From: an uncultured Candidatus Saccharibacteria bacterium | GTDB lineage: Bacteria > Patescibacteriota > Minisyncoccia > Phycocordibacterales > UBA1006 | Reading direction: 5' to 3' | Assembly (NCBI GenBank): GCA_964350165.1 | Contig: CAYGJA010000001.1 | Span: forward strand, 86,823 to 150,822 | Length of the DNA stretch: 64,000 nucleotides | Shown: positions 1 through 64,000 of the stretch, in pieces | Numbering within the stretch: position 1 is the first letter of the stretch | Layout of the letters: every line of letters starts with the position of its first letter | Position numbers and translations under genes: made by a program | Notes under the pieces: model-generated | What the model saw: only the letters and a program-made list of their open reading frames with translations | Databases searched by the model: none | Told to the model about the DNA's origin: nothing

Positions 1-1195
<1,195 letters not shown>

Positions 1196-1200
1196 CTACT

Positions 1201-1629
1201 ATGTCGCAGAAAACACAGCTACAATTTTCTATTGTCACCACAGAAAAAATCGTTTATGAACAAACGGTTCGTTCTGTTACGCTGCCGACCTCTGCTGGAG
1301 AAATTACTGTTTTCCCCAACCACATGCCGCTAATCTCCACCCTTGGAACAGGCTCAATCACCGCTCACACAGAAAACGGTGACCATGCTTTTGCGGTAGC
1401 TGGAGGAATCTTAGAAGTACGACGAAACAATCATGTGGTCGTCCTAGCCAGCAATTCTGAAGCCGCTGACCAGATCGACATTGAACGTGCCCAGGCCGCT
1501 TATGATCGTGCCAAGCAGTATCTAGAAGAGAAAAGGGGTGTTGCTGATGCTGAATATGCAAAACTACAGGCAGTGCTCGAAAAAAACCTAAACCGCGTCA
1601 CCATTGCCAGGCGCCACAATTCTCGTTAA
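1201..1629 (+). CDS. atpC: F0F1 ATP synthase epsilon subunit
   Basis: 142 aa lying 5 nt after atpD. The N-terminal beta-sandwich sequence (LQFSIVTTEKIVYEQ...) and C-terminal helical hairpin are typical of the epsilon subunit. Confidence 0.85.
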   Translation: MSQKTQLQFSIVTTEKIVYEQTVRSVTLPTSAGEITVFPNHMPLISTLGTGSITAHTENGDHAFAVAGGILEVRRNNHVVVLASNSEAADQIDIERAQAAYDRAKQYLEEKRGVADAEYAKLQAVLEKNLNRVTIARRHNSR

Positions 1630-1730
1630 AATTGCTTTAACACCCTCGAACACTCACTCCTGATATACTGGAGTAGATGCAAGACAAGAAAACTACAGAC
1701 AGGCAAGAATTCAAGCCCCAGCAACACTCG

Positions 1731-2063
1731 ATGCTGAGGCTTGAGTCGCATGCTGATTTTTTGCAAGCATTAGAAAAATCAAAAAAAGAATCAGTTTTTA
1801 TTTTCAAACACAGCCTCAGCTGTTCCATCAGCATGCAAGCATACAGAATAGTAACCACCGCCTTGCAAGACAAAGTTATCACCATCCCCACATACCTCTT
1901 GGTTGTGCAAGACAGCCCAAGTCTTAAAATAGAAACAGCAGAAGCTTTGCATATCCAACACGAATCGCCTCAAATTATTATCTTGCGTCCAAATAAAACC
2001 AGCGCCGCACTTAACCACGAGGACATAACGATGACCTCGATCACTAATCTTTTATCTTCATGA
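1731..2063 (+). CDS. YtxJ/BrxC-like monothiol thioredoxin-fold protein (DUF2847-like)
   Basis: The motif FIFKHSLSCSIS matches the FKHSTxCPIS signature of YtxJ-family redox proteins. The ORF track starts at 1677; an internal Met at 1731 gives a length typical for the family (about 110 aa). The stop overlaps the downstream start (ATGA). Confidence 0.5.
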   Translation: MLRLESHADFLQALEKSKKESVFIFKHSLSCSISMQAYRIVTTALQDKVITIPTYLLVVQDSPSLKIETAEALHIQHESPQIIILRPNKTSAALNHEDITMTSITNLLSS

Positions 2064-2431
2064 ATCAATCACTTGAACTATTAGCAAGAATCATACTTGG
2101 AGGGTTTTTTGTTATGTCTGGCATTAACCATTTTGTGAAAATGAAAATCATGGCAGACATGGTTAGTCAGAAAAAACTACCTAAACCAAAGTTGCTTGTC
2201 GCTTTTTCTGGAATTGGCCTGATTGCGGGAGGGTCGGGAATTTTGCTTTGGATGGTACCGGTAATCGCATCACTGGGACTTGCCTTGTTTTTGATTATTA
2301 CGGCTTTTACAATGCACAATTTTTGGAAACTAAAAAATGCGGCCATTGATGTGCAAATGAATGAAATGAGATTTTTTATGATGAATATTGCCCTTGCTGG
2401 TGCCCTAATACTTCTCGCAACGTTGCTGTAG
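2060..2431 (+). CDS. DoxX family small membrane protein
   Basis: 123 aa with 3-4 TM helices and an N-terminus (LLARIILGGFFVMSGINHF) typical of DoxX. Translationally coupled to the upstream thioredoxin-like gene. Confidence 0.55.
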   Translation: MNQSLELLARIILGGFFVMSGINHFVKMKIMADMVSQKKLPKPKLLVAFSGIGLIAGGSGILLWMVPVIASLGLALFLIITAFTMHNFWKLKNAAIDVQMNEMRFFMMNIALAGALILLATLL

Positions 2432-2528
2432 CAACAAAAAATCACCATATTTTTGAAAAACAGTCAAATAATAGTCATGCTATTATGGGTTTATTACTAT
2501 AGAAATAAAAGCTTGTAGCCAAATCCCT

Positions 2529-3221
2529 ATGGACCAGAACAGCCCAGAAAAAAACAAAGACAACCAGTCAGCGCAATCAAACCAAGAAAATGGACAAGAG
2601 ACAACCAAAGTTGGTGCAGAAAAAAACAACTCTTCTTGGCAAATAGTCCTAACTGTTATCGCCATCATTGCCATCATCCTTATTTTTGCCTTACCAGACC
2701 GTAAGAAAAACGATGGCATCATCTCAGGCGAGGACAACACTGAGACAATCGAGACCGAAGGCAGTGCAACCTCAACCGAGAACGGCTCGACCGAGGAGTC
2801 TACCAACACGGGCCCAAGCACAAACAGTGGCTTTATGACACCCATCGCCGTAGATAATGAATTTGTATACTCTTTTTCTGGAATTGACTGGTTCTTTGAG
2901 TCTGTTGACGAGGGAACTGTCGTTGAGTTCAAGTTCTCTGAATTTTCACGACGAGAGGGAAGTATTGTTGCTTTTGGAAACCCTTATCGTCTCGGAGTTT
3001 TTCCTGGAACATGTACAGAGGTAAGTAGCCTAGCTATTGGAAACGCTACGGACACCCCGCTTGCCTATGTATCCTGCCGCACCGAAGGAAATACGGGAAG
3101 TGATATTGCCCTTTTCCAAGACGGCGCTAAAGTATATGCAGCTCAACGAACAGTAGAAAATGGAAAGAGTGGAGATTTTTCTGAATTCTTCTCTCGAGAC
3201 ATAACAACTATCGTTCGATAA
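2529..3221 (+). CDS. Hypothetical membrane-anchored protein
   Basis: Polar N-terminal low-complexity stretch, one TM helix (WQIVLTVIAIIAIILIFAL), an E/T/S-rich linker and a C-terminal globular part. No recognisable family. Confidence 0.5.
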   Translation: MDQNSPEKNKDNQSAQSNQENGQETTKVGAEKNNSSWQIVLTVIAIIAIILIFALPDRKKNDGIISGEDNTETIETEGSATSTENGSTEESTNTGPSTNSGFMTPIAVDNEFVYSFSGIDWFFESVDEGTVVEFKFSEFSRREGSIVAFGNPYRLGVFPGTCTEVSSLAIGNATDTPLAYVSCRTEGNTGSDIALFQDGAKVYAAQRTVENGKSGDFSEFFSRDITTIVR

Positions 3222-3239
3222 ATTAGACAAAGGTTTTTA

Positions 3240-3290
3240 CCCCAAAAAAACACCCTCACGAGCGAGGGTGTTTTTTTGGGGTAAAAAATA
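3240..3290. terminator. Intrinsic terminator, long perfect hairpin flanked by an A-run and a T-run
   Basis: ccccaaaaaaacaccctc-acgagc-gagggtgtttttttgggg. Position is consistent with termination of the upstream + gene. Confidence 0.6.
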
Positions 3291-3313
3291 AAACTTTACG
3301 CTACAATAAAAAA

Positions 3314-4030
3314 ATGGAACCAAAACATAGCCCAACTTTTTCTATTGTCGCAACCCCAATTGGCAACATGAAAGACATCACTCTTCGAGCTTTGGAAGTA
3401 TTAACCGAGTCAGACATTGTGTTTTGCGAAGACACTAGGGTAACAAAAAAAATACTGACTCGTTATGAAATCTCTACCCCAACGAGGTCTTATCATGCTC
3501 ATTCAGGCGAAAGAGGGAAGAGAGAGATTTTAGATGCTCTTCAGCAAGGAAAAAAATGTGCCCTTGTAACTGACGCGGGTACGCCAGGAATTTCTGATCC
3601 CGGACCGGAACTGGTTTCCTTTTTGCGCTCAGAATTACCAGAGCTAGACATTGTCCCAGTGCCCGGCCCAGACGCAGCAACGACACTTCTTTCTGTGGCG
3701 GGAATTCCCACCCAGCCTTATCTTTTCTTTGGCTTTCTCCCAACCAAAAAAGGTCGTCAGACATTACTCACAGAATTCATAGATCATCGAAACAAGTTCA
3801 CAATTGTGTTTTATGAATCAACGCATCGCATACTAAAGCTCCTCCAAGAACTACAAGCACACAATTACACAGACGAGCTGGTTCTAGGAAAAGAGCTCAC
3901 CAAAATGCATGAACAGATTATTCGGGGCACTCCAGACGAAATACAAAACATTTTTCTCAAAGAACCATCACTGCAAAAAGGAGAATTTGTCGTTGCGCTT
4001 CCAAAAATTTCAAAAAACCTTAGTATTTAG
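3314..4030 (+). CDS. rsmI: 16S rRNA (cytidine1402-2'-O)-methyltransferase
   Basis: N-terminus FSIVATPIGNMKDITLRALEVL...VFCEDTR matches the RsmI (tetrapyrrole-methylase-like) signature. TACAAT lies 8 nt upstream of the ATG, which would give a near-leaderless transcript. Confidence 0.85.
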   Translation: MEPKHSPTFSIVATPIGNMKDITLRALEVLTESDIVFCEDTRVTKKILTRYEISTPTRSYHAHSGERGKREILDALQQGKKCALVTDAGTPGISDPGPELVSFLRSELPELDIVPVPGPDAATTLLSVAGIPTQPYLFFGFLPTKKGRQTLLTEFIDHRNKFTIVFYESTHRILKLLQELQAHNYTDELVLGKELTKMHEQIIRGTPDEIQNIFLKEPSLQKGEFVVALPKISKNLSI

Positions 4031-4086
4031 CGTTTGCTTCATCGTTTGCTATACTAGGAAAACATTATCGCCATGACCGTACAGAC

Positions 4087-4878
4087 ATGAAAGCAGGCAA
4101 GCTAGAATTATTCACAGGAATCTTGATTGGTTTTTTACCCTTCTTGGGTTTGCCAAGCAGTTTCTTTAAATTCAGCTTGCCGATCCTTGGTGCGTTAATT
4201 CTCTATAATGCATACAAAAGACGCGCCGCACCAAACAGCAACAACGAAGAGGATTCCGAGCCTTATCCTGAAACAGAAACGTTTGCTACCAAAAAAGACA
4301 TCGCAAACGAAGAAAGAGCACCAGAAGAGAAAAAAACGCCAGCTTCTCAAATTCCTATTCTTGTCAAAAAAGAAACGGCACTTGATTATTCTTCGAAAAA
4401 CTCAGAAAAACTAAATCGACAGCATTTAATATTGGCTCTGCAGATGCTTGGTTATCGCCAAAAACAAGACATCGAAACCAGCCGACTGGCCAGTCGCATT
4501 AGCATGGAGAAAAAGAAAGCATATTTTGACATGCCAGAAATCGAAGCGACCGAACCCCCAGAAGAAGTAGAAGATGCTCTTGAGGAAATTATTCAAGACA
4601 AAGAAACAAATGAAAACATAGAGATAATCGTTGATGAAGACCTCTTGCTCGATGAAGGCGCTTTCTCCGCCGAACCACAGACTCGACGCCAACCTGAACC
4701 AAAAATACATCCAGAAAAACAAAATATTTTCCTTGAAGAATCCGAAGAAGAGCTGATACCGAGAGAAAAAAACAACGAGGATGACGAAGGGGAAGATGAT
4801 TTCTTTATGAACCAGAACCAAACCCCCAGCATGGATGCAGATCTTCTTTCTCGAATCGGAGACGAGATTGAAGAATAG
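4087..4878 (+). CDS. Hypothetical acidic protein with an N-terminal TM anchor
   Basis: 263 aa with an N-terminal hydrophobic segment followed by a highly acidic E/D-rich low-complexity region. No family recognised. Confidence 0.45.
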   Translation: MKAGKLELFTGILIGFLPFLGLPSSFFKFSLPILGALILYNAYKRRAAPNSNNEEDSEPYPETETFATKKDIANEERAPEEKKTPASQIPILVKKETALDYSSKNSEKLNRQHLILALQMLGYRQKQDIETSRLASRISMEKKKAYFDMPEIEATEPPEEVEDALEEIIQDKETNENIEIIVDEDLLLDEGAFSAEPQTRRQPEPKIHPEKQNIFLEESEEELIPREKNNEDDEGEDDFFMNQNQTPSMDADLLSRIGDEIEE

Positions 4879-4910
4879 GGCAATATGGTATACTCTGCGA
4901 ACATAATAAT

Positions 4911-6143
4911 ATGAACACTACTCATCACAAAAAAAATAATATTGTAGCTAGTTTGATTGTTCTTGTGCTGGTTTTTATTGCTGGTGTCTTCGCCGGAAAG
5001 GGAAACTATACCGCTGCAGCCATTATCCCTGATGAAATTGAAAACTCTGAATCAGACAAAGTTAGTACTGATTTTGGTCGTTTCTGGGAAGCCTGGCAGC
5101 TTCTAGAGGAAAAATACCCCTTTGAAGAACCAACCAGTGAAGACAAGCTCTTTGGCGCCATATCAGGCCTTACGCGCGCTTATGGCGATCCTTACACAGT
5201 GTTCTTTCCACCCAAAGAAGCGGCTAGTTTCAACGAAGATATCAGTGGAGAATTTAGTGGTGTTGGAATGGAGGTGGGTCTTCGTAATGGTGTAGTCACC
5301 ATCGTGGCTCCACTCAAGGGGACCCCCGCAGAACAAGCGGGTCTTTTGGCTGGTGACGTTATCTATAAGATAGACGGAACAGAAACCAATGATCTGGGTA
5401 TCGATAGCGCCGTCCAGATGATTCGCGGCCCCCGAGGAACTGCCGTCGAATTAATTATTCTTCGCGAAGGAGAATTTGAGCCACTCACCATATCCGTAAC
5501 TCGTGACATTATTGAAATACCAACCCTCGAAACCAGACTAACCGAGGACAATATTTTTGTTATCGAGCTCTATAATTTTATCGGCAATGTGGATGTTCAA
5601 TTCGAAGAAGCCATGACAGAATTTGAACAATCAGGAGCAACTGAATTAGTGCTAGATTTACGCAATAATCCGGGAGGCTTTCTGCAAAGCGCCATTAATA
5701 TTTCTAGTTGGTTTTTGCCCATCGGAGAGATCGTTGTGACCGAGCGAACGAACATAGCAGGCGAAGAAGAGCAGGTTTATCGCAGTCTTGGCAAATCAAG
5801 CCTCATTACACGTGAATATAACACGGTAATACTTGTTAATGGCGGATCCGCTTCTGCCTCAGAAATCGTAGCCGGAGCCTTGGCACCTCTGGATACCGTC
5901 ACCCTCGTGGGAGAACAAACATTCGGCAAAGGTTCTGTCCAAGAGCTGGTGGCTCTTCCTGATGGAACCTCGCTCAAAATAACTGTTGCCAAGTGGTATA
6001 CCCCCGATGGCACCTCCATTTCTGAAAACGGACTTACTCCAGATATAGAAATCGAAATGACCGCTGACGATTATCAGGAAGAGCGCGATCCGCAATACGA
6101 CAAAGCAATCGAAGTGCTCTTGGAAAAACGAACGAACAAATAA
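4911..6143 (+). CDS. ctpA: Carboxyl-terminal processing protease (S41 family) with a PDZ domain
   Basis: N-terminal TM, a PDZ-like GVGMEV...GTPAEQAGLLAGDVIYKIDG and the S41 LVLDLRNNPGG motif with a downstream GSASASEI. Confidence 0.85.
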   Translation: MNTTHHKKNNIVASLIVLVLVFIAGVFAGKGNYTAAAIIPDEIENSESDKVSTDFGRFWEAWQLLEEKYPFEEPTSEDKLFGAISGLTRAYGDPYTVFFPPKEAASFNEDISGEFSGVGMEVGLRNGVVTIVAPLKGTPAEQAGLLAGDVIYKIDGTETNDLGIDSAVQMIRGPRGTAVELIILREGEFEPLTISVTRDIIEIPTLETRLTEDNIFVIELYNFIGNVDVQFEEAMTEFEQSGATELVLDLRNNPGGFLQSAINISSWFLPIGEIVVTERTNIAGEEEQVYRSLGKSSLITREYNTVILVNGGSASASEIVAGALAPLDTVTLVGEQTFGKGSVQELVALPDGTSLKITVAKWYTPDGTSISENGLTPDIEIEMTADDYQEERDPQYDKAIEVLLEKRTNK

Positions 6144-6157
6144 ACCAACACACGCTT

Positions 6158-6610
6158 ATGGAAATATTCTTACTAGAAAATGTACGCAACCTTGGTCAAA
6201 AACATTCCGTAGTAAAAGTACCCGACGGATATGCCAACAACAATCTTATTCCTAAAAAATTAGCCATTCCCGCCACCTCTCAACAAGCCAAAGACCTCCT
6301 ATCTAAACAAAAAAGCAAGCAAGAAGGGGTAAACAAAAAGGCATCAGGAATCAAAGAAAAAATAACTGAACTGGCAGACCCCTTGGTGGTTTCTACTCGC
6401 ACTAATGAGCATGGTCATCTCTACCAAGCCATTAACGATCGCGATGTTTTCAAAGAAATTCAAAAAGCGATTCCGAATATTAGCGCCAAAGAAATCTCAA
6501 TTCAACTTGAATCAGCAAATATCAAAGAACTAGGGGAGTACCAAGCAACAATAAGGATATCTGCCACGAGAGAGGAAATCACAAAAAAAATAATCGTAAT
6601 CTCGGCTTAA
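6158..6610 (+). CDS. rplI: 50S ribosomal protein L9
   Basis: MEIFLLENVRNLGQKHSVVKVPDGYANNNLIPKKLA matches the L9 N-domain. 150 aa. Confidence 0.85.
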   Translation: MEIFLLENVRNLGQKHSVVKVPDGYANNNLIPKKLAIPATSQQAKDLLSKQKSKQEGVNKKASGIKEKITELADPLVVSTRTNEHGHLYQAINDRDVFKEIQKAIPNISAKEISIQLESANIKELGEYQATIRISATREEITKKIIVISA

Positions 6611-6659
6611 TTCCTTCCAACAAAAAAACACCCTAAGGGTGTTTTTTTGTTGGAAGGAA
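6611..6659. terminator. Bidirectional intrinsic terminator (about 23-bp perfect stem)
   Basis: ttccttccaacaaaaaaacaccc-taa-gggtgtttttttgttggaaggaa sits between convergent rplI (+) and rpmA (-). Confidence 0.7.
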
Positions 6660-6677
6660 TTAATGCAGAACTAAACC

Positions 6678-6965
6678 TTAGTTATTGTCTTCGACAACAA
6701 CATTTACGATTTTTCGTCGCTTAGTGGCTCCATTAAAAGACAACTTTCGTTTGCTTTCAAATTTTACCGTTCCATCGACAAGGGAGAACAGGGTGTCATC
6801 TTTTCCTTTGGAAACGTTGACTCCTGGCATAATCTTACTGCCTCGCTGGCGCACGATAATAGCACCAGGCTTGGCCTTTTGACCATCAGCAAGCTTTACT
6901 CCGAGATATTGTGGGTTGGAGTCTCGCAATACACGCGATGATCCTCCGGCTTTCCTATGTGCCAT
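6678..6965 (-). CDS. rpmA: 50S ribosomal protein L27
   Basis: [24 protein letters not shown]... is the canonical L27 N-terminus. The ORF-track 5' extension to 7091 is rejected, and no rplU lies upstream. Confidence 0.9.
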
Positions 6966-7008
6966 ACGTGATACAATGCTGTCAGACAGCTGATTAATTA
7001 CTGAAAAC

Positions 7009-7383
7009 ATGGAAAGTCTACACAAAATCAAAGGAAAAATCAACCCAAGAGCCCTTACTTTTATACTCATGTGCCTAGTTTTCATAGCCACGGCTATTGG
7101 GTCTTTTGCTCTAGGCCGAATATCGGCCTCAAAAGAGCAGAAAAACCCTACTAGCCAAGTACGAGGCGTTTTTGTTGATACCAGCGCCTCAGACGTCTAT
7201 TTTGAGGCAGAGGAGGCACGTACGACTTCGCCTAAGTCCATTGTGGCCTCAGTAAATGGCACCAGGTACTACCCAAAAGACTGCAAAGCGGCGAACAGCA
7301 TTAACCCCGAAAATCAAATCTGGTTTTCTAATGAAAACGAAGCCAAAATGGCGGGATATACCTTGTCCAAGAGCTGCGACTAG
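7009..7383 (+). CDS. Hypothetical membrane-anchored small protein; C-terminal motif is weakly Ada-Zn-binding-like but carries only two Cys
   Basis: N-terminal TM ([19 protein letters not shown]). The C-terminal YYPKDC...[21 protein letters not shown] resembles the second half of the Ada N-terminal metal-binding domain but lacks the Cys4 set. Divergent from rpmA. Confidence 0.4.
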
Positions 7384-7419
7384 TTTTCGAACCCCAAGAA
7401 CATACTCAATTAAATAAGA

Positions 7420-7629
7420 TTGACTTATTTTTTAAATATTGTATAAAAAATCCATGCATTACTGCACAAATCACAAGCTAATTACTTACACCTCCGCGAA
7501 TCAAATCGTAGGGAGCTTTGTAATGAGCTTAACTTGTGATGCTGTGTATGCGATCTAACTCCTAAAAATACACCGAAAGATGGATATAGAACATCACCAG
7601 TGAAGCACTCCTGGTGATGTTCTTTTTTT
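7420..7629 (+). ncRNA. Candidate small RNA or cis-acting leader, defined by a promoter, about 175 nt of structured RNA and an intrinsic terminator
   Basis: TTGACT-16-TATAAA promoter at about 7420-7447, and a long imperfect stem between tcacaagctaattac and gtaatgagcttaacttgtga. A CCUCC stretch lies between the arms. The terminator gaacatcaccag-tgaagcactc-ctggtgatgttc + T7 is at about 7589-7629, 33 nt before the GNAT start. Confidence 0.35.
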
Positions 7630-7662
7630 CTCAATCTTTTCTTTCACAAAAAAATAATTCTT

Positions 7663-8355
7663 ATGAAAAATCTAAAAGACTTCTTACTGGAACACATTGA
7701 GCCGGGACTACCCGAACCCTGTATCGCCTTTGGCATGATAGGCGACAGCTGCCGACTAGGAGCGGCTCATCCGGCTTATGCCGAGACGTACTGGCGCCTC
7801 ATCAACGAAGAACACCTGGGCCTAGGTCGACGTGGACCAATTGGGTATACAGACGAACTCAACTGGATCCAAAGAATTTCTGAACGAGGTGGGCGAATGC
7901 AAGTTCAAGATAATTATTCGTTTTGCATTTTTGCACCTACAGGGAAATTACCAATCGGAATGATCAGCCTCCATCGCACACAAGAGGATGGTCAGTCTGT
8001 GTGGCACACTGGCACCTTTATCGGCAAGCCCTGGCAACGACAAGGTATTGGTACTCAAGCTAAAATGTTTCTACTACGCTGGGTTAGCCTCAATTTTAGC
8101 CCTAGCGAAATATCAGAAATTTTCTCAACGGTATATCCGTTTAATACTGGATCACTAAAAACCCAACAGAAATGCGGCTACGTGGTGGTCCAGCAAAATG
8201 AACAACAGCCCAAGACTCATTATCGCAACGGGCAACCATACCAGGAGGTCTTACTCAAGGTAATCCCAGGAGTAAGATGGCTTGAGAATTACTGGAATCC
8301 ATATGCCCAAAAACACAATTTAAAAAAATGGGACCCAAAGGAGCTAGATAGCTAA
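7663..8355 (+). CDS. GNAT-family N-acetyltransferase (RimL-like)
   Basis: Motif-A-like WQRQGIGTQA and a GNAT-like overall pattern. 230 aa. Confidence 0.55.
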   Translation: MKNLKDFLLEHIEPGLPEPCIAFGMIGDSCRLGAAHPAYAETYWRLINEEHLGLGRRGPIGYTDELNWIQRISERGGRMQVQDNYSFCIFAPTGKLPIGMISLHRTQEDGQSVWHTGTFIGKPWQRQGIGTQAKMFLLRWVSLNFSPSEISEIFSTVYPFNTGSLKTQQKCGYVVVQQNEQQPKTHYRNGQPYQEVLLKVIPGVRWLENYWNPYAQKHNLKKWDPKELDS

Positions 8356-8369
8356 CTTTATTCAAAAAC

Positions 8370-8403
8370 AAAAAATACCCAAATTAATATTTGGGTATTT
8401 TTT
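8370..8403. terminator. Intrinsic terminator downstream of the GNAT gene
   Basis: aaaaaataccc-aaattaatattt-gggtatttttt. Confidence 0.6.
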
Positions 8404-8977
8404 AAAAAAGGAAACACACAGGTAGCAGGGAACCAAGATAAATCATTCCGACACTAGTCTCTCTGAATTTATTTATCCAAGAGAGAAGAGAGGAGTCAGA
8501 AAGATGCACTCGAGAAGATATCCCGGGCATGAACTAGTACCTTGGTTTTGGAATAGGCATAATGTCGCACAATATACCTTTTGCGACATTAGGGAGAAAA
8601 GAAGACCCGAGTTATCCACATAAGGGTACTTAGCATCTGCAAAGCCCTCTACCTGAAGCCTCCTTCGAAAACTTCTTTTTATAACCCTCCATTACATTTT
8701 TTTCATGGCTGGATCCGCTAACGAGGCTTTCGATTAGATGATTCGGTTTTTTTCAAGATAAATTATTTTTAATTAAAAAAATTAAAGATTAAAAAAATCA
8801 ATTCGGTTTTTACATATATTCTTTTTGAAAGTTTTTTTTAAAAATTGCCCCCCTTCTGAAAAAATATTTCTTGAAAAATTTATTCATTCTGTACAAGGCA
8901 GGTCCTCCTTGGGTATCTCCTTCCCCTACCCTTTGCTTGTTTTTTAAGTAACTTGACAAGTATTAAAATCTGTTGCA

Positions 8978-9550
8978 TTAAAAAGAAACTGCTCCCAGCA
9001 GCTCTTCTCTTCCTTTTTTCTTGTGAGCCGAGACGTATAGAATTTTTTGACCATCAGGCAATAGCTCTTCTAGTTTTTTCTTGAGAGCATGCAACTCTTT
9101 TTGGTTTAATTTGTCTACCTTGTTTACAGCTAATACAAAAGGAATATTCTCTGTTTGCAAGAAATCAAACATCTGCAAATCCAGTTCCGTAACACCGGCT
9201 TTAGCTCCTATTACCAGCACAACACTTCGATTGTCCCGAGGAGCCTCCGCCAAGTACCAGGTGATGAGATCTCGAAGCTTTTCTCGTTCTGTCCGAGAAG
9301 TTTTAGCATAACCATATCCCGGCAAATCAACCATATAAAAAGCATCATTTACTAGGAAAAAATTTACTGTTTTTGTTTTGCCTGGGGTTCCACTAGATTT
9401 AACCAAATCTTTTCTCTGCATCAACATATTCATCAAGCTAGACTTGCCTACATTAGAACGGCCGATAAAAGCAATTTGCTTTTTACCGTCGTGCAATATT
9501 GGCTGATCTGAGACAAGGCTTGTTATAAATTCTGCTGATACTACGTCCAT
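8978..9550 (-). CDS. engB: Ribosome biogenesis GTP-binding protein YsxC/EngB
   Basis: G1 motif GRSNVGKSS and the overall EngB pattern, including DLPGYG. Confidence 0.85.
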   Translation of the reverse strand: MDVVSAEFITSLVSDQPILHDGKKQIAFIGRSNVGKSSLMNMLMQRKDLVKSSGTPGKTKTVNFFLVNDAFYMVDLPGYGYAKTSRTEREKLRDLITWYLAEAPRDNRSVVLVIGAKAGVTELDLQMFDFLQTENIPFVLAVNKVDKLNQKELHALKKKLEELLPDGQKILYVSAHKKKGREELLGAVSF

Positions 9551-9552
9551 GT

Positions 9553-10890
9553 TTATTGGCTTAATGCCGAGATGGCGTTATTGATTCTAAGCAATGACTC
9601 ATCTTTTCCTAAAAGATAAAGAAGTGCAAAAGGGTCAGGAGACTTTTCCTTACCAGACAAGGCGTAGCGTAATGGCCACAACACATCACCCACACCCTGC
9701 TCTTGAGCATAAGGCCAAACCGCCTCTTTTAAATTATCAGCGCTTTCCCAGTCGCTAATTCCTGAAATCAGCTCAGAAACATATTTTAAATTGGCTAGAC
9801 TTTTTTGTTTGTCACTTTTTTTCCAGATAATCTTTTCTGGCTCTGAATACCCCGGGGCTTTGAATACGTAATCATACTCACCAGCCTCTATTTCATCTTT
9901 TAGCTCACCAAAAACATACGTTCGCTCTCTTATTATTGGCAACAACTTGGTCAAATTTTTGTCCGCCAAAACACCCAAAAAAGGTCTTGCTTGTTCGATA
10001 AATTCTGAATCTGAAAGCTTGAGTAAATGTTCCCGATTTAGCCAACGTAATTTTTCAATATTAAAACCAGCTGGGCCCTTCTGTACTTTAGCCAGGTCGA
10101 ATTTAGAAATAATCTCATCAATAGAATAGACCTCTTCTTCCCCGCCAGGATTCCAGCCAATAAATGCCAAAAAATTTATCATTGCTTCTGGTAAATAACC
10201 CTTTTTTTGATAGTCCAAAATAGCAACATCTCCATCTCGCTTGCTTAGCTTTTTTTTACCATCAGCTCCAAGAATAAAAGGAATATGCGAATATTCTGGC
10301 TGTGACAAACCGAGAGCCTTAATAAGGAGTATCTGTCGCGGTGTGTTGGCAATATGTTCCTGAGCTCGTATCACATGGGTTATACCCTCGTCACTATCAT
10401 CGATAACCACCGCCAAATGATAAAGCGGAGACATCATGTTACGAGCAATTACAAAATCCCCTAAATCAGTAGTATCAAAAGAAACTTCTCCGAGCACTCC
10501 GTCCTTGAAAGTTACGGTTTCTCCGGGATTGCGAAAGCGAATTACTTTCCCCTCCCCTTCTTTTGAATCTTCGGCTTCATAGGCAAAATCTTTTTCTAAC
10601 AAATCAGCAATGGCAGACTGATGTCTTTTTAAGTTTTCAGACTGACGATAAAAATCATCTATGTGAATACCGAGCCAAGCCAAAGCTTCTTTTATCTCGT
10701 CTTCGTATTCTCTGCGGCTGCGCTCCTTGTCGGTGTCTTCGCTCCGCAAGATAAATTTGCCTTTATGATGACGAGCAAAAAAATAATTAAACAGCAAAGT
10801 TCTCATGCTTCCCACATGAAAAGATCCTGTTGGCGAAGGGGCCATTCTGGTTACAACTTGGCCTGTATTATTGTTTAAATTATCGTTCAT
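9553..10890 (-). CDS. gltX: Glutamyl-tRNA synthetase
   Basis: The segment GQVVTRMAPSPTGSFHVGSMRTLLFNYFFAR corresponds to the class I HIGH region of GluRS, with M replacing the conserved F. The start is taken at the MNDNL Met (10890), which avoids overlap with murG; the ORF track extends to 10923. Confidence 0.85.
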   Translation of the reverse strand: MNDNLNNNTGQVVTRMAPSPTGSFHVGSMRTLLFNYFFARHHKGKFILRSEDTDKERSRREYEDEIKEALAWLGIHIDDFYRQSENLKRHQSAIADLLEKDFAYEAEDSKEGEGKVIRFRNPGETVTFKDGVLGEVSFDTTDLGDFVIARNMMSPLYHLAVVIDDSDEGITHVIRAQEHIANTPRQILLIKALGLSQPEYSHIPFILGADGKKKLSKRDGDVAILDYQKKGYLPEAMINFLAFIGWNPGGEEEVYSIDEIISKFDLAKVQKGPAGFNIEKLRWLNREHLLKLSDSEFIEQARPFLGVLADKNLTKLLPIIRERTYVFGELKDEIEAGEYDYVFKAPGYSEPEKIIWKKSDKQKSLANLKYVSELISGISDWESADNLKEAVWPYAQEQGVGDVLWPLRYALSGKEKSPDPFALLYLLGKDESLLRINNAISALSQ

Positions 10891-12007
10891 GAGAAAGTGT
10901 AATGGCAAGGATTTCTTCGGCAATTATTCGCGCCGCTCCTGGTTGATAGAAATTTCCAGCTGCAGCCCGCATGTCACCATAGAGGGCTTCATTCTGCATG
11001 ATTCGGTCTATTTCTGCAACCAAAATATGTGGTGTGAGGTTTTGTTCTTCGATTACTTGCCCAGCTCCGGTGCGAGCATAGTTATAGGCATTTTTGCGTT
11101 GATGATCTCCGTTTGATTTGGTGATAGGAATGGCAATAGCCGGCACCCCCCAAGCTGCAAATTCGAATAAACTAGAACCCGCTCTAGTGATTACCAACTT
11201 TGCCACTCCGCCAATCATCTGATATGCCAAAGGCTCCAAAAAAGGATAGGGATGATACCGACGAGCATACTCACTGCTTCCAAGCACTAATTCGGCTGTT
11301 TCCTTTACGGAATTAAAATGCTCTGAACCCGTCTGGTGAATTACTTGATACTTCTCGATCAGCTGTGGAAGAACCCCAATGATTGCTTCGTTAATTATTT
11401 TTGCTCCTTGAGAGCCACCAAAAATAGCAATTACGGGTGTTTCTTTTTCCAAGCCCATGTAGTCAAAACCAGCACCCCGAATAGGAGTGGCTACGTCAGT
11501 ACGAATAGGCTGCCCGGTATAAGCGGTTTTTTCTTTTGGGAAAAATGCAGTTGTTTCTTTGTATGAGATAGCTATGCGATACGCCATTTTTGCAACAAGC
11601 TTGTTGGCTCGACCCGGCACAGAATCAGATTCATGGATAATAATGGGAATACGAAGAATATAAGCAGCGACAATGGTAGGAAAACTAGCAAACCCTCCCT
11701 TGGCAAACACAACGTCTGGAAAAATAAGGAATAATTTCCAAAGAGCCTGGAAAACACCAATACAGACTTTGAAAATATCAAAAAAATTTTGAACTGATGC
11801 ATACAAACGCATCTTGCCCGCCATCACTGACCGAAATTCAATGCCCAACTCGTCAAGGTCTGTTTGGTTGTAGGGATTATTTGAAAAATAATAAAGACGG
11901 ACCTCCGCAAAAGCTTTATCTTTTGTAACTTCTCGAAGCGCTTCTGCCACCGCAATTAACGGATAAAAATGCCCCCCTGTTCCTCCTCCAGCAAATACTA
12001 CTTTCAT
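10880..12007 (-). CDS. murG: UDP-GlcNAc:undecaprenyl-PP-MurNAc-pentapeptide GlcNAc transferase
   Basis: MKVVFAGGGTGGHFYPLIAVAEAL matches the MurG N-terminal glycine-rich motif, and the gene sits in a dcw-like context. Confidence 0.85.
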   Translation of the reverse strand: MKVVFAGGGTGGHFYPLIAVAEALREVTKDKAFAEVRLYYFSNNPYNQTDLDELGIEFRSVMAGKMRLYASVQNFFDIFKVCIGVFQALWKLFLIFPDVVFAKGGFASFPTIVAAYILRIPIIIHESDSVPGRANKLVAKMAYRIAISYKETTAFFPKEKTAYTGQPIRTDVATPIRGAGFDYMGLEKETPVIAIFGGSQGAKIINEAIIGVLPQLIEKYQVIHQTGSEHFNSVKETAELVLGSSEYARRYHPYPFLEPLAYQMIGGVAKLVITRAGSSLFEFAAWGVPAIAIPITKSNGDHQRKNAYNYARTGAGQVIEEQNLTPHILVAEIDRIMQNEALYGDMRAAAGNFYQPGAARIIAEEILAITLSHER

Positions 12008-13182
12008 GACACTTCGCTATCTTTAGCTTTTTTCATCATACCACCAAGATGTTTGCTCGCATAACTATTGTCTCGCTGATAGCGAGACACCTGCAAGACA
12101 ATCCCAACCATGGAAAGAGTTATAAGGAGAGATGTTCCTCCATGACTAACAAAAGAAAGAGGTAGTCCGGTAAGCGGCATAAGTCCTAAGATCGAAGCGA
12201 TATTCACAAAAGCTTGCGACACAATCAAGATTACAATTCCAGCCACCAGAAGTCGCGTAAATTGATTTGGAGCCCTCGTTGCAATATAAAAACCACGCCA
12301 CAAAAACAAAAGAAAAAGGATGATCAAAACAACCGCCCCAACAAAACCAAGCTCTTCGGCCACCACAGCAAAAATAGAATCGCCAACTGGTTCAGGTAAA
12401 TATTGAAATTTTTGGCCACTGCGACCATAGCCACGACCCAAAAACTCTCCAGATCCCACCGTAATCAAAGACTGTCTGATCTGATAAGAAGAACCTGTTG
12501 GATCACGAGCCGGATCACTAAAAGTAAGGATACGATCAAGCAAATAAGGTCGCACAGCGATTAACGCCCCCAAACCCAACACCATAACAACACCAATGGT
12601 CCACATATGTCGGAAAGGGGCCCCAGCGAGCAAATACATACCAACTAGCGATGCCGCTATCACTAGAAATGTCCCCGTATCTGGTTGCACGAGCAATGCA
12701 ATCGCCGGCACCACAATAAATAAAAACAACGCCACCAAACCAAAACGTGGAGCTACTATTTTTTTACCAACAAAAGAAAGAAAAGCGGCCCAATACATGA
12801 CCATGGCAAATTTGAGAAGTTCGGCCGGCTGCAGTGTGGCAAAACCTAGACTAATCCAACGGCGCGCTCCACCATGAGAAAAACCAAGCCCGGGCACAAA
12901 CACCAAAAACGTAGCCAAAAGAGCAGTGATTGCGATGGGTAGAGCGTATTTTTCCCAAAATCGAAAAGGAATTCTGGCAAACAAAAAGGCTGCCCCCACC
13001 CCACCCACCAGAGCAAAGCCCAGCTGACTGATAATCATTCTCTGAAACAAGCTACTGTCTTTTGGGAGGACACTCAATGCCGCTGAGATAAAAACAAAAA
13101 TGCCTGACAAAACAAGCGCCCCCACGATTCCAAGCATGATGGGGTCCATCTGGTATTTTGTTTTTTTGGTTAAGGTCGACAT
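12004..13182 (-). CDS. ftsW: SEDS-family peptidoglycan polymerase FtsW/RodA
   Basis: 392 aa with about 10 TM helices, located between mraY and murG. Overlaps murG by 4 nt. Confidence 0.8.
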   Translation of the reverse strand: MSTLTKKTKYQMDPIMLGIVGALVLSGIFVFISAALSVLPKDSSLFQRMIISQLGFALVGGVGAAFLFARIPFRFWEKYALPIAITALLATFLVFVPGLGFSHGGARRWISLGFATLQPAELLKFAMVMYWAAFLSFVGKKIVAPRFGLVALFLFIVVPAIALLVQPDTGTFLVIAASLVGMYLLAGAPFRHMWTIGVVMVLGLGALIAVRPYLLDRILTFSDPARDPTGSSYQIRQSLITVGSGEFLGRGYGRSGQKFQYLPEPVGDSIFAVVAEELGFVGAVVLIILFLLFLWRGFYIATRAPNQFTRLLVAGIVILIVSQAFVNIASILGLMPLTGLPLSFVSHGGTSLLITLSMVGIVLQVSRYQRDNSYASKHLGGMMKKAKDSEVS

Positions 13183-13197
13183 GTCTTGTTTATTCTC

Positions 13198-14277
13198 CTA
13201 ACCAATCACAGAAATAATTATCCCAATAAAAGCCATGACCACAGAAGCCACCCAGTAACGCATAGTTACCTTATGAGAAGGCCAACCTAAAGCCTGGAAA
13301 TGATGATGTAATGGGGCCACCTTAAAAATACGCTTTCCTTTTCTAAATTTTTTAGACAAGATTTGTAAAAACGAAGACAAAGAAGTTGCAACCAAAGGCA
13401 AACCAATAATTGGCAAAAGCAGTGCCGAATGCGTAAGAAAGGCAATCAAAGCCAAGGCCAGTGTCAAACCAAGCATCCCAGTCTCCCCCATCCAAAAACG
13501 AGCCGGCGGAATATTGAACCAAAGAAATACCAACAAGGCGCCCACAATCACGGCACAGAGTGTGGCCATGTCTATCTGATTCTGAATAAAAGCAATCAAC
13601 CCATATGCACCAAACACAGAGATCAGCACCCCTCCGGAAAGCCCGTCGATACCATCAATTACACGGCTTGAAAAAGTAGCCAAAATAACCAACACAAAAA
13701 AAGGTATGAACCACAGCCCAATCTGAACATCTCCCACAAAAGGTACATTAATCATCGAGACATCAAGCTTGAAGTAGAACCAAAAAGCAAAGAGAATCCC
13801 AATCAAGGCAACAGCGTATACGCGTGCCATACGTGGTAAACCATGCGCAATCAAACCCATCTTGGCGGGGAAAATTTCCAACAAATCTTCTGCCAGTCCA
13901 AGCACCCCCCCAACAACCAAGGCCAGAATGGGTAGCAATGTTTGATTCCTGCTAAAAAAATTAAGCTCCTGCAAAAAATCGGTTGAAAAGAATTCTGCCA
14001 ACAAAAAGATAACCATCATGGTTAACAAAATTGTTACCCAAATGATCACCCCTCCCACTCTAGGAGTAGAAAGCTCAGTTTCTTTGTCATGCAGGGACTT
14101 GTATTCTGCGGTGATTGTTGGGTTCGTGCCCTCGTCAGTTCGAGCAACTCGTTTCCATAATTTATATTTATAAAAGAAATCAGTAAATCTTGGCGTAATC
14201 GCTATTCCAATCAAAACAGCAATCAGGGCTGGTAAAAAAATTTTGAGAACATTAAAAGTCATGGGGTTATTATACAA
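13198..14277 (-). CDS. mraY: Phospho-N-acetylmuramoyl-pentapeptide transferase (MraY/WecA superfamily, likely MraY)
   Basis: Polytopic membrane protein with a VIDGIDGLSGG (DGxDGL) motif; the MraY call rests on dcw synteny upstream of ftsW-murG. Confidence 0.7.
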   Translation of the reverse strand: MYNNPMTFNVLKIFLPALIAVLIGIAITPRFTDFFYKYKLWKRVARTDEGTNPTITAEYKSLHDKETELSTPRVGGVIIWVTILLTMMVIFLLAEFFSTDFLQELNFFSRNQTLLPILALVVGGVLGLAEDLLEIFPAKMGLIAHGLPRMARVYAVALIGILFAFWFYFKLDVSMINVPFVGDVQIGLWFIPFFVLVILATFSSRVIDGIDGLSGGVLISVFGAYGLIAFIQNQIDMATLCAVIVGALLVFLWFNIPPARFWMGETGMLGLTLALALIAFLTHSALLLPIIGLPLVATSLSSFLQILSKKFRKGKRIFKVAPLHHHFQALGWPSHKVTMRYWVASVVMAFIGIIISVIG

Positions 14278-14282
14278 AATAA

Positions 14283-15320
14283 CTAAAAGTTAAATTGCAG
14301 CCACTGCTCTAACGCATCCAAAATAATCTGAGCGTCCACAAAACGACCATCATAAGTAGAGCCCATAACTACAATTGCGACTTGTTTTCCTTCACCGAGA
14401 TCGGCCACCAGTGCCAAATTTCCTCCTGCCAAATCAGTAAAACCAGTCTTGGAAAAAATAATATTTTTATCTTTTTGCAGTAATGGATTCGTGTTTTTTA
14501 TTACTATCTCTTTGTCACCAAAATTATAAGTAGCACTTGGTTTGACTGATTCACGAGCAATCTCTGGATACAGATCCATGACCCACCACAAAAGTTTTGC
14601 AACATCTGCGGGACTACCATAAGACCCACTGAGCCGTTCGCTTTCATCAAAACCAACCGCATCTACAAAAAAAGAATGCTCCAGTCCAATAGTTCGCGCT
14701 CGGTCATTCATCGCTCGCACAAAAGTATTAACCACGGTTGTTTCGTCGGCGCTATTCTTACCAACGAGAGCGCTCGATACTGATTCTTGTACGGCATAAG
14801 CCATATCATTCGAAGAGCTTTGCATCAAAAAACTAATTGCTTGCTTTAATGGAACTCGCATCCCAACGGCTAGCTGTTGATCTCCTTCTTGATCAATAGC
14901 GTCTTGGGAAACAAAAACAGTCTCAACCAGATCTGCGTTTTCCATGGCAGTAATTGCGGTCATTGTTTTTGTAAGTGAGGCCAACGGTCTCTCTGTCTGC
15001 CCCTCTCGCTCAAACAAAACACGCTCCCCTTCACTGTCTCGATATTCGACATACATCGAAGAAGAGAGCAAGCCATCTTCATTAAAATAACGGTCAAGTG
15101 ACGTCAAAAAAATCTTTTCCGTGGTCGTACTTGTTTTTAATAATTCAATTTCTGAGTCGGCCAACATGTCTTGGGCGCCCAAAACCTCCCCAGAGCCTGC
15201 CTCTTCTTTTCTTTCAGCCAAAAAAGGATCTTGTGGTGAGGCAACCTCCACCACAACAACACCCATAACAACAATCACAAGCAGGCTCAAAATTATGTAT
15301 TTGGTTCGCTCAAAATCCAT
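14283..15320 (-). CDS. D-alanyl-D-alanine carboxypeptidase (PBP5/6-like, S11)
   Basis: SxxK (SLTK), SxN (SSND) and KTG motifs in the expected order, with an N-terminal TM. The start is taken at the MDFERTKYIIL Met. Confidence 0.75.
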   Translation of the reverse strand: MDFERTKYIILSLLVIVVMGVVVVEVASPQDPFLAERKEEAGSGEVLGAQDMLADSEIELLKTSTTTEKIFLTSLDRYFNEDGLLSSSMYVEYRDSEGERVLFEREGQTERPLASLTKTMTAITAMENADLVETVFVSQDAIDQEGDQQLAVGMRVPLKQAISFLMQSSSNDMAYAVQESVSSALVGKNSADETTVVNTFVRAMNDRARTIGLEHSFFVDAVGFDESERLSGSYGSPADVAKLLWWVMDLYPEIARESVKPSATYNFGDKEIVIKNTNPLLQKDKNIIFSKTGFTDLAGGNLALVADLGEGKQVAIVVMGSTYDGRFVDAQIILDALEQWLQFNF

Positions 15321-15325
15321 CTGGC

Positions 15326-15889
15326 TTACTCTACCATATCCACCGTTTGTCCGTGAAGTTGTTCGCGCAAAGTGGCGTGAACAGATTCCCAATCGGGTAA
15401 TTCTTGAACTCTCTGTATTCCCAAATTAGCCAGGGCCTCGATCGTAGGCTGATACACTTTGGCTGAAGACATTTGCAACATGCCTCGTATCGATAGTTTT
15501 CTCAAAGTAAAATAACTATTTACTCCACGAACAAAATCAATCTCTGCCTTGTTTGCCCCGTCCAGATAGCAAATAGTAGCCAATGTTTCCAATGCAGCAG
15601 AAGAAAGCGGGGTCACCTGTTCTAGGGCTTGCCACTCAGCTGCCAATTCAGAAAATTCAGGAGCAACCGCTAACTGCAAGCTGTTTTCATCAGACAAGAT
15701 AACTAGACCAAGCTCTCGCAATTTTGTTCGAGCCTCAGCCAGAGCAAGGGGAAAAATATCAGCACCAAATTGCTCTTCCAGCACACTCATTTTTATTTCA
15801 TCGCCGGCCGTAAACAAGATACTCACCAAAGCAGCTATTGCTCGCTCATTTGAAGTAATTGGTTCCCATTCTTCATTCATGTCTTCCAT
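15326..15889 (-). CDS. scpB: Segregation and condensation protein B
   Basis: 187 aa tandem-winged-helix pattern immediately downstream of scpA. Confidence 0.7.
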   Translation of the reverse strand: MEDMNEEWEPITSNERAIAALVSILFTAGDEIKMSVLEEQFGADIFPLALAEARTKLRELGLVILSDENSLQLAVAPEFSELAAEWQALEQVTPLSSAALETLATICYLDGANKAEIDFVRGVNSYFTLRKLSIRGMLQMSSAKVYQPTIEALANLGIQRVQELPDWESVHATLREQLHGQTVDMVE

Positions 15890-15893
15890 AGTA

Positions 15894-16673
15894 TCAGGAA
15901 TCTAGTCGCGTAATAATAATTTCTGAAAAAATACCAACCTGCTCGCAGCTAGCGTCTTTCTGCTTAATCATCTCCAAGGCCGCCAAAAAACTACCGATCG
16001 GAGCGTCTTTGGGGTCGTAATCTTCTTCTTGTTCAGCCGAAGAGCCACCAAAACCGAGAGAATTTACAATATCAGACAAACGAAGACGCACCCCAGGCCT
16101 AGTAAGTCTTTCTTTGATTGCCCCCATAATAGAAGCCAGCGCCATTCTTGGGCGGATGGTCTTGGTTGCTTCTTTTTTAATTGTCTGCGTCATTTCTTTG
16201 GCAATTTCGAGCAGTGGTTTTATTTTTTGCAATAACACGTATGCAGACAGAGTCGCCTCTGGAACGTAACCAGTAACTGCCTTGATCACCGGCTTTCGGG
16301 TTAAAAAAGGATGCGGGTCATTTGCACTAATTTTGGGCAATTGTTCCTGAATCAATGCGTACAATTTTACTCGGTCAACCAACTGCACCAAGGCTCCCTC
16401 TGCCTCATCATCCGCATCAACCTCTGGAAACAGGGCCTTGGACTTTACATACACCAACGTGGCCGCCACATTAAGGAAATGCGTAGCATGATGCAGGCTC
16501 ATATCTGACATCGACCGAAAATGTTCAAGGAAACTATCCGCCACCGAAGCCAGACCCACTTCGTTGATGTGTAAACGACGCTTGCGTACTAGTTGCAACA
16601 AGAGCTCTATGGGGCCAACAAAATTTTCTGAAGCAAAGTGAAATGACGAACTCATGCTCCCATTATCCCCCAC
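15894..16673 (-). CDS. scpA: Segregation and condensation protein A (kleisin)
   Basis: N-terminal FVGPIELLLQLVRKRRLHINEV matches the ScpA consensus. Confidence 0.8.
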   Translation of the reverse strand: MGDNGSMSSSFHFASENFVGPIELLLQLVRKRRLHINEVGLASVADSFLEHFRSMSDMSLHHATHFLNVAATLVYVKSKALFPEVDADDEAEGALVQLVDRVKLYALIQEQLPKISANDPHPFLTRKPVIKAVTGYVPEATLSAYVLLQKIKPLLEIAKEMTQTIKKEATKTIRPRMALASIMGAIKERLTRPGVRLRLSDIVNSLGFGGSSAEQEEDYDPKDAPIGSFLAALEMIKQKDASCEQVGIFSEIIITRLDS

Positions 16674-16705
16674 CCTGACCTTTTTTCAAAACAAACACCA
16701 CCAAC

Positions 16706-16734
16706 TTGACAGTAATCATATTAAAAAATAAACT
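16706..16734 (+). promoter_or_regulatory. Sigma70-like promoter TTGACA-17-TAAACT
   Basis: Read directly from the sequence. It lies about 10 nt upstream of the 26-codon ORF at 16745. Confidence 0.4.
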
Positions 16735-16744
16735 AAGCTCGTTT

Positions 16745-16825
16745 ATGAAAAATTTTTGGTCAATTTTCTACATTATTTTTGCTCTCGTCCTCATGGGTCG
16801 GGCTGGTTCTAATGTTGTAGAATAA
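16745..16825 (+). CDS. Candidate 26-aa hydrophobic peptide (MKNFWSIFYIIFALVLMGRAGSNVVE)
   Basis: ATG-initiated ORF framed by a promoter and an intrinsic terminator, forming a stand-alone unit. It is below the ORF-track length cutoff and has no obvious SD. Confidence 0.3.
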   Translation: MKNFWSIFYIIFALVLMGRAGSNVVE

Positions 16826-16857
16826 ATAGATCAAATACTATCCAATCTCCAAATTAG

Positions 16858-16895
16858 AAACCGGCCTCTCCCCAGAGGTCGGTTTTTGCTTTGGA
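16858..16895 (+). terminator. Intrinsic terminator
   Basis: accggcctct-cccc-agaggtcggt followed by ttttgcttt. Confidence 0.55.
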
Positions 16896-16950
16896 ATTCA
16901 AAGCAAAATAGTTCTTTAAAATCAAAAATACAAAAAAACCGCGGGCCACG

Positions 16951-18192
16951 GTGACGGCCACTATTATTATGGAAAAGATTCTACGTTTACTAGATCCGGC
17001 CATGAACGGCCAGTCATTGTTTGTTGTGGGTTTTGATGGCCAAAATCCTTGGCATGCAACCGTTGATCCCATAACCCCGCATGATATTTTGTTGTTAACC
17101 CAGGGGTTTCAGCAGCAGATTATTGCTACGCCTCATATTGGAAGACACTGGGCGAGCAACTCAGCCTATCCGCTCGCTGGTGTAAAAATTTATGACTTCA
17201 CTGGGAATATGGCTGACGCAGACAAAGAAGATCAACCAGAGTTTGCAACCTTTAATGGTGAAACCATTCGGGTCACAGACCAGAAGCGAGTACTCAGCCC
17301 TTACCTGGAAATTAGAAAAAATGTGCTTATAGTGAGACAGCACGCTCAACTTTATGTTTCTAGTGCACATCATCGTGCCAAAAAGAAGCTTTTCCCTGAA
17401 GCAATTCATCTTGATACAGAGCTCTATGCTCATTCGGTAGCCGAAAAAGTTATTGGAGTTTTATGGAAGAATCAAGAATATCTTCTGCAGGGTTATGAGC
17501 AATCTATCTTTCCCCGCTGGGTTGAGGCTGATGGCACGGTGCGTCATGTTCGTGTCGACGACACAGCAACTCCAGCCAATTTGTTTCGGTTGAAAGAATC
17601 TCATAATGAAATGATACTTCATGACTCGAAGCGGTCTGAAGAAGGGCCACTCGTGATTAAGGAGGTTCTCATCCTTCTTGACGTTGTCCGTCAGATTTAC
17701 GACTCGGGCTTGATCAACAGAAGAGTCGCTGATGTATATCACGTCAGTGGTATCAGCATGCTCAGTTACTGCAAAGACAAGTCATTGAGAGCAGTTCTCG
17801 ATCGAGGGTATAAAATACTCCGCCGAAACTTCCCTGAACTGCCAGAGCATGTGAGGTTGTCTCTACTACCAGGCTCATTGTTTGGGATGCTCCCTACAAA
17901 AATGGACCCGGCGGACTATGTGAACGCAATTCGAGAGGCACTGAGGCTAAAAGCAGAGATTAACCGTCTTGATGCCAGTATTTCTTCGAACCGCGTGGGG
18001 CGCGACGGCTTGATTGCTGAGAAAAAAACCAAGAGATTCGCGCTCATGAATACGTTAGGCAAAGCTAAAAAAGTCACGCGTCCACTCGTGTCCCAATATG
18101 ACGGCGACAGGGCACGGGTGGACGATGAAGCTTGGGAATTGGTCCAAGAGTTGTCGTTCCGTGATCTTCGCGAAATGGCAAAAAAACTATGA
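16951..18192 (+). CDS. Hypothetical protein (about 410 aa)
   Basis: Long ORF beginning with GTG at 16951, or with the ATG at 16969 (MEKILRL). No recognisable motifs. Confidence 0.5.
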   Translation: MTATIIMEKILRLLDPAMNGQSLFVVGFDGQNPWHATVDPITPHDILLLTQGFQQQIIATPHIGRHWASNSAYPLAGVKIYDFTGNMADADKEDQPEFATFNGETIRVTDQKRVLSPYLEIRKNVLIVRQHAQLYVSSAHHRAKKKLFPEAIHLDTELYAHSVAEKVIGVLWKNQEYLLQGYEQSIFPRWVEADGTVRHVRVDDTATPANLFRLKESHNEMILHDSKRSEEGPLVIKEVLILLDVVRQIYDSGLINRRVADVYHVSGISMLSYCKDKSLRAVLDRGYKILRRNFPELPEHVRLSLLPGSLFGMLPTKMDPADYVNAIREALRLKAEINRLDASISSNRVGRDGLIAEKKTKRFALMNTLGKAKKVTRPLVSQYDGDRARVDDEAWELVQELSFRDLREMAKKL

Positions 18193-18244
18193 GCGCTCGG
18201 TTCTTGCCGGGCTGCACCAAAACAGGTAGTCTGTACTTTATAGA

Positions 18245-19258
18245 TTGCCTGTTTTTATGTCTAAAAAATACACAATTATCGATGCGCATCAAGACTTAGC
18301 TTTTAATGCACTTAATATAACGGGCAAGGATTTTTTTGTACGTAGTAGTTTTGACAAGTCACATTTATTGTCTGGTCAGCGCCTCAATCAGTCTGATTAT
18401 GTCCGCATGGTTGAGGCGGGCTACAAAGTTGTTTTTGGAGTGGTTTTTCCTTTGGTATTCCAAAACGAGCAAATTAAACATGACCAAGACCTGTGTCGGC
18501 ATGAGGCTCTCGAGCAGTTAGCCTATTACAAGAGCCTTGAGGAGGAAGGCGTTCGCATCTTGCGTACGCAGTCAGATTTACAATACGTCATGGACAGCGA
18601 AGATGTTTTGGGAATATTTATCTTGATGGAAGATGCTATTGCGATTGATCCAGAGCTCAATAACTTACAAGAGTTTTATGACATGGGATTGCGAGCCATT
18701 GGCCCAGTATGGAATTGGGATAATCATTTTGGTGGAGGAACAGACACCGATAATGGACTAACAGAAGCCGGAAAGAATTTGCTATCTAAAATGACTGAAC
18801 TGGGTATGGCCTTGGACACTGCCCACATGAATCCAGTCATATTTGATGAAAGTTTACGGGAATTTTCTGGATCAATTTTCAATTCTCACACGGGAGCCTA
18901 CTCATTGAATCCTCATCGGCGCAATTTGAGAAATAGTCAATTGCAGACATTGGCTGATCGGGGCGGTGTTATTGGTGTTCCTTTTGTTCCAGAGTTTTTA
19001 CATCCCGACCAAAACCAAGCTAACATTCAAGATGTAATTGCACACATACAACATATCATTTCAACTGTCGGGACTGATCATGTCGCGCTGGGTTCAGACT
19101 TTGATGGGATGTCTTGGCCTAACTATTTGCCCCAGCTAAAGGATGTGGCAGATGTGCCTTTATTGTTAAGTCATTTAGAAAAATTGTACCAGCCTTTAGA
19201 CATAAAAAAAATATCACATACTAATTGGTTGACCTGGTTAAATAAAGTTCTTTTTTAA
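18245..19258 (+). CDS. Membrane dipeptidase, peptidase family M19 (renal dipeptidase-like)
   Basis: N-terminal IIDAHQDLAFN (the xIDxHxD motif) and HVALGSDFDG, the two characteristic M19 metal-binding segments. Confidence 0.7.
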   Translation: MPVFMSKKYTIIDAHQDLAFNALNITGKDFFVRSSFDKSHLLSGQRLNQSDYVRMVEAGYKVVFGVVFPLVFQNEQIKHDQDLCRHEALEQLAYYKSLEEEGVRILRTQSDLQYVMDSEDVLGIFILMEDAIAIDPELNNLQEFYDMGLRAIGPVWNWDNHFGGGTDTDNGLTEAGKNLLSKMTELGMALDTAHMNPVIFDESLREFSGSIFNSHTGAYSLNPHRRNLRNSQLQTLADRGGVIGVPFVPEFLHPDQNQANIQDVIAHIQHIISTVGTDHVALGSDFDGMSWPNYLPQLKDVADVPLLLSHLEKLYQPLDIKKISHTNWLTWLNKVLF

Positions 19259-19525
19259 ATCAAACGCAGTACTTTCAGATCAGAATAGCACTTAGACTAA
19301 AAAGCTGAACTCAACAACTCTACTAGATTCTCTCAAGCTTTTTGGCTATTTTTACAACTCTTTAATGCCTTCCCTCAATTCGGCAAATCTTGGCAACCAT
19401 TTTACTCATCGTGCTGGGAGCAGCTACGAACAAGCAAAAAAGACCATGGCGCAAATACTTGGCCAGAGTATGAATTATCTGGAGGCATAGTCTGCGTAAA
19501 TCCCAACGGACTGGAGGCAATAGTA

Positions 19526-19771
19526 ATGACCGATGGTCGCTATCCAACAGAAGAAGGTTACCAAATCAATGATTACATTACCGAGACTGAAACCGTCTTG
19601 TGGGGTGCTGCCATTACAGAATTTCCAGATACTGAAGAAATTGTAATCTCTACTGTCGGAGAATCCCTAGCTTTGCCACCCAAAAAACGCTTTTCCATTA
19701 GTGGAAAATGCGTTTGCCATGTTGTCATGGACCAAAAGTGGGACTCAAGCCAGAAGCACTATACAAGCTAG
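19526..19771 (+). CDS. Hypothetical small protein (81 aa)
   Basis: A GGAGG lies 9 nt upstream of the ATG, and the ORF fills the gap between convergent peptidase genes. No homology recognised. Confidence 0.25.
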   Translation: MTDGRYPTEEGYQINDYITETETVLWGAAITEFPDTEEIVISTVGESLALPPKKRFSISGKCVCHVVMDQKWDSSQKHYTS

Positions 19772-21003
19772 ATCTGAAACTCTCCGTCTTTGTAAATAAT
19801 CTGACTACGCCCATCTTTCCAATGAGCGGTCGCCACTCGGTCTGAAGTAGACATGATGTCCGTATGCACAGCTGAGTCATTGTAACCAAGTCTCTTCCAT
19901 TCTTCAGCCGAAACAGTAGAAGGGTCTCCATCATAAGCATCTTTGTATGCACGACCCAAAGCAACATGAGTGTTTCCATATTTACCACCAACATTCTCGT
20001 CATAAAGTGTTTCTCCCATAAACTCAGTAATCCTAGAAAGCCTTTTGTCTGTCAAAGAAAATTCTCCAACCTTGTCAGCATTTTTAACAGCTATCATTTC
20101 CCTAAGAATATCTTGACCGCTCTCTGCTGTCGCTTTGATCACCTTTCCTTTTTTAAATTCCAGAGCGACTCCGGTAATTAAATTCCCATATCTATAGAGT
20201 GGTTGATTAAACTTTATTTTACCTTCTGTCTGCCTCCAATCAGGAGATGTAAAAACCTCAAAACTTGGAATATTTCTTCCTGATCCACCCAGCCATTTTG
20301 TTTTTGGTGGTAAACCAACCCACAAATCAACGCCCTCTCCTTCTATATGAATCCGCTCAATTTTCATTTTGCTTAGTTTTCGTGCCAAACGGGCGACCTC
20401 TTTGAGTATTTTTTTGTTTTCAGCAACAGGATCTTCCTGATCCAAGTAGCAAGCCTTTATAATCTGATCCCAATACTTTTTTTGACTCATTCCAACCTCT
20501 GCAGCCAAAGCTGGAGTACCGTATAGCCCAAGAGTCCAAGTAAACTTTCCAACTGCTTCTTTCTCGTCATACCAATCACTTATTTCTTTTGTGCTCTTGG
20601 TTGACAGCATTATTTTTTTTGGATCAACACCCCTTAAGGCATATTTGTCACTAGGAGCAATAATGCTAATGCTGTGGTCGACAGTATCAACAAGACCTCT
20701 CCAGTATTTTTTAGGTACGTGCTTAATTTGAGCGTCACTAGCCAGGCCATAAAAGTTCTTTGAGAAGTTAAATTCTTCATCATTAGAAGGCAAAAAAACT
20801 GACATGAAATGTCCTCCCGCTTCCAGGACTGATTGCTGTAATGCAAACAACATGGGTTTGGCTATCTCTGGCACGATCACGCGAACGACATCTCCCTTTT
20901 TAATTCCTTTCCCATTATTAAGCGCACACTTTACGAGAACATCTGCGTATTTCTTTATTGTTTTATATTCAGGATGAAACGGCTTTTGTTTTTTTGTGGT
21001 CAT
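19768..21003 (-). CDS. Aminopeptidase, peptidase family M29 (AmpS/PepS-like)
   Basis: 411 aa; the N-terminal YADVLVKCALNNGKGIKKGDVVRV...ALQQSVLEAGGH pattern is typical of M29 aminopeptidases. Confidence 0.7.
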   Translation of the reverse strand: MTTKKQKPFHPEYKTIKKYADVLVKCALNNGKGIKKGDVVRVIVPEIAKPMLFALQQSVLEAGGHFMSVFLPSNDEEFNFSKNFYGLASDAQIKHVPKKYWRGLVDTVDHSISIIAPSDKYALRGVDPKKIMLSTKSTKEISDWYDEKEAVGKFTWTLGLYGTPALAAEVGMSQKKYWDQIIKACYLDQEDPVAENKKILKEVARLARKLSKMKIERIHIEGEGVDLWVGLPPKTKWLGGSGRNIPSFEVFTSPDWRQTEGKIKFNQPLYRYGNLITGVALEFKKGKVIKATAESGQDILREMIAVKNADKVGEFSLTDKRLSRITEFMGETLYDENVGGKYGNTHVALGRAYKDAYDGDPSTVSAEEWKRLGYNDSAVHTDIMSTSDRVATAHWKDGRSQIIYKDGEFQI

Positions 21004-21014
21004 ATTTTTTAAAT

Positions 21015-22433
21015 TTATTTATCTGATTTACGCATAATAACACCTAGCTCGTCGAGCTGCTTTTGGCTCACCGTAGTCGGCGCGCCCATCATCAGATCCT
21101 TGCCTTCTCCTGTCTTGGCAAAAGGAATCACTTCGCGGATATTAGGTTCATCCTGGAGCAACATGACCAAACGATCAAAGCCCCAAGCAATCCCGCCATG
21201 TGGCGGAGTTCCCGAAGCCAGAGCCCGCAACATGTGCCCAAATTTCTGCTCGATAGCTTCGCTGCTGTGACCCAGAATTTCAAAGACACGCTTTAATACT
21301 TCTGGCTTGTGAGCCCGGATGCTTCCTCCGCCAATTTCGAATCCATTGAGAATTACGTCATACTGGCTGGTCAAAATTTCACCAATTTTTTCCCCGGCCA
21401 TGAGGTTGTCTAGGAATTCTGGCTTGGGCTGAGAAAATGGATTGTGAGTAAAGGTCCACTCGCCTTCCGCCTGCGGATCGTCAGAATCATCGGTTCGCTC
21501 AAAGAAAGGAAAATCAATCACCCAAGCAAAAGCTAGCAAGTCTGAATCATTCTTGTCTTCGCGCAAGTCTGGTCGGTCATTACCATATTTTTCCATCGCT
21601 TCGGCATAGGTCAATCGCGGGAATGGTTTTTCCTGGATGCGCTTGTTTGGATACAGTTCTTCTACCAAGGCAATCAAGACGGCTTCGTTAATAGCCATCA
21701 CATCTTCTCGTTCCACAAAACTCATTTCGAGGTCCATCTGCGTGAATTCTGGCTGACGGTCACCGCGAGTATCTTCGTCACGGAGACAGCGGGCAAATTG
21801 GAAATATCGCTCCATGCCAGCCGTCATCAAGAGCTGCTTGTACTGCTGTGGTGATTGCGGCAGGGCGTAGAAATTCCCCGGCCACAACCGAGCGGGCACC
21901 AAATAGTCGCGCGCGCCCTCGGGAGTCGGCGCAGTCAGTAGTGGTGTTTCGATTTCGGTAAAGTTTTCTTTATCCAAATAATCACGGACGAATTTCTGGA
22001 TTTGATAGCGGCGGCGGATATTCTGCTGCATGCGTTCGGTGCGGAGATCAACATACCGATGCTTCAACCTGACCTCTTCGCTGATACCAGCCGAGCTTTC
22101 GGTTACTTCGAATGGTGGTGTTTCGGCTTCGTTCAGCACTTCCATTCCCAAAACCTCTAATTCGATGGTTCCGTTTTCCTGTTCAGCATTTACCATTTTT
22201 TCTGGGCGCTGGTTTACTTTACCCTGCACCATCACCACCCACTCGGGGCGGACGGTCTTGGCTACCTCAGTGGCTTCTGATCCGGGCAATACAATTCCCT
22301 GCACCAATCCTGTCATGTCACGGAAATCAAAAAACACCATCTTGCCCTGGTCACGTCGCACATGAATCCAGCCAGCAATAGTTACTTCCTGATCAACGTG
22401 GTCTTTTAGATCTTTTATATACGTTCGTTTCAT
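21015..22433 (-). CDS. aspS: Aspartyl-tRNA synthetase (compact form without the long GAD insertion)
   Basis: MKRTYIKDL...VTIAGWIHVRRDQG (OB-fold start) and FQFARCLRDEDTRGDRQPEFTQMDLEMSF (class II motif 2, AspRS type). The start is taken at the MKRTY Met; the ORF track begins 21 nt earlier. Confidence 0.85.
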   Translation of the reverse strand: MKRTYIKDLKDHVDQEVTIAGWIHVRRDQGKMVFFDFRDMTGLVQGIVLPGSEATEVAKTVRPEWVVMVQGKVNQRPEKMVNAEQENGTIELEVLGMEVLNEAETPPFEVTESSAGISEEVRLKHRYVDLRTERMQQNIRRRYQIQKFVRDYLDKENFTEIETPLLTAPTPEGARDYLVPARLWPGNFYALPQSPQQYKQLLMTAGMERYFQFARCLRDEDTRGDRQPEFTQMDLEMSFVEREDVMAINEAVLIALVEELYPNKRIQEKPFPRLTYAEAMEKYGNDRPDLREDKNDSDLLAFAWVIDFPFFERTDDSDDPQAEGEWTFTHNPFSQPKPEFLDNLMAGEKIGEILTSQYDVILNGFEIGGGSIRAHKPEVLKRVFEILGHSSEAIEQKFGHMLRALASGTPPHGGIAWGFDRLVMLLQDEPNIREVIPFAKTGEGKDLMMGAPTTVSQKQLDELGVIMRKSDK

Positions 22434-22654
22434 ATTTTTTAGCTTATCTCTCATGGATAAAATAAGTGTTTTTTAAAAGGCTTGCGGAGGCGCATAAAGC
22501 GCCGAGCAGAAAACTTGATTCGTACTTTTAAAAACTGGCTTATTTTATCAATGAGTTTTGCCAGTTTCTTCTCGGACGAAATCTCGCTTGGGCGCCCCAG
22601 CCAAACCCACCCGCCTGGCGCTCGGTTTGCCCGACAAGAAACTGTGTGAATAAT

Positions 22655-22850
22655 TTTTCCCAAAAACAAAATCGCCCTTACATGATTACCAAAAAATTGA
22701 TAAGCATGTAGGGACGATTGGTATCGCGGTGCCACCCTACTTCCCGATTGCTCGGGCTCTTTTGGGATTCTGTTGTCCACCTCGACCAGGGTCACAGACT
22801 GGTGTCATTGATGTGTGGTTATTATAGATAAGGAAAAAATTAAATCAATC
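22655..22850 (-). promoter_or_regulatory. T-box riboswitch leader of aspS: promoter, stem I region, T-box sequence and terminator
   Basis: Minus strand: TTGATT-16-TATAAT promoter (about 22821-22848), then gggaAGUAGGGUGGCACCGCGauacc, which matches the T-box consensus AAUUAGGGUGGNACCGCG. This is followed by the hairpin cgtccctacatg...catgtaagggcg plus auuuuguuuuu (about 22659-22718). Confidence 0.6.
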
Positions 22851-23814
22851 CCACTGCTTTTTTCACCTCTTCCATTTTGGCGCCAGCTACTTCGTTGGCG
22901 CGAGCGGCTCCCTGGGCCAGAATATCCGCTACTCGAGCTGGGTCTTTTTCATATATTTCCCGGCGCTCGCGCATGGGTTCGATAAATTCGCGTAATTGTG
23001 CGAACAATAATTCCTTGGCTTCTTTGTACCCCATTTCCCCACTGGCGTAGCGTTGTTTTTGATAGCTTAGCTGGTCGCTTTCTAGGAACAGGCTGATGAG
23101 GGTAAATAGCGTATCGCTGGCATCATTGGGTGAACCCTTTGGGTTGGATCCAGTCACTACGCCCATAACAGCAGACAGGATTTCCTCGTCGCTAGCAAAC
23201 AACGGAATAGTGTTGCCATAGCTTTTGGACATTTTTTGACCATCGACACCAGGCACCACGGCTACTTCGTCCATGATCAAGGCTTCGGGTGATTTGAAAA
23301 TTTCGTTGTTCCATGTCCGGTGAAATTTTTCGGCAGTGTCCCGAGTGTATTCGATGTGCTGTTTTTGATCTTGCCCTACCGGCACTACGTCGGCGCTGTA
23401 CAGCAGAATATCGGTAGCCATTAGCATGGGGTAATTAAAGGTCCCGACACTGATATCTTTGTTCTTGGCTTCGGAATCCTTGAAGGCATGCGCTCGCATC
23501 AAGAACGGCATAGTGGTAATACATTCGAATATCCAGGCCAATTCCGCATGATACGCGACGTCTGATTGTCGGAATATCGTGACTCGGTCTGGATCTAGTC
23601 CGCTCCCCAAATAATCCAGGACTAATTCATGGGTAAAGTGTCGGAGCAAATCGGCATCCTGGACCGTGGTCAAAGCATGGAGGTCCGCCACCATAACAAA
23701 AGTATCGTATTCGTTCTGCAGCGATACGAACTGGCGCAAAGCGCCGAGGTAGTTCCCAAGATGCGGTCGGCCTGTTGGTTTGATTCCTGACAGGAGGCGT
23801 TTTTGTGTTTGCAT
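22840..23814 (-). CDS. trpS: Tryptophanyl-tRNA synthetase
   Basis: MQTQKRLLSGIKPTGRPHLGNYLGA (HIGH-region equivalent) and KMSKS. The start is taken at the MQTQ Met. Confidence 0.85.
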   Translation of the reverse strand: MQTQKRLLSGIKPTGRPHLGNYLGALRQFVSLQNEYDTFVMVADLHALTTVQDADLLRHFTHELVLDYLGSGLDPDRVTIFRQSDVAYHAELAWIFECITTMPFLMRAHAFKDSEAKNKDISVGTFNYPMLMATDILLYSADVVPVGQDQKQHIEYTRDTAEKFHRTWNNEIFKSPEALIMDEVAVVPGVDGQKMSKSYGNTIPLFASDEEILSAVMGVVTGSNPKGSPNDASDTLFTLISLFLESDQLSYQKQRYASGEMGYKEAKELLFAQLREFIEPMRERREIYEKDPARVADILAQGAARANEVAGAKMEEVKKAVGLI

Positions 23815-23846
23815 AGGGTTAGTATAACAAAGGCTAAGCAAAAAAA

Positions 23847-23890
23847 TAAAGCCCTCCTCCTAAAAAAATAGGGGAGGGCTCTCACTACTA
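23847..23890 (-). terminator. Intrinsic terminator hairpin inside the trpS 5' leader (candidate attenuator)
   Basis: Minus strand: gagagccctcccc-tattttttt-aggaggagggct + ttatttttttg, downstream of a TTGACA-17-TATTAT promoter and about 40 nt upstream of the trpS ATG. Confidence 0.45.
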
Positions 23891-24012
23891 CCACTAAACT
23901 TATCGGTATAATAACAGACATGGTTTTTTTGTCAAGCACTTTGTCCACTCTTTGCACAGGGCGGGGGTTGCAGACGGTTGGGAGACCTAGATGGTACAAT
24001 CGGAATACCAAT

Positions 24013-25431
24013 ATGGCCAAAGAGTACGAAAAGAAAAAACCAGCTGCCCGCCCCAACCTGGCGGGCCGTGTTCCACCCAACAGTATCGAGGCCGAACAAG
24101 CCCTCCTGGGTGGTCTGATGCTGCGCCCGGTGGCCTTGTCTGACATTATGGACAGCGTATCTGCCGATTCTTTTTATTCTGGCAAGCATCGCAAAATATT
24201 TGAAACCATGATGGAGCTGTTCCAAAAAAACGAGCCCATCGACCTCGTCACCGTTAGTGGACGTCTTCGCGACAAAAACGAACTCGCCCAAACAGGCGGT
24301 GCCTCCTACTTGGCTGAACTCACTAACCTAGTCCCCGCTTCCATTAATGTCAACTATTACGCGGAATTAGTTAGTCGCAAAAGCGCGCTTCGCAACCTAA
24401 TCGTGGTTGGCGACGAGCTCAGCCAGCTGGGATACACCGAATCTGAGGATATCGAAGAGATAATGGACCAAGCCGAGAAAAAAGTTTTTGCTATCACCAG
24501 CAATTCCGGCAAAAACGCCCGCTTTGTTGGTATCAAGGAAATCCTTCCCGAAGTTTGGGAAAACATGGAAAAACTCAGCAACATGGATGGCGAGATTCGC
24601 GGTGTGCCAAGTGGCTTTCCTGATCTGGACAACAAACTCGCCGGCTTTCAAAAATCAGACCTGGTCATTTTGGCAGCCAGGCCTTCTATGGGAAAGACCT
24701 CTCTTGCCCTCGACATCGCCCGCCAAGCCACGTTGCACCACAACATACCAGTGGGCTTCTTTTCGCTCGAAATGAGTTCTCAGGCGCTCGTAGACCGCAT
24801 GTTATCGGCCGAAGCAGGGGTTGATTCTTGGAAAATGCGCACCGGAAAAGCCCTTACCGAAGATGATTATGAAAAAATCCAAGGCGCCATGTCCAGGCTT
24901 TCAAAAGCCCCCCTGTATATTGATGACCAACCTGGCTCCACCATGCTACGCATGCGTTCGGTCGCCAGACGTCTCAAGAGTGACCATGGGCTTGGAATGA
25001 TTATGGTCGACTATCTCCAACTCATTCTTCCCGGACAACGTTATGATTCGATGGTAAATCAAATCACCGAAATTTCCCGCGCCCTCAAAAACCTTGCCCG
25101 CGAGCTCGACGTCCCTGTCATCGCTCTGTCACAGCTCTCTCGTGCCGTCGAAGCCCGTGGCGGCAAGCCTCGCCTATCCGACCTTCGCGACTCTGGTGCC
25201 ATTGAACAAGACGCCGACGTGGTGATGTTTATTCACCGTGAAAAAAACGAAGACGGTGGCGGTCGTACCAACGCTGCCGAAGTACTTATCGAGAAACACC
25301 GTAACGGCCCCACTGGAATCGTGCAGCTCTACTTTGATGCCGACAAGACCAGCTTTGTTTCCATTGACTCATCCGAATACGAAGGCATGCCTCCGTCATC
25401 GCAACCAGCCGAAGTTTTTGGCGGTTTTTAA
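24013..25431 (+). CDS. dnaB: Replicative DNA helicase DnaB
   Basis: PPNSIEAEQALLGGLM N-terminal motif, Walker A GFPDLD...ARPSMGKTS and the RecA-like C-terminal motifs. The start is taken at MAKEYEK. Confidence 0.85.
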   Translation: MAKEYEKKKPAARPNLAGRVPPNSIEAEQALLGGLMLRPVALSDIMDSVSADSFYSGKHRKIFETMMELFQKNEPIDLVTVSGRLRDKNELAQTGGASYLAELTNLVPASINVNYYAELVSRKSALRNLIVVGDELSQLGYTESEDIEEIMDQAEKKVFAITSNSGKNARFVGIKEILPEVWENMEKLSNMDGEIRGVPSGFPDLDNKLAGFQKSDLVILAARPSMGKTSLALDIARQATLHHNIPVGFFSLEMSSQALVDRMLSAEAGVDSWKMRTGKALTEDDYEKIQGAMSRLSKAPLYIDDQPGSTMLRMRSVARRLKSDHGLGMIMVDYLQLILPGQRYDSMVNQITEISRALKNLARELDVPVIALSQLSRAVEARGGKPRLSDLRDSGAIEQDADVVMFIHREKNEDGGGRTNAAEVLIEKHRNGPTGIVQLYFDADKTSFVSIDSSEYEGMPPSSQPAEVFGGF

Positions 25432-25440
25432 TTTTTCTGT

Positions 25441-26055
25441 ATGCAAGAATTCGATCAACTCGTAGAACATTTGCGCAAATTTCCTGGCGTCGGCAATCGC
25501 CAGGCTCGGCGTTTTGCTTATTTTTTATTGCGTAGCAATCGTTCGTATACTGACGAACTCGTGTCTCTCTTACGCCAGAACAAAACCCACATGAAATTAT
25601 GCCCGGTGAGTTTTCAATATTTTTATAGCGATAATCCAGCAACAACCACCGCCCCAATTGTGCGCGATCCTAATCGTGACCGTAGCACGCTCATGATCGT
25701 AACCAAAGACATGGACATCGAAGCTGTCGAACAGACCCATGTTTACAAAGGTTGGTATTTTGTCCTTGGTGGCCTGGTCCCGATTGTTTCATCTCGGTCT
25801 CCGGTTCAACTTCGTATCGATGACCTCAAAGAACAAATAACCAAGCGCTCGGGAGAAATCAAAGAAGTTATCTTTGGGCTCCCTCTCACGCCAGATGGCG
25901 AACACACCAGACAACACCTCCAGGCACTCCTGGACCCCCTTTCACGTGAACACGGCTTTGCCATGAGCACCCTAGGCCGTGGACTATCTACCGGAACCGA
26001 GCTCGAATACATAGACGAAGCAACGTTTACCAATGCCCTCACCAATCGCGGATAA
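25441..26055 (+). CDS. recR: Recombination protein RecR (divergent)
   Basis: LVEHLRKFPGVGNRQARRFAYFLL (helix-hairpin-helix) and a Toprim-like central region. The zinc-finger cysteines are partly missing. Confidence 0.7.
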   Translation: MQEFDQLVEHLRKFPGVGNRQARRFAYFLLRSNRSYTDELVSLLRQNKTHMKLCPVSFQYFYSDNPATTTAPIVRDPNRDRSTLMIVTKDMDIEAVEQTHVYKGWYFVLGGLVPIVSSRSPVQLRIDDLKEQITKRSGEIKEVIFGLPLTPDGEHTRQHLQALLDPLSREHGFAMSTLGRGLSTGTELEYIDEATFTNALTNRG

Positions 26056-26125
26056 TTAAAATTATACAAAACAAAAACCCCTGGTCTAATCAGGAGTTTT
26101 TGTAAAAGGAGAATGAAAAAATGTT

Positions 26126-26461
26126 TTATTTGATGGCTGCGATTTTGATCTTGGTGAAGGGCTGTCGGTGACCATACGTACGGGTGTAGCGAGACTTGGC
26201 TCGGAACCGGTGTACGCGGGTTTTGGCTCCCTGTCCTTCGTCTTCAAAAATCCCTTGGACTTCGGCTCCTGAGACATACGGTGCGCCAACCTTGGTATCA
26301 GCACCTGTATCCACCAAAAGAACCTTGTCAAAAGTGATCTTATCGCCAGACTTAAAGCCTTCGTAGTGTTTATCAAGCATGATCACATCACCGACGGCAA
26401 CTTTGTATTGTTTGCCTGCGGTTTCAATGACTGCAAATTCTTTGGTTTCTGTATTTGCCAT
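26126..26461 (-). CDS. rplU: 50S ribosomal protein L21
   Basis: FAVIETAGKQYKVAVGDVIMLDK is the L21 N-terminal signature. The start is taken at the MANTETK Met. A TTGCAA-17-TATAAT promoter lies immediately upstream. Confidence 0.85.
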   Translation of the reverse strand: MANTETKEFAVIETAGKQYKVAVGDVIMLDKHYEGFKSGDKITFDKVLLVDTGADTKVGAPYVSGAEVQGIFEDEGQGAKTRVHRFRAKSRYTRTYGHRQPFTKIKIAAIK

Positions 26462-26536
26462 AACGTGTTCGATTATACGAATTCCCCACAATATTGCAAG
26501 CTCACCTTTCTCTTGACTAAAATAACTACACGTGTT

Positions 26537-26590
26537 TCTATCTGGAAAATCAAAATCAAAATCAAAATGGAAATCAAAATGGAAATGGAA
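26537..26590. repeat. Hexanucleotide A-tract tandem repeat (AAAATC)x3-4 / (GAAATG)x3
   Basis: aaaatcaaaatcaaaatcaaaatggaaatcaaaatggaaatggaaaag, read directly from the sequence. Confidence 0.6.
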
Positions 26591-26791
26591 AAGGGGCCAA
26601 GAAAGCTGGCCCCATCAAGGGTAACCCTCTACTTGTTGGTAGTAGGGGTGATTTTTTTTCTACTGTGGGGAGCCACGTTGGCAATAGACCCCCCACAAAG
26701 CTTGGCCATTGAGCTGTTGGCCCAATGGAAACACGCCCTGTTTCTGACGGGGACAATGCTGGTGACAACCAGCACGTGGAGATGGTTCTAG
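26567..26791 (+). CDS. Possible 74-aa small membrane protein starting inside the hexanucleotide repeat
   Basis: MEIKMEMEKGPRK... followed by a TM helix (VTLYLLVVGVIFFLLWGATLAI). No SD, and overlapping antisense ORFs are also present, so this is speculative. Confidence 0.2.
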   Translation: MEIKMEMEKGPRKLAPSRVTLYLLVVGVIFFLLWGATLAIDPPQSLAIELLAQWKHALFLTGTMLVTTSTWRWF

Positions 26792-26860
26792 CCATCTTCT
26801 GGAAAAATAAAAGGAAGCACTCTCTAACGTGTCTTCCTTTTTTTGTAATATAATAAAACC

Positions 26861-27775
26861 ATGCAATTTTCTCATACGTACAAAAAAATCACCTGGACCA
26901 ATCTAGAAAAGCCGACCACCAACGAAGTTCGCGATCTCATGGAAAAATATGATCTGCACCCCGTAATTGCCGAAGAGCTTCTCGATCCTAGTATTCGCCC
27001 CAAAGTAGACCTCCACAAAAACTGCCTTTATCTCATTCTCCACTTTCCCAAACCTGGCAGCAGCCGTACTGGCGACACCCAAGAAGTCGATTTTATTATT
27101 GGCAAAGATTTCATCATCACCGCCCACTACGACACCGTCGACCCACTGCACACTTTTTCACGCATGTTCGAAGTGAATTCTATTCTCGACAAGAGCGAGA
27201 TGGGGGCACATGCTGGTTTTCTCTTTTTCTACATGATTAGAGACATCTACCGAGAACTCGGCCTTGAATTAAATGAGCTAGAAAAAGACCTACGCTACAT
27301 AGAAGAACGTATTTTTGGTGGCCAAGAAAAACGCATGGTCGAAAAAATATCTCGCACCAACCGTGCCCTTCTAGAGACCAAACAAGCCCTCCGTTTCCAT
27401 GCCAAAGTTCTAGAATCTCTCGAGCAAGCCGGAGCGGCTTTCTTTGGCAATGGCTTTGAGTATTATCTCGGATCAATAACCAACGAATATCACAAAGTCT
27501 ACGAAGTCGTATTAGGCCAAAAAGAGCTCATGGACGATCTACGTACCACCAACGATGCCCTCCTAACCAATCGCACCAACGACATCATGCGTGTTCTCAC
27601 CATCATCGCTTTTACAGTGACCCCCATCAATCTCGCTACCCAACTCTTGGCCATGAACACCGAAGTCTCTTTCTTGCAAAATGTAAGCGACGGGCCATTC
27701 TTTATTATCCTGGGCCTCACCAGTCTGTCTGCTCTGGGTATGTTTTACTACTTTAAAAAACAGCAATGGGTCTAG
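26861..27775 (+). CDS. corA: CorA-family divalent cation transporter (divergent GMN motif)
   Basis: 304 aa with two C-terminal TM helices and LAMNTE in the position of the CorA YGMNF motif. Confidence 0.6.
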   Translation: MQFSHTYKKITWTNLEKPTTNEVRDLMEKYDLHPVIAEELLDPSIRPKVDLHKNCLYLILHFPKPGSSRTGDTQEVDFIIGKDFIITAHYDTVDPLHTFSRMFEVNSILDKSEMGAHAGFLFFYMIRDIYRELGLELNELEKDLRYIEERIFGGQEKRMVEKISRTNRALLETKQALRFHAKVLESLEQAGAAFFGNGFEYYLGSITNEYHKVYEVVLGQKELMDDLRTTNDALLTNRTNDIMRVLTIIAFTVTPINLATQLLAMNTEVSFLQNVSDGPFFIILGLTSLSALGMFYYFKKQQWV

Positions 27776-27779
27776 AACT

Positions 27780-29156
27780 ATGGATATCCGCCTCTACAAC
27801 AGTCTGACAAAAAAAATAGAGTTATTCACTCCGCTCAAACCAGGCAAAGTAAAAATGTATCACTGTGGACCAACCGTCTACGACGATGTCCACATTGGCA
27901 ATCTGCGGGCTTTTTTCTTGGCGGACATTATTCGCCGGGTATTTGAATGGAATCAATACGAAGTCCTTCAGGTCATGAATATTACAGATGTTGGCCACCT
28001 CTCTGATGACGGCGACCATGGTGATGACAAAATGACCCGCGCCCTTGTTCGAGAGAAAAAAACCATCACCCTAGAATCCATGCTCGAAGTAGCCACCAAA
28101 TACAAAAGTCGTTTTGTGGAAGACCTCGACAGTATGAACATCCAGCGACCCCACCATTTGCCGAGAGCCAGCGAACACATTCAGGAAGACATCGCAATGA
28201 TAGAAAAATTAGCCAAAGCTGGTCACACCTACGAAACAGATGATTCTGTATATTTTGATACGCAAAGTTACCCAGACTATGGTCAACTAGGCCTCGCCCC
28301 CCTTGATGATAATCATTCTCGAACTGGAATAGATCAAGATAAAAAAAGCCCTCGCGATTTTGCTCTATGGAAAAAGAACAACAATCTCGGCTGGGAAAGC
28401 CCTTGGGGCAAAGGATTCCCTGGTTGGCATATCGAATGCTCGGGAATGTCTACCAAATTCCTGGGAAATCATTTTGATATTCATACCGGCGGCATCGATC
28501 TCCTCCCCACTCACCATAACAACGAGATTGCACAATCAGTCTGCAGTACCGAAGAACCCTTTGTGAATTATTGGCTACACAACGAACATTTGGGACTCAA
28601 AAATACAAAAATGTCTAAATCAACCGGGAACAGTATCACTCTGCGCACCCTAGCAAAAGAAGGTTTTTCTGGTCTTGATTATCGCTATTGGTTGCTTCAG
28701 AGCAGTTATCGTAGCCAAGTAGATTTCTCATTAGAAAATCTGACGGCTGCCAAAACCGCCCGAGAACGTCTCCAAAAACACGCAACAGCCGAGAGTCTCG
28801 CCGAAATCCCAGACGCCTCTCCCTATTGGCAAAAATTTACAGATGCTATCAACAACGACCTAGGCACACCCGAAGCTCTTGGCATTGCCTGGGAAGTAGC
28901 CAAAGACAAAAAGCTCTCAGATAATTTTCGTTCTTCTCTTTTGTTAAAATTCGACGAAGTACTTGGTGTTTTTGAAAATGACCAAGAAGCAGAAGCGCTA
29001 GAGATTCCAGAAATTGTACTATCCTTGGCCGAAGAGAGAGAAGAAGCTCGAGCTACGGGCGACTGGGATCAAGCTGATTTTTTGCGGACAGAAATCAGAA
29101 CCTATGGCTACACCATCGCCGACGGGCCAGACGGTACTACGTTTGAAAAAATCTAA
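27780..29156 (+). CDS. cysS: Cysteinyl-tRNA synthetase
   Basis: MYHCGPTVYDDVHIGN (HIGH region) and KMSKSTGN (KMSKS). Confidence 0.9.
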   Translation: MDIRLYNSLTKKIELFTPLKPGKVKMYHCGPTVYDDVHIGNLRAFFLADIIRRVFEWNQYEVLQVMNITDVGHLSDDGDHGDDKMTRALVREKKTITLESMLEVATKYKSRFVEDLDSMNIQRPHHLPRASEHIQEDIAMIEKLAKAGHTYETDDSVYFDTQSYPDYGQLGLAPLDDNHSRTGIDQDKKSPRDFALWKKNNNLGWESPWGKGFPGWHIECSGMSTKFLGNHFDIHTGGIDLLPTHHNNEIAQSVCSTEEPFVNYWLHNEHLGLKNTKMSKSTGNSITLRTLAKEGFSGLDYRYWLLQSSYRSQVDFSLENLTAAKTARERLQKHATAESLAEIPDASPYWQKFTDAINNDLGTPEALGIAWEVAKDKKLSDNFRSSLLLKFDEVLGVFENDQEAEALEIPEIVLSLAEEREEARATGDWDQADFLRTEIRTYGYTIADGPDGTTFEKI

Positions 29157-30796
29157 TATTCTTGCTGGAACTCAGCGATGAACTGGCTTCCCTTGCCAAG
29201 CCCTTCTGACTCAATGCGCAATTCTCCAGCGTGCGCCTTTACGATTTGTTTTGCCAAATACAATCCCAAACCAGAACCTCCTGTGTTTGTTTTTTTGCCA
29301 GCATCACCGCGACTAAACTTTTGAAATAGCTTAGCAATGGTCTCTTTGGTAATCCCTTTGCCATTGTCTGCAACAGTAAGCTCAATATATTTTTTGTCTT
29401 CTTTTTGTCGCTTTTGCAATATTACGTTTATCTCTCCCCCTCTGTCGGTATATTTGATGGCATTGTCCACCAGGTTAACCACCACCTGTCGTAGTTTGAC
29501 TTGATCCCCCTTGAGGGCATAACGCCCAGGCTGTTTCATTTCGAAATCAAGACGTATGCCTTTCTGTTTTGCGTTTATTTTTTGTTCATCGACGACACTC
29601 TGCACCATAGAAGCCAAACTGAAAGTAATCATTTCATATTGGAGCCCCCCTTGCTCTATCTTGGAAACATCCAACAAATCAGTAATTATTTTGGCAAGAA
29701 TTGAACTGGACTCAAAAATACGGCGCACCGGCTCGTGCACCCTTTTTGTGATTTTCCCAAAAGAACCTTCCAGGATCATGGAAGAATACCCCTTGATAGA
29801 AGTAAGCGGTGTTCGAAGCTGATGAGAGGCCAATGACAAAAATTCAGTCTTTAGTTCATCTAATTTTTGTAGCTCCTTGTTTACTTCTTGCAGTTTTGTT
29901 GACAGCTTTTCAACGTCTTGCCTTTGTTCTATTTCTTTATTTACTGATCGAATCAACAACAAACCAACGGCCACCGTAAAGACGAACGACCCAATCCCAA
30001 TGGTTATGTCGGCAACGGTTCGTGCTACTGACAACAGTTGATAGAAGCTAATGATCCAGATAGCAAAAACCAGCACCTGAGTAAGAATCAATTTGAGATT
30101 GAACAGCTGATAGCGCAAAATCGCAACCGCAATCACAACCACCATAACCATAACCGTGATTTGAGACATCCAATTAAGCGCAAAAATTCCAAAAAAGGGC
30201 AACACCAAATTAGTAACAAAGCCAGTAAGAGCCGCAGCCAAAGTGCCTATAATAATAAAAAGTGCTTGTTTTTTTGTTTTGGTGTCTTTGTTTTGAGCGT
30301 AAAACTGCAAAAGATACAGATATCCGAAACCAATAACAACAGTCGCAAAAGAAGAATAAATAATTGAAGGCACCAGGCCAAAAAAAATTGCATTTTCTGC
30401 CCCAATACGTGGCTCAACACCAGTAATCAGTAAATTGGGTGCAAAGGCCAATATTGCAGAAACTGCAAAAAAACTAGTCACAAAAATTTGTTTTGTTTTT
30501 TTGACTCGTTTTTCAAAAAAAGAAGCAGTGAAATTAAAAAAAGTAAGCGGTACAAACGTAAAAGTTCCATAAAGAAATTTAGAAAACAGCAACACCTGAT
30601 CTGGCTCTGTTGCTGTTCTAAACAAAAACATGGACAACACCCAAGCATCAATTGCCAGTGCCAAGAAAAAATAGTGCTTATTCAGTCGTGCTTTTTCTTT
30701 GTTATTGAAATACACCAAAAAGCCAAGCAGGCTATTGGCTAAAACTACTACAATAAGGGCGATGCTGATGATGTCGATACTGTTACTAGGGCTCAC
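29153..30796 (-). CDS. Sensor histidine kinase with a polytopic N-terminal membrane domain; no response regulator adjacent
   Basis: H-box LASHQLRTPLTSIKGY, N/G1/G2 boxes (NLVDNAIKYT, GSGLGL), and about 8 TM helices N-terminally. Confidence 0.8.
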   Translation of the reverse strand: MSPSNSIDIISIALIVVVLANSLLGFLVYFNNKEKARLNKHYFFLALAIDAWVLSMFLFRTATEPDQVLLFSKFLYGTFTFVPLTFFNFTASFFEKRVKKTKQIFVTSFFAVSAILAFAPNLLITGVEPRIGAENAIFFGLVPSIIYSSFATVVIGFGYLYLLQFYAQNKDTKTKKQALFIIIGTLAAALTGFVTNLVLPFFGIFALNWMSQITVMVMVVVIAVAILRYQLFNLKLILTQVLVFAIWIISFYQLLSVARTVADITIGIGSFVFTVAVGLLLIRSVNKEIEQRQDVEKLSTKLQEVNKELQKLDELKTEFLSLASHQLRTPLTSIKGYSSMILEGSFGKITKRVHEPVRRIFESSSILAKIITDLLDVSKIEQGGLQYEMITFSLASMVQSVVDEQKINAKQKGIRLDFEMKQPGRYALKGDQVKLRQVVVNLVDNAIKYTDRGGEINVILQKRQKEDKKYIELTVADNGKGITKETIAKLFQKFSRGDAGKKTNTGGSGLGLYLAKQIVKAHAGELRIESEGLGKGSQFIAEFQQEY

Positions 30797-30805
30797 TGCC
30801 TGTAA

Positions 30806-32035
30806 TTATATCATCATGCTGGCTAGTCTTTTTTTAACTAGCTGAGTAACCTTGTCTATTTTTTCTTCGGTAACAGTATCAAAATAATTCTGAAAATCAG
30901 CCACTCGGAACCCAAGCTTTTCTCCGATGGTCTTTATTTCTGCTACGTGTTCAACACTTGCACGATTGATAACATAGTGCCCTTTGTGGTTATTGGCAGC
31001 CAAAGCCAAGAGCTCGGCCATACAGCAAAAATTATCCTCTCTGTCTTTTAGACCAAAACGAAAATGTGTCACCACGCCCGGGGTACGAACCGCGCCAGCC
31101 TCGAGCACCAGGACATCAGATTGTCGATGAACTTCTTCAGAGATATCAGTTGGTTGCGTGTCATCAATATAAATCGAGCCAGGAGTGGTTCTGTCGGTTG
31201 TGATCAGCGCTTCGGAAGCATTAGTTGCAGTAAAGATGACAATTGCTTGCTTAGATTCAGAGACATCGGAGGAAACAGTGTACGTACCGCTTGGCCTAAT
31301 CTCTAGGAGTTCTTTTTGCAGTTGTTTTACTTTGTCTATTTTTCTCTCTAAATCAATCAATCGAATATTTGTGGCCCCTGTTGTTGCGAGGTATTTGGCA
31401 ACAGTAGACCCTACCGATCCTGCAGCGCCCACAATTGCCAAAGGCATCGTATTTCTCTCTTGCTGCAAAGACATTCTTTCCAAAATTGCTTCGTAATTTT
31501 GGACAACATTGAGAGCGGTATAAGCATGTCCGGTTGTAACATCGACACCCAAATCTAACAAGTCTTGGCCTCCTTTTGATAAAGATGCTGTGTATCCGGC
31601 CAGGCCTACTATTTTTGCACCCTGCTTAGATGCATGACGCACAGCGGACCGAATCTGCTTGATTGCCCTAGGTCTATCATCCAAAAGATCTTTGGCTGTC
31701 ATGGGAACAGTGATAACACAGCCGAGAACCTCCTTGCCATCAACCGTGGATCTGAGTCCTGTTATTTCTGAAGCAGTAACTGGCCAAAAAAAACGACGAA
31801 TCAAAATACGCATTATTTTTTTTGGAATTTTTCTAAAAAAAGGAAACTTTCTATAAATCTCAGCATAATCACGAGGGTGCCCCAAAAAACAAAAATGGTA
31901 TTTTTTTAATTTTTTGGGCACCAAAAAATTAGGCAACAATTTAATTAACAAGTCTTTAAAGAGGCCATAAATTTGTTTCAATGTTTTCATAAATACCAAA
32001 TAATTACTTTCTAAAAACTTGAAGTATCTTGGCAT
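30806..32035 (-). CDS. AAR-like (acyl-ACP reductase family) NAD(P)-dependent oxidoreductase with a basic N-terminal extension
   Basis: The blocks HFCFLGHP, GLAGYTASL, TTGHAYTALNV and the Rossmann AIVGAAGSVGSTVAKYL align with cyanobacterial acyl-ACP reductase blocks (FGLIGH, LGGFTSI, TTGNTHTAY, VVGATGDIGSAV). Overlaps the downstream acyltransferase gene by 32 nt. Confidence 0.5.
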   Translation of the reverse strand: MPRYFKFLESNYLVFMKTLKQIYGLFKDLLIKLLPNFLVPKKLKKYHFCFLGHPRDYAEIYRKFPFFRKIPKKIMRILIRRFFWPVTASEITGLRSTVDGKEVLGCVITVPMTAKDLLDDRPRAIKQIRSAVRHASKQGAKIVGLAGYTASLSKGGQDLLDLGVDVTTGHAYTALNVVQNYEAILERMSLQQERNTMPLAIVGAAGSVGSTVAKYLATTGATNIRLIDLERKIDKVKQLQKELLEIRPSGTYTVSSDVSESKQAIVIFTATNASEALITTDRTTPGSIYIDDTQPTDISEEVHRQSDVLVLEAGAVRTPGVVTHFRFGLKDREDNFCCMAELLALAANNHKGHYVINRASVEHVAEIKTIGEKLGFRVADFQNYFDTVTEEKIDKVTQLVKKRLASMMI

Positions 32036-32864
32036 TTGCCTGCTCGATGTCTTTCTGATGCAATTCCAGGGCGGCAGTTCGGCTGTCTAACAAAGAGGCG
32101 GTAAACAAATCTTCTGGATAAAAAGGTGCTTTTACTTCAAATTTAATGCTAGTCTTTCTGAAAAAGAAAGATCGTAAAGTTAACGGGCAAGAAAGAACAA
32201 CTCGTATTGGAACTACGGGGCGACGTGAATAATAAGAAAGCACGGCTGTTCCGGGCAAAACCTTGGTCACTACGCCCAAGGGGTCTATTGTTCCAGAAGG
32301 AAAAATGATCAAAGAATGACCAAAGTCTTTTAATAATTCAATATGGTTTGCCAACTTGATACGATACGGCAAATGTTTATTTTTTCTATCAAAAGCACAT
32401 GCTCCGCAAATATCAAAAACCCAACCGCCGTAAAATATCTTTTTTAATAAATTTCCCTTGGCAATTTCTGTTTTATAGAATTTTGATTCGAAAGTAAAAA
32501 ATCGAACTGGAAAATGTCGCGAAAAAAAACCAAAAATGCTTGGTATTAAGAGAATATCAATCTCTGAAAAATGAGAAGCTGCAAAAATAACGTTCCGTGA
32601 CTCTTTTTTAAAAGTTTCATTCGGATCTTCTATGGTTGCACGCAACCACCATCGCAGAAAAAAACCAAGAGGGTATGCAAGATATTGCACAAAACGCACC
32701 AACAAAAAGAAACCCTTTCTTTGCGAAACACTGGACCCTTGTCCGGAAGCATTATCCGCAAAATCTACTTCTTCTCGTTGTGACTCTCCACCCAAAAGAG
32801 CACCTCCTCCTGCTGTCTTGAGAACCGGTGACCATTCTTGTTTTATGTCTTTAGGATTATGCAT
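32004..32864 (-). CDS. Lysophospholipid/glycerol-3-P acyltransferase family protein (PlsC/LPLAT)
   Basis: Acyltransferase motifs I (AASHFSEID, HxxxxD), III (FPSGT) and IV (VVPIRVV). Confidence 0.65.
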   Translation of the reverse strand: MHNPKDIKQEWSPVLKTAGGGALLGGESQREEVDFADNASGQGSSVSQRKGFFLLVRFVQYLAYPLGFFLRWWLRATIEDPNETFKKESRNVIFAASHFSEIDILLIPSIFGFFSRHFPVRFFTFESKFYKTEIAKGNLLKKIFYGGWVFDICGACAFDRKNKHLPYRIKLANHIELLKDFGHSLIIFPSGTIDPLGVVTKVLPGTAVLSYYSRRPVVPIRVVLSCPLTLRSFFFRKTSIKFEVKAPFYPEDLFTASLLDSRTAALELHQKDIEQANAKILQVFRK

Positions 32865-32872
32865 ACAGTGTT

Positions 32873-33559
32873 TTATATTCTTGATAATAAACGCCCTCTT
32901 TGTTTTTCAGTAAAATTGCCCGCCCAATCGGCAACATTTGCAGGAAAGAGAATGTAGAAAATTTTCTGAATAGTTCTGAAGGAAAATCCTATTTGTTCCA
33001 AATGATGGATCACGTGTCGTGAGCAGTTGTTTAAAAGAACGTGATATTTTTCAACTCGAGAATGATTTACAACATTTGTGCGCTTTGCCAAACTTTTAAA
33101 AAGCTGAATACGTTGTTTGCGGGATAATCGCAAAGGGGTGGTAAAAACCGGCTCACTGGTGCCCACGTTTTGGCGCACATGAATCAGGTCTTCGGCAGTA
33201 CCCCAAACATACTGCAATCTATTTGTTCCCAAAAAAGTTCTAAATGAGAATGTTTGGCCCACCAGACAGCTCAGCTCAGGTGAAGCAATAATAATCCTCT
33301 CTTTTATCTTGAAGCCAACCATTACATGTGCGACTCCGCGTGCAAAAAAAGGAACCGTATACAGAAAGGCTTCGGCAACATCATGAAGAGAAAAAGTAAA
33401 ATCAGCCCAGCGTTCTTCTGGCTTATCCTCAACTCCTTCTGGATAAGAAAAATCTCTAAGATTTTCTATTTTCCAAAACGAACCAGTATTCACCACCCGA
33501 GCCAGGTTACGAAAACCAGCTTTCCACTTATCTCTGTTGTTTTTTATTTCGTCTGACAT
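32873..33559 (-). CDS. Hypothetical protein, first gene of the acyl-lipid operon; YHVLLNNC motif, possibly DUF4105/Lnb-like
   Basis: The start is taken at MSDEIKN, because the ORF-track N-terminus would translate the terminator hairpin. No TM or signal peptide; the family call rests on an unverified motif resemblance. Confidence 0.4.
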   Translation of the reverse strand: MSDEIKNNRDKWKAGFRNLARVVNTGSFWKIENLRDFSYPEGVEDKPEERWADFTFSLHDVAEAFLYTVPFFARGVAHVMVGFKIKERIIIASPELSCLVGQTFSFRTFLGTNRLQYVWGTAEDLIHVRQNVGTSEPVFTTPLRLSRKQRIQLFKSLAKRTNVVNHSRVEKYHVLLNNCSRHVIHHLEQIGFSFRTIQKIFYILFPANVADWAGNFTEKQRGRLLSRI

Positions 33560-33570
33560 AAAAAATAACA

Positions 33571-33599
33571 AAAAAGACGGCATTAAGCCGTCTTTTTTT
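33571..33599. terminator. Intrinsic terminator downstream of dnaJ
   Basis: aaaaagacggc-attaa-gccgtcttttttt. Confidence 0.6.
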
Positions 33600-33719
33600 A
33601 AGAGCAAATTAAATTAACGTTAATCCCACCGGCGTAACTACGCCCGGGACCAGAACGAAAACTTAACTTACTACTTATATCCATATACATATTATAACAC
33701 AGAGGGGTGTTTTGTAAAG

Positions 33720-34586
33720 CTACAAACCCTCTTCGGCCAACTGTTCTACCAGTTTTTTCTGTGACTTGGATAGTTTATCAGGAATTTGAATCTTCGTCAC
33801 GATAAGCAAGTCTCCGCGCCCAGCCACTCCTTTGCCTCGCACCCGGAGCATTTGACCAGGACGCAGGCCTTTGGGGATTTTTATGGTTGTGTTTTTTTCG
33901 TCCAATAGCTCGATTTCTTTGTTGGCACCAAGAATAGCTTCGGTTAATTTGATGTCCATATCCATCACCAGATGCATTCCTTCTTTCCTAAAGATGCGGT
34001 GGGGCTGAACGTCTAACTGAATATACAGGTCGCCGTCTCGGCCATTATCTATCTTTTCGCCATAACCCTGTAACCGTAATTGCTGGCCACGTTCTACTCC
34101 AGGGGGAACCGTAATCGTAACTTCTCTCGTTTTTCCTGTTTTAGGATCTTGGACAGAAATATCTTTTTTTACTCCTTCAATAGACTCTCGAAAAGTGAGC
34201 CTTACAGACATGTGATAGTCTCGGCCTCGTGGTGTTCGTTGGAAACCTCCACCAGCAAAAGCAGAAAAGATATCGTTCAAATCAAAGCCGTCAAAACTAG
34301 CTCCTCCCTGTTGCTGAAAACCAGAGAAATCAAAACCACCAAAGCCACCGCCCGCTCCTCCACCAAAACCAGCACCCGGTCCAGCTGATCCAAACCTGTC
34401 GTATTGGGCGCGTTTTTCTTTGTTGGACAATGTCTGATAAGCCTCATTAGCTTCTTTGAATTTTGCCTCATCACCGTCTTTTTTGTCGGGATGATATTTG
34501 TGAGCGAGCCGGTGAAAAGCTTTTTTAATCTCGGAATCAGAAGCAGATTTTTCTACGCCAAGTATGTTGTAATAATCCTTGCTCAT
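33720..34586 (-). CDS. dnaJ: J-domain co-chaperone (DnaJ/CbpA type II, no zinc-finger domain)
   Basis: J domain with HPD (YHPDKK), a G/F-rich region and a C-terminal substrate-binding region. No CxxCxGxG repeats. Confidence 0.75.
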
Positions 34587-34592
34587 GTCGGA

Positions 34593-36488
34593 CTATTTAT
34601 CGTCTTCTACTTCAGCATCAACAATATTGTCTTCATTTCCAGCCTCGTCTTCTACTTTTTCGCCGGCGGGATTTGCTTCGGTTGAATCTGATTTTTGGAG
34701 AAGTTCATATATTTTTTGTACTTCTTCTAACAAGCCCTCATTGGCAGTCTTGATAGCCTCGATATCATCGCCGTCTTTTACTTTTTTTAGTTCGTCAATT
34801 TTTTCTTGAATGGCTGTTTTTACTGTTTCTTCAATTTTTTCACCATTATCCTTGAGGGCTTTTTCGGCCATAAAGACAGAGGATTCTGCTTGATTCTTGA
34901 TTTCTACTTTTTCTTTTTTCTTGGCATCTTCATCTGCGTGAACATCCGCTTCATTTTTCATGCGATTGATTTCTTCTTCGGAAAGACCAGAGGATCCCTC
35001 GATTCGAATTGAATTCTCTTTGCCAGTCGCCTTGTCCTTGGCGGTAACTTTCAAAATACCATTGGCATCCACATCAAAGGTAACCTCTACTTGTGGCATA
35101 CCGCGTGGTGCAGGTGGAATACCATCCAAGATAAAACGTCCCAAAGATTTGTTGTCTTGCGCCATTGGTCGCTCCCCTTGAACAACGTGAATTTCAACAG
35201 AAGTTTGGTTGTCGGCAGCGGTTGAGAATACTTGTGAATGTTGAGTAGGAATAGTTGTGTTTTTTTCTATCAATTTTGTGGCTACTCCTCCCATGGTTTC
35301 GATACCCATAGAAAGCGGAATAACATCCAAAAGAAGCACGTCTTTTACGTCTCCCTGCAATACTCCAGCCTGAACAGCTGCTCCAGCAGCTACAACCTCG
35401 TCTGGATTAATAGACCGATTAGGATCTTTGCCAAAGAGCTTCTTCACTTCTTCTTGGATTTTTGGCATTCGAGTCTGTCCTCCAACCAAAATGATTTCAT
35501 TGATATCAGAAGCACTCATGCCGGCGTCTTTTAGTACGTTACGAGTTATTTCGATAGACTTGTCGACATACACAGCCGCCAATTCTTCTAGTTTTGAACG
35601 AGAAAGCTTTACCAAGAGATGTTTTGGACCAGAAGCATCAGAGGTAATAAAAGGAATATTTACTTCTGTTTCTGTTGCCGTTGATAATTCATGCTTTGCT
35701 TTTTCGGCGGCCTCGTCGAGACGCTGCACAGCCAAAGGATCTCCCAAGATATCAACCCCTTGGTCTTTTTTGAACTCAGCCGCAATATAATCAATAATAG
35801 CCTGATCAATATCTCGACCCCCCATATGAGAATCACCTCCGGTAGCTTTGACTTCTACCACATCAGCGCCAACCTCTAGAACAGAAACGTCAAAAGTTCC
35901 TCCACCAAAGTCATACACAACAATGCGCTCGTCTTTCTTTTTGTCAAAGCCATACGCAAGAGCAGCGGCTGTTGGTTCGTTGATAATTCTCTTTACATCA
36001 AGACCCGCAATCTTTCCGGCATCTTTTGTTGCTTTGCGCTGTGAATCATCGAAGTAAGCCGGAACAGTAATAACGGCTTCAGTTACTTCTTCTCCTAGTT
36101 TTGCCTCTACATCAGCTTTTATTTTCTGAAGAAGCATGGCTGAGATTTCTTCTGGACGATAACCTTTGTCGCCCATAGTAATCAAGACACCACCGTCTTC
36201 ACCTTTTTTAATCTCATAAGGAACTTTGCCTTTTAGATTGGTGACCACATCATCTTCGAAGCGGTGTCCCATGTAGCGCTTTACTCCATATACAGTGTTT
36301 TTGGGGTTGGTTACCGCCTGACGCTTGGCGGTTACACCGACCTGACGTTCACCATTTTTTGCCAAAGCAATGACCGAAGGCGTGGTTCGAGCCCCTTCGC
36401 TATTTTCGATAATTTTGGGCTGTCCCGCCTCAATGATTGCAACGGCGCTATTTGTGGTTCCCAAATCAATTCCAATTATTTTTGACAT
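34593..36488 (-). CDS. dnaK: Molecular chaperone DnaK (Hsp70)
   Basis: [21 protein letters not shown] and other Hsp70 signatures. 631 aa. Confidence 0.95.
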
Positions 36489-36515
36489 AAAATTATTTGC
36501 TAGTTTAATAATTAA

Positions 36516-37112
36516 TTATTCTTCAGAAGAAGTCTGCGTATACACACTGACTTTTGCCGGACGGATAACCCTACCCCCCAACAAATAACCAGTCTGTTTC
36601 ACTTCTCTCACAAGATTATCTTTGTCTTTGTCTTCCGTTTCCAAAAATTCAACAGCCTCATGGAGCCGAGGATCAAACTGCTGATCTACAGCAACAATGA
36701 CCTCGAGTCCGTATTCAGTCAAAACTTTCTGCAGCTGAGAATAGATATATTCGACACCCGTTCTCCAACCCTGGTCAACCGACTGCCAGGCCTCTGTATT
36801 AGACATGGCCATGGAAAAACTGTCGGCTACCGGCAACAAATCCTCGAGCAAGCGAGCATTGGCAAAACTTTGTCGCTCTCTCTGTTCGGTTTCCATGCGT
36901 TTTTTTGCATTTACCAATTCAGCGCGAGCACTCTGCCAACCTTGCAGATATTCTTGCTTTTCGAGTTTTAAGGACTTTATTTCGTCCTTAAGTTTCTTGA
37001 GCTTGGACTGAAAATCTCCTTCATATTCTTCGGAAACAATCTCTTCTGTAAGAATTTCTTCTTCGGGGGTATCTATTTGATCATTTGTATTTTTTCTTTT
37101 TGACATAGACAT
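36516..37112 (-). CDS. grpE: Nucleotide exchange factor GrpE
   Basis: Coiled-coil N-terminus and the conserved C-terminal GrpE beta-domain pattern (FDPRLHEAV...GYLLGGRVIRPAKV). Confidence 0.85.
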   Translation of the reverse strand: MSMSKRKNTNDQIDTPEEEILTEEIVSEEYEGDFQSKLKKLKDEIKSLKLEKQEYLQGWQSARAELVNAKKRMETEQRERQSFANARLLEDLLPVADSFSMAMSNTEAWQSVDQGWRTGVEYIYSQLQKVLTEYGLEVIVAVDQQFDPRLHEAVEFLETEDKDKDNLVREVKQTGYLLGGRVIRPAKVSVYTQTSSEE

Positions 37113-37142
37113 TAATTACTTCTTGTGTGCCATCGATGTCTA

Positions 37143-37176
37143 TTATATACAAAGTCGGTTTTTTTGACAAATTTTA
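37143..37176 (-). promoter_or_regulatory. Sigma70-like promoter of grpE-dnaK-dnaJ (TTGTCA-18-TATAAT); no CIRCE element
   Basis: Read on the minus strand. The same TTGACAA hexamer position can serve as the -35 for the divergent + gene, and the 8-mer ATGTCTAT occurs on both strands around the TSS and start codon. Confidence 0.35.
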
Positions 37177-37230
37177 CGTGTACGTGAAATACATGTTGAA
37201 TATATTTCTCATATCTATTATGATGTTCTC

Positions 37231-37776
37231 ATGAGTAGAAAAAACTCCTACAAGAAAAAACTTCTCGACATCCTGCAACGCAAACGAGCCAGCTCCACCG
37301 AAGACCTTGTTGAAGAGGCCCTTACGGCTTTCCCTGCAAAAAAACAAGACACTTCGTTGCGTTATCGTTTTCAGAGGACGTTAAAACAACTTCAGGAAAA
37401 CAATCTGGTAGAAATACGAGAAACAGAACGATCACGTTTTGCTCGTCTAACCCCTCACGGACAACACACGCTCCGCACCATGTCCCTAGGAGACAACCAG
37501 AGCCTTACCTCTATGCGCTGGGACGGTTATTGGCGCATTGTTATCATGAATATTCCAGAAGACCGCAAGGACGAGCGAGACGCTTTTCGATATCTTCTCA
37601 AAAAAGCGAATTTTGCTTGTGTGAAAAATTCTGTCTGGGTTTCTCCTCACCCACTAGAACATTTGCTAGAAAATCTCAAAAAAGATTTTGGTTTTACTGA
37701 TGAAATCTTCATTATTCTTTCCAACAAAATAGACCCTGTCAGTGAAGAGATTTTTATTCGATCAATCAGAGATTAG
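37231..37776 (+). CDS. PaaX-family-like transcriptional regulator (N-terminal wHTH + WDGxW...SVWVSPH domain)
   Basis: WDGYWRIVIMNIPEDRKDERDAFRYLLKKANFACVKNSVWVSPHP resembles the PaaX middle-domain signature (WDGxWxLvxxxiPExxRxxRDxLRxxLxxxGFgxLxxSvWisP). Divergent from grpE. Confidence 0.45.
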   Translation: MSRKNSYKKKLLDILQRKRASSTEDLVEEALTAFPAKKQDTSLRYRFQRTLKQLQENNLVEIRETERSRFARLTPHGQHTLRTMSLGDNQSLTSMRWDGYWRIVIMNIPEDRKDERDAFRYLLKKANFACVKNSVWVSPHPLEHLLENLKKDFGFTDEIFIILSNKIDPVSEEIFIRSIRD

Positions 37777-37785
37777 CCAAAAATA

Positions 37786-37818
37786 ATCCAAAACAAAAAC
37801 CCTTTCGGGTTTTTGTTT
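37786..37818. terminator. Bidirectional intrinsic terminator
   Basis: caaaaaccc-tttc-gggtttttg sits between the + regulator gene and convergent rpsI. Confidence 0.6.
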
Positions 37819-37824
37819 TGGTGA

Positions 37825-38241
37825 TTATCGTTTTCGCCACTGAACTCGTTTGCGAGCTTTGCGTAGTCCGAATTTTTTTCGTTCTACTTTTCGAGGGTCT
37901 CGCTTCAAGAACCCAAGTCGTTTGAGCGGTGTTCGTTGCTCTTCATCGTGAACGCTAAGCGCTCGAGAAATTCCCAAACGTACAGATTCTGCCTGAGAAG
38001 ATGTTCCTCCGCCAGAAACAACTACCGATATTTTGAATTTTGGTTCAATTTCAGTTTTTGTAAAAGGAGACTCTACCACCTTTTGCAGTTCAGCTGTTGG
38101 AAAATATTCCCTAAAGTCTTTGCCGTTTACAGTAACCTGCAAACTATCATGTATAAAAATTCGAACCTGAGCAGTAGCCGTCTTTCGGCGACCGATAGCT
38201 GGTACGTACTTGTCTTTGGTTGCGGTGGTAAGTTTCGGCAT
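37825..38241 (-). CDS. rpsI: 30S ribosomal protein S9
   Basis: C-terminus RDPRKVERKKFGLRKARKRVQWRKR is canonical S9. Confidence 0.9.
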   Translation of the reverse strand: MPKLTTATKDKYVPAIGRRKTATAQVRIFIHDSLQVTVNGKDFREYFPTAELQKVVESPFTKTEIEPKFKISVVVSGGGTSSQAESVRLGISRALSVHDEEQRTPLKRLGFLKRDPRKVERKKFGLRKARKRVQWRKR

Positions 38242-38243
38242 AA

Positions 38244-38594
38244 TTATTCTTCGATTAGCAAATTTTTTATGAACTGACTGCGAAGCTTATTCTTGGGTAG
38301 CATGCCATACACAGCTCTACGCAAAACTTCAGCCTGACCTTTTTTCTCAATCACTTTTGATCGTGTGGTGTGTCGCAATCCACCCGGGTATCCAGTGTAG
38401 TGGGTGTAGGCATCAGCCAGCTTCTTTTCTGATAATTCCAAACCAGAAGCATTTTTAACAACAACCTGCACTGCTGGAATTACATTTGCCTGGAACTGAG
38501 GAGTGTTCTTTCCGCGCAACAAATCAGCTATCTGAACAGCAATAACTCCGAGGGATTTCTTTTCTTCTTTTATGTCTATAACGTAATGCTTCAT
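38244..38594 (-). CDS. rplM: 50S ribosomal protein L13
   Basis: 116 aa; GRLATxLAxxLRGK-like LGVIAVQIADLLRGK and KGMLPKN in the conserved position, upstream of rpsI. Confidence 0.85.
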   Translation of the reverse strand: MKHYVIDIKEEKKSLGVIAVQIADLLRGKNTPQFQANVIPAVQVVVKNASGLELSEKKLADAYTHYTGYPGGLRHTTRSKVIEKKGQAEVLRRAVYGMLPKNKLRSQFIKNLLIEE

Positions 38595-38599
38595 GGTTT

Positions 38600-38956
38600 T
38601 TATACAAACTGAATTATGGCCATCGGACTTGCGTCTCCTTTTCGCTGAGGAAGCTTCACGACTCGAGTATATCCACCTGGTCGATCAACATATCGCTTTG
38701 CCAAGTCGTCTACAAGCTTGGTTACAGCAGAATCCTGACCTTCACCCAAACGGCTAGCAATAAGCCTACGGTTGGCGACCGAGTCTTTTTCGGCCTTTGT
38801 CACTAATTTTTCAATATAAGGACGCAACTCTTTTGCGCGCGCTTCTGTAGTAGTAACAGATTCGTGCTGGATAAGAGACAAAGCCAGAGAACGCATCAGT
38901 GCCGTGCGCTGGTTAGCGTCTCGTCCAAATTTTCGATTAGTGTTGTGGTGATTCAT
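38600..38956 (-). CDS. rplQ: 50S ribosomal protein L17
   Basis: RKFGRDANQRTALMRSLALSLIQHESVTTT...GGYTRVVKL matches the L17 signature. Confidence 0.9.
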   Translation of the reverse strand: MNHHNTNRKFGRDANQRTALMRSLALSLIQHESVTTTEARAKELRPYIEKLVTKAEKDSVANRRLIASRLGEGQDSAVTKLVDDLAKRYVDRPGGYTRVVKLPQRKGDASPMAIIQFV

Positions 38957-38982
38957 GGTGCCAGTACTCTATCATTACAGCC

Positions 38983-39984
38983 TTATTCTTTCAAGCCTAA
39001 ATCATATTCTGTTAATGCTGCCCTAATTTCTTCAACTCCTTTGTCTCCAATACCGTCGAGAGCAAGTAGTTCAGATTCTGTCTTTTTTACCAAACCACCC
39101 AAAGTGCGAATACTTGCCTCAGACAAGGCATTCTGGGTTCGAGTAGACAAATCAAGAGAATCGATTCTTGTCTTCAGGGTATCGGTGTTGTCTTCAGAGT
39201 CTTCATTTGCCCCCTCTTTCTCGGCTTCGGCTTGTTTCATGCCGTTCACTACTTCTGCTTCGATTTCTTCGACAGAAACAGGGTTCTCTTCTTCTTCTTT
39301 TAATTCAAGAATCGAACGTAGCTGTTGAATCATAACCTTGATTGAATATTCAAGCGCCTCTCTTGGAGTAAGAGAACCGTCAGTTTCGATACTCATTCGC
39401 AACAAGTTGTGGTCGGTTCGGTCGCCAACACGCATGTTTTCGACATCGTAGCTTACTTTTCGAATCGGTGTATACACAGCATCAATAGCAATAACTCCAA
39501 TATCAGCTCGTGATTTTTTGGTGTTTGGCTTTGGAACAAAACCTAGACCTTGCTCAATCGTGATTTCGATCTCAAGAGTTGTTTTCTTGTCGGTAACCAT
39601 CGCAATCTGTTGCTCTGGATTCATTAATGTTGCTTGACCTGGTACGTTAAAATCAGCTCCGGTTACTTGTTTTTCCCCAGAAACTTTTAGTGTTGCCACG
39701 ACCGGTTCATCTCCATTAAGCTGAAAACGTAGTCGTTTCAAATTCAAAACAATAGTTAGCGCGTCCTCACGAACACCCTCCAAAGTGCTGTATTCATGAT
39801 CGGCTCCAGTAATTTTTATTTTTGTTACCGCTGCTCCTGGAATAGAAGAAAGCACAATGCGTCGCAAAGCGTTTCCAAGGGTGTGCCCATAACCGGGGTA
39901 TAGCCCCACGATTTCATAAGTTCCTTTTGTGGAATCTTCTGATATGGTTTTTAGTTTTGAGGGCAATAAGATGACGTGCGACAT
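38983..39984 (-). CDS. rpoA: DNA-directed RNA polymerase alpha subunit
   Basis: N-terminal dimerisation domain and a C-terminal alphaCTD (LDLSTRTQNALSEASIRTLGGLV). Confidence 0.9.
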   Translation of the reverse strand: MSHVILLPSKLKTISEDSTKGTYEIVGLYPGYGHTLGNALRRIVLSSIPGAAVTKIKITGADHEYSTLEGVREDALTIVLNLKRLRFQLNGDEPVVATLKVSGEKQVTGADFNVPGQATLMNPEQQIAMVTDKKTTLEIEITIEQGLGFVPKPNTKKSRADIGVIAIDAVYTPIRKVSYDVENMRVGDRTDHNLLRMSIETDGSLTPREALEYSIKVMIQQLRSILELKEEEENPVSVEEIEAEVVNGMKQAEAEKEGANEDSEDNTDTLKTRIDSLDLSTRTQNALSEASIRTLGGLVKKTESELLALDGIGDKGVEEIRAALTEYDLGLKE

Positions 39985-40026
39985 AAATAAATTGTGACAA
40001 GTTATTAATTAAATAATGACAATTCT

Positions 40027-40644
40027 CTATTTACTATAGAACTCAATCACTGACTGGAAATTCAAAAATGAATCTGGAGTATCGGGAACACCTTTGACGG
40101 TTGTGGCCAGATTTTTGTCGTCTACAGAAAGCCAATTAGGAGCTTTGACTGATTTTAGTTTTTTGCCGATTTCATTGAAAACTACTCGATTTTTGCTTCC
40201 TTCACGAATGGCGACAACATCGTCTTTCTTTATTTGGTAAGAAGGAACAGTTGTGCGCTTGCCGTTAACCATAAAGTGCCCATGAGAAGCCAGTTGGCGA
40301 GCCAGGCTTCGAGTGTGGGCATATCCAGCTCGATAGATAATATTATCCAGTCGAGATTCTAACTGCTGAAACAATTGCTGTGCCGGAGCGACTGTTTTTT
40401 CATGAGAGCTAAGAGCTTTTTTTACATAATTTGCAAACTGACGCTCTCGCAAGCCGTAGCTAAGGCGGATTTTTTGTTTTTCAATAAGGGAAAGGCCGTA
40501 GTCGGTAACACGATTACGTCGTTTGGCTGTATAAACCTTGGCGCGCTTGGCTTGTGCCAGCATGAATTTTGGCGTTTGACATTGCTCAAACACACCAGCC
40601 CCAAGGCGTCGACAGATTTTAAATTTTTTCTTAGTCATGCTCAT
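40027..40644 (-). CDS. rpsD: 30S ribosomal protein S4
   Basis: KICRRLGAGVFEQCQ (S4 N-terminus) and an S4 RNA-binding domain. Confidence 0.9.
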   Translation of the reverse strand: MSMTKKKFKICRRLGAGVFEQCQTPKFMLAQAKRAKVYTAKRRNRVTDYGLSLIEKQKIRLSYGLRERQFANYVKKALSSHEKTVAPAQQLFQQLESRLDNIIYRAGYAHTRSLARQLASHGHFMVNGKRTTVPSYQIKKDDVVAIREGSKNRVVFNEIGKKLKSVKAPNWLSVDDKNLATTVKGVPDTPDSFLNFQSVIEFYSK

Positions 40645-40664
40645 GATATTGCTTGCGTTATTGG

Positions 40665-41099
40665 TTAGACTCGGCGAGCCTTACGTGGTCGAACTCCATT
40701 ATGTGGATGCGGTGTTCGGTCCTCGATACTGCGTAATGAAATGCCATGTCCAGAAAAACCTCTAATAAGCGATTCTCTTCCAGAACCAACACCCGTAACA
40801 AAAACGTCGACTTCCTGAAGTCCCATCATTTTTGCTTTTTCTCCCAAAACTTCTCCAACCTTAGCGGCAGCAAAAGGAGTTCCCTTTTTTGCTCCTTTGA
40901 ACCCAAGAGCACCCGAAGAAGAAGACATTACAGCATTGCCTTCGGTATCAGTCACTAGGCCTAAGGTATTGTTAAAAGTTGATCTGATATACAGATTACC
41001 AGCGCTAAGTTTCTTTTTTGGAGTACGTGAAAGGGCTCGGGCTTTGAGTCCTTTGTCTACGCGCTGTCCTTTTTGTTTTACGATTCGCTTTTTTCCCAT
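40665..41099 (-). CDS. rpsK: 30S ribosomal protein S11
   Basis: FNNTLGLVTDTEGNAVMSSSSGALGFKGAKKGTPFAA is the S11 signature. Confidence 0.9.
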   Translation of the reverse strand: MGKKRIVKQKGQRVDKGLKARALSRTPKKKLSAGNLYIRSTFNNTLGLVTDTEGNAVMSSSSGALGFKGAKKGTPFAAAKVGEVLGEKAKMMGLQEVDVFVTGVGSGRESLIRGFSGHGISLRSIEDRTPHPHNGVRPRKARRV

Positions 41100-41109
41100 A
41101 TGACTAAAA

Positions 41110-41490
41110 TTATGTCTTGCTGACTTTTACCTTACCTGAACCCATGGTTACTCGTTTGTTGCCACGAACAGTACGAGAATTGTTCTTTGTTGTTTGCCCA
41201 CGTGAAGGAAGTCGAAGCGCATGCCGAGTTCCACGGTACGAATGAATATCACGAAGACGCTTGATGTTCATGCTTACTTCTCGCTTAAGGTCACCCTCAA
41301 GGATCATTTCGTCAAGAATTTGTCGAACTGCCTGCTCTTCTTCTCCGGAAAGGTCTTTTACTTTTTTGGTTGGCTCTACTTTTGCCTGAGACAAAATGTC
41401 TTTGGCAGTTGAAAGACCAATTCCAAAAAGAACGGTAAGTCCGTACTGGGCTTGTTTGTTATCTGGGATGGTAATACCTCGAACTCGCAT
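41110..41490 (-). CDS. rpsM: 30S ribosomal protein S13
   Basis: MRVRGITIPDNKQAQYGLTVLFGIGLSTAKDIL. Confidence 0.9.
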   Translation of the reverse strand: MRVRGITIPDNKQAQYGLTVLFGIGLSTAKDILSQAKVEPTKKVKDLSGEEEQAVRQILDEMILEGDLKREVSMNIKRLRDIHSYRGTRHALRLPSRGQTTKNNSRTVRGNKRVTMGSGKVKVSKT

Positions 41491-41506
41491 ACTTAAGATT
41501 CTAAAA

Positions 41507-41620
41507 TTATTGCCGCGCGTTGTGGCGTGGGTTCTTTTTGTTAATTCGGCGCAAGCGACCTTTACGACGAACGATAATGTCGTCTTTGCTTCGCTTTTTG
41601 ATTGAAGATTTTACTTTCAT
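41507..41620 (-). CDS. rpmJ: 50S ribosomal protein L36, cysteine-less (zinc-independent) variant, 37 aa
   Basis: [37 protein letters not shown] aligns with L36 (MKVRASVKKxCxxCkxxxRxGxxxVxCxxPkHKQRQ) with no Cys or His ligands. It is below the ORF-track cutoff and sits in the conserved infA-rpmJ-rpsM position. Confidence 0.7.
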
Positions 41621-41713
41621 AGGTGTTTTTGGGCAAAGTCTCTTGAACGCACAAAAGAGAAAAGGGAGACCCTTTTCCGAGCGTCAATTGCTTGTGCGTG
41701 TACTATAGCGCAT

Positions 41714-41962
41714 TTACTTTCGTTTGACAATCCTACCGCGACCCCCATAAGGATCAATAACTATATCGACGGTATCACCAACCAAAACCTTGATTCGGTG
41801 CAACTTCATTTTGCCTGACAAATACGCAATCATCTCCAGTCCATGAGCACCATTTTTCAAACCAGGAGCCTCTGTTCCTTCGGGGAAAATCACCCGGAAC
41901 ATAGTGTTTGGTAATGCTTCTGTTACTTGTCCTGAAATTATTGTTTCGTTACTTTTTGCCAT
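41714..41962 (-). CDS. infA: Translation initiation factor IF-1 (with a short insertion)
   Basis: GQVTEALPNTMFRVIFPEG...YLSGKMKLHRIKVLVGDTVDIVIDPY...GRIVKR. Confidence 0.85.
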   Translation of the reverse strand: MAKSNETIISGQVTEALPNTMFRVIFPEGTEAPGLKNGAHGLEMIAYLSGKMKLHRIKVLVGDTVDIVIDPYGGRGRIVKRK

Positions 41963-42012
41963 TTAAAATTTATATATTACGCACGATGCCAATTGAGGTT
42001 ACCACACGAAGA

Positions 42013-43389
42013 CTAGCTGTCAATGTTCTGATAAATAATGTCTATTTTTTCAAATTTTTTGGGAAGTTGTTTTATCCAAATCGGCTTTATTTCTGCTTCG
42101 GCTGACTGGATTTCGTCACGTTCTCGCAAAACAGAAGCAAAATCACGCTGCTTTACACCAGAAACGAGACGCTTCACTATCAAATCATCTACTTGCCAAC
42201 GCACCGTAGCACTACCAGAAACCTGTAGATTGGTGAGTTCTTGAGTAGAGGTGGTCACGACATAATCAAGATCAGAAAGGTTTGTGATCATTAATTTTGG
42301 CAAAGTGATTTCGTCAAAACCACCACGTGCCAGTAGAGCGGTTTCTATTTCATCTTTGCGCACCAACAACATAGACACATCGGCCTTGAGCACCGCTCGC
42401 AAACCACTTTCTGGCTGTGGATCAAAGGCGATTTCTTTCCAGGTGTATTCTTCGGTATCTGGCAAAACCATGTAGCCTTCTGGAATACGGTAGGCAACTT
42501 CATTGCGACTTTGATCAAACACCTCTTGACGCAAAGCGAGCTCGAGCCCTCCTTGGTCTTCGTCCTCAACAGCTGGACGCTGTCCGATAAAACCTCCCGA
42601 TAGCGGACCGACTGAACGAGCATAAAAACCTTCAAATTTGGGACCGCCTCGAAACCCAGGTATAACAAAATCGGTGGGCTCTTGATTGTATTCCGGACCA
42701 GGATTATCGGCATAGACAGTTGCCTGAATCGAACCAGGAACAAGTTCTCCGTTAACCAGGGTTTGTCCCGGAACAGTGATTCCGCCCCCCTTGGCTAATT
42801 TGTATATTTTCCCAGAAGAATCTTCGAAGCGTGTTTCTTCACGAAGCTTTTGAGCAGAAGTGGAGAAATTGTTGTATACGACAATTTCTCCAGAGGCTTT
42901 TTCGCTCACGTCGACCAAGGGGGCGTCAGCCAAACTTTGGCTGGCTTCTACCGGAAAAACAACCGTGTCGTAATCAAGCTGATCTTCTACGCTGTTTTCG
43001 TACAAAGCCAAAACAGTATCTACCGCAATCACCTGCTCCTTGAGTGTGATTCGAAGCGAAGCTCGAGCAGAAGTTAGAGATATTACATAGCCCAAGACAA
43101 TCACCAGCACAAACGCAAGACCCCAGAGTGTTTTTCCGCCAGAAGCAGCTCTTTTTTCTCGAGAACTAACCACCAGAGGAGATCCTGTTCGCATGCGACG
43201 CGAAGAAGATGTTCTTGGTATTGTCTTCTTTTTTGGTTTGGTAAAAGTCGCGCGTTCTTCGGATTCAGAGTCACTGGCTCGAACCACTCGACGACGAGAC
43301 ACAACCGAGGAAGTACTTCGGACCGGTCGCCTAGCCTCCCTCTCTCGAGTAGGTAAATTAATATCCTGAATTTTTCTTCGGTCTGACAT
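42013..43389 (-). CDS. Hypothetical single-pass membrane protein with a basic disordered N-terminus
   Basis: R/S-rich cytoplasmic N-terminus, one TM (LWGLAFVLVIVLGYVISL) and about 340 aa of extracytoplasmic domain. The start is taken at MSDRRK. Confidence 0.5.
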   Translation of the reverse strand: MSDRRKIQDINLPTREREARRPVRSTSSVVSRRRVVRASDSESEERATFTKPKKKTIPRTSSSRRMRTGSPLVVSSREKRAASGGKTLWGLAFVLVIVLGYVISLTSARASLRITLKEQVIAVDTVLALYENSVEDQLDYDTVVFPVEASQSLADAPLVDVSEKASGEIVVYNNFSTSAQKLREETRFEDSSGKIYKLAKGGGITVPGQTLVNGELVPGSIQATVYADNPGPEYNQEPTDFVIPGFRGGPKFEGFYARSVGPLSGGFIGQRPAVEDEDQGGLELALRQEVFDQSRNEVAYRIPEGYMVLPDTEEYTWKEIAFDPQPESGLRAVLKADVSMLLVRKDEIETALLARGGFDEITLPKLMITNLSDLDYVVTTSTQELTNLQVSGSATVRWQVDDLIVKRLVSGVKQRDFASVLRERDEIQSAEAEIKPIWIKQLPKKFEKIDIIYQNIDS

Positions 43390-43410
43390 ATATCTACAGT
43401 GTAGCAAGTT

Positions 43411-44565
43411 TTATAACAATGAGGCTACATAAAAATGAATGGCATGTTCGGAAACCACTCCAGCACCATCAACAACCAGAGTGTTGTCACGAAAATCAAA
43501 AAAAGTAACGGTTGCTTCTGCTGGCAAAGCGCCCTGGACTGTTTTTTCAATCATGGAGCGCTCTATGATTTGTTCAAAAGAATCCGAAATACTATACACC
43601 GCCCGATCAGGAAAGGTGGTCGCTTGTGTAATCTGCATAAGGACTTCCTGCAATTGTCTTCGCCAAATGTCAGCCACAACCCGACACTGCTCGGTGATTT
43701 GTTGTTGCAACGACGCCTCTAGTCGGTTTTGGAAAAATAATTCTAACAAATGCGTGGCTCGGTGATGGTCTTTTCCCACAACCGATTGAATCTGCTCGAT
43801 GATTGATTCGATTCCAATCTGAATATCTCTTTTCTCGATAGCACCCTTGTTCGTGTGCAACACAACAGTGGTGCGCCCTTCATCAATAAAGACAAATAAC
43901 GTACTGAGCTGTTTGTGTTCTGTAAATTTGTCGAGGGCTGAATATAACAAAGCGTCGTGCGTAGTGTGCGTTATCCGATGATGAGGTAATATTTTTCGAA
44001 GCGTGTTCTCGATTGCTTTTTTCATCATTTCGGCTACCAAATCATACTGAAGGGTTAGGGATATTTCTTCGGCGCGCTTGCCAAAAGGCTCGAGAAAATG
44101 ATAGCCGTTTAATTTTTCGTGAATAGGAGTAATTCCTAGTAGCACCTGTTCGTGGTCTTTGTTGTGTTGCGCTGTGGTTTTGTATTCTGAAAGCGCACGT
44201 TTGGTCATTTTTTCTTGCTGACTCTTGGTGTACTTGATTGGTCGATGAGAAGACTCGATCACATCTTTCCAGAAAGAACCTCCCCAAGGGGCGTCATATA
44301 TTACGGTGATTTTGGTTATGTTTTCTAGGTGACGATTGTCTATACGAGAAAAAACTCTTTCTAGCGCTGTGGCATAGCGACTGACTCGATGTCCCTGATC
44401 ATGAATATCTGCTTGATCTACAAGCTGCTGTGCCTGCAATTCATTTTTTATAAGTTTTTGTTTTTTGTTCAATACCGAAAGCACGGCCACGAGAACGCTC
44501 GATCGCCCAACCTCGACCACTAGATGTTTGTCTGGTCCCTTTTTTTGGAGTTGCCAACTTTTCAC
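43411..44565 (-). CDS. Hypothetical protein; possible actin-like ATPase fold (FtsA/PilM-like), very tentative
   Basis: The N-terminal KHLVVEVGRSSVLVAVL resembles the phosphate-1 motif of ASKHA ATPases; the call rests only on that motif. Confidence 0.3.
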   Translation of the reverse strand: MKSWQLQKKGPDKHLVVEVGRSSVLVAVLSVLNKKQKLIKNELQAQQLVDQADIHDQGHRVSRYATALERVFSRIDNRHLENITKITVIYDAPWGGSFWKDVIESSHRPIKYTKSQQEKMTKRALSEYKTTAQHNKDHEQVLLGITPIHEKLNGYHFLEPFGKRAEEISLTLQYDLVAEMMKKAIENTLRKILPHHRITHTTHDALLYSALDKFTEHKQLSTLFVFIDEGRTTVVLHTNKGAIEKRDIQIGIESIIEQIQSVVGKDHHRATHLLELFFQNRLEASLQQQITEQCRVVADIWRRQLQEVLMQITQATTFPDRAVYSISDSFEQIIERSMIEKTVQGALPAEATVTFFDFRDNTLVVDGAGVVSEHAIHFYVASLL

Positions 44566-44588
44566 CCAAATATTGTAGCATGCAAGCC

Positions 44589-46334
44589 TTATTCGAGAAC
44601 CGCCTTGATCCTGCGGATACCGGCCGAGCTGGCTTCTTCTTTTTTAATACGAAAATGTCCCAGTTCGGCAGTGTTTTCGACATGTGGACCACCGCAGAAT
44701 TCTTTGGAGAAAACATTGCCAGCCGCGTCTTCGACAAAATATACTGATACGGTGTCTGGATATTTGGCGCCAAATTCCATTTCGGCTCCCAAGGCTTCGG
44801 CTTTGGCTAACGGCATTTCGCGTTGCACCACTGCTAAATTCGCCTGAATTTTTTCGTTCACTATTTTTTCTACGGCCTGCTTTTCCTCGTCGGTCATTTT
44901 GCGATCAAAAGCAAAGTCGATACGCAAACGCTCTCCGGTAATATTGCTTCCCCGTTGCTTTACCTCTACCCCCAAAACCTGTTGCAGGGCTGCTAAGAGC
45001 AAATGATGAGCAGTGTGCAATCTGACCGTGGCTTCATCATGATCCGCCAGACCTCCTTTGAATTTGTGTTCGGCTCCAGTCCGGGACAGTTCCTGGTGTT
45101 CCGTCATTTTGGTATTAAAATCTTCCCCACTAATGGTCTCTCCTTTTTCAGCGGCAAGCTCCATAGTCATTTCTACCGGGAAACCATAGGTAGCAAATAA
45201 CACAAAAGCATCACGTTCACCTTTTTCAAATTCATGCAGTCCTTTATCCAGCACTTTTGCAAACCGCTCGATTTCGGTGGCGATGATTTCCCGGGCGGCA
45301 GTTCCCTGCTCACGCAAATGCGGATACGCCTGACCATACATAGCGACCACAATACCTACCAAGTCGACGACTCGTTCCAACACATCCTTTCGTTTCGCGT
45401 GGGCCGCCGCCCGACGAATCAATCGTCTCAGAATATAACCCCGGTCAGTATTAGCGGGCTCCAATCCTTCGGCTGCCAGAAACGTAGCAGCCTTGATATG
45501 ATCGGCAATAATTCGTGCTTCTCGTGATTGCCCTAATCCCAACGCGTCAATCAACGGAACAAAAGCATCCGTCGCAAAAATACTGGATTGTTTTTGCATC
45601 ACGGCTGCTAGACGCTCCAGCCCCGATCCGGTGTCTACGTTTTGGTTAGGTAGCTTGGCCGCGACCTTACCCCCCTCTTGGCGATACGCCATGAATACGT
45701 CGTTCCAAATTTCCACCACATCTTGCCTTTCGTCTGCGGCTTCGAATTCTGCTGGCGACAAATCCCCTAATCCGTCGGCAGTCAAATCATAGAACATCTC
45801 GGTGCTCGGACCCGCTGGCGAATCAGGCCCAGCTGTCCACCAGTTGTCTTTGGAATCACGATAATAAATCCGATGCTCGGGCAGGTATTTCTTCCAGATA
45901 GCTACGGCCTCGTCATCGCGGGGCACGTCGTCATTGCCGGCAAATACCGTCACATACAATCGCGCCGGATCTAGTCCCAGGCCTTCGTTCGGATTGGTCA
46001 GGAATTCGTAACTCCACTGGATGGCCTCGGCTTTAAAATAATCACCCAAAGACCAATTGCCGAGCATCTCGAACATGGTGGCGTGGGTATTATCCCCCAC
46101 TTCATCAATATCAACCGTACGAATACACAACTGTGACGATACCAAGCGTGCACCCTCGGGATGCTTCTCGCCCAGGAGATACGGCATCAACGGTTGCATG
46201 CCGGCCACGTTGAACAAGGTCACGTTCTTGCCCGCTGCATCTCCGGGTGGAATCAGTGGTGCCGATGGCAATACTGCGTGTCGTCGCGCCTGAAAAAATT
46301 CCAAAAATCTTTTTCGTATTTCGGTTGATGTCAT
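44589..46334 (-). CDS. alaS: Alanyl-tRNA synthetase, short form (catalytic + tRNA-recognition + editing domains; no C-Ala domain)
   Basis: MTSTEIRKRFLEFFQARRH, the class II core, the editing-domain HxxxH (HTAHHLL) and a C-terminal CGGPHVENTAELGHFRI. 581 aa compared with about 870 aa for canonical AlaRS. Confidence 0.85.
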   Translation of the reverse strand: MTSTEIRKRFLEFFQARRHAVLPSAPLIPPGDAAGKNVTLFNVAGMQPLMPYLLGEKHPEGARLVSSQLCIRTVDIDEVGDNTHATMFEMLGNWSLGDYFKAEAIQWSYEFLTNPNEGLGLDPARLYVTVFAGNDDVPRDDEAVAIWKKYLPEHRIYYRDSKDNWWTAGPDSPAGPSTEMFYDLTADGLGDLSPAEFEAADERQDVVEIWNDVFMAYRQEGGKVAAKLPNQNVDTGSGLERLAAVMQKQSSIFATDAFVPLIDALGLGQSREARIIADHIKAATFLAAEGLEPANTDRGYILRRLIRRAAAHAKRKDVLERVVDLVGIVVAMYGQAYPHLREQGTAAREIIATEIERFAKVLDKGLHEFEKGERDAFVLFATYGFPVEMTMELAAEKGETISGEDFNTKMTEHQELSRTGAEHKFKGGLADHDEATVRLHTAHHLLLAALQQVLGVEVKQRGSNITGERLRIDFAFDRKMTDEEKQAVEKIVNEKIQANLAVVQREMPLAKAEALGAEMEFGAKYPDTVSVYFVEDAAGNVFSKEFCGGPHVENTAELGHFRIKKEEASSAGIRRIKAVLE

Positions 46335-46581
46335 GCCTTGTACTGTACTTGGTAGGCAGAAAGTTGGCAACATTTTTTACAGTTACAATAATTTATATGA
46401 ATTTTGAAAAACCCTACCCGTCCGAAAACTCAGATCATTTAAGCCAAGAAAGAATGGCCGAAATTACACAACAAAGCCACTCTCTCTACTGAAGAAAATA
46501 TAAATCCAGATCTATTCAAAAACTCACAAAAAAACACGCTTTTCCCGCAAGGGAAAAGCGTGTTTTTATATCACGCCTGAA

Positions 46582-47034
46582 TCAGGGGCTACTTACCTTT
46601 ACGGCAATAATTATCTGATCACCATTGCTGGTATCGAGAATATACCCCTGATTGGGTCGTATTCCCGACCCTCTCCACCAGAAGTTAACATCCTCCCCAA
46701 ACGGTCCGATTACCTTCAAGAGAAACGTGTCTTGTTTTCTGCCCAAAATGTCCAGTTGAATTTTGACGTTTTTGTAAGCCAGAAGGCAAAAAAAATTTGC
46801 CCAAAGCTTGAGGTTCTCAACACGTTTGCTGGTTTTTATATAAAAACCAGAAGGGCGATCATTCGTGTCTTCCAAAAAAATTCCAGCCAAAAACGAATAC
46901 TTTACCCCTGAAACAGCCTTTGGACGCAGCAACTCAGACCTGTTGTCGGTAACGGGAAGGAAAACGTATCCGTTTTCTCCGAATAATTTATCCAGCAAAG
47001 GCTTTAACGTTGCAAAAATCTCTTGTCTCGTCAT
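46582..47034 (-). CDS. Hypothetical protein, paralog A of a tandem pair (N-terminus MTRQEIFATLKPLLDKLFG)
   Basis: Shares its first about 17 codons and about 90 nt of 5' region with the gene at 47195-47665; the bodies have diverged. Confidence 0.5.
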   Translation of the reverse strand: MTRQEIFATLKPLLDKLFGENGYVFLPVTDNRSELLRPKAVSGVKYSFLAGIFLEDTNDRPSGFYIKTSKRVENLKLWANFFCLLAYKNVKIQLDILGRKQDTFLLKVIGPFGEDVNFWWRGSGIRPNQGYILDTSNGDQIIIAVKVSSP

Positions 47035-47121
47035 AGTAAAAAAATTTTAAAGAATTGAAAAACTAATTTCCCACCACCCTAACACAACCAACCACAACAA
47101 AAAAGACTTTTGTTTTTCAAA
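47000..47121 (-). repeat. Copy 1 of an about 120-bp direct repeat spanning the 5' leader plus the first about 17 codons of the paralog
   Basis: Near-identical to 47632-47754. The leader is G-rich on the coding strand (ttgtggttggttgtgttagggtggtggg). Confidence 0.6.
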
Positions 47122-47139
47122 ATTCGCCAGGCAGCAATC

Positions 47140-47172
47140 AATAAAAAACACCTCTCCAGTTGGGAGGTGTTT
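47140..47172. terminator. Intrinsic terminator between the two paralogs
   Basis: aaaaaacacctc-tccagttgg-gaggtgttttttt. Confidence 0.55.
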
Positions 47173-47194
47173 TTTTAAATGATCTTTTACCAGA

Positions 47195-47665
47195 TTAGGT
47201 GGCAATGGTTTCGGCAACAATAGTAACGTTAACCCATCTTTCTTTGCTTCCAAAACGCGAGAGTCCGAGAAACCCGGGGGCTAACCTTTCCACCAGAATA
47301 GCCATGTCTGCGTCAATTTTTAGTCGGTAGATATCTTCAGAATAAGTCAAAGAAATCACTGACTCCCACAACATGACTATGCAGCAAAATACAGCCAATT
47401 GAGTGATGCCTAGGCCAGACACGGGCATGCTCGTGTTAAAAAAAATCGACCCCCCATTCTTCTGAAAAGAAGCAAGTTTGGAGTTTACTTCTTCCCCAAA
47501 AAACTCATTAACTTTTTTTCCTCCTATCTCATAGGTTGGGAAATTTTGATAGACACCTTCACAAAACGAAGGCCCTTTATTTTCGAAAAAAATGCCATAC
47601 TCCTCTTTGCCAAAAACGGCATCCAGCAAAGGCTTTAACGTTGCAAAAATTTCTTCTCTTTCCAT
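47195..47665 (-). CDS. Hypothetical protein, paralog B (N-terminus MEREEIFATLKPLLDAVFG)
   Basis: See paralog A. 156 aa with a hydrophobic segment QLAVFCCIVMLW. Confidence 0.5.
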   Translation of the reverse strand: MEREEIFATLKPLLDAVFGKEEYGIFFENKGPSFCEGVYQNFPTYEIGGKKVNEFFGEEVNSKLASFQKNGGSIFFNTSMPVSGLGITQLAVFCCIVMLWESVISLTYSEDIYRLKIDADMAILVERLAPGFLGLSRFGSKERWVNVTIVAETIAT

Positions 47666-47754
47666 AGCGCAAAAAAATTTAAAGGGTTGAAAAAACTAAT
47701 TTCCCACCACCCTAACACAACCAACCACAACAAAAAAGACTTTTGTTTTTCAAA
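47632..47754 (-). repeat. Copy 2 of the about 120-bp direct repeat
   Basis: See copy 1. Confidence 0.6.
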
Positions 47755-47823
47755 AGTATTTTTTGTATTTCGGTTCATGTATATGCGCTCTATCGTGCCA
47801 TGGCTTGTAAAGAAATCCAGCCA

Positions 47824-48603
47824 TCAGCTAGATTTTTCTTCTTTTGGCCACCATGGGAAAAAAGCGTTGGTAGTGCGCCCATAGGCGGCAAAGTCAGGGT
47901 GCTGGGACATTTTTTTCTCGAGCATCGGGATACCAGAAACCTTTAAAATCAAATAAGTAATCGTAATAGGTCCGATTACCGCTATCCACCCCATAGGTAC
48001 CGACAGTGCCACCAGCCAAATCCCCCACCACTGGGTTACCTCGCCAAAATAATTCGGGTGTCGGGTATAGCGCCACAGACCTGAAGTCATCAGCTTGCCT
48101 TTATTCTTGGGGTTTTTCAGAAACTGCGCCAGCTGCCAGTCGCCGATGGATTCAAAGCCAAAACCAATGAGCCACACCAAAATACCAAGTACTGCCAGGA
48201 TACCAAAAGAGCTACTATTTGATTGATTGATCATAAGCACCGGCACGCTAATCAGATACAGCAATACCCCCTGCAGTATGTAAATTTGGAAGTACGAACG
48301 CAGTACGAACCATTTCCCCCAATCACGCCGCCAGGCTTGGTACCGATGGTCTTCAGGCTTGCCTCGGTTGCGCCGATAGATATGCCAAGCCAAACGCGTT
48401 CCCCAAATCGTTACCAAGATTGATACGATGATACCCAGCAGACTGTACCCACCAGACAGACCAAATGACGTCCAAGCCAACAACACAAACCCCAGCCCCC
48501 AAGCAATGTCTGCCGCATCGTTGCGCCGCAGCACCAAAGACACCACAAACCAGAGGTTCATGTAAACAAAGAGAATAATGCCGAGAGTTACAAAGTAATT
48601 CAT
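47824..48603 (-). CDS. Polytopic membrane protein of the ICMT / DUF1295 / steroid-5-alpha-reductase-like methyltransferase-reductase superfamily
   Basis: C-terminal WRYTRHPNYFGEVTQWWGIW is the RHPxYxG signature of this superfamily. The start is taken at the MNYFVTLG Met, which overlaps the upstream gene by 4 nt. Confidence 0.5.
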   Translation of the reverse strand: MNYFVTLGIILFVYMNLWFVVSLVLRRNDAADIAWGLGFVLLAWTSFGLSGGYSLLGIIVSILVTIWGTRLAWHIYRRNRGKPEDHRYQAWRRDWGKWFVLRSYFQIYILQGVLLYLISVPVLMINQSNSSSFGILAVLGILVWLIGFGFESIGDWQLAQFLKNPKNKGKLMTSGLWRYTRHPNYFGEVTQWWGIWLVALSVPMGWIAVIGPITITYLILKVSGIPMLEKKMSQHPDFAAYGRTTNAFFPWWPKEEKSS

Positions 48604-49016
48604 ACACCCAACTTTCCAGCAATGAGGTAGGTAACCGTCGACACCGACCCAGCCAAAACCGCACCCCAAGCCAAATCAACCATCGTTACCAACAGCGGCC
48701 AGTCCTTGACCGTGGCCAAATTAGTCAGGTCATACGTGGCATAAGTAATCAGCCCAAACAACGCTCCCATCCATAAAACCCGCATCCATGTTCCCGACGA
48801 CATCGCCGGCGAAATCACAAACACCACCAAGCCAGCAATAAACAAAAGATAAAAAATAATCGCTGCTGGCCAATTGACCTGCGGGGCCAACAAAAAACCA
48901 ATCTGTCGCTGATAAAAATTCTTGGCCACTAATCCCAGCCACACCATATCGATGGCAAAAAATACCGGCAACGCAATCAAATATAATTTCCAAAACATAT
49001 TTTTATTATAGCCCAT
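48600..49016 (-). CDS. Small 4-TM membrane protein (DUF2177-like?)
   Basis: 138 aa, hydrophobic, translationally coupled to the downstream RHPxYxG protein. Confidence 0.45.
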   Translation of the reverse strand: MGYNKNMFWKLYLIALPVFFAIDMVWLGLVAKNFYQRQIGFLLAPQVNWPAAIIFYLLFIAGLVVFVISPAMSSGTWMRVLWMGALFGLITYATYDLTNLATVKDWPLLVTMVDLAWGAVLAGSVSTVTYLIAGKLGV

Positions 49017-49116
49017 ATATTTATTGCCAATCAGTCCGTAATCACCAAAGTCGTTTTTTTAGATGGAGATAGCATCCGCTGGAGATTGGCCGCACGAGGC
49101 TGGGGCAATGGAATAC

Positions 49117-49560
49117 TTATGCCTCAACAGAAGCCTCTTCCTGCTTCTCCTTGAAACTCAAATAATCTGCAAGGGCCTTGCCCTTTAACACAATGTTAAT
49201 ACCCTGTCCTCCCTCATCCAGTCTGTAGTAAAGCTTGACCTGAGTCGGCTGATCGTTCTCGTAGAATACTTCCACCGAGTCGGGATTTACCTTACCTTGC
49301 AAGGCCTCGATGAGTCTACTATTGTTCCCCGAAACGTGGAACTCTGACATGTGATCATAGGGCAGACTCCCGCTTTCGTCAGGCTTGATTTGGGAAAAAA
49401 ATGCCGCTATGGCTGCTTGATGAATCAGCGTTTCGTCTACATTTGTGTATTTTTTTTCTTGGTGTGATGGCTGTTCTCGGTTCATGGTGTTGCGATTATG
49501 ATATACGGTTAATAATAGCACAGCCGACACCAACGAATGAGTCCTTCGCACGCCCCCCAC
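49117..49560 (-). CDS. Hypothetical protein
   Basis: ORF only. The start could instead be the internal MNREQP Met. Confidence 0.35.
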   Translation of the reverse strand: MGGVRRTHSLVSAVLLLTVYHNRNTMNREQPSHQEKKYTNVDETLIHQAAIAAFFSQIKPDESGSLPYDHMSEFHVSGNNSRLIEALQGKVNPDSVEVFYENDQPTQVKLYYRLDEGGQGINIVLKGKALADYLSFKEKQEEASVEA

Positions 49561-49562
49561 CT

Positions 49563-50927
49563 CTATCGAACCAATCGATCATCAAAAACAGCAACCGGCT
49601 CGGCGGTCAGCGCTTGATCGCGCTCCATACGAGCAATATCGGCGAGCATTTCGTTATATAGTGGGGTTACGTTTTCGGCAAACGGATAGATTTCGGGGTT
49701 CGAGAGTACTGTGTCAAAAGCTTCATTAGCTCGAACAAAGCTCCCGTTCCCCCACCGAAGCATAATAAACTCGCGGAAACATGCTTCGTCGCGGTAAGGG
49801 TTGCCGCAAGTATCAAAAAACGCATCTTCTCGCGCCAAGTACTCTTCTTTGTCGAGATATGGAGTCACTGCATTAGCTGTATACCAAGCCAAAAGCCGGG
49901 CTGGGTAATCTGATTTTGAGTAGGCTGTCTGCATCTTCTCAAGCAGAGCAAAGGCGTCACTCAAGCGTCCTTCGAGCCAGGCGACGGTCACGCGCCGCTC
50001 GTCAGCATAACAAGGAAAGCCAGGTTCTGGCCACTTCTCACACTCAACCAGGTGCGCTTCGACCTCGTCATATCTCTTTTCTTCAATTGCAATATCCGCC
50101 AAAATAGTGTGGACCCACGGGTTATGTGGGTTAAGTTGTCGCGAGGCCAATGCCGTTTCTTTGGCGCGCTCGTAGTCCTCGAGCCAAAAATAGGCGCGAC
50201 TTTGATTGTACAGGGAATACGCCCGCTGCCAGGGCTCGGTCGATACACGTTCGGCACTCTTGGCGAGCTCCAACACGGCCTGGGCCGCCTCGGGAGAGAG
50301 CTTGGACTCGTCAGGACGCAAAAACCGAATCGATCGCGCCCGGCTGATATAGTAATCATAATCAGGCTGGGCGGCATTGGGCGTGATCACCATCGCAACC
50401 ACTATGACGCCCCCCAGAAGCACGGCTATTTTTCGCCACGACGTAATCGCACCTGTGGCGCGCAAGCCAAGCAGGCACAGCAGTGTCAATACCAAAATTC
50501 CAACCAACATCTCTGAGGCAGAAAACTGCGAAAACATAATGGGGATTGCCTCGTCTATATTGAGGCTCTGCACAACCGGACGCAGTGGCGTAAAAGCCAC
50601 CACCAATACACTCACGGCATAGGCCTCAAGCACCAACACAACCTTCATGGGTATGTTTTCTTCAATTGCCAGCCTACGCATCGCAGGGCGTACTTGCACA
50701 AACAACCATATTGCTGTGTGAGCAATCAAGGCCCCTTGGAACACCCCCACCGCAACTTCTTTGGTCAAATACCACACCGTATCCCAGCGCACCGGCATAG
50801 CGGTTGCCGAAGCGACGAGCGACAAGTCGGCCAACAGCCAGGCCATGATTACCGCAAAGACCCCAACCTGCACCACCGGCAACCACAACCAAAAAATCGC
50901 TGTTTCTTTACCTAGTTTTACGCTCAT
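49563..50927 (-). CDS. Membrane protein with multiple N-terminal TM helices and C-terminal TPR-like repeats; locally GC-rich
   Basis: About 8 TM segments followed by helical repeats with a TPR-like W/Y/A pattern (AYSLYNQSRAYFWLEDYERA...). Sampled 60-mers give about 55-65% GC against roughly 45% elsewhere. Confidence 0.5.
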   Translation of the reverse strand: MSVKLGKETAIFWLWLPVVQVGVFAVIMAWLLADLSLVASATAMPVRWDTVWYLTKEVAVGVFQGALIAHTAIWLFVQVRPAMRRLAIEENIPMKVVLVLEAYAVSVLVVAFTPLRPVVQSLNIDEAIPIMFSQFSASEMLVGILVLTLLCLLGLRATGAITSWRKIAVLLGGVIVVAMVITPNAAQPDYDYYISRARSIRFLRPDESKLSPEAAQAVLELAKSAERVSTEPWQRAYSLYNQSRAYFWLEDYERAKETALASRQLNPHNPWVHTILADIAIEEKRYDEVEAHLVECEKWPEPGFPCYADERRVTVAWLEGRLSDAFALLEKMQTAYSKSDYPARLLAWYTANAVTPYLDKEEYLAREDAFFDTCGNPYRDEACFREFIMLRWGNGSFVRANEAFDTVLSNPEIYPFAENVTPLYNEMLADIARMERDQALTAEPVAVFDDRLVR

Positions 50928-50999
50928 AGCACGAATGGATAATCACTCATCTTTGTTACCTAACTAACATTATGAATCCAGTATACCCTAGCCGCGCGT

Positions 51000-51908
51000 T
51001 CACCCCTCCACAAAAAAGTCTTCGTCGAGTTGCTTGATTTCGTAGGTGCTTTGAATTTGCACACCGATTCCAAAACGATACATCAAATCTGCCAACTGGA
51101 TCCCCGAGATTAGAATGATAGTATGGTGGGCTTCGCGCGCTTTTTGGATGGCCTTGTCGTCAAAGTCTGCCGTCGTAACAAAAATTCCTTTTTGCGTGTC
51201 ACCAGCCATAGCCCCGATAAAATTTCGGATGTCAGGCTCGCGGACTTTGTTTTCGGAATAGCGCTTGGCCTGTACGTAAATCTTTTCCAAGCCCAGCTGA
51301 TCCTGATTGATAACACCATCAATCCCGCCATCGCCCGATTTTGGCGTACCCAAGAATTCTCCGTACCCCATCTTTTGAAATAATTGCAAGACTATCCGCT
51401 CGAAGTCATATGGATCTACCTGTTTTAGCCTTTGCAACAGCTCGGCTTTGGTCTCGCGTTCCAGATTGGCGATCCCGCTTTCGATCAGGTCCGTTGGAGT
51501 TGATTCTTCGCTGTTGGCATGGTCACCATCTTCCGTCTCGTGTACAGCTTTACCTTTTGCAATTTCGTGCGCCTGAAAATCAGGGTCGCTCTTTAGTTGG
51601 GCTAGTGTGAGTGTGCCAGAATCTAGTACGGCTCGCCCCTTGTCGGTGATTGCCACTATTCCGCGCTCAGGGGACGCCAGCATCTTTGCTTGCTTGAGAT
51701 ATGCCTTGCCCCATCCAACCCGATTGAGCACCAATTGATCGCCAGACTTGGTTTTTTGTTGAAGGATTTCTGACGGCAGGTCCGCATAAAAGCGATCCCG
51801 GACCGCACGCCGCAAATCACCGGTCGCCAGGGGTCCGCTATCGGCCAACACATGCAATATTGGCAAAAAAGTCTCATGGAATTTTGGAAGTTTTTTCATA
51901 ATTGACAT
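51000..51908 (-). CDS. mrr: Mrr-family type IV restriction endonuclease (Mrr_N winged helix + Mrr_cat)
   Basis: Catalytic-domain pattern GTPKSGDGGIDGVI...YVQAKRY. Confidence 0.8.
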   Translation of the reverse strand: MSIMKKLPKFHETFLPILHVLADSGPLATGDLRRAVRDRFYADLPSEILQQKTKSGDQLVLNRVGWGKAYLKQAKMLASPERGIVAITDKGRAVLDSGTLTLAQLKSDPDFQAHEIAKGKAVHETEDGDHANSEESTPTDLIESGIANLERETKAELLQRLKQVDPYDFERIVLQLFQKMGYGEFLGTPKSGDGGIDGVINQDQLGLEKIYVQAKRYSENKVREPDIRNFIGAMAGDTQKGIFVTTADFDDKAIQKAREAHHTIILISGIQLADLMYRFGIGVQIQSTYEIKQLDEDFFVEG

Positions 51909-51913
51909 ATATT

Positions 51914-54877
51914 CTATTTAACACCAGCAGTCTTCCGAACAATAAACTCAAAAATGCGCTCGTTGACAAATTTTTTCAGCTCGGGATTTTCGTCCAGTTT
52001 TCGATACAGGTTAAAGTGCTCATCGAGCATGCCGACAAGGCGGTCCTGGAAGAGTTCGTCAAATTTAATCTTTGCTGCATCTGGGCTATTGGCCGCCAAC
52101 GACCCTTGTAGTGCTTCGTTTTGTAACAATGAAGCACTAAGAGAATTTAAGATTAGCTTATCTTCATTGGTGAATTCTGCTCCGTATCTTTCATTAATCT
52201 CTTTGATGATTTTTGAAAGCGGGTCTTTTTCATCACCCTCCTCGTCTCCGCCATTTTTCCCTGCCCCCATCGGCTCTAGGTCAGAATCTTCGTCATCAAG
52301 GATGATCTGTAATTCGTGCTTGTCTTTTATGGCATAAGAATCAACATCTGCCGCTTCAAGTACATCGATTGGCAACTCGGTACCGCCTTGCGGGAGCTTG
52401 CGCCGCAAAAACTTCAAGAACAAAAAGAGGCGCTCCAGATCAGGGTCTTCAAAGGTCACAATCTGTGACACAAACGCATATTTCCGTACATAATCACCAG
52501 CCCGTGACTTGAATTCTGCCATCTCTTGTTCGGTAAAGCGCTTGACAGCACGCTCTACAACCGCGTCCAGCGCAGCATTGAGGACCGAGGGCTGGGCCCC
52601 CATCAGATACTGATCCACAAATCCCCTCATTTCTAGGTCAGAAAATAGCTTGTAGCCCTGGATGTCTCTCTCTAGGTCGTGCAGAATATTCGGATCGGTT
52701 GCCTCAGATAGCAGCGTTGCCTTGTAATACGGCTGGAATGATTTTTTGATGTCTTCTGCACCATTGACAAAGTCAAGCACAAACACGTCTTCCTTGTCGT
52801 AGCGCGTACGATTCAGACGAGATAATGTTTGCACCGCACTTACGCCAGATAGTTTTTTGTCGACATACATAGAAGCAAGCAGCGGCTGATCAAAGCCTGT
52901 TTGGAATTTCTCGGCAACGATAAGAAATTTGTAGTCGTCTTTTTTAAACTCATTTGCCGTGTTTGCCTCGGGTACACCGTTCATTCCGGCTTCGGTATAC
53001 TCCAGTCCGCCGTCAACTACGGTGCCAGAAAATGCCACCAATGATTTGTAGGGATAGTTTTGCTCTGTCAAATATTCATCAAAGGCACGCTTGAATCGCA
53101 CCGCGTGCAAGCGTGACTTCGTCACGACCATTGCTTTGGCTTGCCCGCTGATTTCGCTGGCAATCTTTTCAGAGAAATGCTCGACAATAATTTTGACCTT
53201 TTTGGCGATAACCTGCTCGTGCTTTTCGACATAGCCCACCAACAAGCGCTGGGCTTTCTTTTTGTCATATTCGGGGTCTTCTGCCACTTTTTTCAGCAAT
53301 GCAAAATAAGTCTGATAGGTGGTGTAATTTTTGAGTACATCGACAATAAAGCCTTCTTCAATGGCTTGCTTCATAGAGTACAGCGAAAACGGCATATGCT
53401 TACCGGTCAGCGGGTCTTCTATTCCAAACAGCTCGAGCGTTTTTTGTTTTGGGGTTGCCGTAAACGCAAAAAAGCTGATATTCGGCGCATGTACTTTTCG
53501 CGCCTTCATGCGATCGATCAGCAAATCCTCTGCAGTCTTAAATGCTTGTTCGGCCTTTGTGTCTGCCTCGGCAGCGTCTTCTAGGGTAAGGGCCTGGCGC
53601 AAGTCTGCCATGCTGTCACCGCTGGTTGACGAATGCGCCTCGTCGATAATTACCGCAAATCGTTTGCCGGCCGTTTGCTCGATTGCATCCACAATAACTG
53701 GAAATTTTTGCAGTGTACTCGAGATTATTCTGGTTCCCTTCTCTAGTGCATCACGCAATTCAGCAGAGCTCTCGACGTGCTTTACCACACCATCGACCTG
53801 CTCAAAGCTTCGGATGGTTTCGGCAAGTTGTGAATCCAGCACGCGCCGATCAGTAATCACCACCACCCCGTCAAAAACCGAAGCATCACTCGCATCATGA
53901 AGCTCTGCCAGTCGATGCGCGGTCCAGGCAATGGTCATGCTCTTGCCTGATCCGGCACTGTGCTGCACCAGATAGTTCTGGCCCGCACCACGGGCCTGTG
54001 CATCTGTTACCAATCGCCTGACAGTCTGCATCTGGTGATATCGGGGAAAGGTCAAAACTTCCTTTTTTGACTTGCGCCCATTTTTATCTACTTTTTCCTC
54101 GGCCTGGAGGGCAATAAAGTTTGCCAACAAGTCCATCAAGCTACCACGACCCCACACTTCTTCCCACAGATAATGGGTCTTGTATTTGCCCGTGACTACG
54201 GGGTTGCCGGATCCATTATTGTCACCGCGGTTGAATGGTAAAAAGTATGTCGACAAACCCGAGAGGCGTGTGGTCATGTACACCTGCTCGGTATCCACTG
54301 CAAAGTGGGTCAAACAGCGCTTGAACAACAATAGTTTTTCGCGTTGATCGCGATCGCTCTTGTATTGTCGCATAGCATGCAGCGCCGTCTGACCTGTCAG
54401 CTGATTCTTTAATTCAACGGTAAATATCGGCAAGCCATTCACAAACAGCACCATGTCGATACTGTTTTCGTTTTGCTGACTGTATTTTACCTGCCGTGTT
54501 ACCGACAAAATATTCGCCTCATAATCCGCAAGGGTTTCCGGGTTCATTCCCGTTTGTGGCTGCCAATATGCCAAGCGGAATTTAACCCCGCGATCTTTGA
54601 TCCCCTCGCGCAACACTGCCAAGAGGCCACGGTCTGCGATTTCCCCATCCAATCGTTCCAGAAATTTCTGCCCTACCTCGTCGCCGTATTGATCGGAAAG
54701 TTTTTTCCAATTCTCAGATTGCGTTTTTTGTACAAATTCCAAAACCAGCTCTGTATCCATGCAGAGGCCTTTGTCGTACGCGCTCGCTCCGCGAGCGCGG
54801 TACCCGTGCAGGTTGACGAGCTCGCTTTCGATAAACTCCTCGAATCCTGATTCTTTTGTGTTAGTTTTTTTGGTCAT
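51914..54877 (-). CDS. hsdR: Type I restriction enzyme R subunit
   Basis: 987 aa; the SF2 motor motifs QHSAGSGKSMTIAW (motif I) and IIDEAHSS (DEAH) in an HsdR architecture. Confidence 0.9.
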   Translation of the reverse strand: MTKKTNTKESGFEEFIESELVNLHGYRARGASAYDKGLCMDTELVLEFVQKTQSENWKKLSDQYGDEVGQKFLERLDGEIADRGLLAVLREGIKDRGVKFRLAYWQPQTGMNPETLADYEANILSVTRQVKYSQQNENSIDMVLFVNGLPIFTVELKNQLTGQTALHAMRQYKSDRDQREKLLLFKRCLTHFAVDTEQVYMTTRLSGLSTYFLPFNRGDNNGSGNPVVTGKYKTHYLWEEVWGRGSLMDLLANFIALQAEEKVDKNGRKSKKEVLTFPRYHQMQTVRRLVTDAQARGAGQNYLVQHSAGSGKSMTIAWTAHRLAELHDASDASVFDGVVVITDRRVLDSQLAETIRSFEQVDGVVKHVESSAELRDALEKGTRIISSTLQKFPVIVDAIEQTAGKRFAVIIDEAHSSTSGDSMADLRQALTLEDAAEADTKAEQAFKTAEDLLIDRMKARKVHAPNISFFAFTATPKQKTLELFGIEDPLTGKHMPFSLYSMKQAIEEGFIVDVLKNYTTYQTYFALLKKVAEDPEYDKKKAQRLLVGYVEKHEQVIAKKVKIIVEHFSEKIASEISGQAKAMVVTKSRLHAVRFKRAFDEYLTEQNYPYKSLVAFSGTVVDGGLEYTEAGMNGVPEANTANEFKKDDYKFLIVAEKFQTGFDQPLLASMYVDKKLSGVSAVQTLSRLNRTRYDKEDVFVLDFVNGAEDIKKSFQPYYKATLLSEATDPNILHDLERDIQGYKLFSDLEMRGFVDQYLMGAQPSVLNAALDAVVERAVKRFTEQEMAEFKSRAGDYVRKYAFVSQIVTFEDPDLERLFLFLKFLRRKLPQGGTELPIDVLEAADVDSYAIKDKHELQIILDDEDSDLEPMGAGKNGGDEEGDEKDPLSKIIKEINERYGAEFTNEDKLILNSLSASLLQNEALQGSLAANSPDAAKIKFDELFQDRLVGMLDEHFNLYRKLDENPELKKFVNERIFEFIVRKTAGVK

Positions 54878-54881
54878 GATC

Positions 54882-55745
54882 TTATTCTTCTTTATCTTTT
54901 TTTTCTACTCCCTTTTTGGTTTTCTTTTCTAAAATCTTACTCATGCTCTCGGTAAAACTCTTATTTTCTTCTTTTGTCTTTACAAGACGATTTACCAAAA
55001 ATATCAACACCCCCTTCACAGCATCAGCATACTCAAGACATTCCTCATCTGATTCTGCGTGCAAGCCCTCACTCAAAGCAGAATGCAAAGCAGCAAGAGG
55101 GTTTACTCCGCCAGGCCGCAATGATTCTGGCAAAAGACCCTTCACGATATCGATTTTTTCTTGAGTTATCGTAGTCTTTTGTACTTCCTCCAAGGCTTTC
55201 TGATATTCTCCTTTTTTATCTTCTGGAATAAGCTCTCCAACAGATACCAAAAGCTCGTCAATGATTTCTTCCACTATACGGCGAAAATATGAAAATGCCC
55301 CGATACCATATCCTTGAGATTCACAAATTAAACCGCGCTTATAGTATTCTGACCGATCGCCAAGTGTTTGCTCGAGCTCCTTGTCAATATCAATACTCCA
55401 CCCTGGAATTTGACCAACTTTTTCTAAAACTAAGACATCTCGATCTTTGTCAATTTTTTCTTTTTGAAAATGTATCAAAAAGACCCTCAAACCTTTATTA
55501 CAAGAAGCACATTTATAACGCAAATCCCGAACTCGCCCATCAACAATCTCATTCGAATATTGTTCGTGATAATCGTTTACCATATTAAAAGTTTGATCAG
55601 AGCCACAAACAGCACAAAACATCTTAATAGCTGGTTTTGGTAAAGTACCTGCCTCTAAACCAGCCCTATGGCTCCTGTGCCAACTTTTATCAGTCTTGTA
55701 TTTTTTATACAGAGGATAATTTTCTAAAAATTCTTTATTTGCCAT
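54882..55745 (-). CDS. Unknown protein embedded in the type I R-M operon: N-terminal C4 zinc ribbon + alpha-helical C-terminal domain
   Basis: CAVCGSDQ...(27 aa)...CASCNKG forms a CxxC...CxxC ribbon. It lies 4 nt after hsdS and 4 nt before hsdR. No confident family assignment; possibly DUF4145-like. Confidence 0.6.
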   Translation of the reverse strand: MANKEFLENYPLYKKYKTDKSWHRSHRAGLEAGTLPKPAIKMFCAVCGSDQTFNMVNDYHEQYSNEIVDGRVRDLRYKCASCNKGLRVFLIHFQKEKIDKDRDVLVLEKVGQIPGWSIDIDKELEQTLGDRSEYYKRGLICESQGYGIGAFSYFRRIVEEIIDELLVSVGELIPEDKKGEYQKALEEVQKTTITQEKIDIVKGLLPESLRPGGVNPLAALHSALSEGLHAESDEECLEYADAVKGVLIFLVNRLVKTKEENKSFTESMSKILEKKTKKGVEKKDKEE

Positions 55746-55749
55746 AAGT

Positions 55750-57081
55750 TTATACTTTCACCTTCCCCGTCACCACATGCGAGATCAAAGAAGATTTAAA
55801 TTCTTGTAATAATTCGATCGACTTTTCGACTTTTTTAATTGATTGATCGTAATCTGACATTTTTTCTTTAATAAATTCAACTATTCTTTGCTGCTCAGCA
55901 ACATCTGGGAATACTATATTTTCTGTGAAATAGTTTTTTATATCTAAGTTTTGTATTCCAGTATTTTGCTTAATGTATTTTGTATTAATTCTTCCAGAAT
56001 ATAGTGTCGATAAATAAAAAACTAGAAATCTTGAAGAAAGAGTTTCTGGATCGACCCTAACAATATCTATGAAATTAGCACACGTCATTTTTTCATCAGA
56101 ATCAAAAAGTATCGCGCGACCAACCGGCGTCTTTTCGCCTCCGCCTGATTTCTCCACCAAAATGTCACCAGCCTTTAGGATTTTAAATTTAGAGATTCGA
56201 GGATTATTCCTTACCGTTTCTACATCTTCAAATGACAAGTTTTGATAATCAAAATCAGCAACACGTAAACACCTTATATCGTGTTCATCGTTTTCCATAT
56301 TATCACCCCAAACCCCCGATTCAATTTGTGTTACCAGATGTTTTATTTTCTTCACTTCCCATCCCTTCGGAATCTTCCCAATCCATTCAACACCACTATC
56401 AACCAACTCAACACTTGCATCCAAGCCTTTCGTCACCGCCTGATTGATCACCGCGGTGCGTTTTTCGCGCAAGAGCGCGATGAGCTTTTTCTTTTTCTTG
56501 ATCAAGCTATCAATCCGCGCTGTTTTCTCATCGAGGTAGGCGACGATTGATAGTTGGGTTTGTTTATCTGGTAAGGTAATGGGTAAATATTTTAAATTGT
56601 GAAAATTTAATGTCTGTCGAACTCCGCCACCCAGGTTGTAAAAAACTTTCTGTAGATCATAAGAGTGAAGCAGGTAATACACATACTTTTGCTGAACTTC
56701 GTTATGTAATTGCAAGCCTAAATATGCGGAAGTAATAATTCCACTTTGATCTTTCACAAAACCTACACGCAAACTTTTTTTGTCGTTCTGCAAATCAGTT
56801 AAGCGCAGAACGATATTATTTTTATGTACGATTTGATATGTATTAAAAGACTCTGGCAATAGACCCCCAACATGATCAATATCTTTTTGTACAATTCTCC
56901 CGTAACTAAGCGATAGTAAGTTTTGATTCTGGCCCTTAGTATTTTTTTCTTGATTTTCATCAGCGATTCCACGAAGATACTGCACCGCCCAGCCCCTCGG
57001 AATCTCACCCAACCACTCAACCCCCGAATCTTTGTATTCGGTATAGGTGTCGTATTGGTTTGTCAGCTTAAGTGTTTTCAT
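55750..57081 (-). CDS. hsdS: Type I R-M specificity subunit with two target-recognition domains
   Basis: Duplicated TRD architecture with conserved central and C-terminal helical repeats (LDEKTARIDSLIKKKKKLIALLREKR... / FIKEKMSDYDQSIKKVEKSIELLQEFK...). Confidence 0.85.
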   Translation of the reverse strand: MKTLKLTNQYDTYTEYKDSGVEWLGEIPRGWAVQYLRGIADENQEKNTKGQNQNLLSLSYGRIVQKDIDHVGGLLPESFNTYQIVHKNNIVLRLTDLQNDKKSLRVGFVKDQSGIITSAYLGLQLHNEVQQKYVYYLLHSYDLQKVFYNLGGGVRQTLNFHNLKYLPITLPDKQTQLSIVAYLDEKTARIDSLIKKKKKLIALLREKRTAVINQAVTKGLDASVELVDSGVEWIGKIPKGWEVKKIKHLVTQIESGVWGDNMENDEHDIRCLRVADFDYQNLSFEDVETVRNNPRISKFKILKAGDILVEKSGGGEKTPVGRAILFDSDEKMTCANFIDIVRVDPETLSSRFLVFYLSTLYSGRINTKYIKQNTGIQNLDIKNYFTENIVFPDVAEQQRIVEFIKEKMSDYDQSIKKVEKSIELLQEFKSSLISHVVTGKVKV

Positions 57082-57083
57082 AT

Positions 57084-59072
57084 CTAGAGACCCTTCAAAA
57101 GTTCCAACAATTCATTTTCGACCTCTTCGATCTCGCTTTCGATCGCTTCTAGTGCGCGCGGTGGTTCGTAGGTATAGAAATACCGCGTAAATGGGATTTC
57201 ATATCCAACGACGCCAATCTCGCCGTCTTTTTCGTCACGCTTTGATTCGTCGATCCATGCGTCTGGTACATACGGCTTTACCTCACATTCGAAATATTCG
57301 TCTACATCGGTACCAAATGGTACGTTTTCATGATCACGGAGAGTGCTGTCTGCTTCTGGATTCCCGTCTTTGTCGGTGCAGATATCTGCATTTTCGTCAC
57401 GCTCCGACAGAGCGTTCAGAATTGCTTTTTTGACGGGTGATTTTAGTTTTAAATCTTTGGTATGTTTTTCAAATACTTTCAAGAACTCTTCGCGATTAGT
57501 GAACAGCTGGGTGCTTGGGAAATTGTGCAGCGATTCCAAAATCACCTCTTTCTCTTTTGGGTTTAGTTTCTCAAACGCTTTCTCCTCCTTCAAAAGCTCG
57601 ACACGTTCTGGTGAGGCTTGAAAATTCAGGCGAAGTGGTCGCTCGATCGTTACCTTGCGATAAGCAAAGTCTGTTGTGTTAAAAATCTTTGAATGTTCGG
57701 TTTCCTTGAAGTCTTCGTATAATTTGATGATTTTTTCTCGTGCTGTTTCGTCGACTTCTTTCCTTTTTTGTCCGAGGCTCTTTCGCATTTTTTTGTACAT
57801 TTCGCGGGCATCGATCAGCTGGACTTTGCCCTTGCGTTCGGTCGCCTTCTTGTTCGAAATGAACCACAGATACGTATTGATTCCGGTGTTATAGAACAGC
57901 TGGTCTGGCAAAGCCACAATGGCTTCCAAGAGGTCCTTTTCCAAAATCCAACGGCGAATTTCGCTTTCGCCACTACCGGCATCGCCTGTAAATAGCGGGG
58001 ATCCATTGTGAACGATTGCCAGCCGAGCACCACCGTCAGAAGCGGGCTTCATCTTTGCGATTAGGTGCTGTGTAAACAGCAGCTGTCCATCCGACACGCG
58101 TGGCGTGCCGGCGCCAAAACGCCCAGCATAGCCACGCTTTGCCTCACGTTCGACAGCGTCTTTGTCTTTTTTCCAGTCAGTACCGTAGGGTGGATTACTG
58201 AGACCATAGTCAAAGACCTCGCCAAAAAACTGATCGTTGGCCAGGGTGCTGGCCTTGGAGTGGTCTTTTTCGCCACCCCGAATCAGGTCGGCGTTCTCTC
58301 CCTTGATCAGCATGTCTGATTTTGCAATTGCGTACGAAACAGAATTCAATTCTTGGCCATACAGATAAATCGCGGCTTGTTTGTTGATTTGCCCATGAAC
58401 GTATTCTTTGGCAAGGGTTAGCATGCCGCCGGTACCGCAAGCAGGGTCATAGACTTTTTTGATCACGTGCGGGTTTGTGAGGTCTTTTTTGTCCGGGTTA
58501 AAAAGAAGTGGCACCATCAGTGCGATCACATCGCGCGGCGTATAATGCTCCCCTGCTGTCTCGTTAGACATTTCAGAGAATTTTCGTAGTAATTCTTCAA
58601 AGATGGCACCCATTTCATGGCTATCTACCTGGGATGGGTGGAGGTCAACCTTGTTGAGCTCTTGGATAATCAAATAGAGTAAATTCCCACCTTCGAGGCG
58701 TTCGATTTGTTTATCAAAATCAAATTTTTCGATGATATCGCGAATATTCGAGCTATAATCGTTCAAATATTTTTTGAAATTTTTTGTGATATTGCGTGGA
58801 TCTTCGGTGAGTTTTTTGAAGTCATACTCAGATACATTGAAAAAATCATAGCCAGAAGTCTTTTTGAGAATAGGTTCCAGGTCTTTTACTTTTCCCGACC
58901 ACTGATGGTAGTGATCCAAAACTTTCGCCTTGGTTCCGGACAGGACACTATCAAGTCGCTTGATAACCACAAGGGGCAGAATAACGTCGGCATATTCATG
59001 CTGTTTCCAGCCGCCACGCAGAATGTCCGCGATGTTCCATATCATTGAAGTTTTTTGTTGAAAGTTTTCCAT
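57084..59072 (-). CDS. hsdM: Type I R-M N6-adenine DNA methyltransferase subunit
   Basis: GEHYTPRDV, VYDPACGTGGML (motif I) and LSNPPYG (NPPY motif IV). Confidence 0.9.
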   Translation of the reverse strand: MENFQQKTSMIWNIADILRGGWKQHEYADVILPLVVIKRLDSVLSGTKAKVLDHYHQWSGKVKDLEPILKKTSGYDFFNVSEYDFKKLTEDPRNITKNFKKYLNDYSSNIRDIIEKFDFDKQIERLEGGNLLYLIIQELNKVDLHPSQVDSHEMGAIFEELLRKFSEMSNETAGEHYTPRDVIALMVPLLFNPDKKDLTNPHVIKKVYDPACGTGGMLTLAKEYVHGQINKQAAIYLYGQELNSVSYAIAKSDMLIKGENADLIRGGEKDHSKASTLANDQFFGEVFDYGLSNPPYGTDWKKDKDAVEREAKRGYAGRFGAGTPRVSDGQLLFTQHLIAKMKPASDGGARLAIVHNGSPLFTGDAGSGESEIRRWILEKDLLEAIVALPDQLFYNTGINTYLWFISNKKATERKGKVQLIDAREMYKKMRKSLGQKRKEVDETAREKIIKLYEDFKETEHSKIFNTTDFAYRKVTIERPLRLNFQASPERVELLKEEKAFEKLNPKEKEVILESLHNFPSTQLFTNREEFLKVFEKHTKDLKLKSPVKKAILNALSERDENADICTDKDGNPEADSTLRDHENVPFGTDVDEYFECEVKPYVPDAWIDESKRDEKDGEIGVVGYEIPFTRYFYTYEPPRALEAIESEIEEVENELLELLKGL

Positions 59073-59086
59073 ACACCTTTTGTTTC

Positions 59087-60223
59087 TTAATCAATAAATA
59101 AGTCTACGTACTCTTTGAGGTAAAAGATGCGATCTTTTTTCATACCGGTTTTCTCTTTGAGAATATTCAGATCGACCAGTTCTCGTACTAATTTGGAAGC
59201 CGTAGGGAAGCTCACCGACAGCATGCTCTCGACTTCGCGAATAGTAAACATGGGGCGAGAAAATGCTTGCCGCAGGAGCTCCTTGGCGTTGATTTGCTTT
59301 TGTGGGGTCATACTAGAGGTGATAAGAGACTCATAGCGGGCTCGCAAATCTATGATTCGCTCGAGAGTTTCGCGTGCATTTTTTGCGGTTTGTGCAATCC
59401 CATTTAGAAAGAACTTGAGCCAGTGCTCGATGTCGTTGGATTCGCGGACACGCGAGAGTGCGTCATAGTATTGTGGACGATGCTTTTCAAAGTAGTCTGA
59501 TATGTAGAGCGTAGGTTTTTGTAGGATACCAAGGCTGATCAGGTGCAAAACAATAAGCAGTCGCCCGATACGTCCGTTACCGTCTAGGAATGGGTGGATG
59601 GTCTCAAATTGGTAGTGGCTTATACCAATGCGGACAAGATCAGGAATGCCGAGGTCGTTGTTGTGCCAAAACCTTTCTAAATCTGACAAATAATCAGACA
59701 CACCCATGTGGTGTGGAGGAATAAAAACAGCATCCGCCAGCGAAGATCCTCCAATCCAGTTTTGGCTTGTGCGAATCTCGCCCGGGTGCTTGCTAAAGCC
59801 CCGAACCCCTGAAAGCAGGTGCTTGTGTGCCCCCTTGAGAAGACGAACCGAAAGCGGCAAGCGATCGAGTTCTTGTGTGGCAAAATTAATAGCCTTTACG
59901 TAGTTCTGCACCTCTTCCCAATCGTCTCGTTTTTCGGGATCAATTTCGATTTCAGGAAGCAAGGCTTCGTCGAACTTGGTTTGCGTTCCTTCGATCATGC
60001 TTGAGGTGGTGGCCTCTTTAGCGATATGCATTTTAATAAAGAAATCTACGTCTGGAACCAGTTTAGAGTAGGCGTTGAGTTCACCAAGATAGCGCATTGC
60101 CGAAGCCAAAAGCAGGTCGATCTGGGGATCGTGCCAGACAAAACCTTGATTGACCAGCGATGGCTCAAAACTTTTGTATTGCTCTCGCTGAATATGCGTT
60201 CCTGCCTTAAATTTCTTAGACAT
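59087..60223 (-). CDS. fic: Fic/DOC family protein (AMPylation-type HPFxDGNGR motif) with a C-terminal wHTH
   Basis: HPFLDGNGRIGRLL. It is the first gene of the hsdM-hsdS-hsdR transcription unit. Confidence 0.8.
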   Translation of the reverse strand: MSKKFKAGTHIQREQYKSFEPSLVNQGFVWHDPQIDLLLASAMRYLGELNAYSKLVPDVDFFIKMHIAKEATTSSMIEGTQTKFDEALLPEIEIDPEKRDDWEEVQNYVKAINFATQELDRLPLSVRLLKGAHKHLLSGVRGFSKHPGEIRTSQNWIGGSSLADAVFIPPHHMGVSDYLSDLERFWHNNDLGIPDLVRIGISHYQFETIHPFLDGNGRIGRLLIVLHLISLGILQKPTLYISDYFEKHRPQYYDALSRVRESNDIEHWLKFFLNGIAQTAKNARETLERIIDLRARYESLITSSMTPQKQINAKELLRQAFSRPMFTIREVESMLSVSFPTASKLVRELVDLNILKEKTGMKKDRIFYLKEYVDLFID

Positions 60224-60389
60224 GACAAAATACTAGCACTTTAATATAAAAATTGCAAATTAAAGATTTACTGTAAAAAATTTAATTTGTATTAACTAAA
60301 TTAAACATTTATTTTCCCACAAAAACATCTTGACGGGCCCCAGTGCACACACCCGACCCAGAAAAGGCCAGATCTTGTATACTTTGACC

Positions 60390-60971
60390 ATGAACATAAA
60401 AATAATCTTTGCGGTTATTGCCGGAGGCTTGGCTATTGCTGGCAATGTCCCCTACATGCGCGACATGTTCCGGGGGCGCATTACGCCGCATCCATATACG
60501 TGGTTTATCTGGTCTATTGTGTCGGGGGTAACGCTAGCTGGCCAAATCACCAAAGGCGCCGGCTGGGCTACGATTGCTTTTGCTTCATCAGAAGTCTTTA
60601 CCGTTCTGATTTTCTTGTTTTCCCTTCGGTATGGATTCAAAAACATTCCCAAGCGCGACACGTATTATCTGGTCTTTGCGCTGTTGGGTATTATTCCCTG
60701 GCTGGTCACCAATGACCCGACGTGGTCAGTGGTTATTATGGTGGCTATTGATTTGGTGGCCTTTATTCCGACCCTCCGCAAGGCCTGGGAACAACCCAAA
60801 ACCGAGAATTATCTGCTGTATGGATCCAATGCCCTGCGGCACAGTTTTGCCTTGGTCGCCCTGTCTTCCTATAACGTCGCCACCATGTTGCACTCGATTG
60901 CTATGATTGCCACCAATACGACCATGACGGCCTTTATCCTGCGCAAGAAAAAGAAACCGAAAAAAGCTTGA
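60390..60971 (+). CDS. Hypothetical polytopic membrane protein (about 6 TM) with a lysine-rich C-terminus
   Basis: The start is taken at the MNIKIIFAV Met; the ORF track begins at 60330. No confident family. Confidence 0.45.
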   Translation: MNIKIIFAVIAGGLAIAGNVPYMRDMFRGRITPHPYTWFIWSIVSGVTLAGQITKGAGWATIAFASSEVFTVLIFLFSLRYGFKNIPKRDTYYLVFALLGIIPWLVTNDPTWSVVIMVAIDLVAFIPTLRKAWEQPKTENYLLYGSNALRHSFALVALSSYNVATMLHSIAMIATNTTMTAFILRKKKKPKKA

Positions 60972-61101
60972 CAAAATATCTAAAAAGTGCTATTATATAA
61001 GTATTGGAGAAAGGGTCATTTGCCCGTCGCAACTTGGGCGCCACCCACTCCAAAAAAAGCGGGCACCAGGCCACCGCCACACAGGCCACGGCCCGCAACA
61101 A

Positions 61102-61140
61102 AAAAGCCCCTTTTGTCATTTCGACAGGGGCTTTTCTTTT
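61102..61140 (+). terminator. Intrinsic terminator
   Basis: aaaaagcccc-ttttgtcatttcgaca-ggggcttttctttt. Confidence 0.55.
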
Positions 61141-61258
61141 GGGTGATTTTTGTAAACATCCGCCATTTCCCAGTCATCCACAACAAATGATAGTAGCGAC
61201 AAAAAAACAGCTTTTCACTTGTTACAATAGGCAACGTTATTAATTTTTTGTTTTTGTT

Positions 61259-61654
61259 ATGAAAAAAATACTTACTGGTTCACTTTTGGTCTTGGGATTT
61301 TTTGGTCTGATGCTCTCTATCACTAGCCCGGCAGCCGCCACTAATCCGAGTGTTTCGTCTATCACTGTTGGTAAAGGCGAATTTGTTGATGTTCAGGTTG
61401 AACTCGAAAACGTTGGGTCCTATGACGGAAGCTTGTTTTCAGTAGACCTCAGCTTCCCTGCAGATTTTCACCAAATATCTGGAGGAACTGTCGAAGGAGA
61501 AACCGGCTTGCTAGTTGATAGCGAATTGAGTCTGAATATCTCAGAAGAAGTCGGTGAAGACGTTCTGGTTTCGTATACTGTGTTTTACGAAGAAGAAGAG
61601 ATTGCTTCTGGTGAAATGCGGGCACCAATCAATACACCATTTCAACCATCATAA
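61259..61654 (+). CDS. Hypothetical secreted protein with a signal peptide
   Basis: MKKILTGSLLVLGFFGLMLSITSPAAA followed by an acidic about 100-aa mature region. Confidence 0.5.
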   Translation: MKKILTGSLLVLGFFGLMLSITSPAAATNPSVSSITVGKGEFVDVQVELENVGSYDGSLFSVDLSFPADFHQISGGTVEGETGLLVDSELSLNISEEVGEDVLVSYTVFYEEEEIASGEMRAPINTPFQPS

Positions 61655-61679
61655 GGTCTCTCTAGATAAGCTATTAACA

Positions 61680-61710
61680 CAAAAACCGCCCTCCAAGGCG
61701 GTTTTTGTGT
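61680..61710. terminator. Bidirectional intrinsic terminator
   Basis: aaaaaccgcc-ctccaa-ggcggttttt sits between convergent genes. Confidence 0.6.
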
Positions 61711-61892
61711 AGTCGCTAGTTATCCCCGCGCGTTCTATAGCTATCAGTGTCTGTAGGGGTATACACGCCAAGTCTCTGAAATGGGCTTTTCTTTTGGGTG
61801 ATTTTTATTTTTATATACCGGTACAAATATTATTTTTTGCAAAAAAAACAGACTCCGGGATAAGGAGCCTGCTTGTCTTTTGTGGAGGGGGG

Positions 61893-64000
61893 CTACAGCC
61901 TCCCTTGGTCGATACTCCTGATTGCTTGGAGTATTTTTTGAACTCGGCCAATGTTAGCAGTGCTTCTGTTTATACCAACACCGGCCATGGATTTGAGCTC
62001 GCTTATGAGCTCATTTATTTCGACGACTTGCGGCCGCCAGACCGCAGCCTCAAACTGTCTTTCGACAGATTGCTGTCTGGAGGTGTGGGCTATTGAAAAA
62101 CCCAAATTCTGAGGCAACAACTCTATCGCGCTAATCAACTCAGGATAATCAGCGATCCTGGCACTAGCTGCGTCAGCGTCAGCGGGGACATACATCTCTA
62201 GATACTGAATATACTCAGCGTATATCCAGTCAAAATGGTACGCCGCTGGTCTCAAAAAGCTCCTGATGGCTACGTCAATCTGTCTCTCGAATCCAATCTC
62301 ATAAATCGGAAAAGACAGCACGTTGAGATACACCCGCAACAATTCCTGCCTGGCTGCCTCAACCTCTAGGGGGTTTTGGCCGTTTGTGGAAGCCTCAATC
62401 AGCCTCCAATACCTCGGACGGAGGACTGGGTCGGCAAGCACTCCGCTAGAGAATTCTCCAGCTTCTGCCTGAAAGAAAACTCCATGGAGAGCCTCGAGGA
62501 GCCTCAGAAAATTTTGACCGGCCTCAGCCGACAAATTCCTGGCTGGCTTCACATGCCAAGCCTCGCTGCCCGCCCCAAATCCCTCTTCCCGGAACAGGCC
62601 CAGATGGCGATACAGCCACCCTTCTGCTTCCTTATCGACAAGCACCGCGTTGAAATCGCGTTGCGTTTTATTTAGGATCTCCCCGAGACGCTCCCTAAAG
62701 GTGGCGATGTTTACCTCCTCCTGGAACTGGAGCGCTAGTTCCACAAAACCCAAGAATAGTTTGGGGTCATTTTCTATAACCTCTGCCATTGCCTGGGTGG
62801 GGGCCTCGTCTCTAAAAATTGATTCGAGAACATCTGCGTATAATTCGGTATGAACTAACCGCAGAGGCTCGGCTTTTTCTTGCCATATCTCAAAGATCCT
62901 ATTTCGAATCTCTGGACTCGATAGCTCCCACTCTGCTCGAGAGTTGGCACCTTGAGATTCGATAATCATTCTCACATCTTCCTCTCCGCGAACCCCCCTG
63001 ACAACGACCAGGGTTAAGGAATTCCCGTGATGGTCAACTCCCGTAAAAGCAACAGCCAAAGTGCTGTTTGTTTCTTCTGCCACTACGCCCCACTGTATAT
63101 CGGGGTACTGGTCTTGGGTCTGGAACGCAACGGAGCTGCGATACATATCTCCAAACCTCCCCCCCATCGTTCCGAGTGCTGGCCGGCTCCCATCGGGAGT
63201 CCAATCAAGAGAGAGAACTCCGCTTAGAATGTCCTCGAACCTATCCATCATCAGGTTCAGTTTCTCTAATCTTCCAACATCACGAAGAAGAGTAAAGATA
63301 TCTCCGGGTTCTGGTTCTGGCTCTGGCTCCCCAAAAGCACTGGTTTGACTCGCCCAGTGCTTTGCATCGGCGAACTTTTCTGCTCCGCCCATCAGGTCAA
63401 ACAAGTCCCCATAGGTGGAGACGTAATAACCCAAGACCAGCGCAATTGCCTGACCAAGCTCTTGGCTGACCTTGATTTGTTGCCAGGGCTGCGTATTTGT
63501 TCGCCCCGGAGAGAGTCTTTCGGCCAATCGCTCCGCCTGCTGTTTGGCCGAGCTCTTGGCTTTCTCTGCCATTTTCTTTATTTTTTCCCAAACCTTTTCG
63601 CCTTGTCCGGGCTCTTTGGGCTCTTTGGGCTCTTCTTTGGGGCCACCAGCTTGTTCTCCAAACTGACGCACCTCTTCGGCCACAAGATAACCCAAGAGTC
63701 CGCCAATGCCCCTTTCGAGATAAGCTTGAGCATCCTCGTCTGGCTGATCGGCCAGATCGTCACGAATCTGCTCCGAAAGCAAGGTTGTTGCCGTTGCAAA
63801 AGTCGCAGCAGTTAGGGCTTCGTAGCCCCTTCTGAGAGGGTCGCCCTTTATTGCTCCTGAATTTTTGACGGCTAAATAAGTCAACATGGCCGAGACGGCC
63901 CATACAGAGAATTCCTGCAGGGCCAATACAGAAGCCTGGGGACCAACAGGGATGGCCCCATACAGATAGTTGTCTCTGTTCTGTAGAGACAACTGTTTGT
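61893..64000 (-). CDS. Large hypothetical protein of at least 699 aa with EPK/EP low-complexity repeats; the 5' end probably continues beyond the window
   Basis: Long ORF running to the window edge, containing EPKEPKEPGQGEK and GEPEPEPEPGD repeats and a hydrophobic segment near the N-terminal end of the visible part. Confidence 0.5.
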   Translation of the reverse strand, partial: KQLSLQNRDNYLYGAIPVGPQASVLALQEFSVWAVSAMLTYLAVKNSGAIKGDPLRRGYEALTAATFATATTLLSEQIRDDLADQPDEDAQAYLERGIGGLLGYLVAEEVRQFGEQAGGPKEEPKEPKEPGQGEKVWEKIKKMAEKAKSSAKQQAERLAERLSPGRTNTQPWQQIKVSQELGQAIALVLGYYVSTYGDLFDLMGGAEKFADAKHWASQTSAFGEPEPEPEPGDIFTLLRDVGRLEKLNLMMDRFEDILSGVLSLDWTPDGSRPALGTMGGRFGDMYRSSVAFQTQDQYPDIQWGVVAEETNSTLAVAFTGVDHHGNSLTLVVVRGVRGEEDVRMIIESQGANSRAEWELSSPEIRNRIFEIWQEKAEPLRLVHTELYADVLESIFRDEAPTQAMAEVIENDPKLFLGFVELALQFQEEVNIATFRERLGEILNKTQRDFNAVLVDKEAEGWLYRHLGLFREEGFGAGSEAWHVKPARNLSAEAGQNFLRLLEALHGVFFQAEAGEFSSGVLADPVLRPRYWRLIEASTNGQNPLEVEAARQELLRVYLNVLSFPIYEIGFERQIDVAIRSFLRPAAYHFDWIYAEYIQYLEMYVPADADAASARIADYPELISAIELLPQNLGFSIAHTSRQQSVERQFEAAVWRPQVVEINELISELKSMAGVGINRSTANIGRVQKILQAIRSIDQGRL

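Follow-up and report, generated by a model that had tools for sequence, protein, structure and literature searches.

What do the acyl-processing genes of this locus do together, and which genes belong to the unit? The stretch analysed, a 64-kb window, carries three consecutive minus-strand genes that a preliminary description had read as a three-gene lipid module: a protein without assigned function, a PlsC-like acyltransferase and a reductase resembling acyl-ACP reductase (AAR). Translation confirmed the three open reading frames (33607/33559..32873, 32864..32004 and 32035..30806) together with the motifs reported in them, namely HFCFLGHP, GLAGYTASL, TTGHAYT and AIVGAAGSVGST in the reductase, HFSEID (HX4D), FPSGT and VVPIRVV in the acyltransferase, and YHVLLNNC in the first protein. 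The most conserved partner of the reductase is a fourth gene outside the region covered by that description, a HisKA_7TM sensor histidine kinase gene (29153-30796, minus strand) that begins 9 nt past the reductase stop codon.

The reductase gene (RED; 30806-32035, minus strand) encodes an NAD(P)-dependent thioester-reductase-like enzyme which, judged from its sequence and predicted fold, is a member of the AAR/PigE-N/TAD thioester reductase superfamily. Pfam matched the Rossmann part alone (PF01488). The NCBIfam PigE model NF053554 was matched with an E-value of 2.8e-40 (138.5 bits, cutoff 850) across model positions 56-360 of 837, its N-terminal region, and the RED protein ends after the reductase domain. 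A bifunctional reductase-aminotransferase of the PigE type was rejected because NF053554 was not matched over its full length and the class III aminotransferase is missing. The AAR model TIGR04058 was matched at E 1.8e-15, and the score of 57.1 bits lies below the equivalog cutoff of 449.7. The earlier comparison with AAR thus stands for the superfamily and falls for AAR orthology, which was rejected on this score. By sequence, RED is nearer to the PigE reductase domain than to AAR; its family profile matched PigE at 1e-32 and AAR at 4e-22 in the PDB. Such sequences are widespread: a profile search with a threshold of E <= 1e-30 gave 844 cluster representatives.

The catalytic motifs of RED are intact. 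The family motif FCC[ML]AE, which reads FCCMAE in RED, falls on C294 when aligned with AAR (FACFAE in AAR, and FASFAE in 6jzz, the chain with the C294S mutation), and this alignment marks Cys338 (codon 31022-31024, minus strand) as the putative catalytic residue. Cys338, the TTGH motif and the Rossmann GxGxxG (GAAGSVG, within 31403-31438, minus strand) are invariant in 31 homologues. The AF2 model of RED (pLDDT 94.9) has carmabin TAD and AAR as its top Foldseek matches, with TM-scores of 0.67-0.80. Asp228 is located at the end of strand beta-2, where AAR has an NADPH-type Thr-Ala-Arg. An Asp after strand beta-2 generally goes with NADH preference in Rossmann enzymes, which suggests that RED prefers NADH over NADPH. 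The RED family also has a conserved N-terminal helix (DLxxxxLP) without a counterpart in AAR, located between the fused domains described below and the catalytic core.

Both the start and the length of RED differ from the preliminary description, which gave a 32-nt overlap with the acyltransferase gene and a basic N-terminal extension of about 45 aa. That overlap needs a start at ATG 32035, whereas homologues of ~385 aa align from Met16 (ATG 31990), the probable true start. With this start, 13 nt separate the two genes, and the gap is 30 nt in the 77%-identical relative. The overlap is therefore probably a longest-ORF artefact, and the extension over AAR shortens to ~30 aa.

Comparison with studied relatives sharpens what is particular to RED. 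With AAR (TIGR04058; PDB 6jzq, 6jzu) it shares the predicted fold (Foldseek E ~1e-15 to 1e-16 for 6jzy and 6jzq, TM-score 0.66-0.80), the catalytic Cys, TTG(H/N) and GxGxxG, and by extension probably the acyl-S-enzyme plus hydride chemistry. The identity is only ~20%, however, and while AAR works with ADO on acyl-ACP from fatty-acid synthesis, RED is found beside an acyltransferase and a sensor kinase, with no ADO-like gene among the neighbours identified and in hosts that appear to lack ACP (PMC7242380). The best sequence match of RED is to PigE/TamH of the prodigiosin and tambjamine pathways (PDB 4ppm), thioester-to-aldehyde reductases with an equivalent cysteine; the PigE N-domain is itself homologous to AAR (PMC8341465). 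In PigE a fused PLP aminotransferase consumes the aldehyde, whereas RED has neither such a domain nor such a neighbour. The top structural matches are to the TAD of the carmabin NRPS (PDB 9e4s, 9e4x; E = 8e-20, TM-score ~0.7), which likewise has an invariant Cys by the nicotinamide and an Asp-type, NAD-preferring Rossmann fold. TAD is the C-terminal domain of NRPS modules and a proposed amide maker; in contrast, RED is free-standing or fused to an acyltransferase, PilZ or SRPBCC domain outside NRPS clusters. Because non-reductive chemistry has been proposed for TAD (bioRxiv 10.1101/2024.10.28.620694), aldehyde formation by RED is not guaranteed.

The kinase matched PF16927 (49 bits), HisKA (PF00512, 54.8 bits) and HATPase_c (PF02518, 102.6 bits), all above the Pfam cutoffs. 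It contains the H-box SLASH325QLRTP as well as NLVDNAIKYT, DNGKGI and GGSGLGL; His325 of the H-box is conserved throughout the family, as are the N, G1 and G2 boxes. At least seven helices were predicted by hydropathy and by a low-confidence model (3-sequence alignment, pLDDT 54.5). A word-based search gave two homologous proteins for the N-terminus, and the transmembrane region has conserved polar and aromatic residues.

The tie between RED and the kinase is tight. In 59 (94%) of a Patescibacteria-dominated set of 63 loci, the gene directly after RED encodes a HisKA_7TM kinase, and its start codon often overlaps the RED stop codon. An acyltransferase gene lies directly upstream of RED in 39 of the 63 and no more than 8 kb away in 13 others. 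Reductase and acyltransferase are also found as single fusion proteins (P0139, P0144, P0147, P0154 and P0202), and in locus L092 such a fusion is followed by a HisKA_7TM kinase. The coupling of reductase and acyltransferase proposed earlier is thus well founded. Housekeeping genes recur around the cassette as well, among them grpE-dnaK-dnaJ (often upstream), aminoacyl-tRNA synthetases and ribosomal proteins, and part of the synteny within Patescibacteria could be generally conserved housekeeping gene order.

Histidine kinase genes also follow RED in Nitrospira, Omnitrophota, Margulisiibacteriota (L075) and other bacteria, with loci L088 and L090 as further examples. Outside Patescibacteria, RED carries a fused PilZ or SRPBCC domain or lies beside ACP, ketosynthase or FadL genes. 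An ACP gene is directly upstream in L090; L089 combines ketosynthase-ketosynthase-ACP-dehydratase genes with an SRPBCC-RED fusion; a FadL-type channel gene adjoins RED in L086 and L095. The PilZ-RED fusions have the canonical RxxxR and DxSxxG motifs. Some RED proteins carry an extension of 420-500 aa, and no Pfam match was found in the N-terminal extensions of the long forms in L075 and L077. The tie to a 7TM sensor is not absolute, since the kinase after PilZ-RED in L095 has a different, non-7TM sensor region and L058 and L071 have the acyltransferase and RED genes without a kinase. These last two loci, from Planctomycetota and Acidobacteriota, contain loose hints of lipid metabolism, a FAR-like NAD_binding_4 gene and a secreted lipase/LCAT-like protein.

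The widespread core of the cassette is thus an AAR/PigE-type reductase gene followed at once by the gene of a membrane sensor histidine kinase, usually HisKA_7TM, and in the Patescibacteria form a PlsC-like acyltransferase gene normally precedes the reductase. No description of the cassette or of the RED-kinase pairing was found in the literature on this reductase in Patescibacteria, on COG5322 or HisKA_7TM, or on AAR in connection with histidine kinases, PilZ and Nitrospira, and the pairing, recurrent in several bacterial phyla, seems never to have been described before.

The acyltransferase gene (AT; 32004-32864, minus strand) encodes a protein of the PlsC/LPLAT family, in agreement with the earlier assignment. 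It scored 30.7 bits against PF01553 (cutoff 23) and 29 bits against TIGR00530, the 1-acylglycerol-3-phosphate acyltransferase subfamily (cutoff 102.95), and matched PlsC (PDB 5kym) with E = 1.5e-4 in a PDB sequence search; on these scores it is classed as a weak PlsC-family acyltransferase. Motif I (H98-F-S-E-I-D103, HX4D) and motif III (FPSGT) are present, and NHxSxxD and FPeG/FPxG are conserved across 40 adjacent acyltransferases. The N-terminal extension of ~55 aa is clade-specific.

Gene 1 (32873-33559, minus strand) has a much narrower distribution. Its product is a stand-alone soluble DUF4105/Lnb_N-domain protein of the permuted NlpC/P60 type, with 40.3 bits against PF13387 (Lnb_N, formerly DUF4105; cutoff 22.2). 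In spacing, though not by structural overlay, residues H94, E111 and C195 correspond to the catalytic residues of Lnb and TseH (PMC11573676). Lnb, a Bacteroides lipoprotein N-acyltransferase, shares the domain and the His...Glu...Cys spacing but anchors a periplasmic catalytic domain by five transmembrane helices (~398 aa). The soluble gene 1 protein (~228 aa, or ~228-244 aa depending on the start) shows no hydrophobic segment or signal peptide in its sequence and therefore cannot be Lnb itself. A PDB sequence search with it returned chance-level matches only. Apart from the window's own contig, only L081 and L082 contain the gene, so that it is limited to the species of the window and the relative nearest to it (77% identical); the synteny survey found it absent from L083, a 61% relative, and from 73 other loci. 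Gene 1 is a lineage-specific addition, inserted in front of the cassette in the two lineages that have it, and the three-gene synteny supposed earlier extends to the 77% relative only.

We propose that the cassette forms a module that processes lipid acyl groups under the control of its sensor kinase, a reading to which we assign a probability of about 0.42. RED would take an activated fatty acyl group onto Cys338, the acyl donor likely being a carrier-protein thioester in those relatives with an ACP gene beside RED, and NAD(P)H-dependent reduction of the resulting acyl-enzyme would yield a fatty aldehyde. AT would acylate a lysolipid-type acceptor from the acyl pool that also serves RED. The kinase may sense a membrane or lipid cue and tune acyl handling post-translationally, acting through a stand-alone receiver protein or by direct contact; we infer this direction of control, from kinase to enzymes. 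The PilZ (c-di-GMP) domain fused to RED in other phyla would provide a comparable regulatory input. The 64-kb window contains no response regulator gene. In the Patescibacteria set, eight loci have stand-alone receiver proteins within the sequence analysed, adjoining the cassette in most of them; L087 and L090 have such proteins too. ACP genes are absent from the window and, in every Patescibacteria locus, from the 8 kb around the cassette, and Patescibacteria are reported to have neither ACP nor fatty-acid synthesis (PMC7242380).

Known systems offer partial parallels to this proposed module. The AT-RED fusions recall ElbD, a myxobacterial ether-lipid multidomain enzyme that brings a thioester reductase and a PlsC-like acyltransferase together in one pathway or protein; ElbD differs in its SDR-type reductase domain, its adenylation and carrier domains and the lack of a sensor kinase. 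In CqsA/CqsS and LqsA/LqsS, adjacent genes encode an autoinducer synthase and a multi-pass sensor kinase, and in DesK/DesR-des a membrane-sensing kinase controls a lipid-modifying enzyme. These systems likewise couple a lipid-acyl-processing enzyme gene to a membrane-embedded histidine kinase. They employ other enzyme families (PLP acyltransferase, desaturase) and other sensor folds, however, and their regulators bind DNA, whereas the receivers associated with the cassette are stand-alone domains.

By analogy with such pairs, RED and the kinase might instead be a signal synthase and its receptor: RED would make a hydrophobic aldehyde or alcohol signal from an acyl thioester, the kinase would detect it, and AT and PilZ would tune the output. 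The tight and wide adjacency of the two genes across phyla fits this idea, as do the membrane-embedded HisKA_7TM sensor, which has no known ligand (PMC5847659), its conserved polar and aromatic transmembrane residues, and the habit of characterised AAR-family enzymes of passing reactive aldehydes straight to a partner, ADO for AAR (PDB 6jzu) and the aminotransferase domain for PigE (PMC8341465). We nevertheless consider it unlikely. A regulated output accounts at least equally well for the PilZ or 420-500 aa extensions of RED and the nearby receivers, the kinase in L095 is not of the 7TM type, and a diffusible signal leaves the AT fusion unexplained. A broader version is similarly doubtful, in which RED and kinase would form a phylum-spanning lipid signalling device, the kinase directly reading a membrane-soluble aldehyde or alcohol that RED makes from scavenged or carrier-bound acyl groups, with gating by c-di-GMP (PilZ) or by acyltransfer (AT). 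In Patescibacteria, which must get lipids from a host, such a device would act as both sensor and effector and adjust membrane building to the host lipid supply.

RED could also serve as a co-sensor that contacts the kinase directly and informs it of the acyl-thioester and/or NAD(H) status of the cytoplasm, and of c-di-GMP in the PilZ fusions, making the cassette mainly a signalling unit. The link to the kinase persists where the kinase sensor domain differs, some RED proteins carry fused input-type domains (PilZ, SRPBCC), and the DLxxxxLP helix is placed between these and the catalytic core. The invariant catalytic Cys and full cofactor site nevertheless argue for real turnover, and the AT fusions and ACP/ketosynthase neighbourhoods point to metabolic flux, so that we regard this role as distinctly improbable.

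In its original form, the three-gene reading makes the DUF4105, PlsC-like and AAR-like proteins a pathway for an unusual lipid (wax ester, ether or alcohol-derived), with the kinase incidental. All three belong to acyl-handling enzyme families (PMC11573676, PMC12994826), their genes are packed tightly behind one promoter and leader in the window and in L081, and the reductase/acyltransferase pair resembles that of ElbD. With gene 1 confined to so few genomes, the kinase far more conserved beside RED than either gene 1 or AT, and no wax synthase or AGPS-like ether-bond enzyme recurring among the cassette neighbours, this pathway has little likelihood, though wax-ester or ether-lipid synthesis is conceivable. 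That a housekeeping PlsC, an unrelated dehydrogenase and an unrelated sensor are held together by nothing but the conservative gene order of small Patescibacteria genomes, as the recurring housekeeping genes might suggest, is strongly disfavoured by the 94% RED-kinase adjacency against at most 28 of 73 loci for the commonest housekeeping family, by recurrence of the pairing in unrelated contexts such as Nitrospira and Omnitrophota, and by the AT-RED gene fusions.

To our knowledge, the AAR superfamily has three studied branches, in alkane synthesis, prodiginine/tambjamine amines and NRPS termination. With a fourth branch tied to two-component and c-di-GMP signalling, its enzymology would be broadened, and so would the known range of bacterial signalling outputs. 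How membranes are built and regulated in Patescibacteria (CPR), which lack fatty-acid synthesis, is an open question (PMC7242380). Few gene sets related to lipids recur across the phylum, and the cassette is among them; its kinase linkage provides a testable handle on lipid scavenging and homeostasis.

Upstream of gene 1, just past the dnaJ stop codon, lies a near-consensus sigma-70-type promoter (33691-33718, minus strand; TTTACA-16-TG-TATAAT) with 11 of 12 consensus positions and an extended -10, conserved in the 77% relative L081 and the 61% relative L083. It precedes a predicted leader or small RNA (33570-33677, minus strand) composed of a long hairpin (~33677-33600) and an intrinsic terminator (33598-33570) with a 12-bp stem and a T run, which ends 10 nt ahead of the gene 1 start codon. 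The minimum free energy of the leader is -51.5 kcal/mol (z = -7.7 against shuffles). ATG 33559, the coordinate given in the preliminary description, is most likely the start of gene 1; the terminator falls inside the longer, TTG-started reading frame. Rfam gave nothing for the whole window at gathering thresholds, and for the leader at E <= 10 only sub-threshold matches, none near its gathering score. The leader element is kept in L081, and the promoter-plus-terminator layout also in L083; conservation stops short of the 45% relative L006, where the terminator alone looks similar. At other loci, the terminators that precede the cassette resemble the ordinary ends of upstream genes.

Four genes are packed tightly on the minus strand of the window, flanked by dnaJ (ending at 33720) and the convergent cysS (ending at 29156). 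They encode a DUF4105/Lnb_N protein (gene 1; 33559 or 33607 to 32873), a PlsC-family acyltransferase (AT; 32864 to 32004), a reductase resembling the cyanobacterial acyl-ACP reductase AAR (RED; 32035 or 31990 to 30806) and a HisKA_7TM histidine kinase (30796 to 29153), with spacers of 8 nt between gene 1 and AT and 9 nt between RED and the kinase. Every motif cited in the preliminary description was recovered in the window. The reported 32-nt overlap of AT and RED holds only with ATG 32035 as the RED start; because RED homologues (about 385 aa) align from Met16 (31990) and a 30-nt gap separates the two genes in the relative with 77% identity (L081/L082), this overlap is probably not real.

Profile, motif-alignment and fold matches place RED in the AAR superfamily, and its active site is intact. 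The Pfam match was limited to the Rossmann part (Shikimate_DH), and NCBIfam assigned residues 98-403 to the N-terminal reductase region of PigE, the prodigiosin-pathway reductase-aminotransferase (2.8e-40), with a weaker match to AAR (TIGR04058; 1.8e-15). A profile of 31 RED homologues searched against the PDB recovered PigE (1e-32), AAR (4e-22) and the terminal amidation domain (TAD) of the carmabin NRPS (1e-18), with GluTR scoring marginally. The invariant F-C-C-[ML]-A-E of the RED family aligned onto F-A-C294-F-A-E of AAR, a register confirmed by the C294S mutant chain; all 31 homologues retain C338, GAAGSVG, TTGH and an HPR motif. The AlphaFold model of RED (pLDDT 94.9) best matched TAD and AAR chains (E = 1e-20 to 1e-15; TM-score 0.66-0.80) and, beyond these, generic Rossmann proteins only. 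The PigE N-domain is a thioester reductase with experimental support and is homologous to AAR (PMC8341465), and TAD has the same cysteine and binds NAD (bioRxiv 10.1101/2024.10.28.620694). Thus, the earlier assignment to an AAR-like reductase stands at the level of the superfamily and its Cys and Rossmann motifs, but RED is an orthologue of neither AAR (57 bits versus a cutoff of 449.7) nor PigE. Distinguishing features of the RED clade are a conserved N-terminal helix (DLxxxxLP) with no counterpart in AAR and an Asp closing strand beta-2 (Asp228), a residue that in Rossmann folds usually points to NADH as the cofactor.

To examine gene order, we fetched 76 genome loci, mostly of Patescibacteria MAGs, bearing RED relatives at 29-47% identity and assigned their ORFs by means of profiles derived from proteins of the window. 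The counts rest on ±8 kb flanks and longest-ORF calls, and many MAG records keep their deposited taxon labels, which may be imprecise. The strongest partner of RED is the kinase, just beyond the coordinates covered by the preliminary description: a HisKA_7TM kinase lies directly 3' of RED on the same strand in 59 of the 63 loci with downstream room (94%), and the stop and start codons of the two genes often overlap. AT is directly 5' of RED in 39/63 loci with upstream room and within 8 kb in 13 more, so the proposed AT–RED link passed the synteny test. Stand-alone receiver proteins occur in eight loci of the Patescibacteria set, mostly adjoining the cassette; none is encoded in the window. Some Patescibacteria have two or three tandem 7TM kinase paralogues after RED (L017:9149-14188; L049:9157-12461), and in three loci (L002:4601-5848, L005 and L020) AT and RED are separated by an additional kinase-like gene in inverted orientation, with no HATPase_c in the precomputed Pfam annotation of the L002 gene.

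The RED–kinase adjacency extends to at least four named phyla. In Nitrospira, a PilZ-like–RED protein is followed at once by a HisKA_7TM–GAF kinase, and RED precedes a kinase in L088 and in the Margulisiibacteriota locus L075. An Omnitrophota MAG (L089; JBDRLN010000064.1, L089:7616-18148) has a long single-strand cluster in the order HTH, AT, SRPBCC-RED, RED, a 344-aa protein with a weak PAPS_reduct match, HisKA_7TM kinase, receiver, two ketosynthases, ACP and FabA/ApeI-like dehydratase, placing a two-component pair amid an apparent type II lipid or polyene synthesis operon. On a diderm contig (L090:6751-11030), ACP, RED, a HisKA_7TM-GAF kinase, a 110-aa protein and a stand-alone receiver, with overlapping gene junctions, sit between ribosomal protein S6 and SSB–S18–L9. 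Locus L095 reads FadL, canonical PilZ-RED and a kinase with a different, non-7TM sensor region. Planctomycetota and Acidobacteriota loci are exceptions, with AT–RED and no kinase. A FadL/TodX-type outer-membrane channel for hydrophobic compounds lies directly 5' of PilZ(-like)–RED on two unrelated contigs (L086:5185-6627; L095:2-496), which hints at a tie to exogenous fatty-acid uptake.

Fusion proteins were also found. An exhaustive profile search with RED returned 3,693 cluster representatives, including 844 with E ≤ 1e-30, and extensions of more than 100 aa occur in 23 of the top 150. These 150 include five AT–RED fusions plus one partial, and at least seven PilZ–RED fusions, several with canonical RxxxR and DxSxxG c-di-GMP-binding motifs; one AT–RED fusion (P0147, in L092) is followed by a HisKA_7TM kinase. 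Two RED homologues, from the Margulisiibacteriota MAG (L075:2370-4781) and an unclassified MAG (L077:60-2726), carry N-terminal extensions of 420-500 aa without a Pfam match that may be an unrecognised sensory domain; a HisKA_7TM kinase follows both.

The fusions and ACP adjacency, with which the ketosynthase and FadL neighbourhoods agree, support joint action of RED and AT on activated fatty acyl groups. The cross-phylum adjacency, the PilZ domains on RED in some lineages and the nearby receivers argue that RED and the kinase work as a single functional unit. We tentatively favour a lipid-acyl processing module controlled by the sensor kinase (probability about 0.42); what RED makes (aldehyde, alcohol or transferred acyl group), which cofactor it uses and whether the kinase governs the enzymes or the reverse are inferences. 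The main weakness of this reading is the acyl donor, since ACP and fatty-acid synthesis are reportedly missing from Patescibacteria (PMC7242380) and neither the window nor the surroundings of any Patescibacteria cassette yielded an ACP. The RED–kinase pairing might instead represent a signal synthase and its receptor, which we consider unlikely, or RED might serve as a co-sensor for the kinase, which is somewhat less likely still. The three-enzyme lipid pathway proposed originally is improbable: the 77% relative has the DUF4105 gene, but the 61% relative (L083), otherwise collinear over dnaJ–AT–RED–kinase, does not, and the gene was found in none of the fetched loci, so the DUF4105–AT–RED trio fails as a syntenic unit and gene 1 is a recent insertion. 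Mere conserved gene order is hardly credible given adjacency across phyla. No account of the RED clade, its histidine-kinase pairing or the PilZ fusions turned up in literature searches; although each part of the cassette comes from a known family, the conserved way in which the parts are wired together seems to be new.

DUF4105/Lnb_N, an acyl-enzyme domain of the permuted NlpC/P60 type, occurs in the Bacteroides lipoprotein N-acyltransferase Lnb (PMC11573676, PMC12994826). The gene 1 protein has H94, E111 and C195 with Lnb-like spacing but none of the five transmembrane helices of Lnb and no signal peptide; it is predicted to be a soluble stand-alone domain, and plausibly a further acyl-handling enzyme recruited to the operon in one lineage. 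In this clade, AT begins with a low-complexity, Gly/Ser/Gln-rich extension of about 55 aa (residues 1-55; 32700-32864, minus strand); most homologues are about 230 aa long and lack it, and AT is of similar length in the 77% and 61% relatives (283 and 282 aa).

A promoter–hairpin–terminator element (33570-33718, minus strand) separates dnaJ from gene 1. The promoter, whose -10 is extended, matches 11 of 12 consensus positions; next come a hairpin of about 75 nt with very high stability (MFE z = -7.7) and a perfect intrinsic terminator that stops 10 nt short of the gene 1 start codon. This layout is kept in L081 and L083, not in a 45% relative, and has no Rfam family match. The element may represent a small RNA gene, or else a leader of the cassette that permits read-through or attenuates transcription.

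Housekeeping genes fill the rest of the window (ATP synthase, aminoacyl-tRNA synthetases, MurG/FtsW/MraY-like proteins, ScpA/B, DnaB, RecR and RpoA). At E ≤ 1e-5, Pfam recognised no family in six ORFs (150-464 aa): 42013-43407, 43411-44565 and 46582-47034 on the minus strand, and 2529-3221, 4087-4878 and 16951-18192 on the plus strand. The gene at 37231-37776 (plus strand), divergent from grpE, specifies a 181-aa PaaX_M (Cas2-like) domain protein and occupies the same place in L081.
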